Origin: an uncultured Acidimicrobiales bacterium
GTDB taxonomy: Bacteria; Actinomycetota; Acidimicrobiia; Acidimicrobiales; DATKAS01
Direction: 5' to 3'
DNA length: 64,000 nt
Assembly: GCA_963759645.1 (NCBI GenBank)
Contig: CAVXAI010000008.1
Location: 206,496-270,495 of the forward strand
The translations under genes were made by a program, and so were the position numbers. Of this stretch, positions 1 to 64,000 are shown piece after piece; position 1 is the first letter of the stretch, and each line of letters begins with the position of its first letter. Below the pieces are notes generated by a model, which ran no database searches, had not been told where the DNA came from, and saw only the letters and a program-made list of their open reading frames with translations.

Positions 1-582
1 CTCGGTGCGCTGCAACACCGACAGCACATCCCTCAGCGTGACGAGGTCTTCGACCTCGAGCGCGGAGAGCGCACCCGACACCGTGTCGAGCCGAGTCTTG
101 TAGCGCTCGAGCGCCTGCTGCGCTTGGTTCGCCCGGTTGAGCAGCCGAGGGATGTCCTCGAGCGGATGCTTGTCGCTGCGCATGTACACCGCGATGATCG
201 ACAAGTCCTCCGAGACGGAGATCACCGGTACAGCGATCGAGCGGGCCACTCGCTCGGCCGTGCGATGGCGGGTGCCGGTCTCGGACGTCGGGACGTTCGG
301 GTCAGGGACGAGGTGGACGTTGGCGCGGGCGATGCGACTCGCGTCTGACGCAAGGATGATCGCGCCGTCCATCTTTGCGAGCTCCGACAGGCGCTGCGGG
401 CTGAACGAGGCGTCGAGCAGGAAGCCACCCGAGCAGATGTTGAGCACCTCGGGGCCGTCGCCGACGACGATCAGCGCGCCCATCTTCGCCTTGAGGACGC
501 GGTCGAGCCCTTCGCGCAATGCGGTGCCGGGCGCCACGGCCCGGAGGGCCTTGACCAGGTCGGGGCTACGACGCTCCACCAC
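1..582 (-). CDS. disA: DNA integrity scanning protein DisA (diadenylate cyclase); N-terminal part only, the gene runs off the left window edge
   Basis: The minus-strand frame is open to position 1, with a GTG at 582 about 27 nt after the radA stop. The translation VVERRSPDLVKALRAVAPGTALREGLDRVLKAKMGALIVVGDGPEVLNICSGGFLLDASFSPQRLSELAKMDGAIILASDASRIARANVHLVPDP... is a DAC/DisA_N domain. The radA-disA order is conserved. Confidence 0.85.
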   Translation of the reverse strand, partial: MVERRSPDLVKALRAVAPGTALREGLDRVLKAKMGALIVVGDGPEVLNICSGGFLLDASFSPQRLSELAKMDGAIILASDASRIARANVHLVPDPNVPTSETGTRHRTAERVARSIAVPVISVSEDLSIIAVYMRSDKHPLEDIPRLLNRANQAQQALERYKTRLDTVSGALSALEVEDLVTLRDVLSVLQRTE

Positions 583-609
583 GGCGCGATCGTACCGGTG
601 ACGATGGGG

Positions 610-1985
610 TCACCCCGGCGGTGAGGTGGCGAACGCAGTGACGCCGAGGCCGACGCGCTCGAGCGCGTCGGTGACCGACGCGACGCGCACCACACCATGG
701 CCGTCGATCGAGGCGGGCGCTGACTGCGGCACGAGCAGCTGCTCGAACCCGAGCCGGCGGGCCTCGGCCACGCGGCGCGGTGTCTGCGCCACTTGACGGA
801 CTTCGCCGGCGAGGCCGATCTCGCCGCACGCGACGAGGTCGCTCGGGCAGCGCGCGACCCACGACCGCGGAGACGATCGCCAGCGCGATCGCGAGATCAG
901 AGCCGGGCTCGGTGACCCGAACGCCTCCGACGACAGAGACGTAGATGTCGAGCGACGACATCGGGATGTCGACCCGCTGCTCGAGCACCGCGGCGAGCAG
1001 GGAGAGGCGGCTGGCGTCGACGCCCTGCACCGACCTCCGGGGGCCGCCCGCACCGGCCGGCACCACGAGCGCCTGCACCTCGACGAGCAAGGGCCGGTGC
1101 CCTTCGAGCGCCGGCACGACGATCGAGCCGGGCATGCCGCCCCGACGGTCGGCAAGAAACAGCGAGCTCGGGTCGGGGACACCGATCAGGCCCTGCTCGC
1201 CCATCTCGAACAGGCCGAGCTCGTCGGTGGATGCGAAGCGGTGCTTCACGGCGCGGAGCAGCCGGAGGGCGTGGTGCCGGTCGCCGCCGAACGAGAGCAC
1301 CGTGTCGACGGCGTGCTCGAGGACGCGGTGGGCCGGCCAGACCGCCCTCCTTGGTGACGTGGCCCACGAGCAGCGTCGCCACGCGGCGCTGTTTCGTGGC
1401 CTCGATGAGAACCTGCGCGCATCCGCGCACCTGGGTGACCGTGCCCGGCGGCGAGCTGACCTCGGGATCGTGGGCGGTCTGGATCGAGTCGACGATCAGC
1501 AGGTCAGGGTCGACCTCGTCGAGCAACGCGGCAACCGCGCGGACGTCGGTCTCGGTCGACAGCCACAGGTTCTCGACGAGCGCGCCGATGCGCGCGGCGC
1601 GGCCTTGCACCTGGGCGGCGGACTCCTCGCCGGTGACGTAGAGGCAGCGCGCGCCGTCGCTCGCGAGCGACGCGGCGGCCTGTAGCAGGAGCGTGGACTT
1701 GCCGACGCCGGGTTCGCCCCCGACGAGCGTGACCGACCCCGCGACGAGCCCGCCGCCGAGCACTCGGTCGAGCTCGGCGATGCCGGTGGCCCGGGGATGC
1801 CACTGCCGCGGATCGACGCGAGTGATCGGCACGGGTGGCGCGCTCCTTGCTGGCGGCGCTGCACGGGTCGGCTCGACCTCTTCGATCAGCGTGTTCCAGG
1901 CACCGCAACCGGGGCAGCGGCCGGTCCACTGCGGGGACCTCGTTCCGCACTCGCTGCAGCAGTGAGAGGTGCGTTGTCGACCCAT
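610..1985 (-). pseudogene. radA: DNA repair protein RadA, reading frame broken twice
   Basis: It has an N-terminal zinc ribbon (CSECGTRSPQWTGRCPGCGAWNT), Walker A (GEPGVGKST), VKHRFAS (KNRFG-like) and a Lon-like C-terminus ending VTAFATSPPG. The protein is spread over ORFs 897..1985, 566..1300 and 610..1182, with frame breaks near 1327 and near 850. Confidence 0.9.
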
Positions 1986-2042
1986 GAGCGGAAGGTACGA
2001 GGGGGGTGGGACATTCCTCGACGTTGCGCCACCAGGTGCGGC

Positions 2043-3962
2043 TCAGCCGGCCGACGTCTCCGTCACGAGGTTCGACGATCGCTGTGCTCGCACGAGCGTG
2101 TGGTACAGCTCGGAGTACAGGCCACCCAGCGCGATCAGGTCCTCGTGGCTGCCCCGCTGGACGATGCGGCCTTCGTCGAGGACCAGGATCTCGTCGGCGT
2201 TCGTGATCGTCGACAGCCGGTGCGCGATCACGATCGACGTGCGGTCGCGCAGGGCGACATCGAGCGCAGCCTGCACCAGGGCCTCGTTCTCGGAGTCGAG
2301 GTGGCTGGTCGCCTCGTCGAGGATCACGATCGCCGGGTTCTTCAGCAGCATCCGCGCGATCGCCAAGCGCTGCTTCTCGCCTCCCGATAGCCGATACCCG
2401 CGCTCGCCCACCAAGGTGTCGTAGCCCTCGGGCAGCGCGGCGACGACCTCGTGGATCTGCGCGGCTCGACACGCCGCCTCGAGGTCCTCCTGCGTCGCGC
2501 CCGGACGGGCGTAGCGCAAGTTGCTCGCGACCGACTCATGGAACAGGTGGGGGTCCTGCACGACGATGCCGATCGCCGAACGGAGCGACTGCTGGGTGAG
2601 GTCGCGGACGTCGTACCCGTCGATGCGGACGGCTCCGCTCGTCACGTCGTAGAGCCGAGGGACCAGCGATGCCAGTGTCGTCTTCCCCGCCCCCGAGGGC
2701 CCGACGAGGGCGATGAGCCGGCCCGGCTCGATGAGTGCGGACACGTCGTGCAGCACCTCGACACCTGGTGTGCTGTCGAGAGACGGCGTCGCGCCGTCGC
2801 CCTGTCCGTTCGCGAGCTCGAGGCTGGCGACGGAGAACGCTGAGCCTGCCGGATAGGTGAAGCTCACGTGGTCGAACTCGACCCGCCCGACCGGCGCCGG
2901 GAGGTCGATGGCACCGGGCGAGTCCTCGAGCGGGTTCGGCGCGTCGAGCACCTCGAAGACCCGCTCGAACGACACGAGCGCCGTCATGACGTCGACGCGC
3001 GCGTTCGTCAGGCTCGTCAGCGGGCCGTAGACACGCCCGACGTACGCAGCGAGCGCGACAAGCGTGCCGATCGTGATCGTGCCCGAGATCACCATCTGCG
3101 CTCCGAGGCCGTACACCACCGCTGTGCCCACCGCGGCGACGAGCCCGAGCGCCACGAAGAAGACGCGGCCGTACATCGCACCCTTCACGCCGATGTCGCG
3201 CACCCGGCTGGCGCGTCCGGAGAAGGAGGCGGCCTCCGCGTCGGCGTCGCCGTAGAGCTTGACCAACATCGCCCCGCTGACGTTGAACCGCTCGGTCATC
3301 GTCGTATTCATTGACGCGTTCAGGTTCATCTGCTCGCGGCTGATCTGCTGGAGGCGACGACCGACGCGCTTCGCCGGGACGACGAACAGGGGCAACACGA
3401 GCAGGGCGATCAGGGTGAGCCTCCACTCGAGCGCGAGCATCGCGATGAGCGTGAGCGTCAGCGTGATGACGTTCGACACGACCGTGCCGAGCGTGCCCGT
3501 GACCGCGCTCTGCGCGCCGATCACGTCGTTGTTCAGCCGGCTGATCAACGCGCCGGTCTGCGTGCGGGTGAAGAACGCGATGGGTTGCCGCTGCACTCGG
3601 TCGAAGAGCGCGGCGCGCAGCTCGTAGATCAGGCCCTCACCGATGCGGGCCGACCACCAGCGTTGGGCGATCGAGAGCAGCGCGTCACCGAATGCCGCGA
3701 TCACCGTGAGCCCCGCCAGGATCCAGACCTGCGTGCGGTCGCCGGAGGGAATGGCGTCGTCGAGCATCGAGCGCAGCAAGAGCGGCGGAGCCAGGATCAA
3801 CAGCGAGTCCAGGACGATCGTCACGAGGAAGCCGACGATCATCACGCGGTAGGGCCGCGCGAAGGTCCATGCGCGCCGCAAGATCTGCGTATCGACCTTC
3901 GCACCCTCGACGCTCTCGGGGTCATGGCCGAGCATCCCGTGGGGACCACCCATCATTCGCAC
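2043..3962 (-). CDS. ABC transporter, fused permease/ATP-binding protein (MsbA/multidrug-exporter type)
   Basis: Intact 639-aa ORF. The N-terminal half is a multi-TM ABC membrane domain. The C-terminal NBD carries Walker [10 protein letters not shown], signature LSGGEKQR and Walker [11 protein letters not shown]. Confidence 0.85.
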
Positions 3963-4020
3963 TGCTTGCGAGGCTACGGGTCGCGCGTGCGGGCTCCACG
4001 CCCGCCCCTACCATCGCTGG

Positions 4021-5503
4021 GTGCGCCGGCTCGTCGCTTTCGTCGTCGTCGCGGTGCTCCTCGCCGCGGCGTGCGGCGACGACGATGGTGCTGACGGCGC
4101 CGCGACCTCGGTGGGTTCAGCGACGACCTCCGAGGGACAGCTCGAGTGGATCGAGTGCCCGGATGCTGGCGACGACGTCGAGTGTGCGACGCTCGCCGTC
4201 CCTCGCGACTACGACGAGCCCGACGGCGAGACAATCGACCTCGCGCTGATGCGCGATCGCGCAGGCGACGACGGCGATCGCATCGGGTCGCTGCTCGTCA
4301 ACCCGGGGGGCCCGGGCGTCCCGGGCACCGACCTCGTACCTGCCGCAGACCTCATCTGGCCGAGCGAGATCCGCGATCGGTTCGACATCGTCGGGTGGGA
4401 CCCACGGGGCACCGGTGGCAGTGCGCCCGTCGACTGCGTCGATGACGTCGACCGCTACTTCGCCGAGCCCGACCCATCACCCGACGACGACGCCGAGAAC
4501 AAGGTGCTGCGTGGACCGGGCGCAGGAGTTCGACGATGCCTGCGAGGAGGCCGCGGGCGACCTGCTCGGCCAGATCTCGACGGTCGACACCGCCAACGAC
4601 CTCGACCGCATCCGCATCGCGCTCGGCGAGAACACGATCTCGTACATGGGCTTCTCGTACGGAAGTGAGCTCGGCGCCACATACGCCACGCTCTTCCCCG
4701 AGAACATCCGGGCGATGGTGCTCGACGGCGCGATCGATCCCGATCTCGACAGTGTCGAGACGGCGCGTGCGCAAGCGATCGGGACCGAGCACGCCCTCGA
4801 CGCGTTCCTCGCCGACTGCTCGTCGCACAGCACGTGCGCGTTCCACAACAACGGCGATGCCGAGGGCGCGTACGACGCTCTCATCGCGGGGCTCGACACC
4901 GATCCGCTTCCTCCGCCCGAGAGCGGCCGGCCCGAGGTCGGTCAGGGAGTTGCCCTCAACGCCGTGATCCAGGCGCTGTACAGCACTGACTTCTGGCCTG
5001 CGCTCGCCGAGGCGCTGGATGACGCGCAGCACGGTGACGGCGACGGCCTCCTCGCGCTGAGTGACACGTACCTCGAACGGGATGACGACGGCACGTGGAC
5101 CAACACGATCGAGGCGTTCATCGCGATCAGCTGCCTCGACGATCCCGCGCCGCGCGACCTCGACGCCTACGCCGAACTTGCCGACGAGTTCGAACAGGTC
5201 GCGCCTCGTCTCGGACGCTCGTTCGCGTCGGGCTACTACTGCGCGCTCTGGCCGGTCGAGTCCCAGCCCGGTCCTTCCGTCGACGGAGCGGGCGCGCCGC
5301 CGATCATCGTCGCCGGCACGACGGGCGACCCGTACACCCCGCTCGAGCAGACCGCGGCACTCGCGGACGCGCTCGCGACCGGAGTGCTCTTGGTGCGGGA
5401 GGGCGAAGGGCACACGGGCTACGGCGAGGGCAGCTGCATCGACGACCTCATCGACGACTACCTCATCGACCTCACCGTCCCCGAAGACGGCACCCGCTGC
5501 TGA
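4021..5503 (+). pseudogene. Secreted/lipoprotein alpha/beta-hydrolase, S33 tripeptidyl-aminopeptidase-like; one frame break
   Basis: It has a signal peptide plus lipobox (MRRLVAFVVVAVLLAAAC), NPGGPGVPG, and the GxSxG nucleophile GFSYGS. The protein continues from ORF 4021..4668 into ORF 4415..5503, with the break around 4490-4510. Confidence 0.75.
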
Positions 5504-5568
5504 CCCCGCCGAGAGCGAGTGGGCGCCAGCGGGACTATGCGTCCGGCTGGTGACCACTCGGTCGGGGA

Positions 5569-6765
5569 CTAGGGGGTGAGGGCGGCGGCGAAGCGGCGAA
5601 CGCCTTCGTCGAGCTCGTCAGGCGTCGCGGTGGCGAAGCTGAGACGCAGCGTCGAGCGGTCGGGCGGACCCGAGTAGAACGGCTCGCCCGGCACGAACGC
5701 CATGCCCTGCTCGACGGCACGCGGCAACAGGTCGACGGCGGACTGCCCGTCAGTGAGGCGCCCCCACAGGAACATGCCTCCGTCGGGCTTGTCGAACGCG
5801 AACCGCTCGCCGACACGAGCGGCGAGCGAGTCCTCCAACGCGCGAGCGCGGGTGCCGTACACGCGCACGAGCGCCTCGATGTGATCGGACAACCACCCTC
5901 GTTCCGCGACCAGTGCGGTGAGGAGCACTTGACCCCAGCTCGACGTGTGCAGGTCCGCGCCCTGCTTCACCTTGGCGAGATGCTCACGTGCCCACGTCGG
6001 CGCGACGGCGTAGCCGACCCGCAGCCCCGGCACGACGAGCTTCGAGAACGTGCCCAGCGAGATCACGTTGTCGGACCACGTCGCGATCGACGGCAGCTGT
6101 TCGCCGGCGAAGCGCAACGCCCAGTACGGGTCGTCCTCGACGACGACGAACCCGTACTGCTCGGCGAGCTCGGCCAGATGCATCCGTCGTTCCAACGCGA
6201 GCGTCGCGCCCGTCGGGTTCTGGAAGTTGACGACCGTGTAGACGAGGCGAGGCCGGTGCCCCGCCGCGAGCAAGTCGGCGAGCGCGCTCACCACGAGCCC
6301 GTGCTCGTCGACCGGCACCGGCAGCAGCGTGGGCTCGAACACCTGCAGCGCCTGGATCGCTCCGATGTAGCCGGGCTCGTCGATCGCGACCTCGACACCC
6401 GGCTCGACGAAGACCTTCGAGACGAGGTCGAGCGCCTGCTGCGAGCCGTGCGTGACGAGCACCTGGTCCGGGCTCACCTCACGCCCCCGACTGGCCGCGG
6501 CTTGCTCGGCGATCCAGACGCGTAGCTCCGGGAAGCCCTCGGTGGTCGAGTACTGCAGCAGCGAGGTGGGGTCGTCGCGCAGCAGTCGTTCGGTCACCGC
6601 GCGGATCTCGTCGACGGGGAACGCGTCGGCTGCGGGAAGTCCGCCCGCCATCGAGATCACATCGGGGCGCTGCGTGACCGCGAGCAGATCGCGAATGGCG
6701 TTGGAGCGCAGCTTGCCGATGCGACCGGCGAGCGGAACCGGCGAGGGGACGTCGTCCATCGCCAC
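5569..6765 (-). CDS. PLP-dependent aminotransferase (class I/II fold, 2-aminoadipate/aromatic aminotransferase-like)
   Basis: Intact 398-aa ORF. The PLP-lysine context is SLGTFSKLVVPGLRVGYAVAP, with the typical NFQNPTG motif. Confidence 0.8.
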   Translation of the reverse strand: MAMDDVPSPVPLAGRIGKLRSNAIRDLLAVTQRPDVISMAGGLPAADAFPVDEIRAVTERLLRDDPTSLLQYSTTEGFPELRVWIAEQAAASRGREVSPDQVLVTHGSQQALDLVSKVFVEPGVEVAIDEPGYIGAIQALQVFEPTLLPVPVDEHGLVVSALADLLAAGHRPRLVYTVVNFQNPTGATLALERRMHLAELAEQYGFVVVEDDPYWALRFAGEQLPSIATWSDNVISLGTFSKLVVPGLRVGYAVAPTWAREHLAKVKQGADLHTSSWGQVLLTALVAERGWLSDHIEALVRVYGTRARALEDSLAARVGERFAFDKPDGGMFLWGRLTDGQSAVDLLPRAVEQGMAFVPGEPFYSGPPDRSTLRLSFATATPDELDEGVRRFAAALTP

Positions 6766-6857
6766 AGGATCACACGGACAACGACGTGACGGAGCAAGAA
6801 ACCGCTGGCCGAGGTCGCCCAGGGCCCTCCCCAGGCGACCTCACCAGCCTCTGGGCA

Positions 6858-8546
6858 TCACCGAGTCGCGAGCCCCCCAGCACGCGCTGCATCGATGTAG
6901 CCCTCGGTCTTGTCCCACGCCACTCCGCCCCCGACGAGCACCGTGTCCATCCCGACCGACCGGCGGATCCAGCGGATGCCATCGCCCGGGAAGTCGTCGG
7001 ACGCCACCTCGGGCCCACGGTCGAGCGTGTCGGCGTCGAACACCGCGACGTCGGCGATGTACCCCTCCTTCAGGAGGCCTCGCTCGGGCAGGTCCCAGAT
7101 CGTGCACGGATCGGACGGTGATCTTCTTCACCGCTTCCTCGAGTCGGAGCGAGCCGGTGTCGCGCACGTACCGCGACATCGAGATACCCGGTGTCGCCGT
7201 ACGTGGCGAACGAGCCGACGTGCGCGCCGCCGTCACTCGCGCCGACATGCACGTACGGATGGGCCAGCAGCCCGCCGACGGCATCAGCGTCGTTGTGCCC
7301 GATGTCGGGGCGCATGAACCAAGTGCCGAGGTCCTCCTCGACCGCGAGGTCGACGAGCAGATCGGCCGGGGTGCCCCCGCGCTCCTCCGCGATCTCGCCC
7401 AAGCGTGCGCCCGACCAGGTCACGGTTCTTGTCGAGCGCGACGTCGCGCACCAGGAAGCCGTTGGGGTTCAGACCCGAGTTCGGGATCGACCCGAGCATG
7501 TTGATGCCGCCAACCAGCGCCTCGCGGGTCTTCGGGTCGGCGAACGCGGCGATCTTGTCTTCCTTCGTGGCGAGGGAGAGGACCTGCCACCACCCGGGGA
7601 TGACGAGGAACATGATGCTGCGCTGATCGAGCGTCCAGCTGATGTCGATCGGCCGGGTCTGCACCTGCGGCCACACCCGCGCACCCGCGGCCCACTCCCG
7701 CTCAACCGCTTCCATCACCGTGTTGCACGCCTGCGGCGCGGCGGCGCTGTGGAAGAGCGGCGACAGCGTCGTCGGGATGCCGTACTCGCGCGACAGGCGA
7801 CCGAGCATCTCGACGCGCGACACCGTGAGACCGGCGTCGAAGAACTCGTGGACGATCTGCAGCATGCGCCCGCGCTCGCCGAGCACCGCGCACAAGCGCT
7901 TCGATCTCGCTGTGCTCGGCCCACCGGCACGGCACCGGCTGGAAGTCCTCCTCGATGTCGACGTAGCTCGTCGACATGCCGACCGCACCAGCGTCGATGC
8001 ACTCGCGGAGCAGGTCGCACATCGCGGCGACCTCCTCGGACGTGGACGGACGGCGGACGTCGTCGCCGAGCACGGCCATGCGCAGCACGGAGTGCCCGAC
8101 CAGCGGCGCGAGGTTCAGCGCGAGGTTTCCCTTCAGCGCATCGACCATCCCGCCGAACGACTCCCCCCAGCGCCAGTCGACGCCCTTCGCGAACGCCGCC
8201 TCGGGCATCTCCTCGATGAGACGGAACATCCGCGAGAAGCGATCGCGATGATCGGCGCGCACCGGCGCGAGGCTCAGCGAGCAGTTGCCGGTGACCACCG
8301 TCGTGATGCCGTGCTCGATCGCCGGGAACGCGTACGGGTCGAAGCACAGCTGCGCGTCGTAGTGCGTGTGCGGGTCGACGAAGCCCGGCGTGACGACCTT
8401 CCCGCTCGCGTCGATGACCTTGCCGCGTCGGCGAGCGGCCGGCCGACCGACACGATGCGGTCTCCCTTGATGCCGACGTCGCCGAGGTAGCCGGGCAGTC
8501 CCGAGCCGTCGACGATCTTGCCGCCGCGGATGATCACATCCAGCAT
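6858..8546 (-). pseudogene. N-acyl-D-amino-acid deacylase (D-aminoacylase) family amidohydrolase, about 5 frame breaks
   Basis: The N-terminus is [35 protein letters not shown], followed by [16 protein letters not shown] (metal-binding HxH). The chain continues ...MSTSYVDIEEDF..., ...GASDGGAHVGSFATYGDTGYL..., ...GYIADVAVFDADTL.... These pieces lie in ORFs 8274..8582, 7702..8298, 7284..7988, 7070..7423, 6841..7284 and 6858..7043. Confidence 0.8.
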
Positions 8547-8565
8547 CACAGTGCTCCCGATCTCG

Positions 8566-8994
8566 TCAGGGTCGATCAACACGGTCCACGGCTGTCCGTG
8601 GAGATCCTCGAGGCAAGTCGACGCCCGCGACGTCGAGCGCGCGGGCCATCGCCTCCTCGGTGACGCTCAGCTGCGTGCGCGCGCCGTTCGGGTAGGCGAG
8701 CTCGAGCACGATCTCGGCGCGGCCGTCGTGGCCCGCGGCAGCGCGGTGCGCGGCGATCACCGGGTGCTCCGAGTCGTCACGGCCTTCACGCGACGCGGAG
8801 GCTCCACGTAGACGATGTCGGTACACAGCAGCTCGCCGGGACCGCCGATCGGGAACGGGCCTCATCGCGAGATGCAGGTTCCAGGACAGCAGCAGCTGCG
8901 CGCCGTCGTCGACGTCGGGGAGCACGCGCTTGGCGATGAGGCCGAGTGTGTCGCCGGGCTCGGGGAAGACATAGCGACGAGCGGCGATGCGCAT
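8566..8994 (-). pseudogene. Small hypothetical protein(s); the N-terminal part is LysM-like; the frame is probably disrupted
   Basis: The ATG at 8994 overlaps the upstream stop (ATGA). MRIAARRYVFPEPGDTLGLIAKRVLPDVDDGAQLLLSWNLHL resembles a LysM/tail-X-type motif. An alternative frame then reads GPFPIGGPGELLCTDIVYVEPP. The 3' part ([29 protein letters not shown]) is unassigned. Confidence 0.35.
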
Positions 8995-10211
8995 CAGGCA
9001 TCGATCTTGAACAGCTCTCGGCAGTTGTCGCCGAGGAACTTGCGCCGGGTCTCGTCGGGGAACATGCCCGCGAGCTCGTCGAGGTCGTGGATGTACTCGG
9101 GCGTGTGATCGGCGTGCGGGAAGTCGGACGCCCACATGAAGCGATCCGCGCCGAACAGCTCGGCCATCGCCGGGATCGACCGCTCGTCGGGATCGCAGCT
9201 GATCCAGCACCGCTCCGGAAGTAGTACGACGGCGGGTTCTCGAGCGGCACACGCTGGCCGATCGCGGTGTGGCCGTAGATGCCGTCCATGCGGTCGAGCC
9301 AGTAGCCGATCCAGCCGCCGCCCGACTCGAGCACGAGGATCTTCAACCGCGGGAAGCGGTCGAAGACGCCGTAGTCGAAGAGCGTCGTGAACTGATGCCG
9401 CACGCCGTCGGCCGCCTGGACCGACGCGGTGAGCCGCAGCTCGCGCACGTTCTCCCACGCGCCCATCCGCGCTGCCCTTCGTCCACTGCGGCTCGAACGT
9501 CGGGTGGATGGCGAACGGGATGTCGTGGTCTTGCGCGGCCGCGAACACGACGTCGTGGTCGCGGATGGCCGAGCGGCTTGGCGCGTGTGCGTGAACGGTG
9601 CGACGTACACGCCGCGCGCGCCCTCACCCACCGCTCGCTCCAGCTCCTCGGCCGCGGCCTGCGGGATCGCCGAGCGACAGGTGCGCCGTCGGGATCAGAC
9701 GGCCGCCGCTGTCGGAGCACCACTCGCAGATCCACCGGTTGTACGCGCGGGTGTAGGCCTGCGAGAGCTCGGCATCTTGCAGCTCGGCCTCCCACAGCAA
9801 GCCGGTCGTCGTGTAGATCACCGCGGCGTCGATGTGCTCGGCGTCGAGCACCTGCAACCGCTCCTTCGGGTCCTGGGAGCCGAACGGCCGCGTGGTTGTC
9901 GTAGGTGACCTCGGGATCGCGGGCCATCGCGCCGAGATCGAGCCGCCCCATGGCCGCCAGCGTCGAGGGCATGCCCCGCCGCGCCATCATCGAGCGGCTT
10001 GCCGTCGATCTCGAGCTCGTCGAGACCGTTCTCGTCCTTCGACGATCCGCAGCGCCCGGTCGCGGTACTTCGGCTCGATGTAGCGCTCCCACAGGTCGGA
10101 GGGCTCGAGGATGTGCCCGTCGGCGTCCACGGCGCCGTCCCACGACAATCGATGCGTCTCGTGCAACGAGGCTCCGCTCTTCCGGCGTCTCTCGGCGTTC
10201 ACGACTATCAC
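8994..10211 (-). pseudogene. Amidohydrolase-2 (ACMSD/metal-dependent hydrolase, PF04909-like) family protein, at least 5 frame breaks
   Basis: Fragments are DADGHILEPSDLWERYIEPKYRDRAL (N-terminal metal site), VLDAEHIDAAVIYTT, RGVYVAPF, DIPFAIHPTF, FPRLKILVLESGGGWIGYWLDRMD and FMWASDFPHADHT...ELFKIDA. They alternate between ORFs 9987..10211, 9624..9857, 8786..9631 and 8994..9548. Confidence 0.7.
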
Positions 10212-10287
10212 AGTGACCCGACACCGATGTCAACTTCGCTCGCGCGTGACCTGCGCAGGGCTGTGATTTCCATGAATTCTCCGGCTT

Positions 10288-10301
10288 CGACACGAGTGTC
10301 G
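10288..10301. promoter_or_regulatory. Candidate TetR operator: inverted repeat CGACAC-GA-GTGTCG in the divergent intergenic region
   Basis: The element was seen directly in the sequence. A related GACACCGATGTC lies at 10220..10231, and CCCGACAC (10217..10224) is the reverse complement of GTGTCGGG (10296..10303). It lies 25 bp upstream of the tetR ATG. Confidence 0.35.
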
Positions 10302-10325
10302 GGTTCTGCCAGACTCCGCTCGCTC

Positions 10326-10949
10326 ATGGCGACAGAACGCACGACGACGGCCCGGACTCCGCGGGGCGAGGAGACGCGCCGGGCGCTGCTCGACGCCGCC
10401 GCCCGACTGTTCGCCGAGCACGGCTACCACGCCACCAGCGTCCCCGACATCGTGAAGGCAGCCGGCGTCGGCCACGGCACGTTCTACGAGTACTTCGGCA
10501 GCCGCCACCAGATCCTGCTCGCGCTCACGCAACAGGCCGCGGCCTCGCAGCAACGCCGACCGACGCTCACGAGCCCGACCCTCGCGGAGCGCATCCGGTC
10601 CGAGATCTTCTGGTACCTGTCCGACCACGTGGAGCACCTCACGCTGTCGAAGGTCTGGCACGAGGCGGCGAGCTTCGACGAGGAGATCGCCGCCGCCCGC
10701 CGCGTCGAGCGGGCCCGGCGGGTGGAGCGGGTCCGGAAGGGCATCGAGGCGACCGGCCCGCGGCCCGGCATCGACCCCGCGATCGCCGCGACCGCGCTCA
10801 CCGCGATGCTCGAGGAGTTCGCGCACCGGTGGTTCGTCGACGGCGCCGGCCCGGGTACGAGCGCGGCGGACGTGGTCGCGGCATCAGAGACGCTCGACGA
10901 CGATGTGGCTCGCGCGATCGGTGTCGACGGCGACAAGGGGGACACATGA
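10326..10949 (+). CDS. TetR/AcrR family transcriptional regulator
   Basis: Intact. The N-terminal HTH reads RRALLDAAARLFAEHGYHATSVPDIVKAAGVGHGTFYEYFGSRHQIL. Its stop overlaps the next start (ATGA at 10946..10949). Confidence 0.85.
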   Translation: MATERTTTARTPRGEETRRALLDAAARLFAEHGYHATSVPDIVKAAGVGHGTFYEYFGSRHQILLALTQQAAASQQRRPTLTSPTLAERIRSEIFWYLSDHVEHLTLSKVWHEAASFDEEIAAARRVERARRVERVRKGIEATGPRPGIDPAIAATALTAMLEEFAHRWFVDGAGPGTSAADVVAASETLDDDVARAIGVDGDKGDT

Positions 10950-12618
10950 CCGATCTCTTCGAGATCGTCGAGGAGGACGTGCGAGGCGTGCGGCTCCGCG
11001 TGTTCAAGCACGCTCCGCCGATCGCTGCGCGCGGTGTGGCTCGCCAGCGCCGCCCACGGCGACGCCGACTACCTCGTGTACGAGGACGAGCGGTACACGT
11101 TCGCCGACGCGCACCGCATCGTGGCGTCCATGGCCCGCACGCTCGTGTCGTACGGCGTCCGCCCGGGCGACCGGGTCGCGATCGCGATGCGCAACTAGCC
11201 CGAGTGGGCGTTCGCGTTCTGGGCGGCCATCGCCGTCGGGGCGTCGACCGTGCCGCTGAACGCCTGGTGGACCGGGCCCGAGCTCGCGTACGGCCTCAGC
11301 GACTCCGGTGCGGTGGTCCTGTTCGCCGACGAGGAGCGGGCCGAGCGGCATCGCGCCGCACCTCGGCGACACCGCCGTGCGCAACGTCGTGCTCGTGCGC
11401 ACCGAGCGCTACATGCCCAACGCGGAGTCGTTCGAGGACGCCGTCGGCGAGCTCGACTCGCCACCCCTGCCCGACGTCGACGTCGCTCCCGACGACGACG
11501 CGTCGATCATGTACACCTCGGGCACGACCGGCCGGCCGAAGGGCGCCGTCGCGACGCACCGCAACTTCGTCGCCCATCCTCATGAACGGCATGTACCGCG
11601 CTGACCGCCGCGGCCGCGCCGCGCCGCCGCCGGTCCCGCCGCGCCACCACCGCCGCCGCTCGGCGACGCTCCTCACCTTCCCGCTGTTCCACGTCGGCGG
11701 GCTGCAGTCGTTCCTGCTGCCGTACACCGCGGCGGGCGGCAAGATCGTGCTGATGTACAAGTGGGACGCGGTCGAGGCGGTCGACCTGATCGAGCGCGAG
11801 CACGTCACCGCGGTCGCCGGCGTGCCCACGACCATGTTCCAGCTGCTCGAGGTCGCCGCAGGCGCAGGGGCGGGAGCTCCCGTCGCTGGCCGGGCGTCGC
11901 TCCGGCGCGACGCTCGTGCCGCCCGAGCTCGTCCGGCGGATCGACGACCAGCTCGCGTCCCGGGCCGCGCCCGACAACGGGTACGGGCTCACCGAGACCT
12001 CGGGCGCGGCCATCGCCAACATCGGGCAAGGACTACGTCGCCCGCCCCGACAGCGTCGGCACGCCGATCTCGCCGGTGATGGAGGTGAGGATCGTCGACG
12101 CCGACGGCAACGAGGCGCCGGGCGGCGAGGTCGGCGAGATCTGGCTGCAAGGGGCCGACGGTCGTGCGGGGCTACTTCAACAACCCCGAGGCCACGGCCG
12201 CCGCCTTCAGCGACGGCTGGTTCCACACCGGCGACCTCGGCCGACTCGACGACGAGGGCTACCTCTACGTCGTCGACCGCCTGAAGGACGTCATCATCCG
12301 GGGCGGCGAGAACATCTACGCCGCCGAGGTCGAGGCCGCGCTCTACGAGCACCCCGACATCACCGAGGCCGCGATCATCGGCGTGCCCGACGAGCGCATC
12401 GGCGAGGAGGTGGGCGCGGTGGTGCGTGTGCGCGACGGCGCCGCCATCTCGCCGGACGACGTGCGCGCGCACGTCGCCGCCCGGCTCGCGTCGTTCAAGG
12501 TGCCCTCCCGCGTGTGGATCACGACCGACGAGCTGCCGCGCAACGCGGCAGGCAAGGTGCTCAAGCGCGAGCTCCGCGACGACGCTCGGCGCGACCGGAC
12601 TCACAAGCGAAAGGCTGA
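10946..12618 (+). pseudogene. AMP-dependent acyl-CoA synthetase/ligase (FadD-like), about 7 frame breaks plus an in-frame TAG at 11196..11198
   Basis: Motifs are [55 protein letters not shown] and LPRNAAGKVLKREL. The pieces lie in ORFs 10829..12079, 11250..11585, 11308..11604, 11916..12284, 11761..12618 and 12164..13006. The 3' end is uncertain. Confidence 0.8.
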
Positions 12619-12622
12619 ACAC

Positions 12623-13908
12623 GTGGACTTCGACATCCCCAAGGACCTCGCCGACTACCTCGACGAGCTCGACGAGTTCATCGAGCGCGAGATCAAGCCG
12701 CTCGAGCAGGCAGAACGACAACATCCGCTTCTTCGACCACCGGCGCGAGGACGCGCGCACCGACTGGGAGCGCGGCGGCCTGCCGAACGACGAGTGGGAG
12801 CTGCTGCTCGCGCGAGGCGCGGCGCCGCGCCGACGCCGCCGGCCACTACCGCTACCCGTTCCCGAAGGAGTACGGCGGCAAGGAGGGCACGAACCTCGGG
12901 ATGGCGGTCATCCGCGAGCACCTCGCCCGCAAGGGCCTCGGGCTCCACAACGACCTGCAGAACGAGCACTCGATCGTCGGCAACAACGTCGGCCTCCTCC
13001 TCATGATCGATGTACGGCACCGAGGAGCAGAAGGCGGAGTGGATCGACGACCTCGCCGAAGGGCGCGGCGGGCTTCGCGTTCGGCATCACCGAGCCCGAC
13101 CACGGCTCCGACGCGACCTGCATGGAGACCACCGCCGTGCGCGACGGCGACGAGTGGGTCATCAACGGCGAGAAGACCTGGAACACGGGAATCCACGCCG
13201 CGCAGTACGACCTGATCTTCGCCCGCACGAGCGGCAACGCCGGCGACGGCATGGGCATCACCGCGTTCCTCGTCCCGACGAACAGCCCGGGCTTCGAGGT
13301 CCTCGAGTTCCTGTGGACGTTCAACATGCCGACCGACCACGCGCACATCCGCCTCACCGACGTGCGGGTGCCCGACACCGCGATCTTCGGCGGTGAGGGC
13401 AGGGGCCTGCAGGTCGTGCAGCACTTCTTCAACGAGAACCGCATCCGCCAGGCGGCGTCGAGCCTCGGCGCCGCCGAGTTCTGCATCGACCGAGGCGATC
13501 GAGTACGCCAAGGAGCGAGCGCCGTTCGGCAAGCCGCTCTCGACGAACCAGGCGATCCAGTTCCCGCTCGTCGAGCTCACGACGCAGTGCGAGATGCTGC
13601 GCGCGCTGATCCACAAGACCGCGTGGTCGATGGACAAGTACGGCGCGTTCTCGGTGTCCGACAAGGTGTCGATGTGCAACTACTGGGCGAACCGCCTGTG
13701 CTGTGAGGCGGCCGACCGCGCCATGCAGGTGCACGGCGGGCTCGGGTACTCGCGCCACAAGCCGTTCGAGCACATCTACCGCCACCACCGCCGCTACCGG
13801 ATCACCGAGGGCAGCGAGGAGATCCAGATGCGCCGGGTCGCCGGCTACCTGTTCGGCTTCATGAAGCAGCAGGCGCCGAAGGGCGTCATCGAGGAGACGC
13901 GCAGCACG
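12623..13908 (+). pseudogene. Acyl-CoA dehydrogenase, about 5 frame breaks; 3' end not defined by a stop in the conserved frame
   Basis: The GTG at 12623 follows AAAGG. Fragments are DFDIPKDLADYLDELDEFIEREIKPLE, YGTEEQKAEWIDDLAEG, GFAFGITEPDHGSDATCMETTA, INGEKTWNTG and YRITEGSEEIQMRRVAGYLFG. They are spread over ORFs 12164..13006, 12426..13706, 12901..13215, 13010..13396 and 13393..14103. Confidence 0.75.
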
Positions 13909-15855
13909 ATGACGCAGTGGCCCGAGCGCAACGTCGTCGACACGATCACGGCGAGCCGACGACGAGATCCGCCAGGCGGTGGCCGAGGCCGAGGTGCCGC
14001 CGCTGCTGCCGGCGCTCGCCTACCTCACCGGCGACTTGTCGCTGCTGCGCGACGACCTGCGGCCCGACCCGCTGCTCCTCGGCGATGGAGCAGGGCGGGC
14101 TGACGGAGGAGCAGCAAGCCACCGCCCGCGCGCTCGCGGTCGAGACGCTTGATCAAGTACCGCGACGCCGGATCGCGAGCCCGCGCCGGTGCCCGGCGAC
14201 GACGTGCTGCTCCGGATCATGGAGTACGCGGTCGGCGGCGGCGACATGGCCGCGTACCTGCCGCTGCTCGAGGAGGAGCTCGCCTATCGGGGCGAGGACC
14301 GGCGCGCGCCGGGATGGCACGCTGCCCGACGGCGCCGACGTCGACTTCAACGTCGTGATCATCGGCGCGGGGATGTCGGGGCTGCTCACCGCCCACCGCT
14401 TGCAGCAGGCCGGCGTGCCGTTCGTGATCCTCGAGAAGGACCGCGATGTCGGCGGCACCTGGTGGGAGAACAAGTATCCGGGCTGCCGCGTCGACAACCC
14501 GAACCACAACTACAGCTACTCGTTCGCGCAGCGTCACGACTGGCCGTTCCACTTCTCGACGCAGGACGTGCTGCACGACTACTTCCGCACGTGCGCGGAC
14601 GCGTTCGGGCTGCGCGAGCACATCCGCTTCGACACCGAGGTCCTGTCGGCCACGTGGGACGACGACCACGATCGCTGGGAGGTGCGCGTGCGCACGTCCG
14701 GACGGCACCGACGAGACGCTGGAAGCCAACGCGGTCATCAGCGCCGTCGGCCAGCTGAACCGTCCGAAGCTCCCCGACATCCCGGGGCGCGACCGCTTCG
14801 AGGGCCGTCGTTCCACTCGGCGCGATGGGACCACGAGCGTCGACCTCGCCGGGCAAGCGGGTCGCGGTGATCGGCACCGGCGCGAGCGCCATCCAGTTCA
14901 TCCCCGAGATCGCTCCCGAGGTCGGCGAGCTGCTCGTCTTCCAGCGGACGCCGCGCGTGGCTCGGCCCGACCCCCGACTACCACGACGAGGTGTCCGACG
15001 GGTTGAAGTGGCTCTACGCCCACGTCCCGTCGTACAGCGAGTGGAACCGCTTCTGGATCTTCTGGCGGATGGGCGACGGCGGTCTGCCCAACTTCCGGGT
15101 CGATCCGGACTGGCAGTCCGGCGGCGAGTCGGTGAGCGCCGTGAACGACTTCGTGCGCCTGGTGCTCATCGAGTACCTGAAGGCCGAGTTCGGCGATCGG
15201 CCCGACCTGCTCGAGAAGGTGATCCCCAACTATCCGCCCGGCGCGAAGCGGATGCTCCGCGACAACGGCATCTGGGCGCGCACGCTGAAGCGAGACAACG
15301 TGCGGCTCATCACCGACGACATCAGGGAGATCACGCCGAAGGGCATCGTCACCGCGGACGGCGAGGAGCACCAGGTCGACGTGCTCATCTACGGCACCGG
15401 CTTCCACGCGTCGAAGTTCCTCACGCCGATGAAGGTCACCGGCCGCAACGGCATCGACCTGCACGAGCAGTGGGGTGGCGACGCCCGCGCGTATCTCGGC
15501 GTCGCGATCCCGCACTTCCCGAACTTCTTCTGCCTGTACGGCCCGAACACGAACATCGTCGTGAACGGCAGCATCATCTACTTCTCGGAGTGCGGCGTGC
15601 GCTACATCCTCGGGCTGCTCGAGCTGCTGTTCGAGAGCGAGCACGCGCACCATCGAGGTGCGCAAGGACGTGCACGACACGTTCAACGAAGCCGTCGACG
15701 CCGAGAACAAGGTGATGGCGTGGGGCTGGTCCGACGTGAACAGCTGGTACAAGAACGAGCACGGCCACGTCGCGCAGAACTGGCCGTTCACGCTCCTCGA
15801 GTACTGGCAGCGCACGCTGCGCCCCAACCCCGACGACTACGTCCTCTCCAGCTGA
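13909..15855 (+). pseudogene. Baeyer-Villiger-type flavin monooxygenase (FAD/NADPH), about 9 frame breaks
   Basis: It has the FAD Rossmann fold VVIIGAGMSGL, GGTWWENKYPGCRVD, a BVMO fingerprint readable as FEG.SFHSARW, and a second Rossmann fold KRVAVIGTGASAIQ. The C-terminus reads WGWSDVNSWYKNEHGHVAQNWPF. The pieces lie in ORFs 13393.., 13917.., 14189.., 14446.., 14825.., 14991.. and 15658... Confidence 0.75.
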
Positions 15856-15875
15856 CGCCTTCATCCCCGACCGTC

Positions 15876-15912
15876 TGCGCGCCAGCCAGACGATGAGTCC
15901 GCCTGGCGCGCA
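15876..15912 (+). terminator. GC-rich stem-loop after the monooxygenase gene (10-bp perfect stem TGCGCGCCAG / CTGGCGCGCA, 17-nt loop)
   Basis: The inverted repeat was seen directly. It lies 21 nt after the stop at 15855. There is no U-tract. Confidence 0.35.
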
Positions 15913-16009
15913 AACCGGGGGAGACCTACACGATGACGAGCCGGGGCACCGTCTGTCGTCACCCAGTCCGGGTGACCCCCGCCGAAACGCAAGGGGCTAC
16001 GGTGCGCAA

Positions 16010-17665
16010 ATGCGCGCTGTCGACCCGCGGCTGCTGCGGTTTGGCAGGGCTACGCGCCGCTATCTCGCGGTTTCGGTTCTGCTCGGCGCGCTGACCGCGC
16101 TGCTCGTCGTTGCACAGGCGTGGTTGCTCGCTGATGTCGTCTCGCGTGCGTTCTCCGGCGACGAGAGCACGACCGACCTGAAGGCCCCGCTGAGCCTTCT
16201 GCTCGCGGTCGTGCTCGCACGGGCCGCGGTCGCTTGGTACACCGAGGTCGCCGCGAACCGCTCGTCGAGCCGGGTGAAGTCACAGCTGCGACAGGCATTC
16301 GTCGAGAAGGTCGCCGAGACCTCGCCTTCAGCGGACCGCCAACCGGTCGGCGAGCTCGCCACGCTGGCGACACACGGCATCGATGCCCTCGACGGCTACT
16401 TCTCCCGGTATCTCCCTCAGCTCGTGCTCGCCGTCATCGTGCCCGTCACTGTCATCGTGGCCGTGGCGGCGACCGACTGGATCTCCGCGGTCACGCTCGC
16501 AGTGACCGTGCCGCTCATCCCCGTCTTCATGGCGCTGATCGGGATGCGAGTCCGCACCCGCCAGGATCGCCAGCTCCGCACGCTGCAGGTTCTGTCCGGC
16601 CACTTCCTCGACGTGGTGCGCGGGCTCGCGACGCTCAAGGTGTTCGGCCGCTCGAAGGCCCAGGTCGAGACGATCCAGGCAGTGACCGACAGCTACCGCC
16701 GTTCGACCATGTCGACGCTGCGTCTCGCGTTCCTCTCTTCCCTCGCGCTGGAGCTCCTGGCCAGCGTGGCGGTCGCGCTGGTCGCCGTGGAGGTCGGGCT
16801 GCGGCTTCTGCACGGGCACCTCGACCTGCAGAGCTCGTTGTTCGTGCTCGTGCTCGCGCCGGAGGCGTACTCTGCCGCTGCGCCTCGTCGGCACCAACTA
16901 CCACGCCAGCGCGGAAGGACTCAGCGCGGCCGACCAGATGTTCGCGGTGCTCGAACGGCCCTCACCCGCGCGAGGCGATCGCACTGACGTCCCCGATCTC
17001 GCGACGCACGACATCGAGTTCGATCGGGTGGTCGCCGGCTATCCCGACCGCGGCGGACCGGTGCTCGACGGGTGGTCGCTCACGATCGAGCCCGGTGAAG
17101 TCGTCGCGCTGGCAGGGCCGAGCGGCTGCGGCAAGTCGACGGCGTTGAAGCTGCTGCTCGGCTTCCTCGCGCCCCAGGCCGGATCGCTGCGTGTCGGCGG
17201 GGTGGACGTCGCGACGCTCGATCCAGATGCGTGGCGTGCGCACATCTCGTGGATGCCCCAGCACCCTCATCTCTTCGCAGGCACGATCGCCGAGAACTTG
17301 CGGCTCGGCCGGAGCGACGCGACCGACGACGAGCTCTGGCATGCGCTCGTCCTCGCATCACTCGCCGACCGCGTGGCCGAGCTGCCCGAGGAGCTGGAGA
17401 CCCGGCTCGGCGAGCGCGGCGCCGGACTTTCTGCGGGAGAACGGCAACGAGTCGCCCTCGCGCGGGCGTTCGTCCGCGACGCGCCGCTCGTCCTGCTCGA
17501 CGAACCCACCGCGCCACCTCGACGGCGCCGACCGAGGCACGAGTCACCGAATCGCTGAGACGGTTCGCGTCCGGACGAACCGTGGTGGTGGTCGCGCACC
17601 GGCCGGCGTTGCTCGCAATGGCCGACCGGGTCGTAGAGCTCGCACCGGCGATGGCTCTGCGATGA
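16010..17665 (+). pseudogene. cydD: Thiol-reductant ABC exporter subunit CydD, two frame breaks
   Basis: The TM domain begins MRAVDPRLLRFGRATRRYLAVSVLLG. The NBD has [17 protein letters not shown] and LVLLDEPTA. The pieces lie in ORFs 15893..16987, 16938..17558 and 17231..17665, with breaks near 16870 and 17510. Confidence 0.8.
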
Positions 17666-19409
17666 CCGACCCCCGCTCGTCGGTCGCCTCCGTCGGGGAG
17701 ACGATTCGCCTCGCCCGCCCGACGACGTTGAGGCTCGCGGTCGCCATCGGCCTCGGCGCGGCATCAGTGACGGCGGGCATCGCGCTGCTCGCCACATCGG
17801 CGTGGCTGATCTCGCGGGCATCGCAGCACCCCTCGATCGCGGACCTCGGCCTCGCGATCGTGGCGGTGCGGTTCTTCGCGCTGTCCCGCGGCCTTTTCCG
17901 CTACGGGGAGCGCTTGGTCGGCCACGACGCGGCCTTTCGCATCCTCGCCGACGTGCGCACTCGCATCTACGAACGCCTCGAACGACTGGCCCCTTGCGGG
18001 CTCGGAGCCTTCCACCGCGGCGACCTACTGACGCGGTTGGTGAGCGACGTCGACGCCTTGCAGGACGTCGCGCTGCGGGTGATGCCCGCGTGGGTCATCG
18101 CCGCCGTCGTCGGTCTGGCGACGGTCGGCGTGCTGTGGTGGCTGCTTCCCTCTGCTGCGCTGATCGTCGGGCTGCTCTTGCTCGCGTGTGCCACCGTCGT
18201 GCCCGCGGTGGCCCGGAAGCTCGCGCAACGCACCGAGGCGCGGCGCGCCCCCGCTCGAGGCGAGCTGAATGCCGCGGTGGTCGATCTCCTCGACGGCGCC
18301 CCCGACCTCGTTGCGTTCGGAGCGACCCCAACCCAGCTCAGGCGAATCGCCGCGCGCGATGCCGAGCTGACCGACCTTGCGTCGGCGTCGGCACGCACGG
18401 CGGGCGTCGGATCCGGCCTCACCGCGCTCGGAGCAGGGCTCGCGATGTGGGGCGCTGTGGCGCTCGGAGTATCAGCGGTCCACGACGGTCGCCTCGACGG
18501 CGTGATGTTGGCCGTCGTCGCGCTGATCCCACTCGCGGCGTTCGAGCTCGTCATCGGGCTTCCGACCGCGGCGCAGTCGCTCGAGGGAGCGCGTCGATCC
18601 ACGGCCCGGATCAACGCGGTGCTCGACGCCCCTCTGCCCGTGCACGAACCCGACTGTCCTGTTCCGACACGCGGGTCGAGGGAGCACTTTGTCCGAATCC
18701 GTGGGTTGCGGGCGCGCTATGGACCCGAGGCTCCGTGGGTCCTCGACGGCGTCGACCTCGACCTCGAGCCCGGGACGGCGAGTCGCCTTGGTCGGACCGA
18801 GCGGAGCTGGGAAGACGACGCTGGCGGCGGTGCTCGTGCGCTTCGTCGAGTACACGGGCTCGGTGACGCTCGACGGGACCGAGCTCCAGGCGCTCGCCGC
18901 CGACGATGTGCGGCGGATCATCGGTCTGGTCGAGCAGGACCCGCACATCTTCGACTCCACGATTCGCGAGAACCTGCGACTCGCGCGTCCCCGTGCTTCT
19001 GATGCTGAGCTGCGTGGCTGCACTCGATCGAGCCCGGTTGCTCGACTGGGTCGACACGCTGCCGCTCGGGATCGACACCGCTGTGGGCGAGCACGGCGCT
19101 CGTCTCTCCGGAGGTCAGCGCCAACGGCTGGCCCTCGCTCGCGCCGTCCTCGCCGACTTCCCGATCGTCGTGCTCGACGAGCCGGGTGAGCATCTCGACG
19201 TCGAGACCGCAGACGCGCTCATGACCGATCTGCTCTCGGCGACCGAAGGCCGCACGACACTGATCATCACCCACCGCGCTTCCGGTCTCGACGAAGTCGA
19301 CGAGATCGTCGTGCTCGATCGCGGTCGGATCGCCGAGCGGATCGGACACGAGACATCGTCCCCCGGCTTGGCTCTCGCCGGCACCGCGAACGGGAGGTCC
19401 GGGCAATGA
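17662..19409 (+). pseudogene. cydC: Thiol-reductant ABC exporter subunit CydC, two frame breaks
   Basis: An ATGA overlap joins it to cydD. The TM domain lies in ORF 17191..19002. The NBD has [17 protein letters not shown] and IVVLDEPGEHLD and lies in ORFs 18689..19189 and 18906..19409, with breaks near 18780 and 19010. Confidence 0.8.
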
Positions 19410-20827
19410 ACGTCGATCTGGCGAGGATCCAGTTCGCGTCGACGAGCATCTACCACTTCCTCTTCGTGCCCGTCACGATCGGGCTGAGCTTCCTCGTCGC
19501 GGTCCTGCAGACGATGTGGCATCGTTCGCGCGACCCGGAGCACCGTCGCCTGACGAAGTTCTTCGGCACGTTGCTCGTGATCAACGTCGCCATCGGCGTC
19601 GTCACCGGCCTCGTGCAGGAGTTCCAGTTCGGCATGAACTGGTCGGACTACTCCCGGTTCGTCGGCGACGTCTTCGGCGCTCCGCTCGCAATGGAGGGCC
19701 TCGCCGCTTTCTTCTTGGAGTCGACGTTCCTGGGACTGTGGCTGTTCGGATGGGACCGCCTCCCGCCCCGCATCCACCTCGCGTGCATCTGGGCCGTCGC
19801 CATCGGCGGAGCCCTGTCCGCGGGGTTCATCCTCGCCGCCAACTCGTGGATGCAGCACCCGGTCGGCTACACGATCGACCCCGAGACTGGTCGACCAGTG
19901 CTCAACGACATCCTCGCGGTGTTCACGAACCCAGTGTTCGTGTGGGGCGGACTGCATGTGCTCATCGCTTCGCTCGTGACCGGATCCCTCGTCATGTTGG
20001 GAGTCTCGGCGTGGCATCTCCGTCGCGACAGCGACTCGCCGGCGTTCCAGCGCACCGCGAAGGTTGCGCTCGTCGTGTTGGTGCCCGCGATCTTCATGAA
20101 CCTGATCGTGGGCAGCAAGCTCGGCGTGATCGAGACGGTGTACCAACCGATGAAGATCGCGGCCGCCGAAGCCCAGTGGACCACGTGCCAGCCCTGCTCC
20201 TTCTCGGCCTTCCAGATCGGGGGAGGAAACAACGACCCGACGCCGACGAAGATCATCCAGATCCCCCATCTCCTGTCGGTGCTCGCGGACGGCAACTGGG
20301 ATGGCCAAGTCGTCGGGCTGAGCGAGCTGCAGGACCAGTACGAGGAGCAATTCGGACCAGGCGACTACGTTCCAAACGTCTTCATCCAGTACTGGTCGAT
20401 GCGCGTGATGGCGTACCTCGGTGCGTTGGTCTTCCTGTTCTCCCTCTGGGGCGCGTGGCTCATCTACAAGCACAAGCTGGCCAGGGCGAAGTGGTTCCTA
20501 CTCGCCGCGACCTGGGCGATCATCACGCCGTTCCTCATGAACACGGCAGGATGGCTGCTCACCGAGAACGGACGTCAGCCCTGGATCGTGCAAGGGCTCA
20601 TGACGGTTCAGGACGGCGTATCGCCTTCAGTCTCTGTCACCGAGCTCTGGATCAGCCTGACCTTCTTCATCGTGCTCTACGGCCTGCTCGCCGCCGTCGA
20701 CGGTGTCCTGATGTTCCGCTTCGGGCGGCAGGCGCTCGGCGAAGGCGACGAGCACGGACATGGAGCGCCGACCTCCGAAGAGACACCGTCACCCGATGAC
20801 GAGCCGGTCCCGGCTCTCACCTACTAG
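19406..20827 (+). CDS. cydA: Cytochrome bd ubiquinol/menaquinol oxidase subunit I
   Basis: Intact 473-aa ORF. The N-terminus (DLARIQFASTSIYHFLFVPVTIGL) and the EFQFGMNWS / LAMEGLAAFFLESTFLG motifs are typical of CydA. The start overlaps the cydC stop (ATGA). Confidence 0.9.
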   Translation: MNVDLARIQFASTSIYHFLFVPVTIGLSFLVAVLQTMWHRSRDPEHRRLTKFFGTLLVINVAIGVVTGLVQEFQFGMNWSDYSRFVGDVFGAPLAMEGLAAFFLESTFLGLWLFGWDRLPPRIHLACIWAVAIGGALSAGFILAANSWMQHPVGYTIDPETGRPVLNDILAVFTNPVFVWGGLHVLIASLVTGSLVMLGVSAWHLRRDSDSPAFQRTAKVALVVLVPAIFMNLIVGSKLGVIETVYQPMKIAAAEAQWTTCQPCSFSAFQIGGGNNDPTPTKIIQIPHLLSVLADGNWDGQVVGLSELQDQYEEQFGPGDYVPNVFIQYWSMRVMAYLGALVFLFSLWGAWLIYKHKLARAKWFLLAATWAIITPFLMNTAGWLLTENGRQPWIVQGLMTVQDGVSPSVSVTELWISLTFFIVLYGLLAAVDGVLMFRFGRQALGEGDEHGHGAPTSEETPSPDDEPVPALTY

Positions 20828-20836
20828 GGGCCGATC

Positions 20837-21850
20837 ATGGGATTGCAGATCGTCTGGTTCGTGATCATCACGATCTTCTGGGTGGGGTTCTTCGTGCTCG
20901 AGGGCTTCGACTTCGGCGTCGGCGCCTTGCACACGTTCGTCGGCAAGACCAACCTCGAACGGCGTGTCGCCATCAACACGATCGGCCCGTTCTGGGACGG
21001 CAACGAGGTGTGGCTGATCGTCGCAGGGGGCGCGACGTTCGCGGCGTTCCCCGATTGGTACGCGTCGTGGTTCTCCGCGCTCTACCTCGCGCTCGTGCTC
21101 GTGCTGTTCGCGCTGATCGTCCGAGGTGTCTCCTTCGAGTACCGCGGCAGGATCGACCAGCCGAGATGGCGAACCACGTGGAGCCTCGCTCTCACCGTCG
21201 GCAGCATCATGCTGCCAATTCTGCTGGGCATCGGGCTCGGTGACCTGCTCTACGGATTGCCCATCGACTCGAACGGCGACTACACCGGCTCGTTCATCGA
21301 CCTGTTGACGCCCTATGGCGTCTGGGTGGGCGTCACGCTGCTCTCGCTCACCCTGCTGCACGGCTCGATCTTCCTCACCCTGCGCACGACGGGCATCGTG
21401 CACGATCGGGCCCGGCGCATGGCAGGGCCGTTCGCCCTGATCGCCATCGCGACGGTGGCCGTGTTCACGTTTTGGACTCAGGTGCTGTCCGACCAAGGCG
21501 ACATCCCCGGTCCGTTCGAGCTCGTCCCGCTGCTCGCGATCGTCGGCGCCGCCTGGGCGGTGCGCGACGGCCACGACGGTTGGGCCTTCACCGCGACGTC
21601 GATCGCGATCGGGTTGAGCGTCGCGTCGATCTTCATCGCGCTCTACCCCAACGTCATGATCTCGAGCACCGATGAGGCGAACAACCTCACGGTGGCCAAC
21701 GCCGCGTCGGGGAGCTACGCCCTCAAGGTGATGACGGTCGTCGCCGTCGTGCTGTTCCCCCTCGTGCTCATCTACCAAGCCTGGAACTTCCACGTGTTCC
21801 GCCACCGCATCGCCAGCCCCAAGGCGACCGCGGACGACATCGCCAACTGA
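20837..21850 (+). CDS. cydB: Cytochrome bd oxidase subunit II
   Basis: Intact 337-aa polytopic membrane ORF lying 9 nt after cydA. It contains WFVIITIFWVGFFVLEGFDFGVG, typical of CydB. Confidence 0.85.
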   Translation: MGLQIVWFVIITIFWVGFFVLEGFDFGVGALHTFVGKTNLERRVAINTIGPFWDGNEVWLIVAGGATFAAFPDWYASWFSALYLALVLVLFALIVRGVSFEYRGRIDQPRWRTTWSLALTVGSIMLPILLGIGLGDLLYGLPIDSNGDYTGSFIDLLTPYGVWVGVTLLSLTLLHGSIFLTLRTTGIVHDRARRMAGPFALIAIATVAVFTFWTQVLSDQGDIPGPFELVPLLAIVGAAWAVRDGHDGWAFTATSIAIGLSVASIFIALYPNVMISSTDEANNLTVANAASGSYALKVMTVVAVVLFPLVLIYQAWNFHVFRHRIASPKATADDIAN

Positions 21851-21866
21851 CGATCGGAGCAAGAAC

Positions 21867-23223
21867 GTGTCAGCAAAGAAGGAACCAAAGAAGGCAGACA
21901 AGAAGGAGACGAAGCCATCGGTGGTGATCGTTGGGGGTGGCTTCGCGGGCGTCGGATGCGCGAAGAAGCTCGCCGACCACGACATCCCCGTCACGTTGCT
22001 CGACCGCCACAACTACCAGCAGTTCCAGCCACTGCTCTATCAAGTGGCCACCGCCGAGCTCGCGACGACCGACGTCGCCCGGCCCCTCCGAGCGATCTTC
22101 GCCAAGGACAAGTCGGTCACCATGAAGCAGCTCGACGTCACCTCGGTCGATCCCGAGACGCGCACCGTGACGACCTCCGACGGTCAGACGTTCACCGGCG
22201 ACTACGTGGTCATCGCGGCCGGCACTCAACCCAACTTCTTCCACACCCCGGGCGCCGACAAGTTCGCGTTCCCTCTGTACTCGGTGCAGGACGCGACGAA
22301 GCTGCGGGCGCAGGTCTTCGAGGTGTTCGAGGAGGCGGCCGACAACCCGGCTCGCATCGACCAGGGGGCACTCAACTTCGTGATCGTCGGCGCCGGACCG
22401 ACGGGTGTCGAGACGGCCGGCGCGCTGGCAGACCTCGTGAACCAGGTGATGCCGAAGCGCTTCCATACGATCGCCGTCGACCGCGCCCAGATCTACCTCG
22501 TGGACCTCGGCCAGGTCGTGCTGCGCGCGTTCTCGGAGAAGGCTCACGCCTACGCCGCGGAGCGGCTGCAACGCAACGGCGTGAAGCTGCTGCTCGGCCT
22601 CGGCGTCAAGGAGGTGCGCAAGGGCAAGGTCATCCTCAGCGATGACACCGAGATCCTCACCCGCACGGTCATCTGGGGCGGCGGCATCCAGGCGTCGCCG
22701 ATCGCCGCGCATGTCGGGCTGCCCACGGGACGCGGTGGGCGACTCGCGACGCGAGCCCGACCTCACCGTCGAGGGGCACGAGCGCGTCTACGTGATCGGT
22801 GACATCGCGGCGATCCCCGATCCCGACGGCAACGACCTGCCCCAGCTCGGCTCGGTGGCACTGCAGTCGGGGCACTGGGCGGCCGAGAACATCCTCGCCG
22901 ACATCGACGGCAAGCCCCGCAAGCCCTTCCACTACAAGGACAAGGGCATCATGGCGATGATCGGCGACGGCGCCGCGATCGCCGAGATGGGCAAGAACCA
23001 CCACGAGCTCCATGGCCATGTCGCCTTCGCCGCGTGGCTCGGCGTGCATGCGTGGCTCATGAGCGGGGTCCGCACTCGCGTCGACGCCTTCGTCGCGTGG
23101 GCCAGCGACTTCGTCGGTGCGACCCGGGCGAGCTCGATCATCGTCGACAGCGACAAGGCGCGGATCGACTGGGGTGACGAGGAAGGATCGGACGAGCCGC
23201 TCAGCCACGAGCCGCCGAGCTGA
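21867..23223 (+). pseudogene. ndh: Type II NADH dehydrogenase (NDH-2), one frame break
   Basis: The GTG start has GGAG upstream. It has two dinucleotide folds, VVIVGGGFAGVG and FVIVGAGPTGVE, and a C-terminal VYVIGDIA. The protein runs from ORF 21867..22802 into ORF 22642..23223, with the break near 22740. Confidence 0.85.
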
Positions 23224-23232
23224 GACGCCGGG

Positions 23233-24831
23233 CTAGGCCGAGATCGCCGCCGCTCCGGAATCGATCCGGTGGTACCCATCGATGAGGGCGACCTCTTCAT
23301 CGTGCTTCGGGAACAGGAAGAACACGATCACGGCGCCGAGGACGATCGCAATGCAGCCCGCAAGGTACGCCCAGTCCTGCCCGTCGACGAACGATGACTT
23401 TGCCGCCGCGGTGATCTGGCTCGCGTACTGCGGGTACTGCTGGGCAGTCGCCTCGGCGCTGGCGAACGACTTCGTGAGCTGCGCCTGCACGCTGTCCGTG
23501 ACGTCACTCGCGTCCGGTGAGCTCGCGATGGCCGCGGAGATGGCAGCTGCGTATCCCGCGGTCAACAGCGCGCCGAAGATCGACTGCATGATCGCCCCGC
23601 CGAGATCGCGCTGGAGGTCGGCCGTGCCCGATGCCATCCCGGCACGCGACACCGGCACCGAGCTGGTGAGCGAACGCGACGCCGGGGTACCCGCGAACCC
23701 GACTCCGGCGCCGATGAACGCGTAGCCCAGGCCGACTTGCCAGTAGGGACTGTGGTCGCTCCACAGCACGAGCATCGTCGCGAAGCCGAGGAAGCAGAAG
23801 ACATAGCCGCAAAGCAAGGTGAATCGGGCACCTCGCGCCTCGACGAACTTGGCCGACCGCGGCGCGATGAGCACCATGAACACGGCCGCGGGAAGGATCG
23901 ACGCACCGGCCTCGAGACTCGAATAGCCGAGCACGTTTTGCAGGAACTGCTGGCCGACGAACATCGCTCCCATGAGCGAGCCGAACACGATGATGCCCGC
24001 GATCGCCGCGACCCAGAACGTTCGTCGGCCCGCGATCTTCAGGTCGTACAGGGGCACCTCAGCCGACCGCTGACGAAGAAAGAACGCGATGCCGGCGCCG
24101 ATCGCGATCGCGGCCAGGGTGAGCACGAGCGCCGTCTCGTTCGGCACCGGCGCGAAGTTGATCGCGAGCACCATCGAGCCGACGAAGACCACGGAGAGCA
24201 CCCCTCCGAGGTTGTCGACGGACTCGGTCGTCTCGTTGACGTGGCTCGGCACGAGCACGAGTGCAAGGACGAACGCCACCGCCGCGAGCGGCAGGGTCAC
24301 GAGGAACACCGAACCCCACCAGAAGTGCTGGAGCATGAAGCCGGAGACGAGGGGTCCGAGTGCCGCGATCGCGCCTCCGAGCGCAGACCACAACGCGATC
24401 GACTTCGTGCGCGCCGGCCCCGACCACAACGCCGTGATCAGGGCGAGCGTCGTCGGGTACGCCATGCCGGCGGAGAGCCCGCCGACGATGCGGGCGAGGA
24501 TGAGCACCTCGATGCTGCCCGCCCACGCCGCGACAATGCACGCGGGAATCGAGAGACCGATGCCGAGGAGCAGCATCATCTTCCGGCCATAGCGATCACC
24601 CAGCGCGCCCAGCCACAAGACCGAGGCCGCCAGACCGAGCGAGTACCCGACGGCGACGAGGTTCAGCTCCGTCTGCGATGCGTCGAACGCGATGCCGATG
24701 TCGGGAAGCGCCACGTTCGCGACAGCGAGGTTCAGGTTCGCGACCGCCGCGACCAGGATGAGCGCAAGCAACACCATCCCGCTGCGCGCTGGAGCAGTTG
24801 ACACTCGTGTAGGAACAGCCGTGTCGGTCAT
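23233..24831 (-). CDS. MFS transporter, DHA2 (EmrB/QacA-like, 14-TMS) drug:H+ antiporter family
   Basis: Intact ORF 23233..24903. The preferred start is the internal MTDTAVPTRV... at 24831. It carries MFS motif A (GALGDRYGRKMMLL) and many hydrophobic segments. Confidence 0.8.
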   Translation of the reverse strand: MTDTAVPTRVSTAPARSGMVLLALILVAAVANLNLAVANVALPDIGIAFDASQTELNLVAVGYSLGLAASVLWLGALGDRYGRKMMLLLGIGLSIPACIVAAWAGSIEVLILARIVGGLSAGMAYPTTLALITALWSGPARTKSIALWSALGGAIAALGPLVSGFMLQHFWWGSVFLVTLPLAAVAFVLALVLVPSHVNETTESVDNLGGVLSVVFVGSMVLAINFAPVPNETALVLTLAAIAIGAGIAFFLRQRSAEVPLYDLKIAGRRTFWVAAIAGIIVFGSLMGAMFVGQQFLQNVLGYSSLEAGASILPAAVFMVLIAPRSAKFVEARGARFTLLCGYVFCFLGFATMLVLWSDHSPYWQVGLGYAFIGAGVGFAGTPASRSLTSSVPVSRAGMASGTADLQRDLGGAIMQSIFGALLTAGYAAAISAAIASSPDASDVTDSVQAQLTKSFASAEATAQQYPQYASQITAAAKSSFVDGQDWAYLAGCIAIVLGAVIVFFLFPKHDEEVALIDGYHRIDSGAAAISA

Positions 24832-24899
24832 CCGAGCGGACCCTATGCGGGACTCGTTCCACCTGCATCCCCCGGTTTGGGTGACGCATCGCTCGACGA

Positions 24900-25088
24900 T
24901 CACTTCCTGGGTCGTTCAGCCCAAATCGCATCCGCGTCCTGCAGCCCGCCGTCCCCGCATCCGACCGGAACAACGGTGGCGGAGAAGGTCGACACCGATC
25001 GGCGGACGGCGGACTGGTCGACGAGCTTGACGACACGCTCGACGAGGTGGGCGATGTCGTCGGCGGGCTGCTCGGCAGCTCGGGTCAC
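24900..25088 (-). CDS. Hypothetical small protein (62 codons); only the first ~28 codons look coding
   Basis: The GTG start overlaps the stop of the upstream sORF (GTGA). TRAAEQPADDIAHLVERVVKLVDQSAVR uses almost only G/C-ending codons, and codon quality decays afterwards. No family was recognised. Confidence 0.3.
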   Translation of the reverse strand: MTRAAEQPADDIAHLVERVVKLVDQSAVRRSVSTFSATVVPVGCGDGGLQDADAIWAERPRK

Positions 25089-25192
25089 GGGTCGGGCGGC
25101 TCCGGTTCGAGCGGGCCGGGTGGCGGCGGATCGAGTGGGCCCGGGGGCGGAGGATCGAGCGGGCCGGGTGGCGGCGGAGGGTTGCTCGACAT
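25085..25192 (-). CDS. Putative 35-codon polyproline-repeat sORF: MSSNPPPPPGPLDPPPPGPLDPPPPGPLEPEPPDP
   Basis: This is my own minus-strand translation; the ORF is below the ORF-track length cutoff. It is built from three 24-bp tandem units. The GAGG sits too close to the ATG to be a good SD. Coding status is unproven. Confidence 0.3.
   Translation of the reverse strand: MSSNPPPPPGPLDPPPPGPLDPPPPGPLEPEPPDP
25104..25180. repeat. Three tandem 24-bp units (outer two identical over 23 nt: TCGAGCGGGCCGGGTGGCGGCGG; middle unit degenerate)
   Basis: Units start at 25107, 25131 and 25155, giving a period of 24 bp (8 codons of PPPPGPLD on the minus strand). Confidence 0.85.
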
Positions 25193-25235
25193 CCTCGGGC
25201 TCTGAGTACGACCCTACGCGTCAAGCCGAAGTGGG

Positions 25236-25847
25236 TCAGCGGTTCCTCGGCTCGCGCCACATGTTCCACATGGGCGGGCAGTCGTCGTCGACCCGCAGCA
25301 CTTCGATGACACCGAAGCCGTGACGCTCGTAGAGCTTTTGGTTGCGCTCGCTCGTAGCGACGAGGAATGCTGCGACGCCATCGCGGTCGCACGCAGTGAG
25401 CATCGGTGCCAGCACCGCCGACCCGAGACCGCGGCCCTGACGGCTGGCCTCGACACCGACGAACTGAAGATACGCGGCGGGATCGTGAGGATGGTGGCTG
25501 TCGATCGTTGCCACGAGGGCCTCGCAGCGCGACACGTCCGGCCCGCACAGCTCGAGCAACGCGGTCCCGAACTGCTCTGCCTCTGCCTCGGACGGCACGG
25601 ACACACCGGCCGGAGCCCACATGGCGACGCTCGACTCGGTGACGAAAGTCGCGTCGTGCGGGATGAAGGCGTCCGCGAACACCTCGAAGAACGGCTGCAA
25701 CAGCTTCACTCGCCGATCCGCCGCGGGGATCATCCACGAGAAGATCGGATCGTCGTTGAACGCGCTGCTCAGCACGGCGGCGACGTGTGAGCGCTGCGCC
25801 AGGGTCGCTCGTTGGATGACAGGCGCGTCGGAAGAGAGAGTTGACAT
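25236..25847 (-). CDS. GNAT family N-acetyltransferase
   Basis: Intact 203-aa ORF. The acetyl-CoA motif A is VEASRQGRGLGSAVL, with the typical C-terminal YERHGF. Confidence 0.8.
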   Translation of the reverse strand: MSTLSSDAPVIQRATLAQRSHVAAVLSSAFNDDPIFSWMIPAADRRVKLLQPFFEVFADAFIPHDATFVTESSVAMWAPAGVSVPSEAEAEQFGTALLELCGPDVSRCEALVATIDSHHPHDPAAYLQFVGVEASRQGRGLGSAVLAPMLTACDRDGVAAFLVATSERNQKLYERHGFGVIEVLRVDDDCPPMWNMWREPRNR

Positions 25848-25889
25848 GGCATGTGACCTTTCTGGTTCTGGCTCGGGAGGGATTGAGCG

Positions 25890-27305
25890 TCAGGTCGCCT
25901 GGGCGAACTGACTCCGGTAGGTCGCGGCGGCCTTCACATAGCGCTGCGCGCTCGGAAGATCGGCGCGGGCGTTGGCGATCTCGGCGAAGCGAGTGAGCGT
26001 GTACACGCTCGATTCGCGAGTCGCGAGACGCTCGTTGACCAGTGCGGTCGCCAGATCGAGCTCGCGCGCACGGATCGCCGAAGTGAGCAACGTGCGCTGC
26101 AGCGCGTCCCGCTGTGCATGGGAGCCGCCGAACACCTGGAAGGTCGCACGAATCGGAAGGAGCTCGTCGATGACCTGACGGTCGTTGCCTTCCGCGAAGG
26201 CCACCACCGCACGAGAGGCCGGCAGACCGACCTCTGTGGTCATCGCCAGATTGCTCGGGCTCGCGGCGCCGCCAGCTGTCGCGTAGCGCTCGAGCCGATC
26301 GACCACGGCGCGTGCCTCAGTGAGACGACCGGCGCCGGTCAGCGCCATCACGGCGTGCATGTCGTTGAACACGTACCACGGCTCGTCGACGGTGCGGCTC
26401 GCCCACGCGTCGGCCAGTGGGCCGAAGCGTCCACCGGTGTCCTCACCTTCGAGGTACAGGCGCCACAGCAATGCGCTCGCGTCGAGCATCTCGAGCGGAA
26501 CGCCCACCGACTCGCTGTTGTGCACGCGAGCGTCGTAGATGGCGAGGGCGTCGTTGAGCTTGCCCGCCTCCAAGAAGTAGAGCGCGAGGTGCCACCAGTT
26601 GTGCACGGTGAACAAGTTGCCATCGCCCCAATCGGCCTCGCGGGAGTGCAGGAAGCGGATGCCGTCCGCAACTCGGCCTTGCATCTCGTAGACGTGGACC
26701 ACGGCGTGGATCGCCCACACGTCGTCGGGATGCGCCTCGACGGCGGCGAGCCCGTGCGCCTCGGCTGCCTCGTAGTGGCCAGACTCCTCGAGACCAAACG
26801 CGAACATGCCTCGAACGAACCCGTAGTGCGGCGACTCGGGGTCGATGCTGCCCATCGAACGAGCGATGCGGTCGCGGAGGTTCCGGGCGTCGCCCCTGAA
26901 GAAATCGAGCAGGTGACCGGAGAGGAGCGCGAGCAGGTCGGTCGGCCAGGCGATCAGCAGCTGGTCGAGCTGGCGTGCCGCGCCATGCCAGTCGCCCGCG
27001 AGCCACTTCTGGATCGCGGCCAGATGGGCGGCCTCGCGTGGGTTCAGCTCGAGCCCGGCGAGCGCTTCGGCGGACTCGCGCGCCCCGGGCAGGTCGACCG
27101 TGTCGGTCGAGCTCAGCGAGAGGTAGGCGGCCATCGCGTGGCCCATCGGGAACTGCGGTTCCTCGGTGACGAGCGCTGTCGCGACGTCGATGACGTCAGG
27201 GTGGTACCGGAGGTACCGGTCGATGGCCAGGTCGTATTGGTCAACCCCATGTCCGCTCGACACGGGGTTGCCATAGGCGTCGGTGCGGTTTGCGATGAGT
27301 GTCAT
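25890..27305 (-). CDS. Tetratricopeptide-repeat protein, TTC38-like family (function unknown)
   Basis: The ORF 25890..27428 is intact. The preferred start is MTLIANRTDAYGNPV at 27305. It is helical-repeat rich (...GHYEAAEAHGLAAVEAHPDDVWAIHAVVHVYEMQGR...NWWHLALYFLEAGK...), which I recall as the TTC38 pattern. Confidence 0.55.
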   Translation of the reverse strand: MTLIANRTDAYGNPVSSGHGVDQYDLAIDRYLRYHPDVIDVATALVTEEPQFPMGHAMAAYLSLSSTDTVDLPGARESAEALAGLELNPREAAHLAAIQKWLAGDWHGAARQLDQLLIAWPTDLLALLSGHLLDFFRGDARNLRDRIARSMGSIDPESPHYGFVRGMFAFGLEESGHYEAAEAHGLAAVEAHPDDVWAIHAVVHVYEMQGRVADGIRFLHSREADWGDGNLFTVHNWWHLALYFLEAGKLNDALAIYDARVHNSESVGVPLEMLDASALLWRLYLEGEDTGGRFGPLADAWASRTVDEPWYVFNDMHAVMALTGAGRLTEARAVVDRLERYATAGGAASPSNLAMTTEVGLPASRAVVAFAEGNDRQVIDELLPIRATFQVFGGSHAQRDALQRTLLTSAIRARELDLATALVNERLATRESSVYTLTRFAEIANARADLPSAQRYVKAAATYRSQFAQAT

Positions 27306-27381
27306 GCGTACACCATGAACGAGGCCTCTCGCGTGCCCCTCGCGTCCGCTCGTGCCTGCTCGCGCGTCGCGAGCGGAGCTG

Positions 27382-30267
27382 TCAGGGCCCGAGCTCAGAC
27401 GCGGCCAGCGCCGCGGCGGCCTCGACATCGAGTCCAGCGCCTTCGAGCGCGGGCGACGGTGAAGTCGTCACCCAGCTCGACCTCGAGCCGCCCCGCCAGC
27501 TCGGCGAGCAGGAGCGCATCGTCGCCGAACACCTCGTGCCCGGAACCCGGGGCAGTGACGGCACCCAGCAGCACCGCAGCGGCGCGCGGCTTCCCGAGTC
27601 GATGGAGCAACTGCGCGATCGAGCGGAGCAGGGTCCAGAGCACCGAATACTCGCCCGACCGGCGCCACCACGGCAGCAGCCACCGGTAGGCCGCGACCGC
27701 GGCGTCGACCTCACCATGGCGGGCGTCGATCGATGCCGCCAGGGTGCCCGCGATCCCGGTGACGAACCACGCCCCCGTGATCTCGGCCTCGTCGAGGGCG
27801 CGTTGCGCGCGCCGCCGGGCCTCGAGCGGATCCTCCGTTCATGATCGCCTCGCCCGCGCCGTGCCATGCGTAGGCCCCGTGGGGGGTCGGACCCTCGGGG
27901 ATGTTCGCAATCAGCTCCTCGACGAGCCGCCCGGTATCGGGAGACCCGGAGTACGTCGCGGACAGGACACGATCCGTCATGGTCATCAGACGTTGCACGG
28001 GCCTGCTGTCCGCGTCGTGCGTCTCCAATGAACGGGCCAGCCATTCCTGGGCTTCGTCGAGCCGTCCGGTCACCATCGCGTGCACGCCGATGAGGTTCGC
28101 GACCGTCAGCGCGAGGGGCACGCCGAGTTCCTCGGTGACAGTCGAGCGCCTCATTTCCGAGTCGCTCCATCGTGGCGAGATCACCCCGCTTCCACGCCCC
28201 CAGGCCGGCGCTCGCGAGCGCATTCGGGGTCAGGGGATGGCCAATGGCGCGGCCGAGGGCGGCCGCCTCCTCGCCCCACCCGAGGACCTCGGGCTTCATG
28301 CGCATGAAGCCGTAGTCGTAGAGCGCGTCCACCATCTGCAAGTCGCTGTCGGCGTCACCCGTCTCCACGAGGAACCGGTGGGCGGCGCGCAGCTCGATCA
28401 GCAGGGCGTCGAGCTGCGCGAGGGCCGCGGCCGAATCGGTCGGGATACGCACCGCGCACTCGGTGACCATCTCCAGGGCCCGAGCGGCGTGCCGCTTCCT
28501 CAGCTCGTCGATGCGTCCGGTCTCGGCGAGGCGCTCGAGCGCGAACTCCTTCAGCGTCTCGAGCAGCACATAGCGACCATCGGCGGTCCGCTGCACGAGC
28601 GAGCGCTCGACGAGCGCGATGAGCGTCGGACTCGTCCTCGAGTGCGGCGACGCTGATGCCGTCGGCCGTCGAGAACGGTCCAGAGAACACGCCCAACGAG
28701 TCGAACGCTCGCTGCATCTCGTCGTCGAGCAGGTCGTACGACCACGCGACGGCCGCGGAGAGCGATCGCTGACGGGGCGCGGTGCGCATCCCGCTGGTCA
28801 GCAGACGGAAACGATGGTCGAGGCCAGCCGCGACTTCGGTGAGCTCCATCGCCTGCAGCCGTGCCGCGGCGAGCTCGATGGCGAGCGGAAGACCGTCGAG
28901 TCGCCGGCAGATCTCGGCGGCGACGGCCAGGTTGGTGTCATCGAGGCTGAAGTCCGGGCGCACGGCGCTCGCCCGATCAGCGAAGAGCTGCAGCGCGGGG
29001 TCCGCCACCGATGCCATCTCGGCCACGGTGAACGGGCTCACGGGTGAGAGGTGCTCGCCTTCGACCGCGAGACGCTCTCTGCTCGTCACGAGCACACGCA
29101 CATCAGCGCATCGGCGCAGCACTGCTTCGGCGAGGCCCGCGGCGGCGTCCAGCACGTGTTCGCAGTTGTCGAGCACCAGCAGCCCGTGATCGGGCCCGAG
29201 CACCTCGGTGATGCGACCTCGGAGAGACACGCCGGCGCGTTCCTCGACGCCGAGGGTCTCGGCGACGACGACCTCCACCGTGTCGACTGATGCCGACGCG
29301 AGCTCGCAGAGCCACACACGCGTCACCGGTTCCCTCGACCTGCCGGCCCACCTCCAGCGCGACACGGGTCTTGCCGACGCCCCCCGGACCGATCAGCGTC
29401 ACGAGCCGCTGCTCGTGCAGTCGCGCAATCACTCGGCTGACGAGCTCCGCCCGACCGATGAAGCTGCTCGGCGGCGTCGGCACCGTGGGCACCGCGCCTA
29501 CCGCGGCTCCGCGGTCGGACGGGTCGCGCTCGAGTCAGCGAGGTCCGCCCTCGAGCACCTCCAGGTGCAGAGCCCGCAGCTCGGGCGACGGTTCGATGCC
29601 CAGCTCTTCGGCGAGCCGCCGGCGGAAGTCGTCGAACACGCGGGAGGCCTCCGCAGTCCGACCCTCCGCGGACAGCGCTCGCATGAGGAGCTCGGCGGGC
29701 CGTTCGCGCAACGGGTGCTGGCCCGCGAACGCGATGAGGTCGGGGAGCACGTCGCGATCCGTCCCGATCTGCATCAGTGCGACGAGGCGCTCCTCGCGGG
29801 CGAGCGTCTCGAGCTCACGCAGTCGCGACACTTCGATGCGAGCGGCATCAAGATCGGCCAGCTCGTCGTAGGGCTCGCCCCGCCACCACGAGAGCGCGTC
29901 GTCGAGCATCTCGACCGCGCGACTGCGGTTCGTCGGCGCGGATGCTCATCGCCTCCGCCACGACTCTGCCGAAGTTGTGCGCGTCGACGTCGTCTGGGTC
30001 GGCGTTCAGCCGGTAGCCGGCGCCGGCCGTTTCGATCGCGCCCTCGGGCAGGATGCGGCGAAGCCGAAAGACGTGGGTCTGCAGCGCCGCAGCCTGGTCG
30101 GCGGGCAGTCGATCGGGCCACAGCAGGTCGACCAGGCGGTCGGACGCGACCACCGAGCCCCGCTCGAGCACGAGGGCGGCGAGCAGTCGCCGCTGCCGCT
30201 CGCCCGGTGGCCCGGTCTCGTTCCCGGCCTCCGCGATCCGCAGCGGTCCGAGGACCCGGTACCGCAC
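27382..30267 (-). pseudogene. Large SARP/AfsR-type regulator (OmpR-type wHTH + BTAD + NB-ARC ATPase + TPR-like C-terminus), about 6 frame/stop disruptions
   Basis: The GTG at 30267 has AAGGAG 7 nt upstream. Domains read MRYRVLGPLRI...LQTHVFRLRRILP (wHTH), ALSWWRGEPYDELADLD...LEVLEGG (BTAD), FIGRAELV...LIGPGGVGKTRVALEV and LLVLDNCEHVLD (NB-ARC), then helical repeats. The pieces lie in ORFs 29848.., 29535.., 29103.., 28355.., 27382.., 27711.. and 27395... Confidence 0.75.
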
Positions 30268-30330
30268 GTCACCACTCCTTCGACCTGGTTGAAGTCACGC
30301 AGCGTAAGGGACCAGGGCGGGACGCCCCGG

Positions 30331-30359
30331 CGGATACAGCGCGATGCCCCATCGGATAC
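30331..30359. promoter_or_regulatory. Two direct CGGATAC heptamers spaced exactly 22 bp apart in the SARP/hydrolase divergent intergenic region
   Basis: The heptamers lie at 30331..30337 and 30353..30359. SARPs are known to bind heptameric direct repeats at 11/22-bp phasing. A single 7-mer pair could be chance. Confidence 0.25.
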
Positions 30360-30381
30360 CGGCTGTTCTACGGTCGCGCGC

Positions 30382-31327
30382 GTGGCGCTGGAGAGCTACC
30401 TCGCAGAGGAAGTGGCACTCGACTGCGCGGAGGGCCTGATGTCTCGTCGGGAGGCACTCCGCCGGCTCGCTTTGCTCGGTCTGAGTGCGACCGCGGCGAC
30501 GACACTGCTCGCCGCGTGCGGCGACGACTCGGGCGACGACGACGGGTGCGGCGGCCACGACCGCCTCCGTCGCCTCTTCGATCCCCGCCGACACGGCTGC
30601 GGCGACGACCGCCGCGCCCGCCACGACTGCCTCCGCCAGCGAGGCGCCGACGGCCGAGGAGATCCGCTTCGCCGGACCCCGGGGTGAGCTGATCGGCGTT
30701 CTCGCGACCGCGCCAGATCCGAAGGGCGCCGTGCTGGTGATCCACGAGAACCGCGGGCTCACGCCCCACATCCGGACCATCCCGGGTCGCCTCGCGGCTA
30801 GCGGCTACACGGCGCTCGCGATCGACCTCCTCTCCGAGGAGGGCGGCACCGCGAGCCTGCCGTCAGAAGGCGACGCCACCGCCGCGCTCGGTGCCGCGTC
30901 GCAAGAGCGGCTCGTCGAAGACATGCGGGCGGGCATCGACGAGCTCGAGCGCCGCGCGCCAGGAGCGGGACTCGCGATGATCGGCTTCTGCTTCGGCGGA
31001 GGCATGACGTGGCTGATGCTCGCCAAAGGTGAGCCTCGACTCGGGGCGGCCGTCCCGTTCTATGGGCCGGCCCCGGCCGAGCCCGACTTCAGCGGGTCGA
31101 GCCAGGCTGCGGTGCTCGGCATCTATGCCGGAAATGACGACAGGGTGAACGCCAGCCAACCCGCGGCACGTGCCGCGCTCGAGGCTGCGGGGATGACCCA
31201 CGAGCTCCAGACGTTCGAAGGCGTCGACCACGCGTTCTTCAACGACACGGGGCCTCGGTACAACGCTGAGGCGGCCACTCAGGCCTACGACGCGATGATC
31301 GGCTGGTTCGACGAGCACCTGAGCTGA
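30382..31327 (+). pseudogene. Dienelactone hydrolase family protein with Tat/lipoprotein-like leader, one frame break
   Basis: The N-terminus is YLAEEVALDCAEGLMSRREALRRLALLGLSATAATTLLAAC (ORF 29977..30687). The DLH core (VIHENRGL, GFCFGG nucleophile elbow, VDHAFFND) lies in ORF 30485..31327. The break is near 30540. The alternative start is the ATG at 30439. Confidence 0.75.
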
Positions 31328-31379
31328 CCCGGGCGCGCGCCCGACGGCGACACGCGAAGGGCCGCGCGAGAGTGAGCAG

Positions 31380-34080
<2,701 letters not shown>

Positions 34081-34083
<3 letters not shown>

Positions 34084-34105
34084 CGCGTCGCCGGGCGGCG
34101 CGTCA
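34081..34105. terminator. Bidirectional GC hairpin between convergent genes (TGACGCGTCGCC / GGCGGCGCGTCA)
   Basis: The inverted repeat has one G-U position. It starts at the glycosidase stop codon and lies 15 nt from the stop of the convergent BON-CBS gene. Confidence 0.4.
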
Positions 34106-34119
34106 GGCGCTCGCCAGCG

Positions 34120-34839
34120 CTATTGCTGCGGCGGAGCAGATGCGACATCGGCGAGCACGGAGCCGGGATCGCGTCGCCGAGCGAGGTCGCCCATGGAGAT
34201 GACCCCCACCGGCCGATCGCCGTCGGCAACAACGACTCGGCGCACGGCGTGCTCACGCATCAGCTGCACCGCGACTTCCACCGGCTCATCCGGACCGACG
34301 GTCACGACCTTGTCCGTGCACACGGCGCTCAGCGACGTCGCCGTGACGTCGCGGCCGTCGGCAACCGCCCGAACGACGATGTCGCGGTCGGTGACGATGC
34401 CGGCAACCCCGGCGTTCTGCGTCACCACGACGGACCCGACGTCGTTGTCGCGCATCGCCGTACCCGCGGACTGCAGCGAGGCGTCGGCGCTCAATGCGAC
34501 GACGTCAGTGGTCATGATGTCGCGAGTCCGCTGGGGACCCTCATCATGCCCGACGTCCACCACCTCGAGCTGGTTGCTGACGTCGGTCACCCCAAGGGTG
34601 TCCCAGCAATCGTCGCCCGCCGAGCGCTTGGCAAGGCGCGAATCCACGACACCGCGGAGGATGACCACCCCGCGCTTCACGGCAACCGCGAGATCACAGT
34701 CCTTCGTGAACAGGTTCTCGCGCAGCCGGTCGACGACAGCGGCCTTGATGACGCTGTCCGTCGGTGGTGGCGGATCCATGGGCACTTCGCCCTGGTACCA
34801 GTCGTAGTAGTAGCGACTCTCGGGATAGACGAACGCCAT
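34120..34839 (-). CDS. BON domain + tandem CBS domain protein
   Basis: Intact 239-aa ORF. The N-terminal BON-like segment is VIKAAVVDRLRENLFTKDCDLAVAVKRGVVILRGVV. It is followed by a CBS pair (IMTTDVVALSADASLQSAGTAMRDNDVGSVVV...GIVTDRDIV...VGVISMGDL). Confidence 0.7.
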   Translation of the reverse strand: MAFVYPESRYYYDWYQGEVPMDPPPPTDSVIKAAVVDRLRENLFTKDCDLAVAVKRGVVILRGVVDSRLAKRSAGDDCWDTLGVTDVSNQLEVVDVGHDEGPQRTRDIMTTDVVALSADASLQSAGTAMRDNDVGSVVVTQNAGVAGIVTDRDIVVRAVADGRDVTATSLSAVCTDKVVTVGPDEPVEVAVQLMREHAVRRVVVADGDRPVGVISMGDLARRRDPGSVLADVASAPPQQ

Positions 34840-34912
34840 GACATCCCCTTCCTTTGCTGGCGAAAAGTGGGGTACTCGACACTTACCCTCCGGTGGCCCT
34901 CACCACACGCGC

Positions 34913-35863
34913 TCACAGCTTCGGTTGGAGCTCGCGTTCCCAGAACTCGAGGAAGCCCTCTTGGTCCGGACCGATCTGGTGGATGTGAATGTGGTCGAGA
35001 CCGGCCGACTCGTACTCCTGCAGCCGCTCGAGCACGGGGTCGGGATCCGGGCCGCACGGCACCTTCTCCGCGATATCTGCCTTGCGCACGAGTTGACACG
35101 CCTGCTCGAAGTGCGTGGGGGTCGGGAGGTCCTGCGAGAGCTGGCCCGGCAGCCCGGTGTTCGGCCACACTCGGAACGCGGTCTCCTCCGCCTCCTCGAC
35201 TGTTCGCGCCCAGCAGACCGTGAGCTGCCCGATCTTCGGGCCTGTCCCCTTTGCCTTCGTGAATGCCTTCAGCACGTCCTCTTGGGGGCTCGTCATCCAG
35301 ACGCCGTCGCCCTCGGCCGCCGCTACCCCGGCTGCCTTCGGTCCGAAAGCCGACACGACGACCAGGACCGGCTCGTCAGGCGGGTCGTAGAGGCGCGCGT
35401 TCTCCACGATGTAGTAGCTGCCCTCGTAGTCAACGGTCTCGCCCGTCCAAAGCTCGCGCATGATCTCCAACGCCTCGACGAGCATCTCGTGGCGCGCCTC
35501 GATCGGCGGCCAGTGCTGTCCCATGACGTGTTCGTTCAGCGCTTCGCCGGAGCCAACGCCAAGAAAGAACCGCCCTTCTGACAGCAGCGACACTGTGGCC
35601 GCGGCGTGCGCCACGATCACCGGTGGGGTCCGCATGATTGGGCACGTCACGCCGGTACCAAGCCGCACGTTCGTCGTCGCGTCCGCGACCGCACCGAGCA
35701 CGCTCCAGACGAAGGGACTGTGTCCTTGCTCGTCTATCCACGGGTGCAGGTGGTCGGAGATCGAAAGGAAGTCGAACCCGGCACTCTCGGCGCGCTGTGC
35801 GAACCGGACGAGATCGCCGGGGGGATGTTCCTCGCTTGAGAGTGTGTAGCCCCAGCTCGTCAT
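34913..35863 (-). CDS. LLM-class F420-dependent oxidoreductase (G6PDH-family-like)
   Basis: The preferred start is MTSWGYTLSSEEHPP at 35863, inside ORF 34913..36076. It contains FDFLSISDHLHPW, RLGTGVTCP and FFLGVGSGEALNEH, typical of luciferase-like monooxygenase/F420 enzymes. Confidence 0.7.
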   Translation of the reverse strand: MTSWGYTLSSEEHPPGDLVRFAQRAESAGFDFLSISDHLHPWIDEQGHSPFVWSVLGAVADATTNVRLGTGVTCPIMRTPPVIVAHAAATVSLLSEGRFFLGVGSGEALNEHVMGQHWPPIEARHEMLVEALEIMRELWTGETVDYEGSYYIVENARLYDPPDEPVLVVVSAFGPKAAGVAAAEGDGVWMTSPQEDVLKAFTKAKGTGPKIGQLTVCWARTVEEAEETAFRVWPNTGLPGQLSQDLPTPTHFEQACQLVRKADIAEKVPCGPDPDPVLERLQEYESAGLDHIHIHQIGPDQEGFLEFWERELQPKL

Positions 35864-35892
35864 GGTTTGCCCATACCCGGCCCTGCCGATCC

Positions 35893-35929
35893 GATGCAGG
35901 CATGGGTCCTCGCCCGGATGCAGGCATGG
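35893..35929. promoter_or_regulatory. Two perfect copies of GATGCAGGCATGG (each an ATGC-nn-GCAT mini-palindrome), 24 bp apart, in a divergent promoter region
   Basis: The copies lie at 35893..35905 and 35917..35929. They sit between the LLM oxidoreductase start (35863, minus) and the cinA-like start (about 35964, plus). Confidence 0.5.
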
Positions 35930-35963
35930 TTCGTCGACCCGACCAACGGGTACATCGAACGAC

Positions 35964-36434
35964 GTGACGAGGGCGGAGATCGCGGAATTCGTCGCGCTCG
36001 CGTTAGGCGGGCGCGCGCTCGCGTGTGCCGAGTCGTGTACCGCCGGCCGGGTCTGTGAGGCCCTCGCCACTGTCACGGGTGCCTCCGACTGGTTCCGCGG
36101 TGGCGTCGTGGCCTACCAAGAACCGGTGAAGCGCGCCCTCCTCGACGTCGAGGCGGCATCAGTGCTCAGCGAGCAAGCGGCAGCCGAGATGGCCACAGGG
36201 GTTGGAGAGTTGCTCGACGCCGACGTCTCCGTCGCGACCACCGGAGTAGCGGGCGACGAGCCCGTCGACGGCGTCGCCCCCGGCACGGTGTTCATCGCGA
36301 CCTCCGTTGGTGCGAGTGTGAGGGTCGCGACGCACCGCTTTGATGGTGACCCCGTCGCCGTGTGCGAATCAGCGAGTGACTGCGCGCTCACGTCGTTGCT
36401 CGAGCACCTTCACGACGAAGGTCGCGGGCGGTGA
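35964..36434 (+). CDS. CinA C-terminal domain protein (nicotinamide-nucleotide amidase PncC-like)
   Basis: It reads LACAESCTAGRVCEALATVTGASDWFRGGVVAYQEPVKRALLDV...VATTGVAGDEPVDGVAPGTVFIA, which is the CinA_C pattern. The start is uncertain (ORF 35862..36434). Confidence 0.7.
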   Translation: MTRAEIAEFVALALGGRALACAESCTAGRVCEALATVTGASDWFRGGVVAYQEPVKRALLDVEAASVLSEQAAAEMATGVGELLDADVSVATTGVAGDEPVDGVAPGTVFIATSVGASVRVATHRFDGDPVAVCESASDCALTSLLEHLHDEGRGR

Positions 36435-36511
36435 GCAAGGCAACCGAGTGGTCAGCCGCGCCGTTCGTGCCGCGCTCGAGCGGTCCTTCGCGCCGAGGAC
36501 GACAAGGGAGA

Positions 36512-36546
36512 GATCCGAGCTCGGATCGTGTCCGATCTGAGGATCG
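36512..36546. promoter_or_regulatory. Perfect 16-bp palindrome GATCCGAGCTCGGATC followed by hairpin CGATC-TGAG-GATCG
   Basis: Seen directly in the sequence. There are five GATC tetramers within about 70 bp (36512..36580). A third hairpin, CCCGGC-GCAA-GCCGGG (36591..36606), abuts the annotated ATG of the MEDS gene. Confidence 0.45.
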
Positions 36547-36607
36547 CCAGCTAGCGAGCCCAGAAGGACTCCCCGGATCTAGAGTATGAGCCCGGCGCAA
36601 GCCGGGA

Positions 36608-37537
36608 ATGAGGGCGCCAGAGTGGTCAGGACGGTCGGGAGACCGGTTGAGCGGGTTTCGACACGAGGCGCTGATGTACGACGGCCCCGCGGACTTCGTC
36701 GCGCGCACGCTGCCCATCCTGCAACGCGCTGACGCCGAGGGCGCGGCGGTACTCGTCGTCGTACCCGAGCCCCGGCTCACCGCATTGCGGACAGCCATCG
36801 GGGAGGCGACAACCGACGTCACGTTCACGGACATGACCACGGTCGGGCGCAACCCGGGGCGCATCATCTCGGTCTGGGACGACTTCGTCCGCGAGCAGGC
36901 CGGCGGCCGGGTCGTCGGCATCGGCGAGCCGATCTGGTCGGAACGCTCGCGCGACGAGCTCGTCGAGTGCCAGATCCACGAGGAGCTCCTCGACACCGCG
37001 TTCGCTGACAGCGAGGGTGTCAAGATCCTGTGCCCCTACGACGCGGGATCCTTGAGCGGCGACGTGATCACCGAGGCCTGCCGCGCGCACGGGCCGTCCG
37101 CCGCGGCCAGCGATCGCAATCCGTTCTGGAAGCCGTTGCGCCCCGCTCCGGTAGGCGCGTACCTCCAGTCGTTCGACGAGCGCGGTGTGCGGGACTTGCG
37201 CGGCCTCATTGCCGGCCTCGCCGAGCACGTCGGCCTCGGGTCCGAGCGCACCGCAGACCTCGTGCTCGCAGTCAACGAGATCGTGACGAACAGCGTGCGC
37301 CACGGCGGCGGTGCCGGGACACTTCGAGCCTGGATCGACGGCGACGCGGTGGTCTGCGAAGTCAACGACGACGGCTACCTGCGCGACCCGCTCGTCGGTC
37401 GCCGTCGACCCCGGCCCGACGCCATGGGCGGACGTGGGCTCTGGCTCGCGAACCAGCTGTGCGACCTGGTGCAGGTGCGCAATGGCGTCGAGGGATGCGT
37501 CGTCCGGGTGCGTGTCGAGGGATGCCGAGTACGTTGA
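36608..37537 (+). CDS. MEDS domain protein fused to an RsbW-like anti-sigma serine kinase domain (HATPase_c_2)
   Basis: Intact 309-aa ORF. The MEDS pattern is FRHEALMYDGPADFVARTLPILQ...ILCPYD. The C-terminal ATP-binding fold is LAVNEIVTNSVRHGGG...GGRGLWLANQLCDLVQV. The alternative start is the TTG at 36647, after GGGAGA. Confidence 0.7.
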   Translation: MRAPEWSGRSGDRLSGFRHEALMYDGPADFVARTLPILQRADAEGAAVLVVVPEPRLTALRTAIGEATTDVTFTDMTTVGRNPGRIISVWDDFVREQAGGRVVGIGEPIWSERSRDELVECQIHEELLDTAFADSEGVKILCPYDAGSLSGDVITEACRAHGPSAAASDRNPFWKPLRPAPVGAYLQSFDERGVRDLRGLIAGLAEHVGLGSERTADLVLAVNEIVTNSVRHGGGAGTLRAWIDGDAVVCEVNDDGYLRDPLVGRRRPRPDAMGGRGLWLANQLCDLVQVRNGVEGCVVRVRVEGCRVR

Positions 37538-37571
37538 CAGCGATCTCGTGCGGGGGTGGCAAGGGACGGAG

Positions 37572-39695
37572 ATGATGGCGACACATAGCGAGTCAGCCGC
37601 CATACGGGCATCGAGACGCAGCGATCTGGTGCTCGACGCACTCCCCCATGCCGTCGTGATCGCCGACCTCGAGGGCACGATCCTCGCGTGGAACCGCGTT
37701 GCCCAGCAGACCTTCTCGTTGAGCGCTGATCAGGCTGTCGGAAGGTCGATCCTCGACTTCTTCTCCGCCGGTGGCAGCGAGGACGTACGCCGCATCGTAG
37801 ACCTGGTGCTCGCGGGAGAGACTTGGAGTGGTGCCGTTCCCGGGAGCATGCCGGACAGCACGAGCGACTGGGCGTACGCGTGGGTCGCGCCGCTCCGCGA
37901 CGACAACGGGACCGTCGTCGGCATCGTGGGCGCGGCCGACGAGGTGCAGTCCGAGCTGCGCGTGCTCCAACGAACGGCGTCGGATCTCGGCGAGCACCTC
38001 GTGCTCGCGCTCGCCGCTGGAGAGCTCGGCACGTGGCGCTGGGACATGGCGACCGGCAAGACGGAATGGGACACCACGCTGGAGCGGATCTTCGGCCTTC
38101 GGCCGGGCGAGTTCGACGGCCGGTTCGAGTCTTGGGTTGCGCTCATCCATCCCGACGACGTCGACGACACCCTCGCGACACTCGAACGAGCCGTGGCTGA
38201 GAAATCGGGGTACGAGATCGAGCATCGCGTCGTCTGGCCCGAGGGCAGCGTGCACTGGGTGCAAGGGCGCGGCACGGTGACCCAGGACCACGACGGCAAC
38301 GTGACCGGCACGATCGGGTGCGCTTCCGACTTCACGGCGCGCAAGCTGCTCGAGCTCGACGCGGCCCGGCGGGCCGATCAAGCCGAGGAGGCCGTGCGTC
38401 GTGAGCGCCTGCAGCGGGAGCGACTCGAGTTCTTGGGCGAGCTCAACCGCGTCGCAGCCGGCACGCGTGACTTTCGGTCGCTCATGCGCGCGGTGACGGC
38501 GGCTGCCGTGCCTCAGCTCGGCGATTGGTGCACGCTCCACTTCCTTCCCGAACCGGGCGCAGCGCTCGAGACCGAGGTGGCGCACAGCGATCCCGCCAAG
38601 GTCGAGTGGGCGGTTGCGCTGCGTCAGAAGTTCCCGTTCGACCCCGACGGTCCCCGCGGGGTGCCAGCCGTGATCCGCACCGGCCGGCTCGAGTTCCTCC
38701 GGGAGGTGAGCCAAGAGTTCATCGACGCCGCGATCGACGAGGTGGGCGTCTCCGACCTCCGCGACGAGCTGCTCGACCTCATCGAGAAGCTGCAGCTCAC
38801 GAGTGTCATCACGGTCCCGCTCAACACGAAGCGGCGCACGATCGGGGCGATCCAGTTCGTGAGCGCGGAGTCGGGCCGGGTCTACGACCACGACGACGTC
38901 GCGCTCGCTCAGGCCGCGGCAGGACGCATCGCCGAGGCGCTCGAGAACGTGTGGCTGACCGAGCAGCACCGATCCATCGCCAGCAAGCTCCAGGCCGCAC
39001 TGTTGCCTCCACGCCTCCCTTCGATCGACGGGCTAAGTGTCGCGGCTCGGTATTGGCCCGCCGGCGCGGTCAGCGAGGTGGGCGGCGACTTCTATGACAT
39101 CTTCCCGATCGACGACCATCGGTGGGCGTTTGTGATCGGCGATGTCTGCGGCACCGGACCGGATGCGGCCGCCGTCACGGCGATCGCCCGGCACACAATC
39201 CGTGCGGCGGCGACCCACGGGTCGAGCCCGTCAGAAGTCCTCCGCTGGTTGAACGACGCGTTGCACGCCGGCCACCGCGGCTTGTTCTGCACCGTCGCCT
39301 ACCTGACGCTCGAACGAGTCGACGACATTCGGTGGACCTTCACCGCTACGGCGGCGGGTCATCCCCTTCCGTTGCATGTGACCGAGCGCGGTGCGGTGAC
39401 GAGTCTCGGTGTGCCCGGCACGCTCGTAGGTGCCGTGGCGACGATCTCCGTCACCACGACAGAGGGTGAGCTCGCCTCGGGGGACACAGTGGTGCTCTAC
39501 ACCGACGGCGTCACCGACGTTGCGCCGCCGAACGGCCTCGATCCCGAAGGGCTCGCCGCGCTCATGCGCCGGGCAACGGCGGGCGAGGGATCGGCGGAAG
39601 AGGTCGCCGTGCGGCTCGGCGATGCGATCGAGGAGCATCTGCCGATCCGTGAGCGCAACGACGACGTCGCGCTCGTCGTGCTCCGCGTGCTCTGA
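37572..39695 (+). CDS. PAS-PAS-GAF-PP2C (SpoIIE/RsbU-type) serine phosphatase
   Basis: The intact frame lies within ORF 37311..39695. The start MMATHSE follows AAGGGACGGAG. It has two PAS-like segments (DALPHAVVIADLEGTILAWN...; GTWRWDMATGKTEWD...HPDD), a GAF-like middle, and PP2C motifs (VGGDFYD, IGDVCGTGPDAA, LYTDGVTD). Confidence 0.8.
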   Translation: MMATHSESAAIRASRRSDLVLDALPHAVVIADLEGTILAWNRVAQQTFSLSADQAVGRSILDFFSAGGSEDVRRIVDLVLAGETWSGAVPGSMPDSTSDWAYAWVAPLRDDNGTVVGIVGAADEVQSELRVLQRTASDLGEHLVLALAAGELGTWRWDMATGKTEWDTTLERIFGLRPGEFDGRFESWVALIHPDDVDDTLATLERAVAEKSGYEIEHRVVWPEGSVHWVQGRGTVTQDHDGNVTGTIGCASDFTARKLLELDAARRADQAEEAVRRERLQRERLEFLGELNRVAAGTRDFRSLMRAVTAAAVPQLGDWCTLHFLPEPGAALETEVAHSDPAKVEWAVALRQKFPFDPDGPRGVPAVIRTGRLEFLREVSQEFIDAAIDEVGVSDLRDELLDLIEKLQLTSVITVPLNTKRRTIGAIQFVSAESGRVYDHDDVALAQAAAGRIAEALENVWLTEQHRSIASKLQAALLPPRLPSIDGLSVAARYWPAGAVSEVGGDFYDIFPIDDHRWAFVIGDVCGTGPDAAAVTAIARHTIRAAATHGSSPSEVLRWLNDALHAGHRGLFCTVAYLTLERVDDIRWTFTATAAGHPLPLHVTERGAVTSLGVPGTLVGAVATISVTTTEGELASGDTVVLYTDGVTDVAPPNGLDPEGLAALMRRATAGEGSAEEVAVRLGDAIEEHLPIRERNDDVALVVLRVL

Positions 39696-39770
39696 GGCGT
39701 CAGGCGAGGAAGCGGGCCAGTCCCCAGTGACGTAGCGTCGTCGTCACGCTCGTTCGGTCTGGAGGAGAAC

Positions 39771-39971
39771 ATGGCGCTGAACGATGAGGCGATTTTCGAG
39801 GGCTTGGCTGACAGTGTCGTCAACTCGGCGGTCGCGGTGAGCTCGAAGAAGCGGGCCATCGCGGTTGTCGTGATCATCCTGGGTGTGGTCGCGGCGGTAT
39901 TTCTCGTGCAGCGGAGCCGGATGCAGGCAAACGAAGCGCCCGTCGAGGAGCCCGCCTTCGTCGCCGCCTAG
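39771..39971 (+). CDS. Small hypothetical membrane protein (66 aa, one TM helix)
   Basis: GGAGGAG lies 5 nt upstream of the ATG. The hydrophobic core is AIAVVVIILGVVAAVFLV. Confidence 0.5.
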   Translation: MALNDEAIFEGLADSVVNSAVAVSSKKRAIAVVVIILGVVAAVFLVQRSRMQANEAPVEEPAFVAA

Positions 39972-40112
39972 CGCGAACGCGAGATACGTTCGGCGCACCC
40001 CCCGAAGTTCCGCTTCACCGGCGGCCGCATCATCAAGGTCGTCTACGACGTGGGCAACGACGCCTATGTCGACCTCGAGGCGGAGATGGCGGCCGCCCTG
40101 TCCCGAGACTGA
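39972..40112 (+). pseudogene. Gene remnant: C-terminal about 40 codons resembling the end of an arylsulfatase
   Basis: My own translation of the open frame is ...HPPKFRFTGGRIIKVVYDVGNDAYVDLEAEMAAALSRD*. I recall the FxFTG..i.kV.vDv.g..yvD pattern from sulfatase C-termini. No start codon or N-terminal domain is present. Confidence 0.35.
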
Positions 40113-40176
40113 GGGCACAGCGGATCTCCACGTTCTCTCTCTGCCATCTTCAAGGACCGGGAGAGCGGAATTCGTA

Positions 40177-40215
40177 CCTTCGTCGTAGTGGCCACACGGG
40201 TCACTAAGACGAAGG
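40177..40215 (+). promoter_or_regulatory. 14-bp stem hairpin whose 3' arm contains the Shine-Dalgarno of the downstream sORF
   Basis: CCTTCGTCGTAGTG (40177..40190) pairs with CACTAAGACGAAGG (40202..40215) with one mismatch and an 11-nt loop. The SD GAAGGAG is at 40211..40217 and the ATG at 40226. Confidence 0.45.
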
Positions 40216-40225
40216 AGTCACCACC

Positions 40226-40390
40226 ATGCACTACCTCCCGATCATCTTCGTGTCCGATCCCGAGGCCTACCGCTCGGGCAATGACGGCCATCTCGTGCCG
40301 ACGCATGGGCGCGGCATCCCGACTTGGACCTGGGAGTCACCGAGTGGCGGTCGCCGCCGGCGAGCGCTGAAGGCGAAACGAAGGCGCTAG
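40226..40390 (+). CDS. Putative 54-aa protein with an Arg/Lys tail: MHYLPIIFVSDPEAYRSGNDGHLVPTHGRGIPTWTWESPSGGRRRRALKAKRRR
   Basis: This is my own translation; the ORF is below the ORF-track cutoff. It has a strong SD 8 nt upstream. About 87 percent of the first 30 codons end in G/C. No family was recognised. Confidence 0.4.
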   Translation: MHYLPIIFVSDPEAYRSGNDGHLVPTHGRGIPTWTWESPSGGRRRRALKAKRRR

Positions 40391-40426
40391 CGCGCGGCAG
40401 AGGCCGGACAGCAGCTGTCGGCTGCC

Positions 40427-40912
40427 TCAGAGATCCTCACCGGGCAGTCGGCTCGCCTGCTTCACCCAAGCGGCGAGCTGCGCCTCGTCGATTTGGTCGT
40501 CCTCGTGGATGTCGAGGTAGCGCACTTCGTCGTGCTTTGATTCGCCCGGCGGGGGAGGACGCAGCGACGTGCCGCGGAAGAACGCCACCTTGACGTACTT
40601 GGTGAAGCAGTGGAAGTTGAGGAACCATCCGTTGCCCTCGACGCCATAGAAGGGCGAGTTCCATTTGACCGCCTTGTGCACGTCCGGGATGGTGCGAGCG
40701 ATGAGGGTGTCGAGGCTGCGCCCGACGTCTTGCTTCCATCCGGGCATTGCCGCGATGTACGCCTGCACTGGGCCGTCACCGTCGCCCTTCGGGATCTGAG
40801 GGTTGCCGCCCGCGAGCAGCACCGGCTTCGCGGTCTTCTTGGTTGTCTTGTTCGCTGTCTTCGCCGGCTTCTTCGCGGCCTTCGCCGGCTTCTTGGACGC
40901 CTTGTTCGCCAT
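40427..40912 (-). CDS. DUF1801 (YdhG-like) domain protein with N-terminal Lys/Ala/Pro-rich basic tail
   Basis: Intact 161-aa ORF. The tail is MANKASKKPAKAAKKPAKTANKTTKKTAKP. The core reads VQAYIAAMPGWKQDVGRSLDTLIARTIPDVHKAVKWNSPFYG...YVKVAFFRG. Confidence 0.65.
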   Translation of the reverse strand: MANKASKKPAKAAKKPAKTANKTTKKTAKPVLLAGGNPQIPKGDGDGPVQAYIAAMPGWKQDVGRSLDTLIARTIPDVHKAVKWNSPFYGVEGNGWFLNFHCFTKYVKVAFFRGTSLRPPPPGESKHDEVRYLDIHEDDQIDEAQLAAWVKQASRLPGEDL

Positions 40913-40967
40913 TCGCGCTCACTCCACACTGGACGACTCGACTGCGCATCGAGGGAACCGTCGACTG

Positions 40968-41054
40968 CGGAAGGAGTGGGATTCGAACCCACGGAGGCCC
41001 GAAGACCTCAACGGCTTTCGAGGCCGTCCCATTCGTCCGCTCTGGCATCCTTCC
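40968..41054 (-). tRNA. tRNA-Ser (anticodon CGA)
   Basis: The manual fold gives acceptor GGAAGGA/TCCTTCC, anticodon stem ACGGC/GCCGT with loop CT-CGA-AA, a long variable arm, and T-arm GGGTTCGAATCCC. CCA is not encoded. Confidence 0.9.
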
Positions 41055-41095
41055 GGGTCGCACGCTAGTGGGCGGCCCATGCGACAATCCCGCCG

Positions 41096-42428
41096 ATGGA
41101 TGTGCCCGAGGTTCAGTACGCGCGGGCGAGCGACGGTCACCGGCTCGCGTTTCAGCAGTGGGGATCGGGCCCCGACGTGTTCGTCGTCCCCCACTCATCT
41201 CGAACTGCGAGCTGATCTGGGAACAGGAGCTGTACCGCCGCGCACTCGAGTACCAGGGTGACCACGTACGCGTCACCGCGTTCGACAAGCGGGGGATCGG
41301 GCTTTCCGATCGCTTCGACGCCGCGCCGACGCTCGAACAGCGCTGCGAAGACATCTTGACGGTGATGGACGCGGCCGGCCTGGAGCGCGCGACGCTCGTC
41401 GGCTTCTCCGAGGGTGGCCTGATGTCTCAGCTCTTCGCCGTCCTGCATCCCGAGCGCGTCGAGCGACTGGTGCTCGGGAACTCCTCCCCAGGGCTGCTCG
41501 CATCGGTTGAGCTCGACCCTGACTTGGACACGACGCTTCGCAAGTTCGAGCGTCTCATCGATGAGTGGGGAACCAATCCGCAATGGTTCGTCGACTGGTT
41601 CAACCCGTCGCAAAAGGACAATGAGGCGTTCGTCCGGTGGTGCGGTCGATTCCAGCGACTGAGCGCGACTTCAGCAGACATCGGACGTCAGGCTGCGAGC
41701 TTCGCCCCGCTCGATGCCCGCGACCGGCTCAGCGAGATCGCGGTGCCGACGCTCGTCACGCACGACGTCGGCGACGCGGTCGTCCCGGTCGCCGCTGGTC
41801 GATGGCTCGCTGAGCAAATCCCCGGCGCGACCTATGCCGAGACTCCCGGCAGCGACCACATCACCCTTGTCGGACCCGAGTGGCGAACGGTTTTGGACCT
41901 GCATCTCGAGTTCATCTGCGGATCGATTGCACCGGCGCGCAGTGAGCGCACGCTCGCGACAGTCGTCTTCACCGACATCGTGGGATCGACTACGCGGACG
42001 GCTTCGGATGGGAACGAACAGTGGCGACGCATACTCGATAGCCACGATCGCGTCGCGTGGGCGATGGCGAACCGCCACCAGGGTGTGATGGTGAAGGCCA
42101 CCGGCGACGGGTTGCTGCTGCGCTTCGACTCACCCTCCCCGGCGCTCGGCTTCGCCGCGACTTCCGTCGCGAAGTGTCAGGCATGGGGGTTTCCATTCGG
42201 TGCGGCCTGCACATGGGCGAGATCGAGGTGCGAACCGACGGCGACATCGCCGGGGTCGCGGTCAACGTTGCCAAGAGAGTCGAGGAGGCGGCGGTCGACG
42301 GCGAGATCTTCGTGTCATCGACGGTCCGCGATCTGATGCTGGGCGGCGACGCCCGCTTCGAAGACCGCGGCGAGCACAGCCTCAAGGGCTTCGACTCGCC
42401 GTGGCGGCTCTACTCGCTCGCCAACTGA
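41096..42428 (+). pseudogene. Alpha/beta-hydrolase + class III adenylate/guanylate cyclase fusion (LipJ/Rv1900c-like), two frame breaks
   Basis: The hydrolase half has the GFSEGG nucleophile. The cyclase half has ATVVFTDIVGST, KATGDGLL, GLHMGEIE and GVAVNVAKRVE. Breaks lie at the C-run 41188..41192 and near 42170. The pieces lie in ORFs 40747..42336 and 42057..42428. Confidence 0.8.
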
Positions 42429-42471
42429 GGCTCGGTCGCTTCTCCGGTTCCCCACAGGCAAGAATCAGTCC

Positions 42472-43824
42472 GTGGAACCCCCCGAGGTCCACTTTGCCAC
42501 GAACGGAGGACATCGGATCGCGTGGCAGCAGTGGGGCGCCGGCCCGGATCTGCTGATGATTCCGCCGTTGATCTCCAACGTCGAGCTGCTCTGGGAGCAG
42601 GAGCTCTACCGGCGAGCACTCGAGTACTACGGCGAACACGTGCGAGTCACGATGTACGACAAACGCGGCATCGGGCTCTCCGATCGGTATGTCGATGCCC
42701 CGACTCTCGCCGAGCGCGTGAGCGACACCCTCGCTGTCATGGATGCAGCGGGACTCAAGAGCGCCACTATCCAGGGAACTTCCGAGGGTGGTCTCATCGC
42801 CCAGCTGTTCACGCTCGCCGAGCCCGAGCGGGTGGACCGCCTGATCCTCACGAACGCATCGTCAGGAGACGCGCACTTTCGTGCGCTGCTCACATCCTCG
42901 AGCGGATCCACCACAGAGCTCGATCAGCTCATCGCGAGATATGGGACTCTGATCTCGAACTGGGGGTTAGACCCGCAGTACTTCGTCGACTGGTACAACC
43001 CGGGGCAGTCCTCCAACCCGGGCTTCGTCCGCTGGATGGGCCGGTATTGCCGCCAATCGGCGACAGCGTCCGATCTCGCGGCACAGATCGCCAACCTCGG
43101 TGGCCTTGATGCCGGACCACGGCTCGATGAGATCGCCGCGCCGACCCTCGTGGTCCACTACACGGACGACGACGTGATTCCGGTCGAGGCGGGACGGTGG
43201 CTCGCCACGAAGATCCCCGGGGCGACGTACCGCGAGCTCCCCGGCTCCGACCACTTCGGGCTCGCCGACGCGAACTGGCGAGATCTCGCGGACATTCAGA
43301 TCGAATTCGTCACCGGCAGCACGCCCACGCGCGCGACGGAGCGACGTCTCGCGACTGTGCTTTTCACGGACATCGTCGAGTCGACGCATCGAGCCGCTGA
43401 GGCGGGTGACGATCATTGGCGACGCACCCTCGACAGCCACGACCGCATCGCGTGGAGGACGGCGAACGAACGCAACGGCACACTGGTCAAGAACACTGGC
43501 GACGGTCTCCTCCTGTACTTCGATTCGCCAGGGCCGGCACTCGAGTTCGCCCGCGATCTGCGGAGGCGACTCCTGGACATCTCGCTCCCGATTCGATGCG
43601 GCGTGCACATGGGTGAGATCGAGAGACGAGCCGACGGCGACATCACCGGTGTCGCGGTCAACCTCGCCGCTCGGGTCGAGCAAGCCGCGGAGGAGGGCGC
43701 GATCTTCGTGTCTTCGACGGTGCGGGATCTGATGCTCGGCGGCGACGCTCGGTTCGAAGACCGCGGCGAGCACAGCCTCAAGGGCTTCGACACGCCCTGG
43801 CGGCTCTACTCACTCGCGGGCTGA
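42472..43824 (+). CDS. Alpha/beta-hydrolase + class III adenylate/guanylate cyclase fusion (LipJ-like), intact paralogue
   Basis: Intact 450-aa ORF, collinear with the upstream copy. It has GTSEGG, ATVLFTDIVEST, NTGDGLLL, GVHMGEIE, GVAVNLAARVE and the C-terminus DRGEHSLKGFDTPWRLYSL. Confidence 0.85.
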   Translation: MEPPEVHFATNGGHRIAWQQWGAGPDLLMIPPLISNVELLWEQELYRRALEYYGEHVRVTMYDKRGIGLSDRYVDAPTLAERVSDTLAVMDAAGLKSATIQGTSEGGLIAQLFTLAEPERVDRLILTNASSGDAHFRALLTSSSGSTTELDQLIARYGTLISNWGLDPQYFVDWYNPGQSSNPGFVRWMGRYCRQSATASDLAAQIANLGGLDAGPRLDEIAAPTLVVHYTDDDVIPVEAGRWLATKIPGATYRELPGSDHFGLADANWRDLADIQIEFVTGSTPTRATERRLATVLFTDIVESTHRAAEAGDDHWRRTLDSHDRIAWRTANERNGTLVKNTGDGLLLYFDSPGPALEFARDLRRRLLDISLPIRCGVHMGEIERRADGDITGVAVNLAARVEQAAEEGAIFVSSTVRDLMLGGDARFEDRGEHSLKGFDTPWRLYSLAG

Positions 43825-43837
43825 TCGACCCGAGGTC

Positions 43838-46276
43838 TCACTCGAGCGGGCGTCGCGCGAGCACCGCTGGCTCCCGCCCGGCGAACACCCACCCCGCGGC
43901 GAGTGCGACGAGCGGAGTGCCCACAGCGATGACGGCGAGGTGACCGAGCGGGAGGGGCGTGAGGTTGCTCAGGCGACCTGCCGCGAGCGCGAGGTACGCG
44001 CCGCCGATGCCGAGCAGCGCTCCGAGCGCGGCAAGTGCACCCGCCGTGACGGCGCTGATGCTGCGACGCGTCGACGAGGTCCCACCGGTCGCGGTGAGCA
44101 TCCGCAGCTCCCCGGTCGACTCACTGCGGATCAGCCCGATGGTCATCGCGAGGATCGCAAGCGCGAGCAGCATGCCGGCGGCGATCGCGCCCCGACCCAA
44201 GTTCGCGAGCCGGGCCTGATCGTCGCGGCTCTCGATCTCGATGCCGTACTGCGTCGCGATGATGCGCGCCGCCCTGAGCTGGCTCGAGGACAGCGGCTTG
44301 GATGTCTCGATCAGCCACTGCCCTGACGGGGCTGCGCTCCATCCCCGTTCGATCAGGCGTTCCGGGCTGATGAGCGCACGCGGGAGCGACGAGTACGTCT
44401 CTCTGAGTCCTCCCGTAGCGGTGAGTCGCTCGCCGGGATCTCGACGGTCGGGCGAGGGACGACCTGCACCCATGATCTCGACCTCGCCGGTCTGCGTGGT
44501 GACGATGTCCTTGCCCACGAGGTCCCCAGGATCGAGTCCGTAGGTGGCGAGCAGCGTGGGTGATGCGACGTACACCGCACCGGCATAGGCCAACCCGTCC
44601 GAGACGGGCCGCGCGAGCGCGATCGCGGGCCTCTCATCGGAGGAAGCGGGCGTGGCCTGTGGATCCATCGCGAGGTCGAGGCGCGTGGCGACAGCGCCCG
44701 GTAGCGACGCGGAGATCTCATCCACCCCGGCCTGGACCTCGTCGAGGGTCGCGTCGTCGGCGATGACGAGACCGAACTTGTCGGCGGTGTACACGAGGAG
44801 CTGCGTCGACGACAGGTTGCCGGAGCCTGCGTTGTTCTCGGCCGCTGCAGCCGTCGCGACGATCGCCACCGCGATGCCGAGCGCGAGCGCTATCGCGGCG
44901 AGAGCTGCGCCTGATCGAGATCGGTAGCGACTGAGGTCGCGAAGGGCCAGGCGTGCGGCAACCGGGACGCGAGCAGCGAGACGCGCGAGCGCTTGGATGG
45001 CGAGGGGGCTCACCAGGAGCACACCGGCGACCACCGCGAGCATGCCCACCGCGATGAGCGTCAAGTCGATCGCCGCCGCTTCGCCCGTGTTGCTTCCGAC
45101 GCCCAGACACACGGCGCCGCCGACGAGGCACATGATCGCCAGAAGCGAGGACCGATGGAGCGCGGGCCGATCCGGCGGCCGACCCGACAGAGCGAGCACC
45201 GTGGGAATGCGGGACATGGTGCGGCCGGGCCACCACGCGGCCGCAGTCGCGGCAACGACCGCGAGCACCATCGCCGTGAGTACGAGCCACCATGGGACGT
45301 TGAGCGCATCCATCCGATGCCCGACCGCATTGCTCACGCTTGGAGCGAGCGCGATCCACCCGGCCAAGCCGAGAACCGTGCCCATGACCGCGGCCACGAC
45401 ACCCGTCACCGCACCAGTCGCGAGCATGGTGAGGCGGAGGTGCTTCTCCGTAGCACCGACCGCCGACATCATCCCGAGCTGTGGCAGTCGTCGCTGTGCG
45501 ATGACCATGAAGCTCGAGGCGGCGACGAGCGCGACCAAGATCAACACGAGAGTGCTCACGACGAGGATCAGCACCGCGGCAAGCACGTCCGCAGGGAGAT
45601 CACCGCGCGAGCTGAGGATGCGGCCAGTGTCACCGGGGGGACGAAAGTCGTCGACGCGGCCCTCGCTCGCGTCGACGAGCATCTCGACGTACGTTGATTG
45701 CGCGAGCGCCGACGCCGGCAGCAGCGCGAAGTCGTCGCCGAGGTTGCTCGGGTTTTCGACGATGCCGACCACACTGCGGGTGACGCCGTCGAGGTCGATG
45801 GTCGCGCCGACACTGGCGCCGAGGGCATCGACGACGCCATCGGTGACGGCGACCTCGTCGTCCGCGACCGGATAGCGGCCCGAGCTCAGCCGCAGCAGCG
45901 GCTCCCCGAACGGTCCGTCAGGCTGCTGGGATCGATAGTCGATCTTCTTGACCGTGCCGGGCACAGGTACGGGCCGGTGCCCGATCGCCTCGATCTCGCC
46001 GAACCACTCAGCCCCCGCGTCGAGCTTCGCCTGCAGGGTCGCCGGGTCGGGGTCGTTGAACGTGAAGTAGTGAGTGGCGTCACCGAACTCGGCTTGGCCC
46101 GATACCGGAGCGATGTTGAACGCGGCGCACGTGAACCCGACCGCGGCCGCGATGGCGACGGTGAGCAACGAGAGGATGAGGAGATGCTGGCGCCAGTCGC
46201 GGCGGAACACGCGAGAGGCCCAGCGCACGACGGCTCGCCGTGCCGGGATGCCTCCGTTGGCGTGCCCGGCGCTCAT
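43838..46276 (-). CDS. ABC transporter permease, double FtsX-domain (MacB/DevC-like) type
   Basis: The start MSAGHANGG overlaps the ATPase stop (ATGA at 46273..46276). The frame is about 813 aa, intact, with clustered TM helices at both ends and large extracytoplasmic segments. It is the 3' two-thirds of the artefactual 1102-aa ORF 43838..47146. Confidence 0.75.
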   Translation of the reverse strand: MSAGHANGGIPARRAVVRWASRVFRRDWRQHLLILSLLTVAIAAAVGFTCAAFNIAPVSGQAEFGDATHYFTFNDPDPATLQAKLDAGAEWFGEIEAIGHRPVPVPGTVKKIDYRSQQPDGPFGEPLLRLSSGRYPVADDEVAVTDGVVDALGASVGATIDLDGVTRSVVGIVENPSNLGDDFALLPASALAQSTYVEMLVDASEGRVDDFRPPGDTGRILSSRGDLPADVLAAVLILVVSTLVLILVALVAASSFMVIAQRRLPQLGMMSAVGATEKHLRLTMLATGAVTGVVAAVMGTVLGLAGWIALAPSVSNAVGHRMDALNVPWWLVLTAMVLAVVAATAAAWWPGRTMSRIPTVLALSGRPPDRPALHRSSLLAIMCLVGGAVCLGVGSNTGEAAAIDLTLIAVGMLAVVAGVLLVSPLAIQALARLAARVPVAARLALRDLSRYRSRSGAALAAIALALGIAVAIVATAAAAENNAGSGNLSSTQLLVYTADKFGLVIADDATLDEVQAGVDEISASLPGAVATRLDLAMDPQATPASSDERPAIALARPVSDGLAYAGAVYVASPTLLATYGLDPGDLVGKDIVTTQTGEVEIMGAGRPSPDRRDPGERLTATGGLRETYSSLPRALISPERLIERGWSAAPSGQWLIETSKPLSSSQLRAARIIATQYGIEIESRDDQARLANLGRGAIAAGMLLALAILAMTIGLIRSESTGELRMLTATGGTSSTRRSISAVTAGALAALGALLGIGGAYLALAAGRLSNLTPLPLGHLAVIAVGTPLVALAAGWVFAGREPAVLARRPLE

Positions 46277-46998
46277 CGTCCCGGCGTGGGCGACAGCAGC
46301 GACTCGGGGCCCGCGACGGGCGCCGACTGATCGACGACTCGACCGTCGCGCAAGAACACCACCCGGTCCGCCCAAGACGCGAGCTGGGCGTCGTGGGTGA
46401 CGAGCACGCCAGCCACGCCGCGCTTGCAGGCCGATCGCACGAGACGCATGACTGCCTCGCCGTTCACGGAGTCGAGTGCACCCGTTGGCTCGTCGGCGAG
46501 CAGCAGCCGGCGATCGCCGACGATGGCGCGTGCGATCGCGACGCGCTGGCGTTCGCCGCCTGACAGCTCGTCGGGATAGCGGTCGGCACGATCGGCGACG
46601 CCGAGCTCGTCGAGAGCCGCGAGCGCGGCCGTCCGCGCTGTCTTGGCTCGAGTGCCATCGAGCTCCAGCGGCAGGGAGACGTTCTCTGCCGACGTCAGTC
46701 CCGGGAGCAAGTTGAAGTCCTGGAAGACGTAGCCGATGACCTGTCGGCGAAGTCGAGCGCGGTCGTTGCGGGACATCGCGGAGGTGTCCTGCCCATCGAC
46801 CGCGACCTGACCGGTCGTGGCCTCTTCGAGCGTTCCAGCGATGGTCAGCAAGGTGCTCTTGCCGGAGCCGCTCGGGCCCATGATCGCGACGAGCTCGCCG
46901 GGCAGGACCGTGAGATCGACGTCCTGCAGGGCGAGGACGGCGGTGGGCCCCTCTCCGTACGACTTGGACACCTGCGTCACCTCGAGCACTGCGCTCAT
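46273..46998 (-). CDS. ABC transporter ATP-binding protein (MacB/LolD-like)
   Basis: It begins MSAVLEVTQVSKSYG and carries Walker A GPSGSGKST, FQDFNLLP, LSGGERQR and LLLADEPTGALD. The start overlaps the padR stop (ATGA). Confidence 0.85.
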   Translation of the reverse strand: MSAVLEVTQVSKSYGEGPTAVLALQDVDLTVLPGELVAIMGPSGSGKSTLLTIAGTLEEATTGQVAVDGQDTSAMSRNDRARLRRQVIGYVFQDFNLLPGLTSAENVSLPLELDGTRAKTARTAALAALDELGVADRADRYPDELSGGERQRVAIARAIVGDRRLLLADEPTGALDSVNGEAVMRLVRSACKRGVAGVLVTHDAQLASWADRVVFLRDGRVVDQSAPVAGPESLLSPTPGR

Positions 46999-47576
46999 CG
47001 CCGCGCTCCGATCTTGCGACGCGCCACCCGCGGCGCCGGTGCCGTTGGCTGTCCGTCGATTGCCGGCATCCGCCGGATCCGCGCCTCGGCTGCATCGAGC
47101 CACCGCACGACGGCGTCGAGGCGGTAGATCTCCGCGTCGGCGACAAGGAGGAGGCTCGTGTCGTCCTCGTGCGCGTCCTCCTTCAACCGCGTGTACTGGT
47201 GCATGGCCTCTATTACGTGCCGGCGGTAGGTCTGGGTCAGCTCGCTCACCTCGACATCGGGCACACGCAACGCGACGAGCACCTTGATGACCAGCTCGTC
47301 GCGGGGCGGGCTCGTGGTGTCCGGCGGGCTGTGCAGCCAGGCGTCGAGCTCCGCTCGGCCGGACTCGGTGATGCGGTATCGATTCTGCGCGCCGTTCTCG
47401 GCGGTGTCGTCGGACTCGACCAGCTCGTCGCGCTCGAGGCGCTGGAGGGTGGTGTACACCTGGCCCGTGTTCAACGGCCAGACCTCCCCGGTGCGTGCCT
47501 CGAACTCCTGAGTGAGCTGGAAGCCGTGCTTCGGACCCTCGCTGAGCAGGGCCAACAACGCGTGTCGGATCACCAT
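46995..47576 (-). CDS. PadR family transcriptional regulator
   Basis: Intact 193-aa ORF. The wHTH reads LLALLSEGPKHGFQLTQEFEARTGEVWPLNTGQVYTTLQRLERDELV. Confidence 0.85.
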   Translation of the reverse strand: MVIRHALLALLSEGPKHGFQLTQEFEARTGEVWPLNTGQVYTTLQRLERDELVESDDTAENGAQNRYRITESGRAELDAWLHSPPDTTSPPRDELVIKVLVALRVPDVEVSELTQTYRRHVIEAMHQYTRLKEDAHEDDTSLLLVADAEIYRLDAVVRWLDAAEARIRRMPAIDGQPTAPAPRVARRKIGARR

Positions 47577-47579
47577 GCC

Positions 47580-47607
47580 GAGTAGTATACTCAGTATAGT
47601 ACTCAGT
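47580..47607. promoter_or_regulatory. AT-rich palindrome/repeat element immediately upstream of padR (GAGTAGTATACTCAGTATAGTACTCAGT)
   Basis: It contains the palindromes AGTATACT (47584..47591) and AGTACT (47598..47603), each followed by CAGT. It is strikingly AT-rich for this sequence. It fills the 33-bp gap between the tadA stop and the padR start. Confidence 0.5.
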
Positions 47608-47609
47608 TG

Positions 47610-48056
47610 CTAGCGCAGAGCGGAGAAGAACTTCTGCAGCAGCGCCGCCGACTCCTCCGCCTTCACGCCGTGCTGCACCTCCACCTCATGGTTCAGTCGA
47701 GGGTCGACACACAAGTTGTAGAGCGACCCCACGGCTCCGGCTTTGAGGTCCGGAGCGCCGAACACGACCCGACGCAACCGTGCGTTCACCAGCGCGCCCG
47801 CGCACATCGCGCACGGTTCGAGGGTGACGACCAACGTGACGTCGTCGAGCCGCCAGCGCCCGAGCGTCGCCGCGGCGTCGCGGAGGGCGAGCAGCTCGGC
47901 GTGGGCGGTCGGGTCGCCGGTGAGCTCGCGCTCGTTGTGGCGCCGCGCGACGACCTCGCCGTCTACCAGCGCGACCGCGCCAATCGGGACGTCGCCGTGT
48001 ACGACCGCGGCCTCGGCCTCCGCCAGAGCAAGCGTCATCGCTTCCCGGTCATCCAT
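47610..48056 (-). CDS. tadA: tRNA-specific adenosine deaminase
   Basis: It begins MDDREAMTLALAEAEAAV and has the deaminase zinc motifs HAELLAL and LEPCAMCAGAL. It is the 3' part of the over-long ORF 47610..49127. Confidence 0.85.
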   Translation of the reverse strand: MDDREAMTLALAEAEAAVVHGDVPIGAVALVDGEVVARRHNERELTGDPTAHAELLALRDAAATLGRWRLDDVTLVVTLEPCAMCAGALVNARLRRVVFGAPDLKAGAVGSLYNLCVDPRLNHEVEVQHGVKAEESAALLQKFFSALR

Positions 48057-48164
48057 CGGGCGGAACTGTTGCACGCAGCGGCGGGCGCCGTTTGCGGGCC
48101 GTTGCGTTCGGGAACCTTGAGTCCGCGGTACGCCGCGCCCCACGCCCAATGAAAGAGGAGGACG

Positions 48165-48749
48165 ATGCCAGAGCTGCTCGTCGACTTCATCACTTCGCTC
48201 GATGGCTACGGAGCCGCTGAGGGCTGGCCCGGCTGGTGGGGATTGCAAGGTCCGGAGTACCTCGCGTGGTTGGGCGAGCAGCCGGAGGCGGACCACACCG
48301 TCCTGATGGGGGCGAACACCTACCGCATCATGTCGGGCTACGCAGCCGAAGGGGAGCCGGGCACGGAGGCGCTCGCCGGGCTGTCGAAGGTCGTCTTCTC
48401 GAGCACGTTGAAGGGACCCCTGGAGTGGCCGAACACCAAGCTCGTCAATGACGACGCTGTCGAGGCCGTGGGGAAGATGAAGGACGAGAAGGGCGCCAGC
48501 TCCATGCGCACGATGGGCAGCCTCACGCTGTGTCGCTCCCTTCTGAGCGCCGGGCTCGTGGACCGCTTCCGTGTCGTCGTCTTCCCGGTCATCACGGGAA
48601 GCAGCGGTCGGGAACGTATCTATGACGGGTACCCCGATGTTGCACTCGACATGATCGACAGCCGTACCTTCGACGGTCGCATCCAGCTGGTCGAATACGT
48701 CCCCAAGGTTCTGGCGGGTCCACCCGACGCCGACAAGAAAACGACCTGA
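48165..48749 (+). CDS. Dihydrofolate-reductase-like (RibD C-terminal domain) family protein
   Basis: Intact 194-aa ORF with a strong RBS (AGAGGAGGA). It reads LVDFITSLDGY...VLMGANTY...SLTLCRSLLSAGLVDRFRVVVFPVITG. Confidence 0.65.
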   Translation: MPELLVDFITSLDGYGAAEGWPGWWGLQGPEYLAWLGEQPEADHTVLMGANTYRIMSGYAAEGEPGTEALAGLSKVVFSSTLKGPLEWPNTKLVNDDAVEAVGKMKDEKGASSMRTMGSLTLCRSLLSAGLVDRFRVVVFPVITGSSGRERIYDGYPDVALDMIDSRTFDGRIQLVEYVPKVLAGPPDADKKTT

Positions 48750-48797
48750 GCCCAGGTCCCTGCTGCGGGCGGAACTGGTGTCTGGCACACTATCTTC

Positions 48798-49148
48798 GTG
48801 TCTGCGAAGGTAGTTTCGGACCCATCGGGAGCAGAGTTCGAGGCCGCAGCCGAGACGTTGAAGCTTCTGGCTGATCCGACTCGCCTGGCCATCATCTGGG
48901 CGCTCCTCCACGGCGAGCACTCGGTCGCCGCTCTTGCGGAGCATGTCGGTGTCAGACCGACGGCTGTTTCGCAACACCTCGCAAAGCTCCGCCTCGCTGG
49001 AGCGGTCCGCACGCGCCGCGATGGCAATCGGATCTTCTACATCGCGGAAAACGAGCACATCGAGCGTCTCGCCTCCGAAGCGTTGCTCCAGGCCGACCAC
49101 CTCGTGACGGGTGGGCAGCGTCATCACGCCAAAAGGCGCAGCGCGTGA
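48798..49148 (+). CDS. ArsR/SmtB family metalloregulator
   Basis: It reads LKLLADPTRLAIIWALLHGEHSVAALAEHVGVRPTAVSQHLAKLRLAGAV. Its stop overlaps the CDF start (GTGA at 49145..49148). Confidence 0.8.
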   Translation: MSAKVVSDPSGAEFEAAAETLKLLADPTRLAIIWALLHGEHSVAALAEHVGVRPTAVSQHLAKLRLAGAVRTRRDGNRIFYIAENEHIERLASEALLQADHLVTGGQRHHAKRRSA

Positions 49149-50181
49149 GCCACGAGCACCATCACGGTCGCGATGCGGATCACGATCATCCCGACCACGA
49201 GCATGCCGGCGTGGTCTCCGGGGTGCGTTCGCCGAGATCTTCCGTCCTCACAGCCACGACGCCTCCGACTCGATCGACAACGCGCTCGAAGCGAGCGAGC
49301 GCGGGATCCACGCCGTCAAGGTGTCGTTCGTCGCGTTGATGCTGACCGCGCTCGTCCAGCTGGCGATCGTGGTTCTCACAAGTTCTGTGGGGCTGCTCGC
49401 TGACACGATCCACAACTTCTCTGACGCGCTCACGGCGGTGCCGCTGTTCCTGGCGTTTCGATTGAGCCGCCGTCCGTCGAACCGCAGGTACACCTACGGC
49501 TATCACCGTGCCGAAGACCTCGCGGGGGTGTTCGTGATCCTGATGATCGCGGTGTCATCGGTGATCGCCGCATGGGAGGCGATCAGCCGACTCATCCACC
49601 CGCAGCCCATCAGCCACGTCGGCGTCCTGTTCGTTGCCGGGATCGTCGGCTTGGTCGGCAACGAGCTCGTCGCCCTGTACCGCATTCGTGAAGGCAACGC
49701 GATCGGCTCAGCCGCGCTGGTAGCCGACGGCTACCACGCTCGCACCGACGGCTTCACCTCGCTGGCTGTCGCACTGGGAGCCGTCGGAGTTTGGGCAGGG
49801 TTCGAACGTGCCGATGCCCTCGTCGGTCTCGGCATCTCGATCGCGATCTTCGCGGTGCTGCGAGGCGCAGCCCGGCAGGTCTACTACCGGCTCATGGACG
49901 CGGTCGACCCTGCGATCGTCGGTCAGGTCGAGACTGTCGCCGCCGGATCGCCTGGGGTCGTTGCCGTCACCGCCCCCCGGGTTCGCTGGCACGGCCACCG
50001 GCTCGTGGCCGACCTCGACATCACGGTGCCCGGAGACCTTCCAGTGAGCGATGGGCATTCGATCGCCGAAGACGTACGCCACCGACTGCTGCATGCGGTC
50101 GCGCACCTCGATGACGCCCACGTGCACGTCGACCCTGACGACGCGCACGCGCACGAGTCAGCTGGTCACCACTCCCATTGA
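49145..50181 (+). pseudogene. Cation diffusion facilitator (CzcD/ZitB-like) metal efflux transporter, one frame break
   Basis: The His-rich N-terminus MSHEHHHGRDADHDHPDHEHAG lies in ORF 49145..49339. The body lies in ORF 49111..50181 and has LLADTIHNFSDAL, VADGYHARTDG and a C-terminal His-rich tail. The break is near 49215. Confidence 0.8.
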
Positions 50182-50602
50182 ATTGATCGAAGCGCCGAGC
50201 CTGGAGGCGGTCCGAGAACTCGACGCCAGAACGAACATCGGCGCCGCGGTCGAGGCGGGAGCCGCGAGTGCGACCGAGCCCGAAGTCCACGAGGACTACG
50301 TCAGCGCCTACGACCTCGGACGCCTCGCCGAGTCGGCGAGATTCGTCCGGCACTACCCCGAACAGAATCCGGTCCTGCGGGATCTGTTGCCGTCGATCAT
50401 CACCCCGACCCTGGTCGTGGCGGGCCGCAACGATGACCTCGTGCCGTGGTCGAACAACGAGTACCTCCACGACCTCCTTCCCAACAGCGAGCTCCATCCG
50501 CTCGACGCCGGACACTTCGCCTGGGAGCAAGCAGCTCATGAATACGGCGGACTTGTCGCCGATTGGGTCAGCGGCGGGTACCGGCGCGTCGGCGGTAGCT
50601 AA
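50182..50602 (+). pseudogene. 5'-truncated alpha/beta-hydrolase remnant (C-terminal cap/His region only)
   Basis: The tail of ORF 50051..50602 reads ...TPTLVVAGRNDDLVPWSNNEYLHDLLPNSELHPLDAGHFAWEQAAHEYGGLVADWV. No nucleophile-containing N-terminal half is present. It abuts the CDF stop. Confidence 0.5.
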
Positions 50603-50699
50603 TGGCTTAAGAGCTCCGAGATTGATCGCGCGCTCACGGGCCGATCGGACACCGAGGCCCAGCCACCGCCAGCACGAACGTTGTGATTCTGGCAACGGT

Positions 50700-50787
50700 T
50701 GGCGGAGGGAGTGGGATTCGAACCCACGGTGGGTTGCCCCACACACGCTCTCCAGGCGTGCCGATTCGTCCGCTCTCGCATCCCTCC
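50700..50787 (-). tRNA. tRNA-Ser (anticodon GGA), CCA encoded
   Basis: The manual fold gives acceptor GGAGGGA/TCCCTCC, anticodon stem CACGC/GCGTG with loop CT-GGA-GA, a long variable arm, and T-arm GTGGGTTCGAATCCCAC. The 3' end is GCCA. Confidence 0.9.
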
Positions 50788-50841
50788 GGACACGCGTGCA
50801 CCCGCTGGGACGAACCAGAGGGCGGCGCCCGCTGTGTCTCT

Positions 50842-50862
50842 GGCGGGCGCTTCGCGCCCGCC
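50842..50862 (-). terminator. Perfect 9-bp GC hairpin GGCGGGCGC-GAA-GCGCCCGCC just 3' of the SRP RNA
   Basis: Seen directly in the sequence. There is no U-tract, so it is an I-shaped, actinobacterial-style terminator candidate. Confidence 0.4.
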
Positions 50863-50869
50863 ATCTCAC

Positions 50870-50974
50870 GGCGACGGCCAGGCGATCTGCGGCACACAGC
50901 AGTATCCGCTGAGAGCTGCTGCCTCCCGGCCCTGACTCGGTTCACGGGCTGCCGTTGCACAGGACCCGGCCGCC
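50870..50974 (-). ncRNA. ffs: Small (4.5S-type) signal recognition particle RNA
   Basis: The minus-strand read GUCAGGGCCGGGAGGCAGCAGC matches the conserved domain IV of E. coli 4.5S RNA (GUCAGGUCCGGAAGGAAGCAGC), including a GNRA tetraloop (GGGA). The ends GGCGGCCGGG / CCUGGCCGUCGCC can pair. The boundaries are approximate. Confidence 0.6.
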
Positions 50975-51046
50975 ACCTGACATGGCGGGCGCGTGCCCAA
51001 GGGTAGCCGGGCCGCCCGTCGCGAGGCGCCCGGTAGTGTCGGCCGA

Positions 51047-52728
51047 ATGGAGGGTCACCAGGCGCTGTATCGCCGGTATCGCTCCCAGCGGTTCGACGAG
51101 GTGCTCGGGCAAGACCATGTGGTGCGGGCCCTTCGCAACGCCGTTCGGGAGGACCGCGTCTCGCACGCCTACCTGTTCAGCGGTCCGCGCGGCACCGGCA
51201 AGACCTCGACGGCGCGCATCCTCGCCAAGGCCCTCAACTGCCCGAACGTGGCCGACGGCGAGCCGTGCGGCACCTGCGAGGTGTGTCGGGCGATCGAGCA
51301 CGGCACGTCCTTCGACGTGTTCGAGCTCGACGCGGCATCGAACAACGGCGTCGACAGCATCCGCGAGCTGAACGAACGGGCGGCGCTCGGCACGGCCGGC
51401 CGGCGCAAGGTGTACATCCTCGACGAGGTCCACATGCTGTCGAAGGGCGCCTCGAACGCGCTGTTGAAGACACTCGAAGACCCGCCCGGGCATGTCGTGT
51501 TCGTGCTGGCGACGACGGACCCGCAGAAGGTCGAGAAGACGATCAGCAGCCGCACGCAGCACTTGCAGTTCCATCTGTTGCCGGCCGACGTCCTCACCCA
51601 GCACGTCGAGTACATCGTGAAGGACGCGGGGCTCGACCTTCCTCCCGACGCGCTCGACTACGTGCTGCGCGCGGGTGGAGGCTCCGCTCGCGACACGCTG
51701 TCAGCACTGGACCAGGTCGTGGCGGCGGGCTCGGTACCCGATGACGGTCCGTCGGTCGAAGACCTCGTCGACGCGCTCGCCGACCGCGACGCCGCGCGAG
51801 CCCTCGCCGGGGTCGCGGCGGCGGTGTCGGCCGGCACGGACGTGCGCAGCCTCACGGAACGACTCGTCGCGTGGCTGCGCGACACGTTCCTCGTTGCGAT
51901 GGCGCCCGACGTCGTCGAGCTCGCGGAGTCGGCGCGAGCGCGCGCGGCGAGCCAGGCCGAGCGGCTCGGGCCCGCGGCGACCGTGCGAGCGCTCGAAGTG
52001 CTCGGCGGTGCATTGGTCGAGATGCGCCACGCGACCGACCCGCGCGTGTTGCTCGACGTCGCCCTCGTGCGCATCGCCAACCCGGCCACCGACGACAGTC
52101 CAGGCGCGTTGCTCGAGCGCCTCGAGCGCCTCGAGCGGGCCGCGGCGACCGGCGCAGCGTCTGCCGCTGCCGCTCCCCCGCCGCCGACCTCCGGAGGCCG
52201 CGCCGCGCTCGGCAGTCACGCGCGCAAGACGGCACCCGCGGAGGAGAAGCCGCCGACCGAGACGCCGGGGACCGAGACGGCGCAAGCGGCACCGACGACC
52301 GACGAGCCGCAACCCTCTCCAGCGCCGCAGGGTGCGTTCCCCTCACGCGACGAGCTCACGGTCGCCTGGGCCGACGTCGTGCTCCCGCAACTCAAGGGGA
52401 TGGTCAAGGCGCTCTACGCCGCGGGACGGTTCCTCTCCGCCGACGAGAGCGGCGCGGTGTTCGCGCTTCCCACGGCTCCCCACCGGGCGAAGTGCGAAGA
52501 ACGCCGCCACGAGGTCGAGGCGGTGCTGGCTGCGCATTTCGGTCGACCGGTTCCGCTCCGGCTCGTGGTCGACGGCGAGGCCGCGCCCGCTGCGAGCCCG
52601 CGGCGCCTGTTGTCGAAGAGCCCGTCGACATGAGCGAGCTCACCGACGCGCCGTCGGCTCCGACCTCCTCGATCGATCGGATCACCGAGGCGTTTCCGGG
52701 CGCGGAGCTCCTCACCGACGAATCCTGA
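51047..52728 (+). pseudogene. dnaX: DNA polymerase III subunit gamma/tau, one frame break about 130 nt before the 3' end
   Basis: It begins MEGHQALYRRYRSQRFDEVLGQ and has Walker A GPRGTGKTS, zinc module CGTCEVC and YILDEVHML. ORF 50993..52633 stops early. The conserved tail EEPVDMSELTDAP...ITEAFPGAELLTDES lies in the frame of ORF 51871..52728. Confidence 0.85.
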
Positions 52729-52731
52729 GAG

Positions 52732-53079
52732 GTGGCCGTGTCCAGCGACGACGACTTCATGGGGAACCTGCTGAAGCAAGCGCAGGCGATGCAAGAGCAG
52801 ATGCTCGCGGCCCAGGAGCAGGCAGCGGCGCAGGAGGTGGAAGGGCAGGCGGGCGGCGGGCGGGTGAGGGTGACGGTCACGGGTTCCCTCGAGTTCACGA
52901 AGGTGCGCATCGATCCGAGCGTCGTCGATCCGATGGAGATCGAGCTGCTCGAGGATCTCATCCTCGCTGCGGTGCACGACGCCGTCGCCCGCGCGCGAGC
53001 GCTGCAGAGCAATGCGATGGGCGGACTCCCGGCGCTCGGTGATCTCGGGGGTCTCCTCGGCGGTGGGGAACCGGAGTGA
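52732..53079 (+). CDS. YbaB/EbfC family nucleoid-associated protein
   Basis: It has [18 protein letters not shown] and [27 protein letters not shown]...[12 protein letters not shown]. It sits in the conserved dnaX-ybaB-recR order. Confidence 0.85.
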
Positions 53080-53681
53080 CGGTCTACGCGGGGCCGGTGC
53101 AGTCGCTCATCGACGAGCTCGGTCGGCTCCCCGGGATCGGCCCGAAGTCCGCGCAACGCATCGCGTTCCATCTGCTGAAGCTCCCGGCCGAGGATGTCGC
53201 GCGGCTCACACGCGCGATCTCCGAGGCGAAGGAGCGAGTGACGTTCTGCGCGCGGTGCTTCAACGTCTCGGAAGGACCCGAGTGCGGGATCTGCGCAGAC
53301 CCTCGGCGCGACACCACCACGTTGTGCGTCGTCGAGGAGCCCCGTGACATCGTCGCCGTCGAGAAGACGGGCGAGTTCCGCGGGCGGTACCACGTGCTGC
53401 AGGGCGCGATCAGCCCCATCGAGGGCATCGGCCCCGAGCAGCTGCGGATCAAGGAGCTGCTGACGCGACTCGAACCCGAAGCGGTCACCGAGGTGATCCT
53501 GGCGACGAACCCGAACATCGAGGGCGAAGCGACCGCGATGTATCTCGCCCGGTTGCTCAAGCCGCTCGGGTTCAAGGTCACACGGATCGCCAGCGGCCTT
53601 CCGGTCGGCGGCGACCTGGAGTACGCCGACGAGGTGACGCTGGGACGGGCCCTCGAGGGTCGTCGCGACGTCGAAACCTGA
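53076..53681 (+). CDS. recR: Recombination protein RecR
   Basis: Intact 201-aa ORF with HhH ([17 protein letters not shown]), a C4 zinc finger ([16 protein letters not shown]) and a Toprim domain. Its start overlaps the ybaB stop (GTGA). Confidence 0.9.
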
Positions 53682-53708
53682 GCCGACCCTGCCTGAGCAG
53701 AGACGCGG

Positions 53709-53776
53709 CTCGGGGTGTCGTCTGCGCGCAGTGCGAGGCGGGCGGACACCCACACCGGCGAGGACGACACCCCGAG
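53709..53776. other. Long inverted repeat: 14-bp perfect arms CTCGGGGTGTCGTC / GACGACACCCCGAG separated by 40 nt
   Basis: Seen directly in the 222-bp gap between convergent recR and the PAP2 gene. An inner 10-bp palindrome CTGCGCGCAG lies at about 53720. Confidence 0.4.
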
Positions 53777-53852
53777 ACATGAGGGACCCGAGGGGGGCTG
53801 CAGGTCCATCTGTTGCGATGACGTTACAACAGTGACGATCCCGTGACAACGA

Positions 53853-53871
53853 CCGCCGGGTGAACAGGCGG
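53853..53871 (-). terminator. Short hairpin CCGCC-N9-GGCGG after the minus-strand PAP2 gene
   Basis: It lies 33 nt beyond the stop at 53904 and has a weak 5-bp stem. Confidence 0.2.
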
Positions 53872-53903
53872 GGAACTTCGTGCGGTGCCGGGATTCGAGC
53901 AGG

Positions 53904-54893
53904 TCAGCGGGTGGCGCCCACCGGCTGGGGCGGTGGGGTCGGATCGAGCGCCTCCGCGACCTCGGCCGTCTCGACCGGCTTACCGAAGCGCAGCAACCAG
54001 CCGCCGAACGCGATCGAGCAGACCGCGAACCACGCCCAACCGAGGGCGAGGCCGGCGAGGACATCGGTGAACCAGTGCACGCCGAGGAACACCCGGCTCG
54101 CGGCGACCGCCCCGGCGATGCCGACGGCGAGGGCGGCACCGATGATCTTCGCTCGGCGTCCATGACGACGCGTCAGCAAGAGCGCGAACGCCGCGAGGCT
54201 GGCCGCCGCAGCCGTGGAGTGGCCCGACGGGAACGACGTCCCCGCAAATCCAGTGAGCGGGAGGATGTCGGGCCGGGCCCGCTCCACGCCGATCTTGATG
54301 AGGTTGGACAGGGCGAATTGCCCGCCGACGCACAGGACGAGGAAGCCGATCGTGGCGAGTGCGTGTCGGGACCGCAGCTCGATGATCGCGACGACGACAG
54401 CTGCGGTCACGATGAATGCGGTGCCGCCCAGAAGAGAGACGGTGCGGAGAAAGTCGGTCGCCACGTCGGAGGACTGGTCGGCGCCCCAGTTCGCGAACGT
54501 CGAGTCCAAGTCGGCGAGTGCCTCATGTCGACGGACCATGATCAGCAGCACGCCGACGGCGACCGCGCCCGCAGCGACGAGCGCGAGCGCCACAGTGAGC
54601 GCCGAGACCCGTGAGCGTCGAGGCGTCCAAACGGCTGCGCACGACACGACGCAGCGTCGGATGCTCGTGCACCGTCTCTGCGACGTGGCGGGGGCGACCG
54701 CCGGGGCCTCGACACGCGGCCAGCGACGCACGACCACGGTCGCGACTGCGGCCAGGGCCGCGCCAGCCGCGAGGGTTGCGACGATCACCATTGCGACGGC
54801 AATTCCCCGATGTCGCCCGCGATAGACGCCGCGTTTCCGCAAGGTGACGCGTGGGTAGACACCGGTCACCATGTTGTCCCAACGGAAACCCAT
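53904..54893 (-). pseudogene. PAP2-family phosphatase (membrane), probably one frame break in the N-terminal third
   Basis: PAP2 motifs are GTSFPSGHS and SRVFLGVHWFTDVLAG, in ORF 53904..55160. The N-terminal region around 54600-54700 reads poorly in this frame. The start is uncertain (54893 or 54872). Confidence 0.65.
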
Positions 54894-55635
54894 CCGGCCG
54901 AGGTCGGCGCCGTCCGCTGAGGTCATCCCGTCCGACGTCGACCTCGTCGAGGAGCGCTCCCGCCTCCCCCTGTGGGCGCTGCCCCCGGTGCAGTGGCTGC
55001 TCATCGCGCTGCCGATGATCGCTCTCGGGTGGCTCATCGACGGGCCGCTCGCGCTGACCGGTCCCGAGGACAACATCAACGAATGGTTCGCCAACCGCCG
55101 GCAGGACTGGCTCGACGACCTGACTGTCATCCCGACGAAGCTGGCGAGCACCGAGGGCATCGTGATCGTCGCCGGCCTCGTCGCCGTCTACTTCCTGGCA
55201 CGCCGGCGGTGGCCGAGCCTGGTGCTCATGGGCGTGGGCGCTGACCGCCGAGCTCACGATCTTCCTCTTCACCAACCTGGTCACCGGGTCGACCCCGACC
55301 CGACGTCGTCAAGCTCGACTCCGTGCCCGCGACGTCGAGCTTCCCGTCAGGCCACGTCGCCGCGACGGTTGCGCTGTACGGGTCGCTCGCATTGATCGTC
55401 ACCTTGCGAGAACGCCGCCCGTGGCTGGCGTCGCTGCTGTGGGTGTGGGCCGTCGTTCGCCACCGCCGGAGTGGCGTTCGCCCGCGTGTACCGCGGGGCT
55501 CATCACGTCAGCGACGTGATCGGCGGCGCGGCGCTCGGCGTGGCCTGCATCATCGCGGCGACGATCCTCGCCCACCGCGCCGCCGAGTGGATGCGCGACC
55601 GCGGCAATCTGCTCGAAGCCCAGGACCTGTCATGA
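54871..55635 (+). pseudogene. PAP2-family phosphatase (membrane), about 3 frame breaks
   Basis: Fragments in different frames are LTAELTIFLFTNLV, SSFPSGHVAATVALYGSL and ARVYRGAHHVSDVIGGAALG (ORFs 54871..55395 and 55323..). The end AQDLS* overlaps the next start (ATGA at 55632..55635). Confidence 0.6.
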
Positions 55636-56530
55636 AGCCGGTCGCGGTGATCGCCCACACGAAGAAGACGATCGGCGGGGGCCTCGGTGATCTCCGGCGC
55701 TTGCTCGACGAGCATGAGATCACCGACCCGATGTGGTTCGAGATCTCGTCGAGCAAGAAGGCCCGGAAGTGCGCGCGTCGCGCGTTGAAGGACGGTGCGG
55801 AGCTCGTCATCGCTTGGGGCGGCGACGGCACCGTGCAGCGATGCATCGACGCGCTCGCGGGCACCGGGGTGACGCTCGCGGTGATCCCCGCCGGCACCGC
55901 GAACCTCTTCGCCACCAATGTCGGCATTCCCATCGACCTCGAAGGCGCGGTCGAAGTCGCCGCGGAAGGTCAGGTCAGCCATGTGGACGTCGGCGTCGCG
56001 AACGGCGAGCACTTTGGCGTCATGGCCGGCGTCGGCTTCGACGTGACGATGATCGACGCTGCCGATCGTTCGGCCAAGAAGCACTTTGGCCGCGCCGCCT
56101 ACGTGTGGACGGGCGTGCAGGCCGCTCGCCGGGAAGCGATCAAGATGCAGATCGAGGTCGACGGTGAGCAGTGGTTCACCGGGAAGGCCACCTGTCTGCT
56201 CATCGGGAACGTGCCGAACGTGATCGGCGGCCTCACGGTCTTTCCCTCGGCCAGCCTCGACGAGCGGCACCCTCGAAGTTGGGCGTCGTCACCGCCGACG
56301 GACTCGTGGACTGGGGACGCGTCCTCACGAAGGTGGTGCGCAAGCACCCGGAAGCTTCGCCGTTCGTGAAGATGACGCAGCGGCCGCTCGATCGAGCTGA
56401 CGATGAAGGGCAAGCACCTGTACGAGCTCGACGGAGGCACACGCGACACGGTGAAGCGGCTTCAGTTCGAAGTGAAGGCTGAAGCGCTGCGCGTCATGGT
56501 GCCCCGCGTCCGAGAGTCGGCGACCTCATG
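55632..56530 (+). pseudogene. Diacylglycerol/lipid kinase (DAGK catalytic domain, YegS/BmrU-like), two frame breaks
   Basis: It begins MKPVAVIAHTKK and has IAWGGDGTVQRCIDAL and IPAGTANLFA. The C-terminal pieces are LEVGVVTADGLVDW and ELTMKGKHLYELDGGTRDTVKRLQFEVKAEALRVMVP, in other frames. Breaks lie near 56265 and 56385. Confidence 0.7.
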
Positions 56531-57520
56531 AGCACCGCCCATCTCGTCCCCGAGACTCGTGACCTCTCTGGCGACGACGCGTTCGAGACGCTTGCGCCGC
56601 ACCGGACGTCGTCACCTGCTGGCCGACGCGTTCCGCCGCCTTCGCTATCTCCGACGGCTTCAGCCACGCCCGGTCGCTCGCCTACCTCAGCGTCCTCATC
56701 GTCGTGCAAGGGCACGATCGCACTGGTCGGGACTCGCCAGTCGCGCTGAACAACGAAGCGTTCAGTGACACGGTGACCGCCGCGATCGAAGGCAGCGCTC
56801 CCGGACCTTCCGGCGAGCTGCTGACAGCCGCCGCCCATCAGGCTCAGACGGCGGGTGGCAACGGCAACCTCCTCGCGCTGTTCCTCGGCCTCGCTGGCTG
56901 TCTCGTTCGCGGGCACGACAGCGCTCGGCCAGTTCGAGCGCGCGCTGAACCGCCTGTACGGCGTCGAGGCCGACCGGCCGACAGTGCAGAAGTACGGCTT
57001 TGCGTTCGTGCTCGCCGTCGTGATCGGCACCTTCCTCACTGCGGCCTTCGCGACGGTCGCGGTCAGCGGTGCCTACTCGGTTTCGTTGGACGGCACGATG
57101 CTCGATACCGCGTGGTCGGTCGTGCGCTGGCCGCTCGCCGCGTTGCTCGTGACCGGAGGCATGGCGTTTCTCTTCCGATGGTCACCCCGGCGGCAGCAGC
57201 CGCGGTGGTCGTGGCTCACGTTCGGAGCGACGATCGGCGTGGCGCTGTGGCTCGCGTCCACCGCCCTGCTCGCGTTGTTCTTCCGGTGGAGCTCAACGTT
57301 CGGCGAGACGTACGGTCCGCTCGCCGGACTCGTGGCGCTGCTCATCTGGGCGCTGCTCTCCACCGTCGCCCTCCTCTACGGCGCGGCGGTGAACGCGCAG
57401 CTCGAAGCTGTGCGTGCGCACGCGTCGGCGCCGCAGGATCAGGAGAAGGTGTCCGAGTCCGAACCCTCGGCAAACGAACCGGGCTCATCCGAGCCTGTCC
57501 TCGTCACCAGCGGCCGCTGA
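56527..57520 (+). pseudogene. YihY/BrkB (ribonuclease BN-like) family membrane protein, about 3 frame breaks
   Basis: Fragments are RHLLADAFRRLRY.DGFSHARSLAYLSVL (frame-shifted pieces) and GTTALGQFERALNRLYGVEADRP...ETYGPLAGLVALLIWALLSTVALLYGAAVNAQLE (ORF 56855..57520). The start overlaps the DAGK stop (ATGA). Confidence 0.6.
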
Positions 57521-57523
57521 CCG

Positions 57524-58700
57524 ATGAGCGAAGGCGCGGAGCGCGACGTCGAGATCCAGCTTCGACGCACCATCGAGGGGGTCATCGGCGTACCGGCAAC
57601 CGAGGGCAACCAGATCGAGGTGCTGCGCAACGGCGTCGAGGTCTTCCCGGCGATGCTCGAAGCGATCGACGGCGCACAGCGGTCCATCGACTTCCTCACC
57701 TTCGTCTACTGGAAGGGCGCGATCGGCACGAAGTTCGCGGAGCGGCTCGCGGCCCGTGCCAAGGAAGGGGTTCGGGTGCGGCTGTTGCTCGACGGGTTCG
57801 GTTGCAACCCGATCGACCGCGATCTCGTCACGATGATGGACGACGCCGGCGTGCACGTCCGTTGGTTCCGGCCGCTGCCCCGATTCATGCTCGGCGCCGA
57901 TGAACCACCGCACTCACCGCAAGGTGCTCGTCGTGGACGAGGGCACCGGGTTCACCGGCGGCATCGGCATCGCCGACGAGTGGGACGGCGACGCGCGGAA
58001 CGAGCACGAGTGGCGTGACACACACTTCCGCATCCGCGGTCCCGCCGTCGATGGTCTCCGGGCCGCGTTCCTCGACAACTGGGCCGAGACCGATCCCGTG
58101 CTGTTCGATCCCGCCTTCGACCATTTCCCCGATCAGCCGAAGCAGGGCACGACCACGGCCATGTGCGTCCGCGGCGCGTCGGAGACAGGGCTGGAGCGAC
58201 ATCGCGACACTGTTCCGCGCGCTGCTGCAGGTCGCCGAGAAGTCGATCAGGCTAACGACGGCGTACTTCGTACCGGACAGCGAGCTGACGGATCGCCTCT
58301 GCGATGCTGCCGGTCGCGGGATCGATGTCCAGATCCTCCTGCCCGGACCTCACGCCGACAAGCGGTTCGTGCAGCTCGCGGGCGAGAGCTCGTATGCCCG
58401 CTGCTCGAGAGCGGAATCCGGATCTGGCACTTCCAGCCGTCGATGCTGCACGCGAAGGTCATGACGGTCGACGGCATCGTTACGAACATCGGATCCGCAA
58501 ACTTCAACACCCGGTCAGTCGCGCTCGACGAGGAGATCAACGTCGTGGCGTTCGACGCGGACCTCGTCGCCACCCTCGATCGGCACTTCGACGAGGACCT
58601 CGAGCGCAGCGTCCGGATCGAGGAAGGCCAGTGGGACGACCGGTCGCTCCGACAGCGCGTGCTCGAGACGGTTGTGCGCCCCCTGCGCCGGTTCTCATAG
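57524..58700 (+). pseudogene. Phospholipase D / cardiolipin synthase family protein (two HKD motifs), about 3 frame breaks
   Basis: HKD-1 is NHRTHRKVLVVDE...GGIGIADEW and HKD-2 is MLHAKVMTVDGIVTNIGSANFNTRS. The pieces lie in ORFs 57524..58018, 57900..58700 and 58015..58464. Confidence 0.75.
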
Positions 58701-58727
58701 GCCGACCCCTGCGCTTCTCGCGCGGGT

Positions 58728-58749
58728 AACGCGTCATTGGTGACGCGTT
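58728..58749. terminator. Bidirectional hairpin AACGCGTCA-TTGG-TGACGCGTT between convergent genes
   Basis: It has a perfect 9-bp stem and lies 28 nt after the PLD stop and 29 nt after the thiolase stop. Confidence 0.45.
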
Positions 58750-58777
58750 GGCGAAACGAGAAGCTGGGAGTTGGGGT

Positions 58778-59959
58778 CTAGAGCGTGCGGACGAGCAGCG
58801 CGTCGCCCTGTCCACCGCCGCCGCACAGGGCCGCGGCGCCGAGACCACCCCCGCGCCGGCGCAGCTCGCCGAGCAGGGTGAGCGCGAGTCGGTTGCCCGA
58901 CATGCCGATCGGATGGCCGAGCGCGATGGCGCCACCGTTGACATTGACGATCTCGTCGGTGATGCCGAGGTCGTCCATAGAGGCGATGCCCACGGCGGCG
59001 AACGCTTCGTTGATCTCGAACAGATCGACGTCCCCGAGCGCCTTGCCCGCGCGCTCGAGTGCCGCCTGAATCGCACGCGACGGCTGACTCAGCAGCGAAG
59101 GGTCGGGCCCGGCGACCTGGCCGTAGCCCACGACCTCACCGAGGGGGCTCACCGCGAGTCGCTCGGCCGCGGATTTCGACGCGACGACGACGGCGCTCGC
59201 ACCGTCGGACAGCTGTGATGCATTGCCGGCGGTGATGTTGCCCGCGGAGTCGAAGGCTGGCTTCAGCGCGCCGAGTGACTCCGCCGACGTGCCCGGGCGC
59301 ACACCCTCGTCGGTGTCGAACAGCAGCGGATCACCCTTGCGCTGCGGGATCTCGACGGGGACGATCTCGTCGGCGAAACGACCGTCCTTGATCGCGGCGG
59401 CCGCACGCTCGTGGCTCTTCGCGGCAAGCTCGTCCTGACGCTCGCGGGAGATGTTCCGGGAGGCGGAGTACTTCTCGGTGCCCGCACCCATGAGGCAGGC
59501 GTCGAAAGCGCACCACAAGCCGTCCCGGACGATCGCGTCCTGAAGCGTGGCGTCGCCGTAGCGGAAGCCGGCACGGGAGCCGGGAAGGATGTGCGGCGCG
59601 TTCGTCATGGATTCCATGCCGCCCGCGATGACGATGTCGGCCTCGCCCGCCTGGATCATCTGGTCGGCCAGGTAGATCGTGTTGAGCCCCGACAGGCACA
59701 CCTTGTTCACGGTCGTCGCCGGGACCGTCATCGGGACGCCGCCGTTCACCGCCGCCTGACGCGCGGTGATCTGACCCTGGCCCGCTCCGAGCACCTGGCC
59801 CATGAACACGTAGTCGACCTCGTCGGGCGAGAGGCCGGCGCGCTCCAGCGCGGCCTTGATAGCGAAGCCGCCCAGCTGCTGCGCGGAGAACGGCGCGAGA
59901 CCCCCAGAGAGCTTCCCGATCGGTGTGCGGGCACCGGTCACGATCACGGATCCGGCCAT
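58778..59959 (-). CDS. Acetyl-CoA C-acetyltransferase (thiolase II)
   Basis: Intact 393-aa ORF with VNKVCLSGL (active Cys), GNASQLSDGA, NGGAIALGHP and CGGGGQG. Confidence 0.9.
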   Translation of the reverse strand: MAGSVIVTGARTPIGKLSGGLAPFSAQQLGGFAIKAALERAGLSPDEVDYVFMGQVLGAGQGQITARQAAVNGGVPMTVPATTVNKVCLSGLNTIYLADQMIQAGEADIVIAGGMESMTNAPHILPGSRAGFRYGDATLQDAIVRDGLWCAFDACLMGAGTEKYSASRNISRERQDELAAKSHERAAAAIKDGRFADEIVPVEIPQRKGDPLLFDTDEGVRPGTSAESLGALKPAFDSAGNITAGNASQLSDGASAVVVASKSAAERLAVSPLGEVVGYGQVAGPDPSLLSQPSRAIQAALERAGKALGDVDLFEINEAFAAVGIASMDDLGITDEIVNVNGGAIALGHPIGMSGNRLALTLLGELRRRGGGLGAAALCGGGGQGDALLVRTL

Positions 59960-60018
59960 GACGGCTCCTCTCGACGCTGGACGATCCAGTGTAGGGGTGG
60001 GTCTTCAGCCCAGAGAAA

Positions 60019-61224
60019 TCAGCTCGGCGAAAAACGCACCGGCATGTGGCGGACACCCGCGATGAAGCTCGACGCCATGCGCTCGGGTTCGCCCGCCGGC
60101 TCGAGGTCGGGGCACCGTGTGAGGAGCTCGCGCAGCAGCGAGGAGATCTCGATGCGGGCGACGTGCATGCCGAGGCACAGGTGGGGCCCGCCCCCGCCGA
60201 ACGCCATGTGCGGGTTCGGAGTGCGGCCGACGTCGAATCGGTCGGCATCGGCGAACACGTCCGCGTCACGGTTGCCCGAGCCGTAGAACACCACAACCTT
60301 GTCGCCCGCCGCGATCGGCTGATCGCGGATGACCGTGTCGTCCATCACCGTGCGCCGGAAGTGCGCCACCGGCGACGTGTACCGGAGCATCTCGTCAACC
60401 GCAGTGGGAAGCAGGCTGTCAAGATCGCCCTGCAGGCGGGTCCGCTCGTCGGGATGCTCGAACAGCAGCTGCACCCCGGCCGCGACGAGGTTGCGGGTCG
60501 TGTCCCCTCCCGCGTTCACAAGGAGAAGGAAGAACCAGTTGAACTCGGCGTCGGTGAGCCCGTCGCCGTCGATCTCGGCCTGGACCAGGACGCTGGCGAT
60601 GTCGTCCGCGGGCTTGGCCCGCTTGTCGCGAGCGACCTCGTCCGCGTAGCCGAGCATCTCGATCATCGCAGCGACCCGCCGGTCGGGCGGGGCGATGGTG
60701 TCGTCGGTCGTGTGCATCAGCTCGGTGAGCTCGTAGAGGTGCTCTCCATCGGAGCGGGGGATCCCCATCAGCTCGGCGATGAGACCCGAGGGCAGTCGAC
60801 CGGCAACGTCCGCAACGAGGTCGCACTCCCCGCGTCCGGCGACGTCGGCGACGATCTCACGGCTGAGCTCGTCGATGCGATCGCGCAGCAGCTCCGCGTT
60901 CTTCGGCGTGAACCCGCGGCTGACGAGCAACTTGAAGCGATCGTGCTGCGGCGGGTCCATGTTGAGCATCATCTGCCGCGAGGCCTCGAGCGCACCGGGG
61001 TCAGGCTCACCGATCATCGTGCCTCGCGCGTACGAGCTGTAGAGCTTCGGCTGCCGGCTCACCATCTTGATGTCGTCGTACTTGGTGAGCGCCCAGAAGT
61101 CCGGGCCGTCAGGGTCTGAGTGTCGAAAGACCGGCGCGTGCTCGCGCAACCAGGCGTACTGCGCCCACGGGTGGCCGTGCGCGAACGCCGCGGTCGAGAT
61201 CAGGTCGATGTCGGTCGACTGCAC
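60019..61224 (-). CDS. Cytochrome P450
   Basis: The frame is intact (ORF 60019..61323). It has the heme loop FGGGGPHLCLGMHVA, EMLRYTSP (ExxR) and the I-helix LLLVNAGGDTT. The start is uncertain (GTG 61224, or ATG 61302 further upstream). Confidence 0.85.
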   Translation of the reverse strand: MQSTDIDLISTAAFAHGHPWAQYAWLREHAPVFRHSDPDGPDFWALTKYDDIKMVSRQPKLYSSYARGTMIGEPDPGALEASRQMMLNMDPPQHDRFKLLVSRGFTPKNAELLRDRIDELSREIVADVAGRGECDLVADVAGRLPSGLIAELMGIPRSDGEHLYELTELMHTTDDTIAPPDRRVAAMIEMLGYADEVARDKRAKPADDIASVLVQAEIDGDGLTDAEFNWFFLLLVNAGGDTTRNLVAAGVQLLFEHPDERTRLQGDLDSLLPTAVDEMLRYTSPVAHFRRTVMDDTVIRDQPIAAGDKVVVFYGSGNRDADVFADADRFDVGRTPNPHMAFGGGGPHLCLGMHVARIEISSLLRELLTRCPDLEPAGEPERMASSFIAGVRHMPVRFSPS

Positions 61225-61300
61225 GCGCCGACCGTAGCCCCAGCCCGCGTGCGCCGGTCCGGCTTGGAAGCCGAAAGTGACCGACCGGTAGCCTGCGCTC

Positions 61301-62638
61301 ATGCAGGCCATCCTCGATGCCATCCTCGCGGGCGCCCCCGCCGACGAGCTCGCCGCTCTCCCCCTCCCCGAAGCTCACCGCGCGGTCGTCGTGCGCAAGG
61401 ACGAGGTCGGGATGTTCGAGGGCATGGAGTCGGCGGCGAAGGATCCCCGCAAGTCGCTGCACCTCGAAGAGGTGCCGCTCCCCGAGCTCGCTCCCGACGA
61501 GGCGTACGTCGCTGTCATGGCGAGCTCGATCAATTTCAACACCGTCTGGACATCGATCTTCGAGCCGTTGCCGACGTTCATGTTCCTCGAGCGCTACGGC
61601 AAGGAGAGCACGTGGGCGAAGCGCCACGACCTCCCGTACCAAGTCGTCGGCTCCGACGCGTCGGGTGTCGTGCTGGGGGTTGGCTCGGCGGTCCGCAACT
61701 GGAGGGTCGGCGACCGCGTGACGGTCCACTGCAACTCGGTCGACGACCAGGACCCCTCGGCGCACGACGATTCGATGCTGGCGACCAACCAACGGATCTG
61801 GGGCTTCGAGACCAACTTCGGCGGCCTCGCCGACGTCGCGCTCGTGAAAGCCAACCAGCTCATGCCGAAGCCGGCCCACCTCACCTGGGAAGAGGCGGCC
61901 GTGAACGCGCTGTGCAACTCGACGTCGTACCGCATGCTCGTCGGCGAGCACGGAGCTCGCATGAAGCAGGGCGACACCGTGCTGGTGTGGGGCGCGACCG
62001 GGGGCATCGGTGGCTACGCGGTGCAGTACGTGCTGAACGGCGGTGGCACCCCCGTCGGCGTGGTCAGCTCTCCCGAAAAGGCCGAGCTCTTGCGCGAGCT
62101 CGGCTGCGACGCGGTGATCGATCGCAACGCGGGCGAATACAAGTTTTGGAAGGACGCGACGACGCAAGACGAGAGCGAGTGGCGGCGGTTCGGCAAGGAC
62201 GTGCGGGCGCTTGTCGGCGACGACCCCGACATCGTGTTCGAGCATCCCGGACGGTCGACGATGGGCGCGTCGATCTTCGTCGCCAAGCGAGGCGGCACAG
62301 TCGTGACGTGCGCGGCGACGTCGGGGTACATGGTGGAGTTCGACAACCGCCACTTCTGGATGAAGCTCAAGCGCCTCATCGCCAGCCACTTCGCCAACTA
62401 CCGAGAGGCGTGGGAAGCGAACCGGCTGATCAGCCGCGGTGCGATCCAGCCTCTGCTGTCGGCGGTCTACCCGTTGGGTGAGACCGGCGAGGCCGCGTAC
62501 CAGGTGCACAAGAACCAACACGAAGGCAAGATCGGGGTGCTGTGCCTTGCACCGTCTGAAGGACTCGGCATCGACGATCCGGAGCTCCGGGCGAAGGTCG
62601 GCGAGGACCGCATCACGGTGTTCCGGAGGCATCAATGA
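61301..62638 (+). CDS. ccr: Crotonyl-CoA carboxylase/reductase
   Basis: Intact 445-aa MDR-family ORF. The Ccr-typical stretches are MASSINFNTVW, QRIWGFETNFGGLA, VWGATGGIGGYAVQ and HFANYREAWEANRLI. Confidence 0.8.
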   Translation: MQAILDAILAGAPADELAALPLPEAHRAVVVRKDEVGMFEGMESAAKDPRKSLHLEEVPLPELAPDEAYVAVMASSINFNTVWTSIFEPLPTFMFLERYGKESTWAKRHDLPYQVVGSDASGVVLGVGSAVRNWRVGDRVTVHCNSVDDQDPSAHDDSMLATNQRIWGFETNFGGLADVALVKANQLMPKPAHLTWEEAAVNALCNSTSYRMLVGEHGARMKQGDTVLVWGATGGIGGYAVQYVLNGGGTPVGVVSSPEKAELLRELGCDAVIDRNAGEYKFWKDATTQDESEWRRFGKDVRALVGDDPDIVFEHPGRSTMGASIFVAKRGGTVVTCAATSGYMVEFDNRHFWMKLKRLIASHFANYREAWEANRLISRGAIQPLLSAVYPLGETGEAAYQVHKNQHEGKIGVLCLAPSEGLGIDDPELRAKVGEDRITVFRRHQ

Positions 62639-63117
62639 GCCCGCAGGTCGCACGCGGCCCCAACGACGCCGAGCACAGCGGCCAGGGCTATGGGGAAGGC
62701 CTCGCGCTCGGCGCGCCGCTCTTCACCGAGATCGACCACATCGCCATTGCCGTGCATGACCTCAACGCCGCAATCGACTACTACCGCGACGTCTTCGGCG
62801 CGACCGTCGAGCATCGCGAGATCGTCCACCACGACGGCGTGGAAGAAGCGCTGCTGAAAGTGGCCGAGAGCTACATCCAGCTGGTCACGCCGACGACCGA
62901 CGAGTCGCCCATCGCGAAGAGCCTCGAGAAGCGGGGCGAGGGATTGCACCACGTCGCATACCGGGTCGCGGACTGCGCGGCGGCGCTGCAAGCGGTGAAG
63001 GACGCCGGCTGCAGGGTCATCGACGAAAAGCCCCGACCGGGCTCACGCGGCACCACCGTCGCGTTCATCCACCCGAAGGGGGCGTTCGGCACCCTCATCG
63101 AGCTCGTGCAGGAGTGA
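62635..63117 (+). CDS. mce: Methylmalonyl/ethylmalonyl-CoA epimerase (VOC family)
   Basis: It has IDHIAIAVHDLNAAIDYY, GLHHVAYRV and AFIHPKGAFGTLIELVQ. An ATGA overlap joins it to ccr. Confidence 0.75.
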   Translation: MSPQVARGPNDAEHSGQGYGEGLALGAPLFTEIDHIAIAVHDLNAAIDYYRDVFGATVEHREIVHHDGVEEALLKVAESYIQLVTPTTDESPIAKSLEKRGEGLHHVAYRVADCAAALQAVKDAGCRVIDEKPRPGSRGTTVAFIHPKGAFGTLIELVQE

Positions 63118-63127
63118 GGCTCCGCAC

Positions 63128-63565
63128 ATGACTGAGCGCACCGGGTCCGCCCCTCAGACAGAGACCAACCGCGACATCGTCCGGCACGCGTTCGAGGCCT
63201 GGCGGCAAGGTACGGCCCCCATCACCGACGTGTTCGCGCCACAGATGGTGTGGCGCATCGAGGGTCACTCGGTCGCGTCGAGGGAGTACGGCGATCGCCA
63301 AGCGTTCGTCGACGAGGTGTTGGCGCCGTTCGGTGCACGGTTCGCCGCTGGCGAGGCCTTCCGCCCCTCCGTCGTTCGCTCGGTTCACGCCGACGGCGAC
63401 ACCGTGATCGTGGTGTGGGACGGGCGCGGGGTCGCCAATGACGGCAAGGTCTACGAGAACAGCTACGCGTGGATCATGCGGCTCGCCGATGGACAGGTGC
63501 TCGACGGCACTGCCTTCTACGACAGCATCTCCTTCAACGACCTCTGGGCCCGCGTCCGGCCCTGA
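63128..63565 (+). CDS. SnoaL-like / NTF2-fold (ketosteroid-isomerase-like) protein
   Basis: Intact 145-aa ORF. It reads NRDIVRHAFEAWRQG...YAWIMRLADGQVLDGTAFYDSISFNDLW. Confidence 0.6.
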   Translation: MTERTGSAPQTETNRDIVRHAFEAWRQGTAPITDVFAPQMVWRIEGHSVASREYGDRQAFVDEVLAPFGARFAAGEAFRPSVVRSVHADGDTVIVVWDGRGVANDGKVYENSYAWIMRLADGQVLDGTAFYDSISFNDLWARVRP

Positions 63566-63587
63566 TCCGGCGACCTCGAACGCGACG

Positions 63588-64000
63588 TCACTCGGGCGGT
63601 GTCTCGAGGAGCTCTCTCCGGACAGTCGCATACTTCAGGGTCTCGAACACCACCACGGCAGCGAGCGCCGCGGCGACGAGGGCCATTGCGAGCAGAGGTG
63701 GGCTCGACGCCGCCACTGGCCAGAGGACGATCAATCCCGCGGCCGCCACGACCCGTTGCACCTTCACGACCCGATCGAGCCGGATCCAGGACGCGACGTG
63801 TCCTGCGAGATAGGCCGCCGGACCGAGACACAGGCAGCCGGCGGCGAACCCGCCGAGGGCCTCGGAGTCGTTCGCATGGGCCAGCGCTTCCTCGATGCCC
63901 ACGGCCGTGATCACGATGCCGAGGATCATCCAGTAGTGGAGGTAGGTGTATGCCTCGATCGCGGCCTGCACCTGGTCGGCGGGGTCACGTCTGTGGAGCG
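63588..64000 (-). CDS. Low-temperature-requirement A (LtrA)-like membrane protein; C-terminal part, the gene continues beyond the right window edge
   Basis: ORF 63588..63971 is hydrophobic (YLHYWMILGIVITAVGIEEAL...), and the frame stays open upstream to the window end. Confidence 0.5.
   Translation of the reverse strand, partial: LHRRDPADQVQAAIEAYTYLHYWMILGIVITAVGIEEALAHANDSEALGGFAAGCLCLGPAAYLAGHVASWIRLDRVVKVQRVVAAAGLIVLWPVAASSPPLLAMALVAAALAAVVVFETLKYATVRRELLETPPE

Follow-up and report, generated by a model that had tools for sequence, protein, structure and literature searches.

Six consecutive reading frames on the minus strand, at 23233-30267 of a 64,000-nucleotide stretch of DNA from an Acidimicrobiales genome of 68% GC (the whole stretch is termed the window), raise the question of whether they constitute one functional module or several separate things. 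In the original prediction they formed a single co-directional unit in which a pathway-type activator would govern the modification or export of a small peptide, or a self-resistance system. The six frames and their spacings (76, 42, 43, -4, and 68 bp, in order) were borne out by the ORF coordinates, and family searches confirmed the four domain annotations, namely a SARP/STAND regulator, a TTC38-like TPR protein, a GNAT acetyltransferase, and a DHA2-like MFS transporter. The same searches of the neighbourhood agreed with the prediction that no RiPP, NRPS, or PKS enzyme is encoded nearby. The reading preferred here, with a probability of about 0.6, is that the locus consists of three separate things: a regulator with a two-gene target, a wrecked HD-GYP gene, and an independent pump. 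The SARP, TTC38-like, and GNAT genes are probably an ordinary regulator-target pair, and nothing points to a peptide or biosynthetic role.

Gene content of the locus

The regulator is an AfsR-type SARP/STAND protein encoded at 27382..30267 (minus strand) by a frame-broken gene of six frame segments. It comprises an OmpR-type wHTH domain, a BTAD, an NB-ARC-like ATPase with the motif GPGGVGKT, and a helical C-terminal part; Pfam matches were obtained to Trans_reg_C (5.9e-9), BTAD (3.6e-31), and, weakly, NB-ARC. The orthologue in the relative L083, located on an Illumina contig, is intact at 956 amino acids, scores 24.3 bits with NB-ARC, and is matched over residues 1-572 by the PDB structure of AfsR (8k60, E 3.8e-32). 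The SARP is not an AfsR orthologue, since its score with the NCBIfam AfsR equivalog model (60-71 bits) is far under the cut-off of 1430. Divergent from it lies a dienelactone hydrolase (DLH) gene (30485..31327, plus strand; Pfam DLH, 4.3e-40), which is present in L081 and absent from L083, L085, and L042, and is a lineage-specific neighbour outside the conserved set.

The TTC38-family TPR gene (25890..27305, minus strand) is intact, starts at a conserved ATG, and encodes 471 amino acids. Its family assignment, judged from homologue names and not with a family model, holds in that UniRef homologues at 42-48% identity are named 'Tetratricopeptide repeat protein 38'; a domain search returned a TPR_14 match. 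The AlphaFold2 model (pLDDT 92) is an all-helical solenoid of 24 helices, which matched PDB structures only as a generic TPR fold (TM 0.55 or lower). More than 3000 homologues were found, and many His, Asp, Glu, and Trp residues are invariant; the invariant His/Asp/Glu residues suggest that the protein may be more than a passive scaffold. The searched literature held no function for any member of the TTC38 family, in keeping with the earlier statement that none is established in bacteria.

The GNAT gene (25236..25847, minus strand; 203 amino acids) lies 42 bp past the TPR gene. Its product matches Pfam Acetyltransf_1, Acetyltransf_7, and Acetyltransf_10, and aligns through residues 9-200 with residues 8-199 of puromycin N-acetyltransferase (PDB 7k09, E 4.6e-20), of which it is, on this alignment, a full-length homologue. 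The MFS gene (23233..24831, minus strand) is intact and encodes a DHA2-like efflux transporter of 532 amino acids (Pfam MFS_1, 1.9e-45), with 15 overlapping peaks in a crude hydropathy plot, or roughly 12-14 segments. The NCBIfam SmvA, LfrA, and EmrB/DHA2 models match it end to end at 177-181 bits; as all scores are under the curated cut-offs (for TIGR00711 DHA2, 177 bits versus 230 bits), the protein is orthologous to none of the named pumps.

Conservation of gene order

The order SARP-TTC38-GNAT, with its short gaps, is kept in the window and in L081, L082, L086, and L083. The Illumina assemblies of L090 and L089 show, respectively, the SARP 3' end with the TPR and GNAT genes, and the TPR and GNAT genes only. 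These three genes are conserved together in one small clade; the two short open reading frames (sORFs) are not conserved. Synteny alone is no proof of a functional link, because all close relatives preserve the gene order of the entire 19-kb block.

Beyond this clade, different genes flank the TTC38-like gene. Of the 80 TTC38-like loci at greater distance, 73 lacked any GNAT or MFS match within about 8 kb; the exceptions are L042 (a syntenic MFS gene, 78%), L008 (a GNAT gene), and L017, L022, and L023 (weak MFS matches of 24-29%). Distant GNAT homologues occur among housekeeping genes in unrelated contexts. These distributions do not sustain the proposed link to peptide modification.

The GCGAG array and its putative promoter

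Upstream of the TPR gene, GCGAG direct repeats (27328..27363, minus strand) stand at -27, -38, and -58 from the ATG and are proposed to be a SARP operator overlapping the -35 region. A copy at -48 is spoiled in the window by a 2-bp difference and is present in relatives: the repeats occur at -27, -38, -48, and (-59/-60) in L081, L082, L086, L083, and L090. The hexamers are invariant, the spacers vary, and the positions are fixed down to 70% nucleotide identity. A single copy is left in L085, whose internally deleted SARP runs from amino acids 3-84 directly into 865-942, and in L042, from which the SARP is absent. The case draws on only about four independent lineages with the SARP and two without it. 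Nor is the motif a commonplace repeat: no triple GCGAG array at the exact 11-bp spacing was found in 2.77 Mb of fetched sequence, both strands counted. Neither the SARP-DLH spacer nor the region in front of the MFS gene contains a GCGAG array.

A -10-like hexamer, CATGGT (27312..27317, minus strand; -12 to -7 from the TPR ATG), was recognized from sequence and alignment, and reads CAGGGT in relatives. We infer that it serves as the promoter element of the TPR gene, and a transcript starting from this position would be leaderless or nearly so; a generic promoter scan found nothing, and the -10-like hexamers are weak. Known SARP operators consist of directly repeated heptamers, spaced in units of 11 bp (sometimes 10 bp), that overlap the -35 region (PMC10972967, PMC3367932), and the geometry of the array agrees with them.

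In the mechanism proposed here, the AfsR-type activator would switch on a promoter just past its own stop codon through an operator in which GCGAG(N5-7) is directly repeated three to four times, at intervals of about one helical turn. Because only 8 nt separate the end of the last heptamer (GCGAGNN) from the -10-like hexamer, the array would cover the -35 region, as is usual for classical SARP promoters. From this promoter the TTC38-family protein and the puromycin-N-acetyltransferase-like GNAT would be expressed on one two-gene transcript with little or no leader, and the most economical guess is that these products modify or detoxify an amine-bearing small molecule. On synteny and the array together, the predicted role of the SARP as a dedicated activator of its downstream neighbours looks right.

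The best-surviving alternative is that there is no functional unit, the SARP, TTC38-like, GNAT, and MFS genes being unrelated accessory genes that are adjacent only by recent common ancestry and the GCGAG repeats being incidental or belonging to another regulator. The collinear block and the different neighbours at distant loci fit such a reading, as does the loss of each gene in some lineage (L042 is without both SARP and GNAT, and L085 carries the SARP deletion); within the window alone, moreover, exact GCGAG-N6-GCGAG is at chance level, with 2 occurrences observed versus 2.1 expected. It is nevertheless unlikely, given an array whose positions stay fixed while its spacers vary and which decays where the SARP is gone. 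Also against it, a STAND or SARP regulator gene lies directly upstream of the TTC38-like gene in six further Acidimicrobiia loci, and in L008 a 45%-identical GNAT gene and a TTC38-like gene flank a STAND gene with a promoter motif common to both.

Frame disruptions in the regulator

Frame-disrupting indels in the SARP gene were located near 29924, 29538/29501, 29324, 28626, 28142/28127, 27837/27796, and 27448. Relative to the intact L083 orthologue there are five net frame changes, to which a reading of the indel list adds a pair of indels that compensate each other, together with an in-frame TGA (29535-29537), and one indel close to the C-terminus. The description of the regulator as heavily frame-disrupted is therefore true of the sequence; genuine decay is not supported, as no frame-change site is common to the window and the 95%-identical L081, each being an indel difference between the two. 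Of the 57 indels that separate the window from L081, 54 are not multiples of three. In corrected frames, SARP substitutions fall 13, 11, and 72 at codon positions one, two, and three (75% third). Identical 1-bp lesions were found in cydC, cydD, and ndh of the window, with frame changes also in GH63, and in L081, L082, and L042 other genes are frame-changed than in the window. Single-base indel errors of long-read assembly are most likely the cause of the SARP frame breaks.

An alternative, judged somewhat less probable still than the absence of a unit, is that the SARP gene has truly become a pseudogene in this strain, with the module being taken apart here as it is in L085 and L042. Five net frame changes and further indels within 2.9 kb modestly exceed what is seen in the remainder of the block (clustering p=0.018), the SARP is demonstrably lost or internally deleted in related lineages, and the third GCGAG repeat carries the 2-bp difference in the window. 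Against this stand the absence of shared sites in L081, the preponderance of third-position substitutions, the lesions of the same kind in other genes, and a comparable clustering in the TPR gene of L081, which over 1.4 kb is broken into four segments of different frame (binomial p=0.013; 4 of 13 events). By tally, indels between the window and L081 are denser in the SARP than in any other gene (about 5 per kb versus 1-4 per kb), and some real decay may accompany the assembly errors.

The HD-GYP remnant, the sORFs, and the pump

The GNAT and MFS genes are separated by the remnant of an HD-GYP gene on the opposite strand (24961..25205, plus strand), in which roughly 20 codons from the 5' end run, out of frame, into the final 65 or so, a Gly/Ser-rich tail ending in GGGGGLLDILGL and the stop. 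About 1.6 kb is lost relative to L082. The gene is intact in L090 (505 amino acids; HD_5, 5e-39; motif HHERYDGTGYP) and forms one continuous ORF with the same tail end in L089. The convergent gene between GNAT and pump has been wrecked by this internal deletion, and its presence on the opposite strand in relatives breaks up the supposed six-gene co-directional unit.

Both sORFs are accounted for by this remnant. The 'polyproline sORF' (25085..25192, minus strand) is a spurious antisense reading of a 24-bp tandem repeat (3.8 copies, 25088-25178) that encodes the Gly/Ser tail, and the 'second sORF' (24900..25088, minus strand) is equally spurious, running antisense across the deletion junction with its C-terminal half antisense to the HD-GYP N-terminus (TGTTVAEKVDTDRRTAD). 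Neither has a Pfam or NCBIfam match, and both are absent from L090, L083, L085, and L042. On these comparisons they are taken to be open frames in 68% GC DNA, not genes, and their proposed role as precursor or leader peptides is not supported.

The MFS gene has a candidate promoter of its own, a -10-like TAGGGT (24840..24845, minus strand) 8 nt upstream of its ATG. A TANNNT box (TAGGGT, TACATT, or TAAGTT) is found 8-9 nt before the MFS ATG in six genomes (the window, L081, L082, L083, L085, and L042), including those in which the HD-GYP gene intervenes. This conservation suggests that the pump is transcribed independently from its own promoter and speaks against its membership in the module. 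It adjoins the others because the block from GH63 to ndh, cydBA, and cydDC is collinear among these genomes.

That a single SARP-controlled module makes, acetylates, and exports an sORF-encoded peptide is accordingly very improbable and already largely refuted by the comparative data: the frames share one direction at short spacing, the set does include a SARP, a GNAT, and an exporter, and an ATG-started polyproline ORF recurs in L082 and L089, but the sORF region is antisense to the HD-GYP gene, the polyproline ORF has in L081 lost both its ATG (now CTG) and, by a 1-bp indel, its frame, eleven indels separate the window from L081 within about 430 bp (24783-25216), RiPP, NRPS, and PKS enzymes are lacking nearby, and a GAGG directly abutting the ATG gives poor ribosome-binding-site geometry. 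Polyproline tracts can stall ribosomes, and the pump has the sORFs ahead of it on its own strand; that they are leader peptides attenuating or inducing it is nonetheless just as hard to credit, as they are not conserved, the 68 bp between the stop of the second and the MFS ATG show no conserved structure (an Rfam search found nothing relevant), and the TANNNT box is kept in genomes without sORFs or with the full opposite-strand gene.

Comparison with known systems

The pump resembles the DHA2 14-TMS drug:H+ antiporters (EmrB, LfrA, SmvA, QacA), of which the SmvA, LfrA, and EmrB models cover it end to end. The TTC38-like protein, a predicted all-helical solenoid, is akin through its 42-48% homologues to the family of eukaryotic tetratricopeptide repeat protein 38 and its bacterial homologues. 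The GNAT aligns end to end, at moderate similarity, with the puromycin N-acetyltransferase of Streptomyces alboniger (PAC, 7k09). The pur cluster of the puromycin producer also encodes an efflux pump; this locus, in contrast, has no aminonucleoside pathway, its pump would be separately promoted, and in relatives an opposite-strand gene lies between GNAT and pump.

The regulator has the same domain order as AfsR of Streptomyces coelicolor, a large SARP with an OmpR-type DNA-binding domain, BTAD, NB-ARC ATPase, and TPR that acts on the afsS promoter. It differs in its Acidimicrobiales host, in a repeat unit that is GCGAG and not the afsS box, and in its presumed target, the adjacent TTC38-like/GNAT pair instead of a small regulatory peptide gene; as at afsS, direct repeats adjoin the -10-like element of the putative target promoter (PMC10972967). 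The cluster-situated SARPs ActII-ORF4, DnrI, and PimR also use heptameric direct-repeat operators. Although their heptamers are other than the GCGAG type and the neighbours here are GH63, DLH, ndh, and cytochrome bd genes instead of a biosynthetic cluster, the likeness extends to an array of heptamer-type repeats, three to four in number and 10-12 bp per unit, placed over the -35 region of the gene immediately downstream (PMC3367932, PMC10972967).

Gene content and conservation of the locus

All six minus-strand ORFs of the original prediction are present at 23233-30267 in the window (GC content 68%), and the reported gaps of 76, 42, 43, -4, and 68 bp were reproduced using the conserved ATG of the TPR gene at 27305 and the MFS start at 24831, the two starts on which these values depend. 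Domain searches upheld the labels of the SARP regulator (27382-30267), the TPR protein (25890-27305), the GNAT (25236-25847), and the MFS pump (23233-24831), but the polyproline sORF (25085-25192) and the second sORF (24900-25088) had zero matches in Pfam and NCBIfam. As had been proposed, no known RiPP, NRPS, or PKS enzyme was found within about 10 kb. The neighbors of the SARP gene within about 10 kb are GH63, dienelactone hydrolase (DLH), BON-CBS, luciferase-like, ndh, and cydABDC genes, and a secondary-metabolite gene cluster is absent around the locus.

The nearest relatives of the window, judged by tblastn matches of the TPR protein, are uncultured Acidimicrobiales, and a series of closely related contigs (designated by L numbers) was obtained by homolog searches and contig look-ups. 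L081 is 95% identical to the window at the nucleotide level over 18.9 kb and has the same gene set, L082 and L086 are 83-89% identical, and the Illumina contig L083 (70-76%) encodes an intact SARP of 956 aa. The SARP gene of L085 (about 71% TPR identity) has an internal deletion that joins residues 3-84 to 865-942, and L042 (about 75%) has neither SARP nor GNAT. Partial views are provided by two further Illumina contigs, L090 (GNAT 79%; SARP 3' end, TPR, and GNAT) and L089 (TPR 91%; TPR and GNAT). The block is collinear across these genomes in the order CinA, luciferase-like, BON-CBS, GH63, module, ndh, cydBA, and cydDC. The order SARP-TPR-GNAT is common to the window, L081, L082, L086, and L083, and its short gaps are retained (80 and 43 bp in L083). 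Of the gene order TPR-GNAT-sORF-MFS that was to be sought in relatives, TPR-GNAT is conserved together with SARP in one small clade, where the three plausibly form a unit; the sORFs are not conserved. The DLH gene (30485-31327, plus strand), which is divergent from SARP, is found at this position in the window and L081 only and is absent there from L083, L085, and L042, and is accordingly read as a recent insertion between GH63 and SARP.

A scan of the genome collection with the TPR protein yielded 80 loci, and in 73 of these no GNAT or MFS match was detected within about 8 kb by tblastn with the other module proteins. Exceptions among the 80 were L042, which is syntenic with the window, L008 (GNAT), and L017, L022, and L023 (weak MFS matches of 24-29% identity).

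The GNAT-MFS interval and the pump

The interval between the GNAT and MFS genes is the site of an opposite-strand gene in relatives. In L090 this gene is intact, lies between GNAT and the contig end, and is convergent with GNAT; its 505-aa product was identified as an HD-GYP protein from an HD_5 match (5e-39) and the motif HHERYDGTGYP. In L089, a single continuous ORF on the same strand runs into a Gly/Ser-rich tail ending in GGSGSSGPGGGGGLLDILGL before the stop. An HD_5/HD domain or the HHExxDGxGYP motif was found in relatives only (HD_5 with the motif in L090, HD and HD_5 in L082); the gene is present with assembly frameshifts in L082 and L086, and only its first ~225 codons are found in L083. 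About 1.6 kb of it is missing from both the window and L081, window positions 25014-25095 being the counterpart of L082 4251-5919. The window has no intact copy, and its leftovers, about 20 codons of the 5' end (ending in TGTTVAEKVDTDRRTAD) and the last ~65 codons (ending in GLVDELDDTLDEVGDVVGGLLGSSGHGSGGSGSSGPGGGGSSGPGGGGSSGPGGGGGLLDILGL before the stop), lie in different frames. Degradation of the gene differs by lineage (L083 10539-11251, L042 9353-9433, window 24961-25205): L090 retains it intact and L089 as a continuous C-terminal ORF cut off by the contig end; in L083 the gene is truncated, in the window, L081, and L042 stubs are left, and L085 showed no remnant.

The two sORFs, which had been taken for genes of small modified or exported peptides or, alternatively, for leader peptides controlling the pump, are artefacts of this decay and not genes. 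The polyproline ORF, which overlies 3.8 copies of a 24-bp tandem repeat, is an antisense reading of the HD-GYP Gly/Ser tail, and the second sORF is an antisense frame across the deletion junction; neither has a region of its own, as they lie antisense to the HD-GYP tail and 5' end. Neither is conserved, both being absent from L083, L085, L042, and L090. The polyproline ORF is missing from L090, where the HD-GYP tail is short and devoid of repeats, and in L081 its ATG is replaced by CTG and its frame is broken by a 1-bp indel. The interval (~430 bp) holds 11 of the 57 indels between the window and L081, or about 25 per kb versus 1-5 in genes by our tally, as expected for non-coding DNA. A codon-phase test of the HD-GYP tail against L082 gave counts of 21/22/24 and did not discriminate, since the low-complexity repeat aligns poorly; the strand was assigned from the continuous ORFs that the Illumina contigs L089 and L090 carry. 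An Rfam E-value scan of 22000-31500 returned a chance miRNA match only (E 0.8) and neither a riboswitch nor a leader RNA. The locus gives no sign of peptide modification or of a system of a new kind.

The pump matched MFS_1 (1.9e-45), and its best NCBIfam models were SmvA, LfrA, and EmrB/DHA2 at 177-181 bits, each below its cut-off (177.4 bits against 230.2 for the DHA2 model TIGR00711). A crude Kyte-Doolittle scan gave 15 overlapping peaks, corresponding to roughly 12-14 segments, among them a C-terminal one at 489-507. Although it had been placed inside the module, the pump is best read from its upstream sequence as a separate, probably leaderless, transcription unit, since a TANNNT box (TAGGGT, TACATT, or TAAGTT) is conserved 8-9 nt before the MFS ATG in all six genomes compared. 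The box is retained where the opposite-strand HD-GYP gene intervenes and in L042, which has no SARP and no GNAT. The MFS gene was rejected as a SARP target, having this conserved -10-like box of its own and no repeat array upstream. A promoter/terminator scan returned no promoters and one terminator-like site, which lies within the MFS gene.

Frame breaks in the regulator gene

The fragments of the window SARP gave matches to Trans_reg_C (5.9e-9) and BTAD (3.6e-31), in the order N-terminal OmpR-type winged-helix DNA-binding domain followed by BTAD, and the intact L083 ortholog likewise contains both domains. NB-ARC scored 24.3 bits in the L083 SARP (cut-off 23.5) and a weak 16.2 bits in the window fragment, and a Walker A motif (GPGGVGKT) of the STAND/NB-ARC ATPase type can be read in the SARP sequence. 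In the window, the Trans_reg_C, BTAD, and weak NB-ARC/STAND matches are scattered over several frame fragments; relative to the intact L083 protein the gene falls into six frame segments. From our reading of the indel list, a compensated indel pair creates a TGA at 29535-29537, and a further indel is located near the C-terminus.

The original prediction regarded the regulator as decayed. The disruptions are probably an assembly artefact (about three chances in four), a judgment drawn from the type of indel, the other genes affected, the lack of sharing with L081, and the substitution pattern. Of the 57 indels separating the window from L081, 54 have lengths not divisible by three, and nearly all are single-base. 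Frame changes also occur in the window in GH63 (1), ndh (1), cydD (2), and cydC (about 2), in L081 in the luciferase-like, BON-CBS, GH63, TPR, MFS, ndh, cydD, and cydC genes, in L082 in GNAT, MFS, ndh, cydB, cydA, and cydD, and in L042 in TPR, ndh, and GH63; the Illumina contig L083 is free of them. The pattern in the window, L081, L082, and L042 has the look of systematic basecalling error in long reads, for which reason any apparent pseudogene in the window is to be distrusted. The frame-broken cydC, cydD, ndh, and GH63-like genes of the window lie within 16034-23217 and 31380-34059, and many of the indels adjoin GATC-like contexts. Every frame change of the window SARP is at an indel site where L081 has no indel, and residues 1-712 of the L081 SARP read in one frame. 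With frames corrected, substitutions between the window and L081 fall 13/11/72 on codon positions 1/2/3 of SARP, a pattern like that of TPR (2/5/23) and MFS (10/7/63), from which it follows that purifying selection has acted on SARP.

The less likely alternative, a real and very recent decay of the window SARP, would have parallels in related lineages that truly lost the gene, namely L085 by internal deletion and L042 by absence. Frame changes are modestly overrepresented in the window SARP (5/11, binomial p=0.018), and a similar cluster is found in the TPR gene of L081 (p=0.013, computed taking 4/13 events). With an artefactual origin as the preferred reading, both exotic-looking features of the locus dissolve, the peptide ORFs being antisense frames over a wrecked gene and the decay of the regulator being probably a product of assembly. 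Short ORFs and apparent pseudogenes in DNA of 68% GC and in long-read metagenome assemblies need comparative checks. What remains is a predicted SARP regulator-operator-target set outside biosynthetic clusters, in the little-studied Acidimicrobiia.

Candidate operator upstream of the TPR gene

The 76 bp separating the SARP stop from the TPR ATG contain direct repeats of GCGAG. Relative to this ATG, they lie at -27, -38, -48, and -60 in L081, L082, and L086, at -27, -38, -48, and -59 in the Illumina contig L090, and at -27, -38, and -48 in L083; the window has copies at -27, -38, and -58 and a 2-bp difference in the -48 copy. A single copy is left in L085, where SARP is deleted (-38), and in L042, which has no SARP (-37). 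CGCGAG hexamers are invariant across the SARP-bearing genomes and the intervening spacers are variable (alignment A2). A -10-like hexamer, CATGGT or CAGGGT, occupies -12 to -7 of the TPR ATG, implying a leaderless or near-leaderless transcript. With the heptamer read as GCGAGNN, 8 nt separate the end of the last repeat from this hexamer, and the spacing from last repeat to -10 in classical SARP promoters is likewise 8 nt.

Within the window alone, the GCGAG-N6-GCGAG pair is at chance level (2 found versus 2.1 expected), and a strict GCGAG triple with 11-bp spacing gave no match, the true spacing being 11/10/11-12 and the third window copy carrying the 2-bp difference; the argument therefore rests on conservation across genomes. 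From this phylogenetic footprint and the loss of the array together with SARP, the repeats are probably a SARP operator. No comparable array was found in the MFS upstream region or the SARP-DLH spacer.

A different direct repeat of 22 bp (GTATCCGNNGGGGCNTCNCGC, two copies) is located at 30317-30359 when read on the minus strand, some 50-90 nt before the SARP GTG. In this promoter region of SARP the pair precedes a -10-like box, TACGCT, and ATCCGA-type repeats with a TACGNT box recur in L081, L083, and L085. These repeats may serve as an operator through which SARP is itself controlled.

The TTC38-like and GNAT proteins

The GNAT matched Pfam Acetyltransf_1, Acetyltransf_7, and Acetyltransf_10, and has, in addition to the GNAT core, full-length similarity to puromycin N-acetyltransferase (PAC; 7k09), with which it aligned end to end (E 4.6e-20, residues 9-200 against 8-199). 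It also aligned with an uncharacterized HPA2-like acetyltransferase (2qec).

The TPR protein gave a weak TPR_14 match, and homologs at 42-48% identity carry the UniRef name 'Tetratricopeptide repeat protein 38', by which its membership in TTC38 was assigned, as Pfam and NCBIfam hold no HMM for this family. Conservation of TTC38 extends from bacteria to humans, and the family is, to our knowledge, without known function; in agreement with the original prediction, no bacterial functional study was found in the literature searched. The TTC38-like family is large (over 3000 matches at E ≤ 1e-10). An AlphaFold2 model of the protein (pLDDT 92, pTM 0.91) is an all-helical solenoid of 24 helices. The sequence had no match in the PDB, and a PDB fold search with the model returned generic TPR solenoids only and no specific solved relative. 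In an alignment of 29 homologs of 59-90% identity (alignment A1), about 90 columns are invariant; nine of these are His and many others Asp, Glu, or Trp, and the motifs that they form include HAVVHVYEMQG, HNWWHLAL, and GGSHAQRD. A passive scaffold fits such residues less well than an active or ligand-binding site would, and the TTC38-like family may be enzymatic or ligand-binding.

The commonest neighbor of TTC38-like genes was a PIG-L de-N-acetylase, found by neighbor clustering at 15 of the 80 loci in at least three lineages (L012, L017, L022, L023, L027, L028, L031, L036, L038, L040, L041, L053, L056, L058, and L068), mostly immediately downstream, usually at about 100 bp and on the same strand; it has the motif AHPDDE, and the Pfam PIG-L match in L036 is 1.3e-21. 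A large STAND/SARP regulator is directly upstream of the TTC38-like gene in six Acidimicrobiia loci; that of L056 is a true SARP, and those of L008 and L009 have no recognizable DNA-binding domain. Several Acidimicrobiia loci have CCTCAC-N3-GTGAGG-N5-CCTCAC upstream of the TTC38-like gene, and L008 has the motif as well in the divergent promoter that a STAND ATPase gene shares with a 45%-identical GNAT gene; the sites recorded are L007 1342, L008 7917 and 5143, L009 7897, L016 7913, and L056 about 7480. With its half-site G(T/C)GAGG, the motif is similar to the GCGAG(G) unit of the window array, and it gives weak independent support for a regulator/TTC38/GNAT association. On the GNAT side no linkage was seen, with two distant homologs in unrelated contexts.

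The interest of the locus lies only in the function of its TTC38-family cargo. It is rather unlikely, although it would be a first genomic handle on TTC38 function, that the SARP-controlled pair of TTC38-like protein and PAC-like GNAT is a ligand-inducible system for small-molecule modification. TTC38 proteins would then work on N-acetylated amine metabolites, either as enzymes or as obligate partners, as suggested by the invariant His, Asp, and Glu residues together with neighbors that add or remove acetyl groups (the GNATs of the window and L008 and the downstream PIG-L at 15/80 loci). If the regulatory link is true, it would offer an inducible handle for the ligand and activity of the TTC38 family.

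Comparison with known SARP systems

The L083 SARP, of the large AfsR type, aligned with AfsR (PDB 8k60) over residues 1-572, and the match to the EmbR structure extends over residues 3-247. Operators of SARPs consist of direct repeats of a heptamer, with a unit length of 11 bp (sometimes 10 bp) that keeps them on a single helix face, and are present in 2-3 or more copies of regulator-specific sequence and overlapping the -35 region (PMC10972967, PMC3367932). The locus belongs to this known type, with a SARP activator, a predicted direct-repeat operator, and a small adjacent candidate target.
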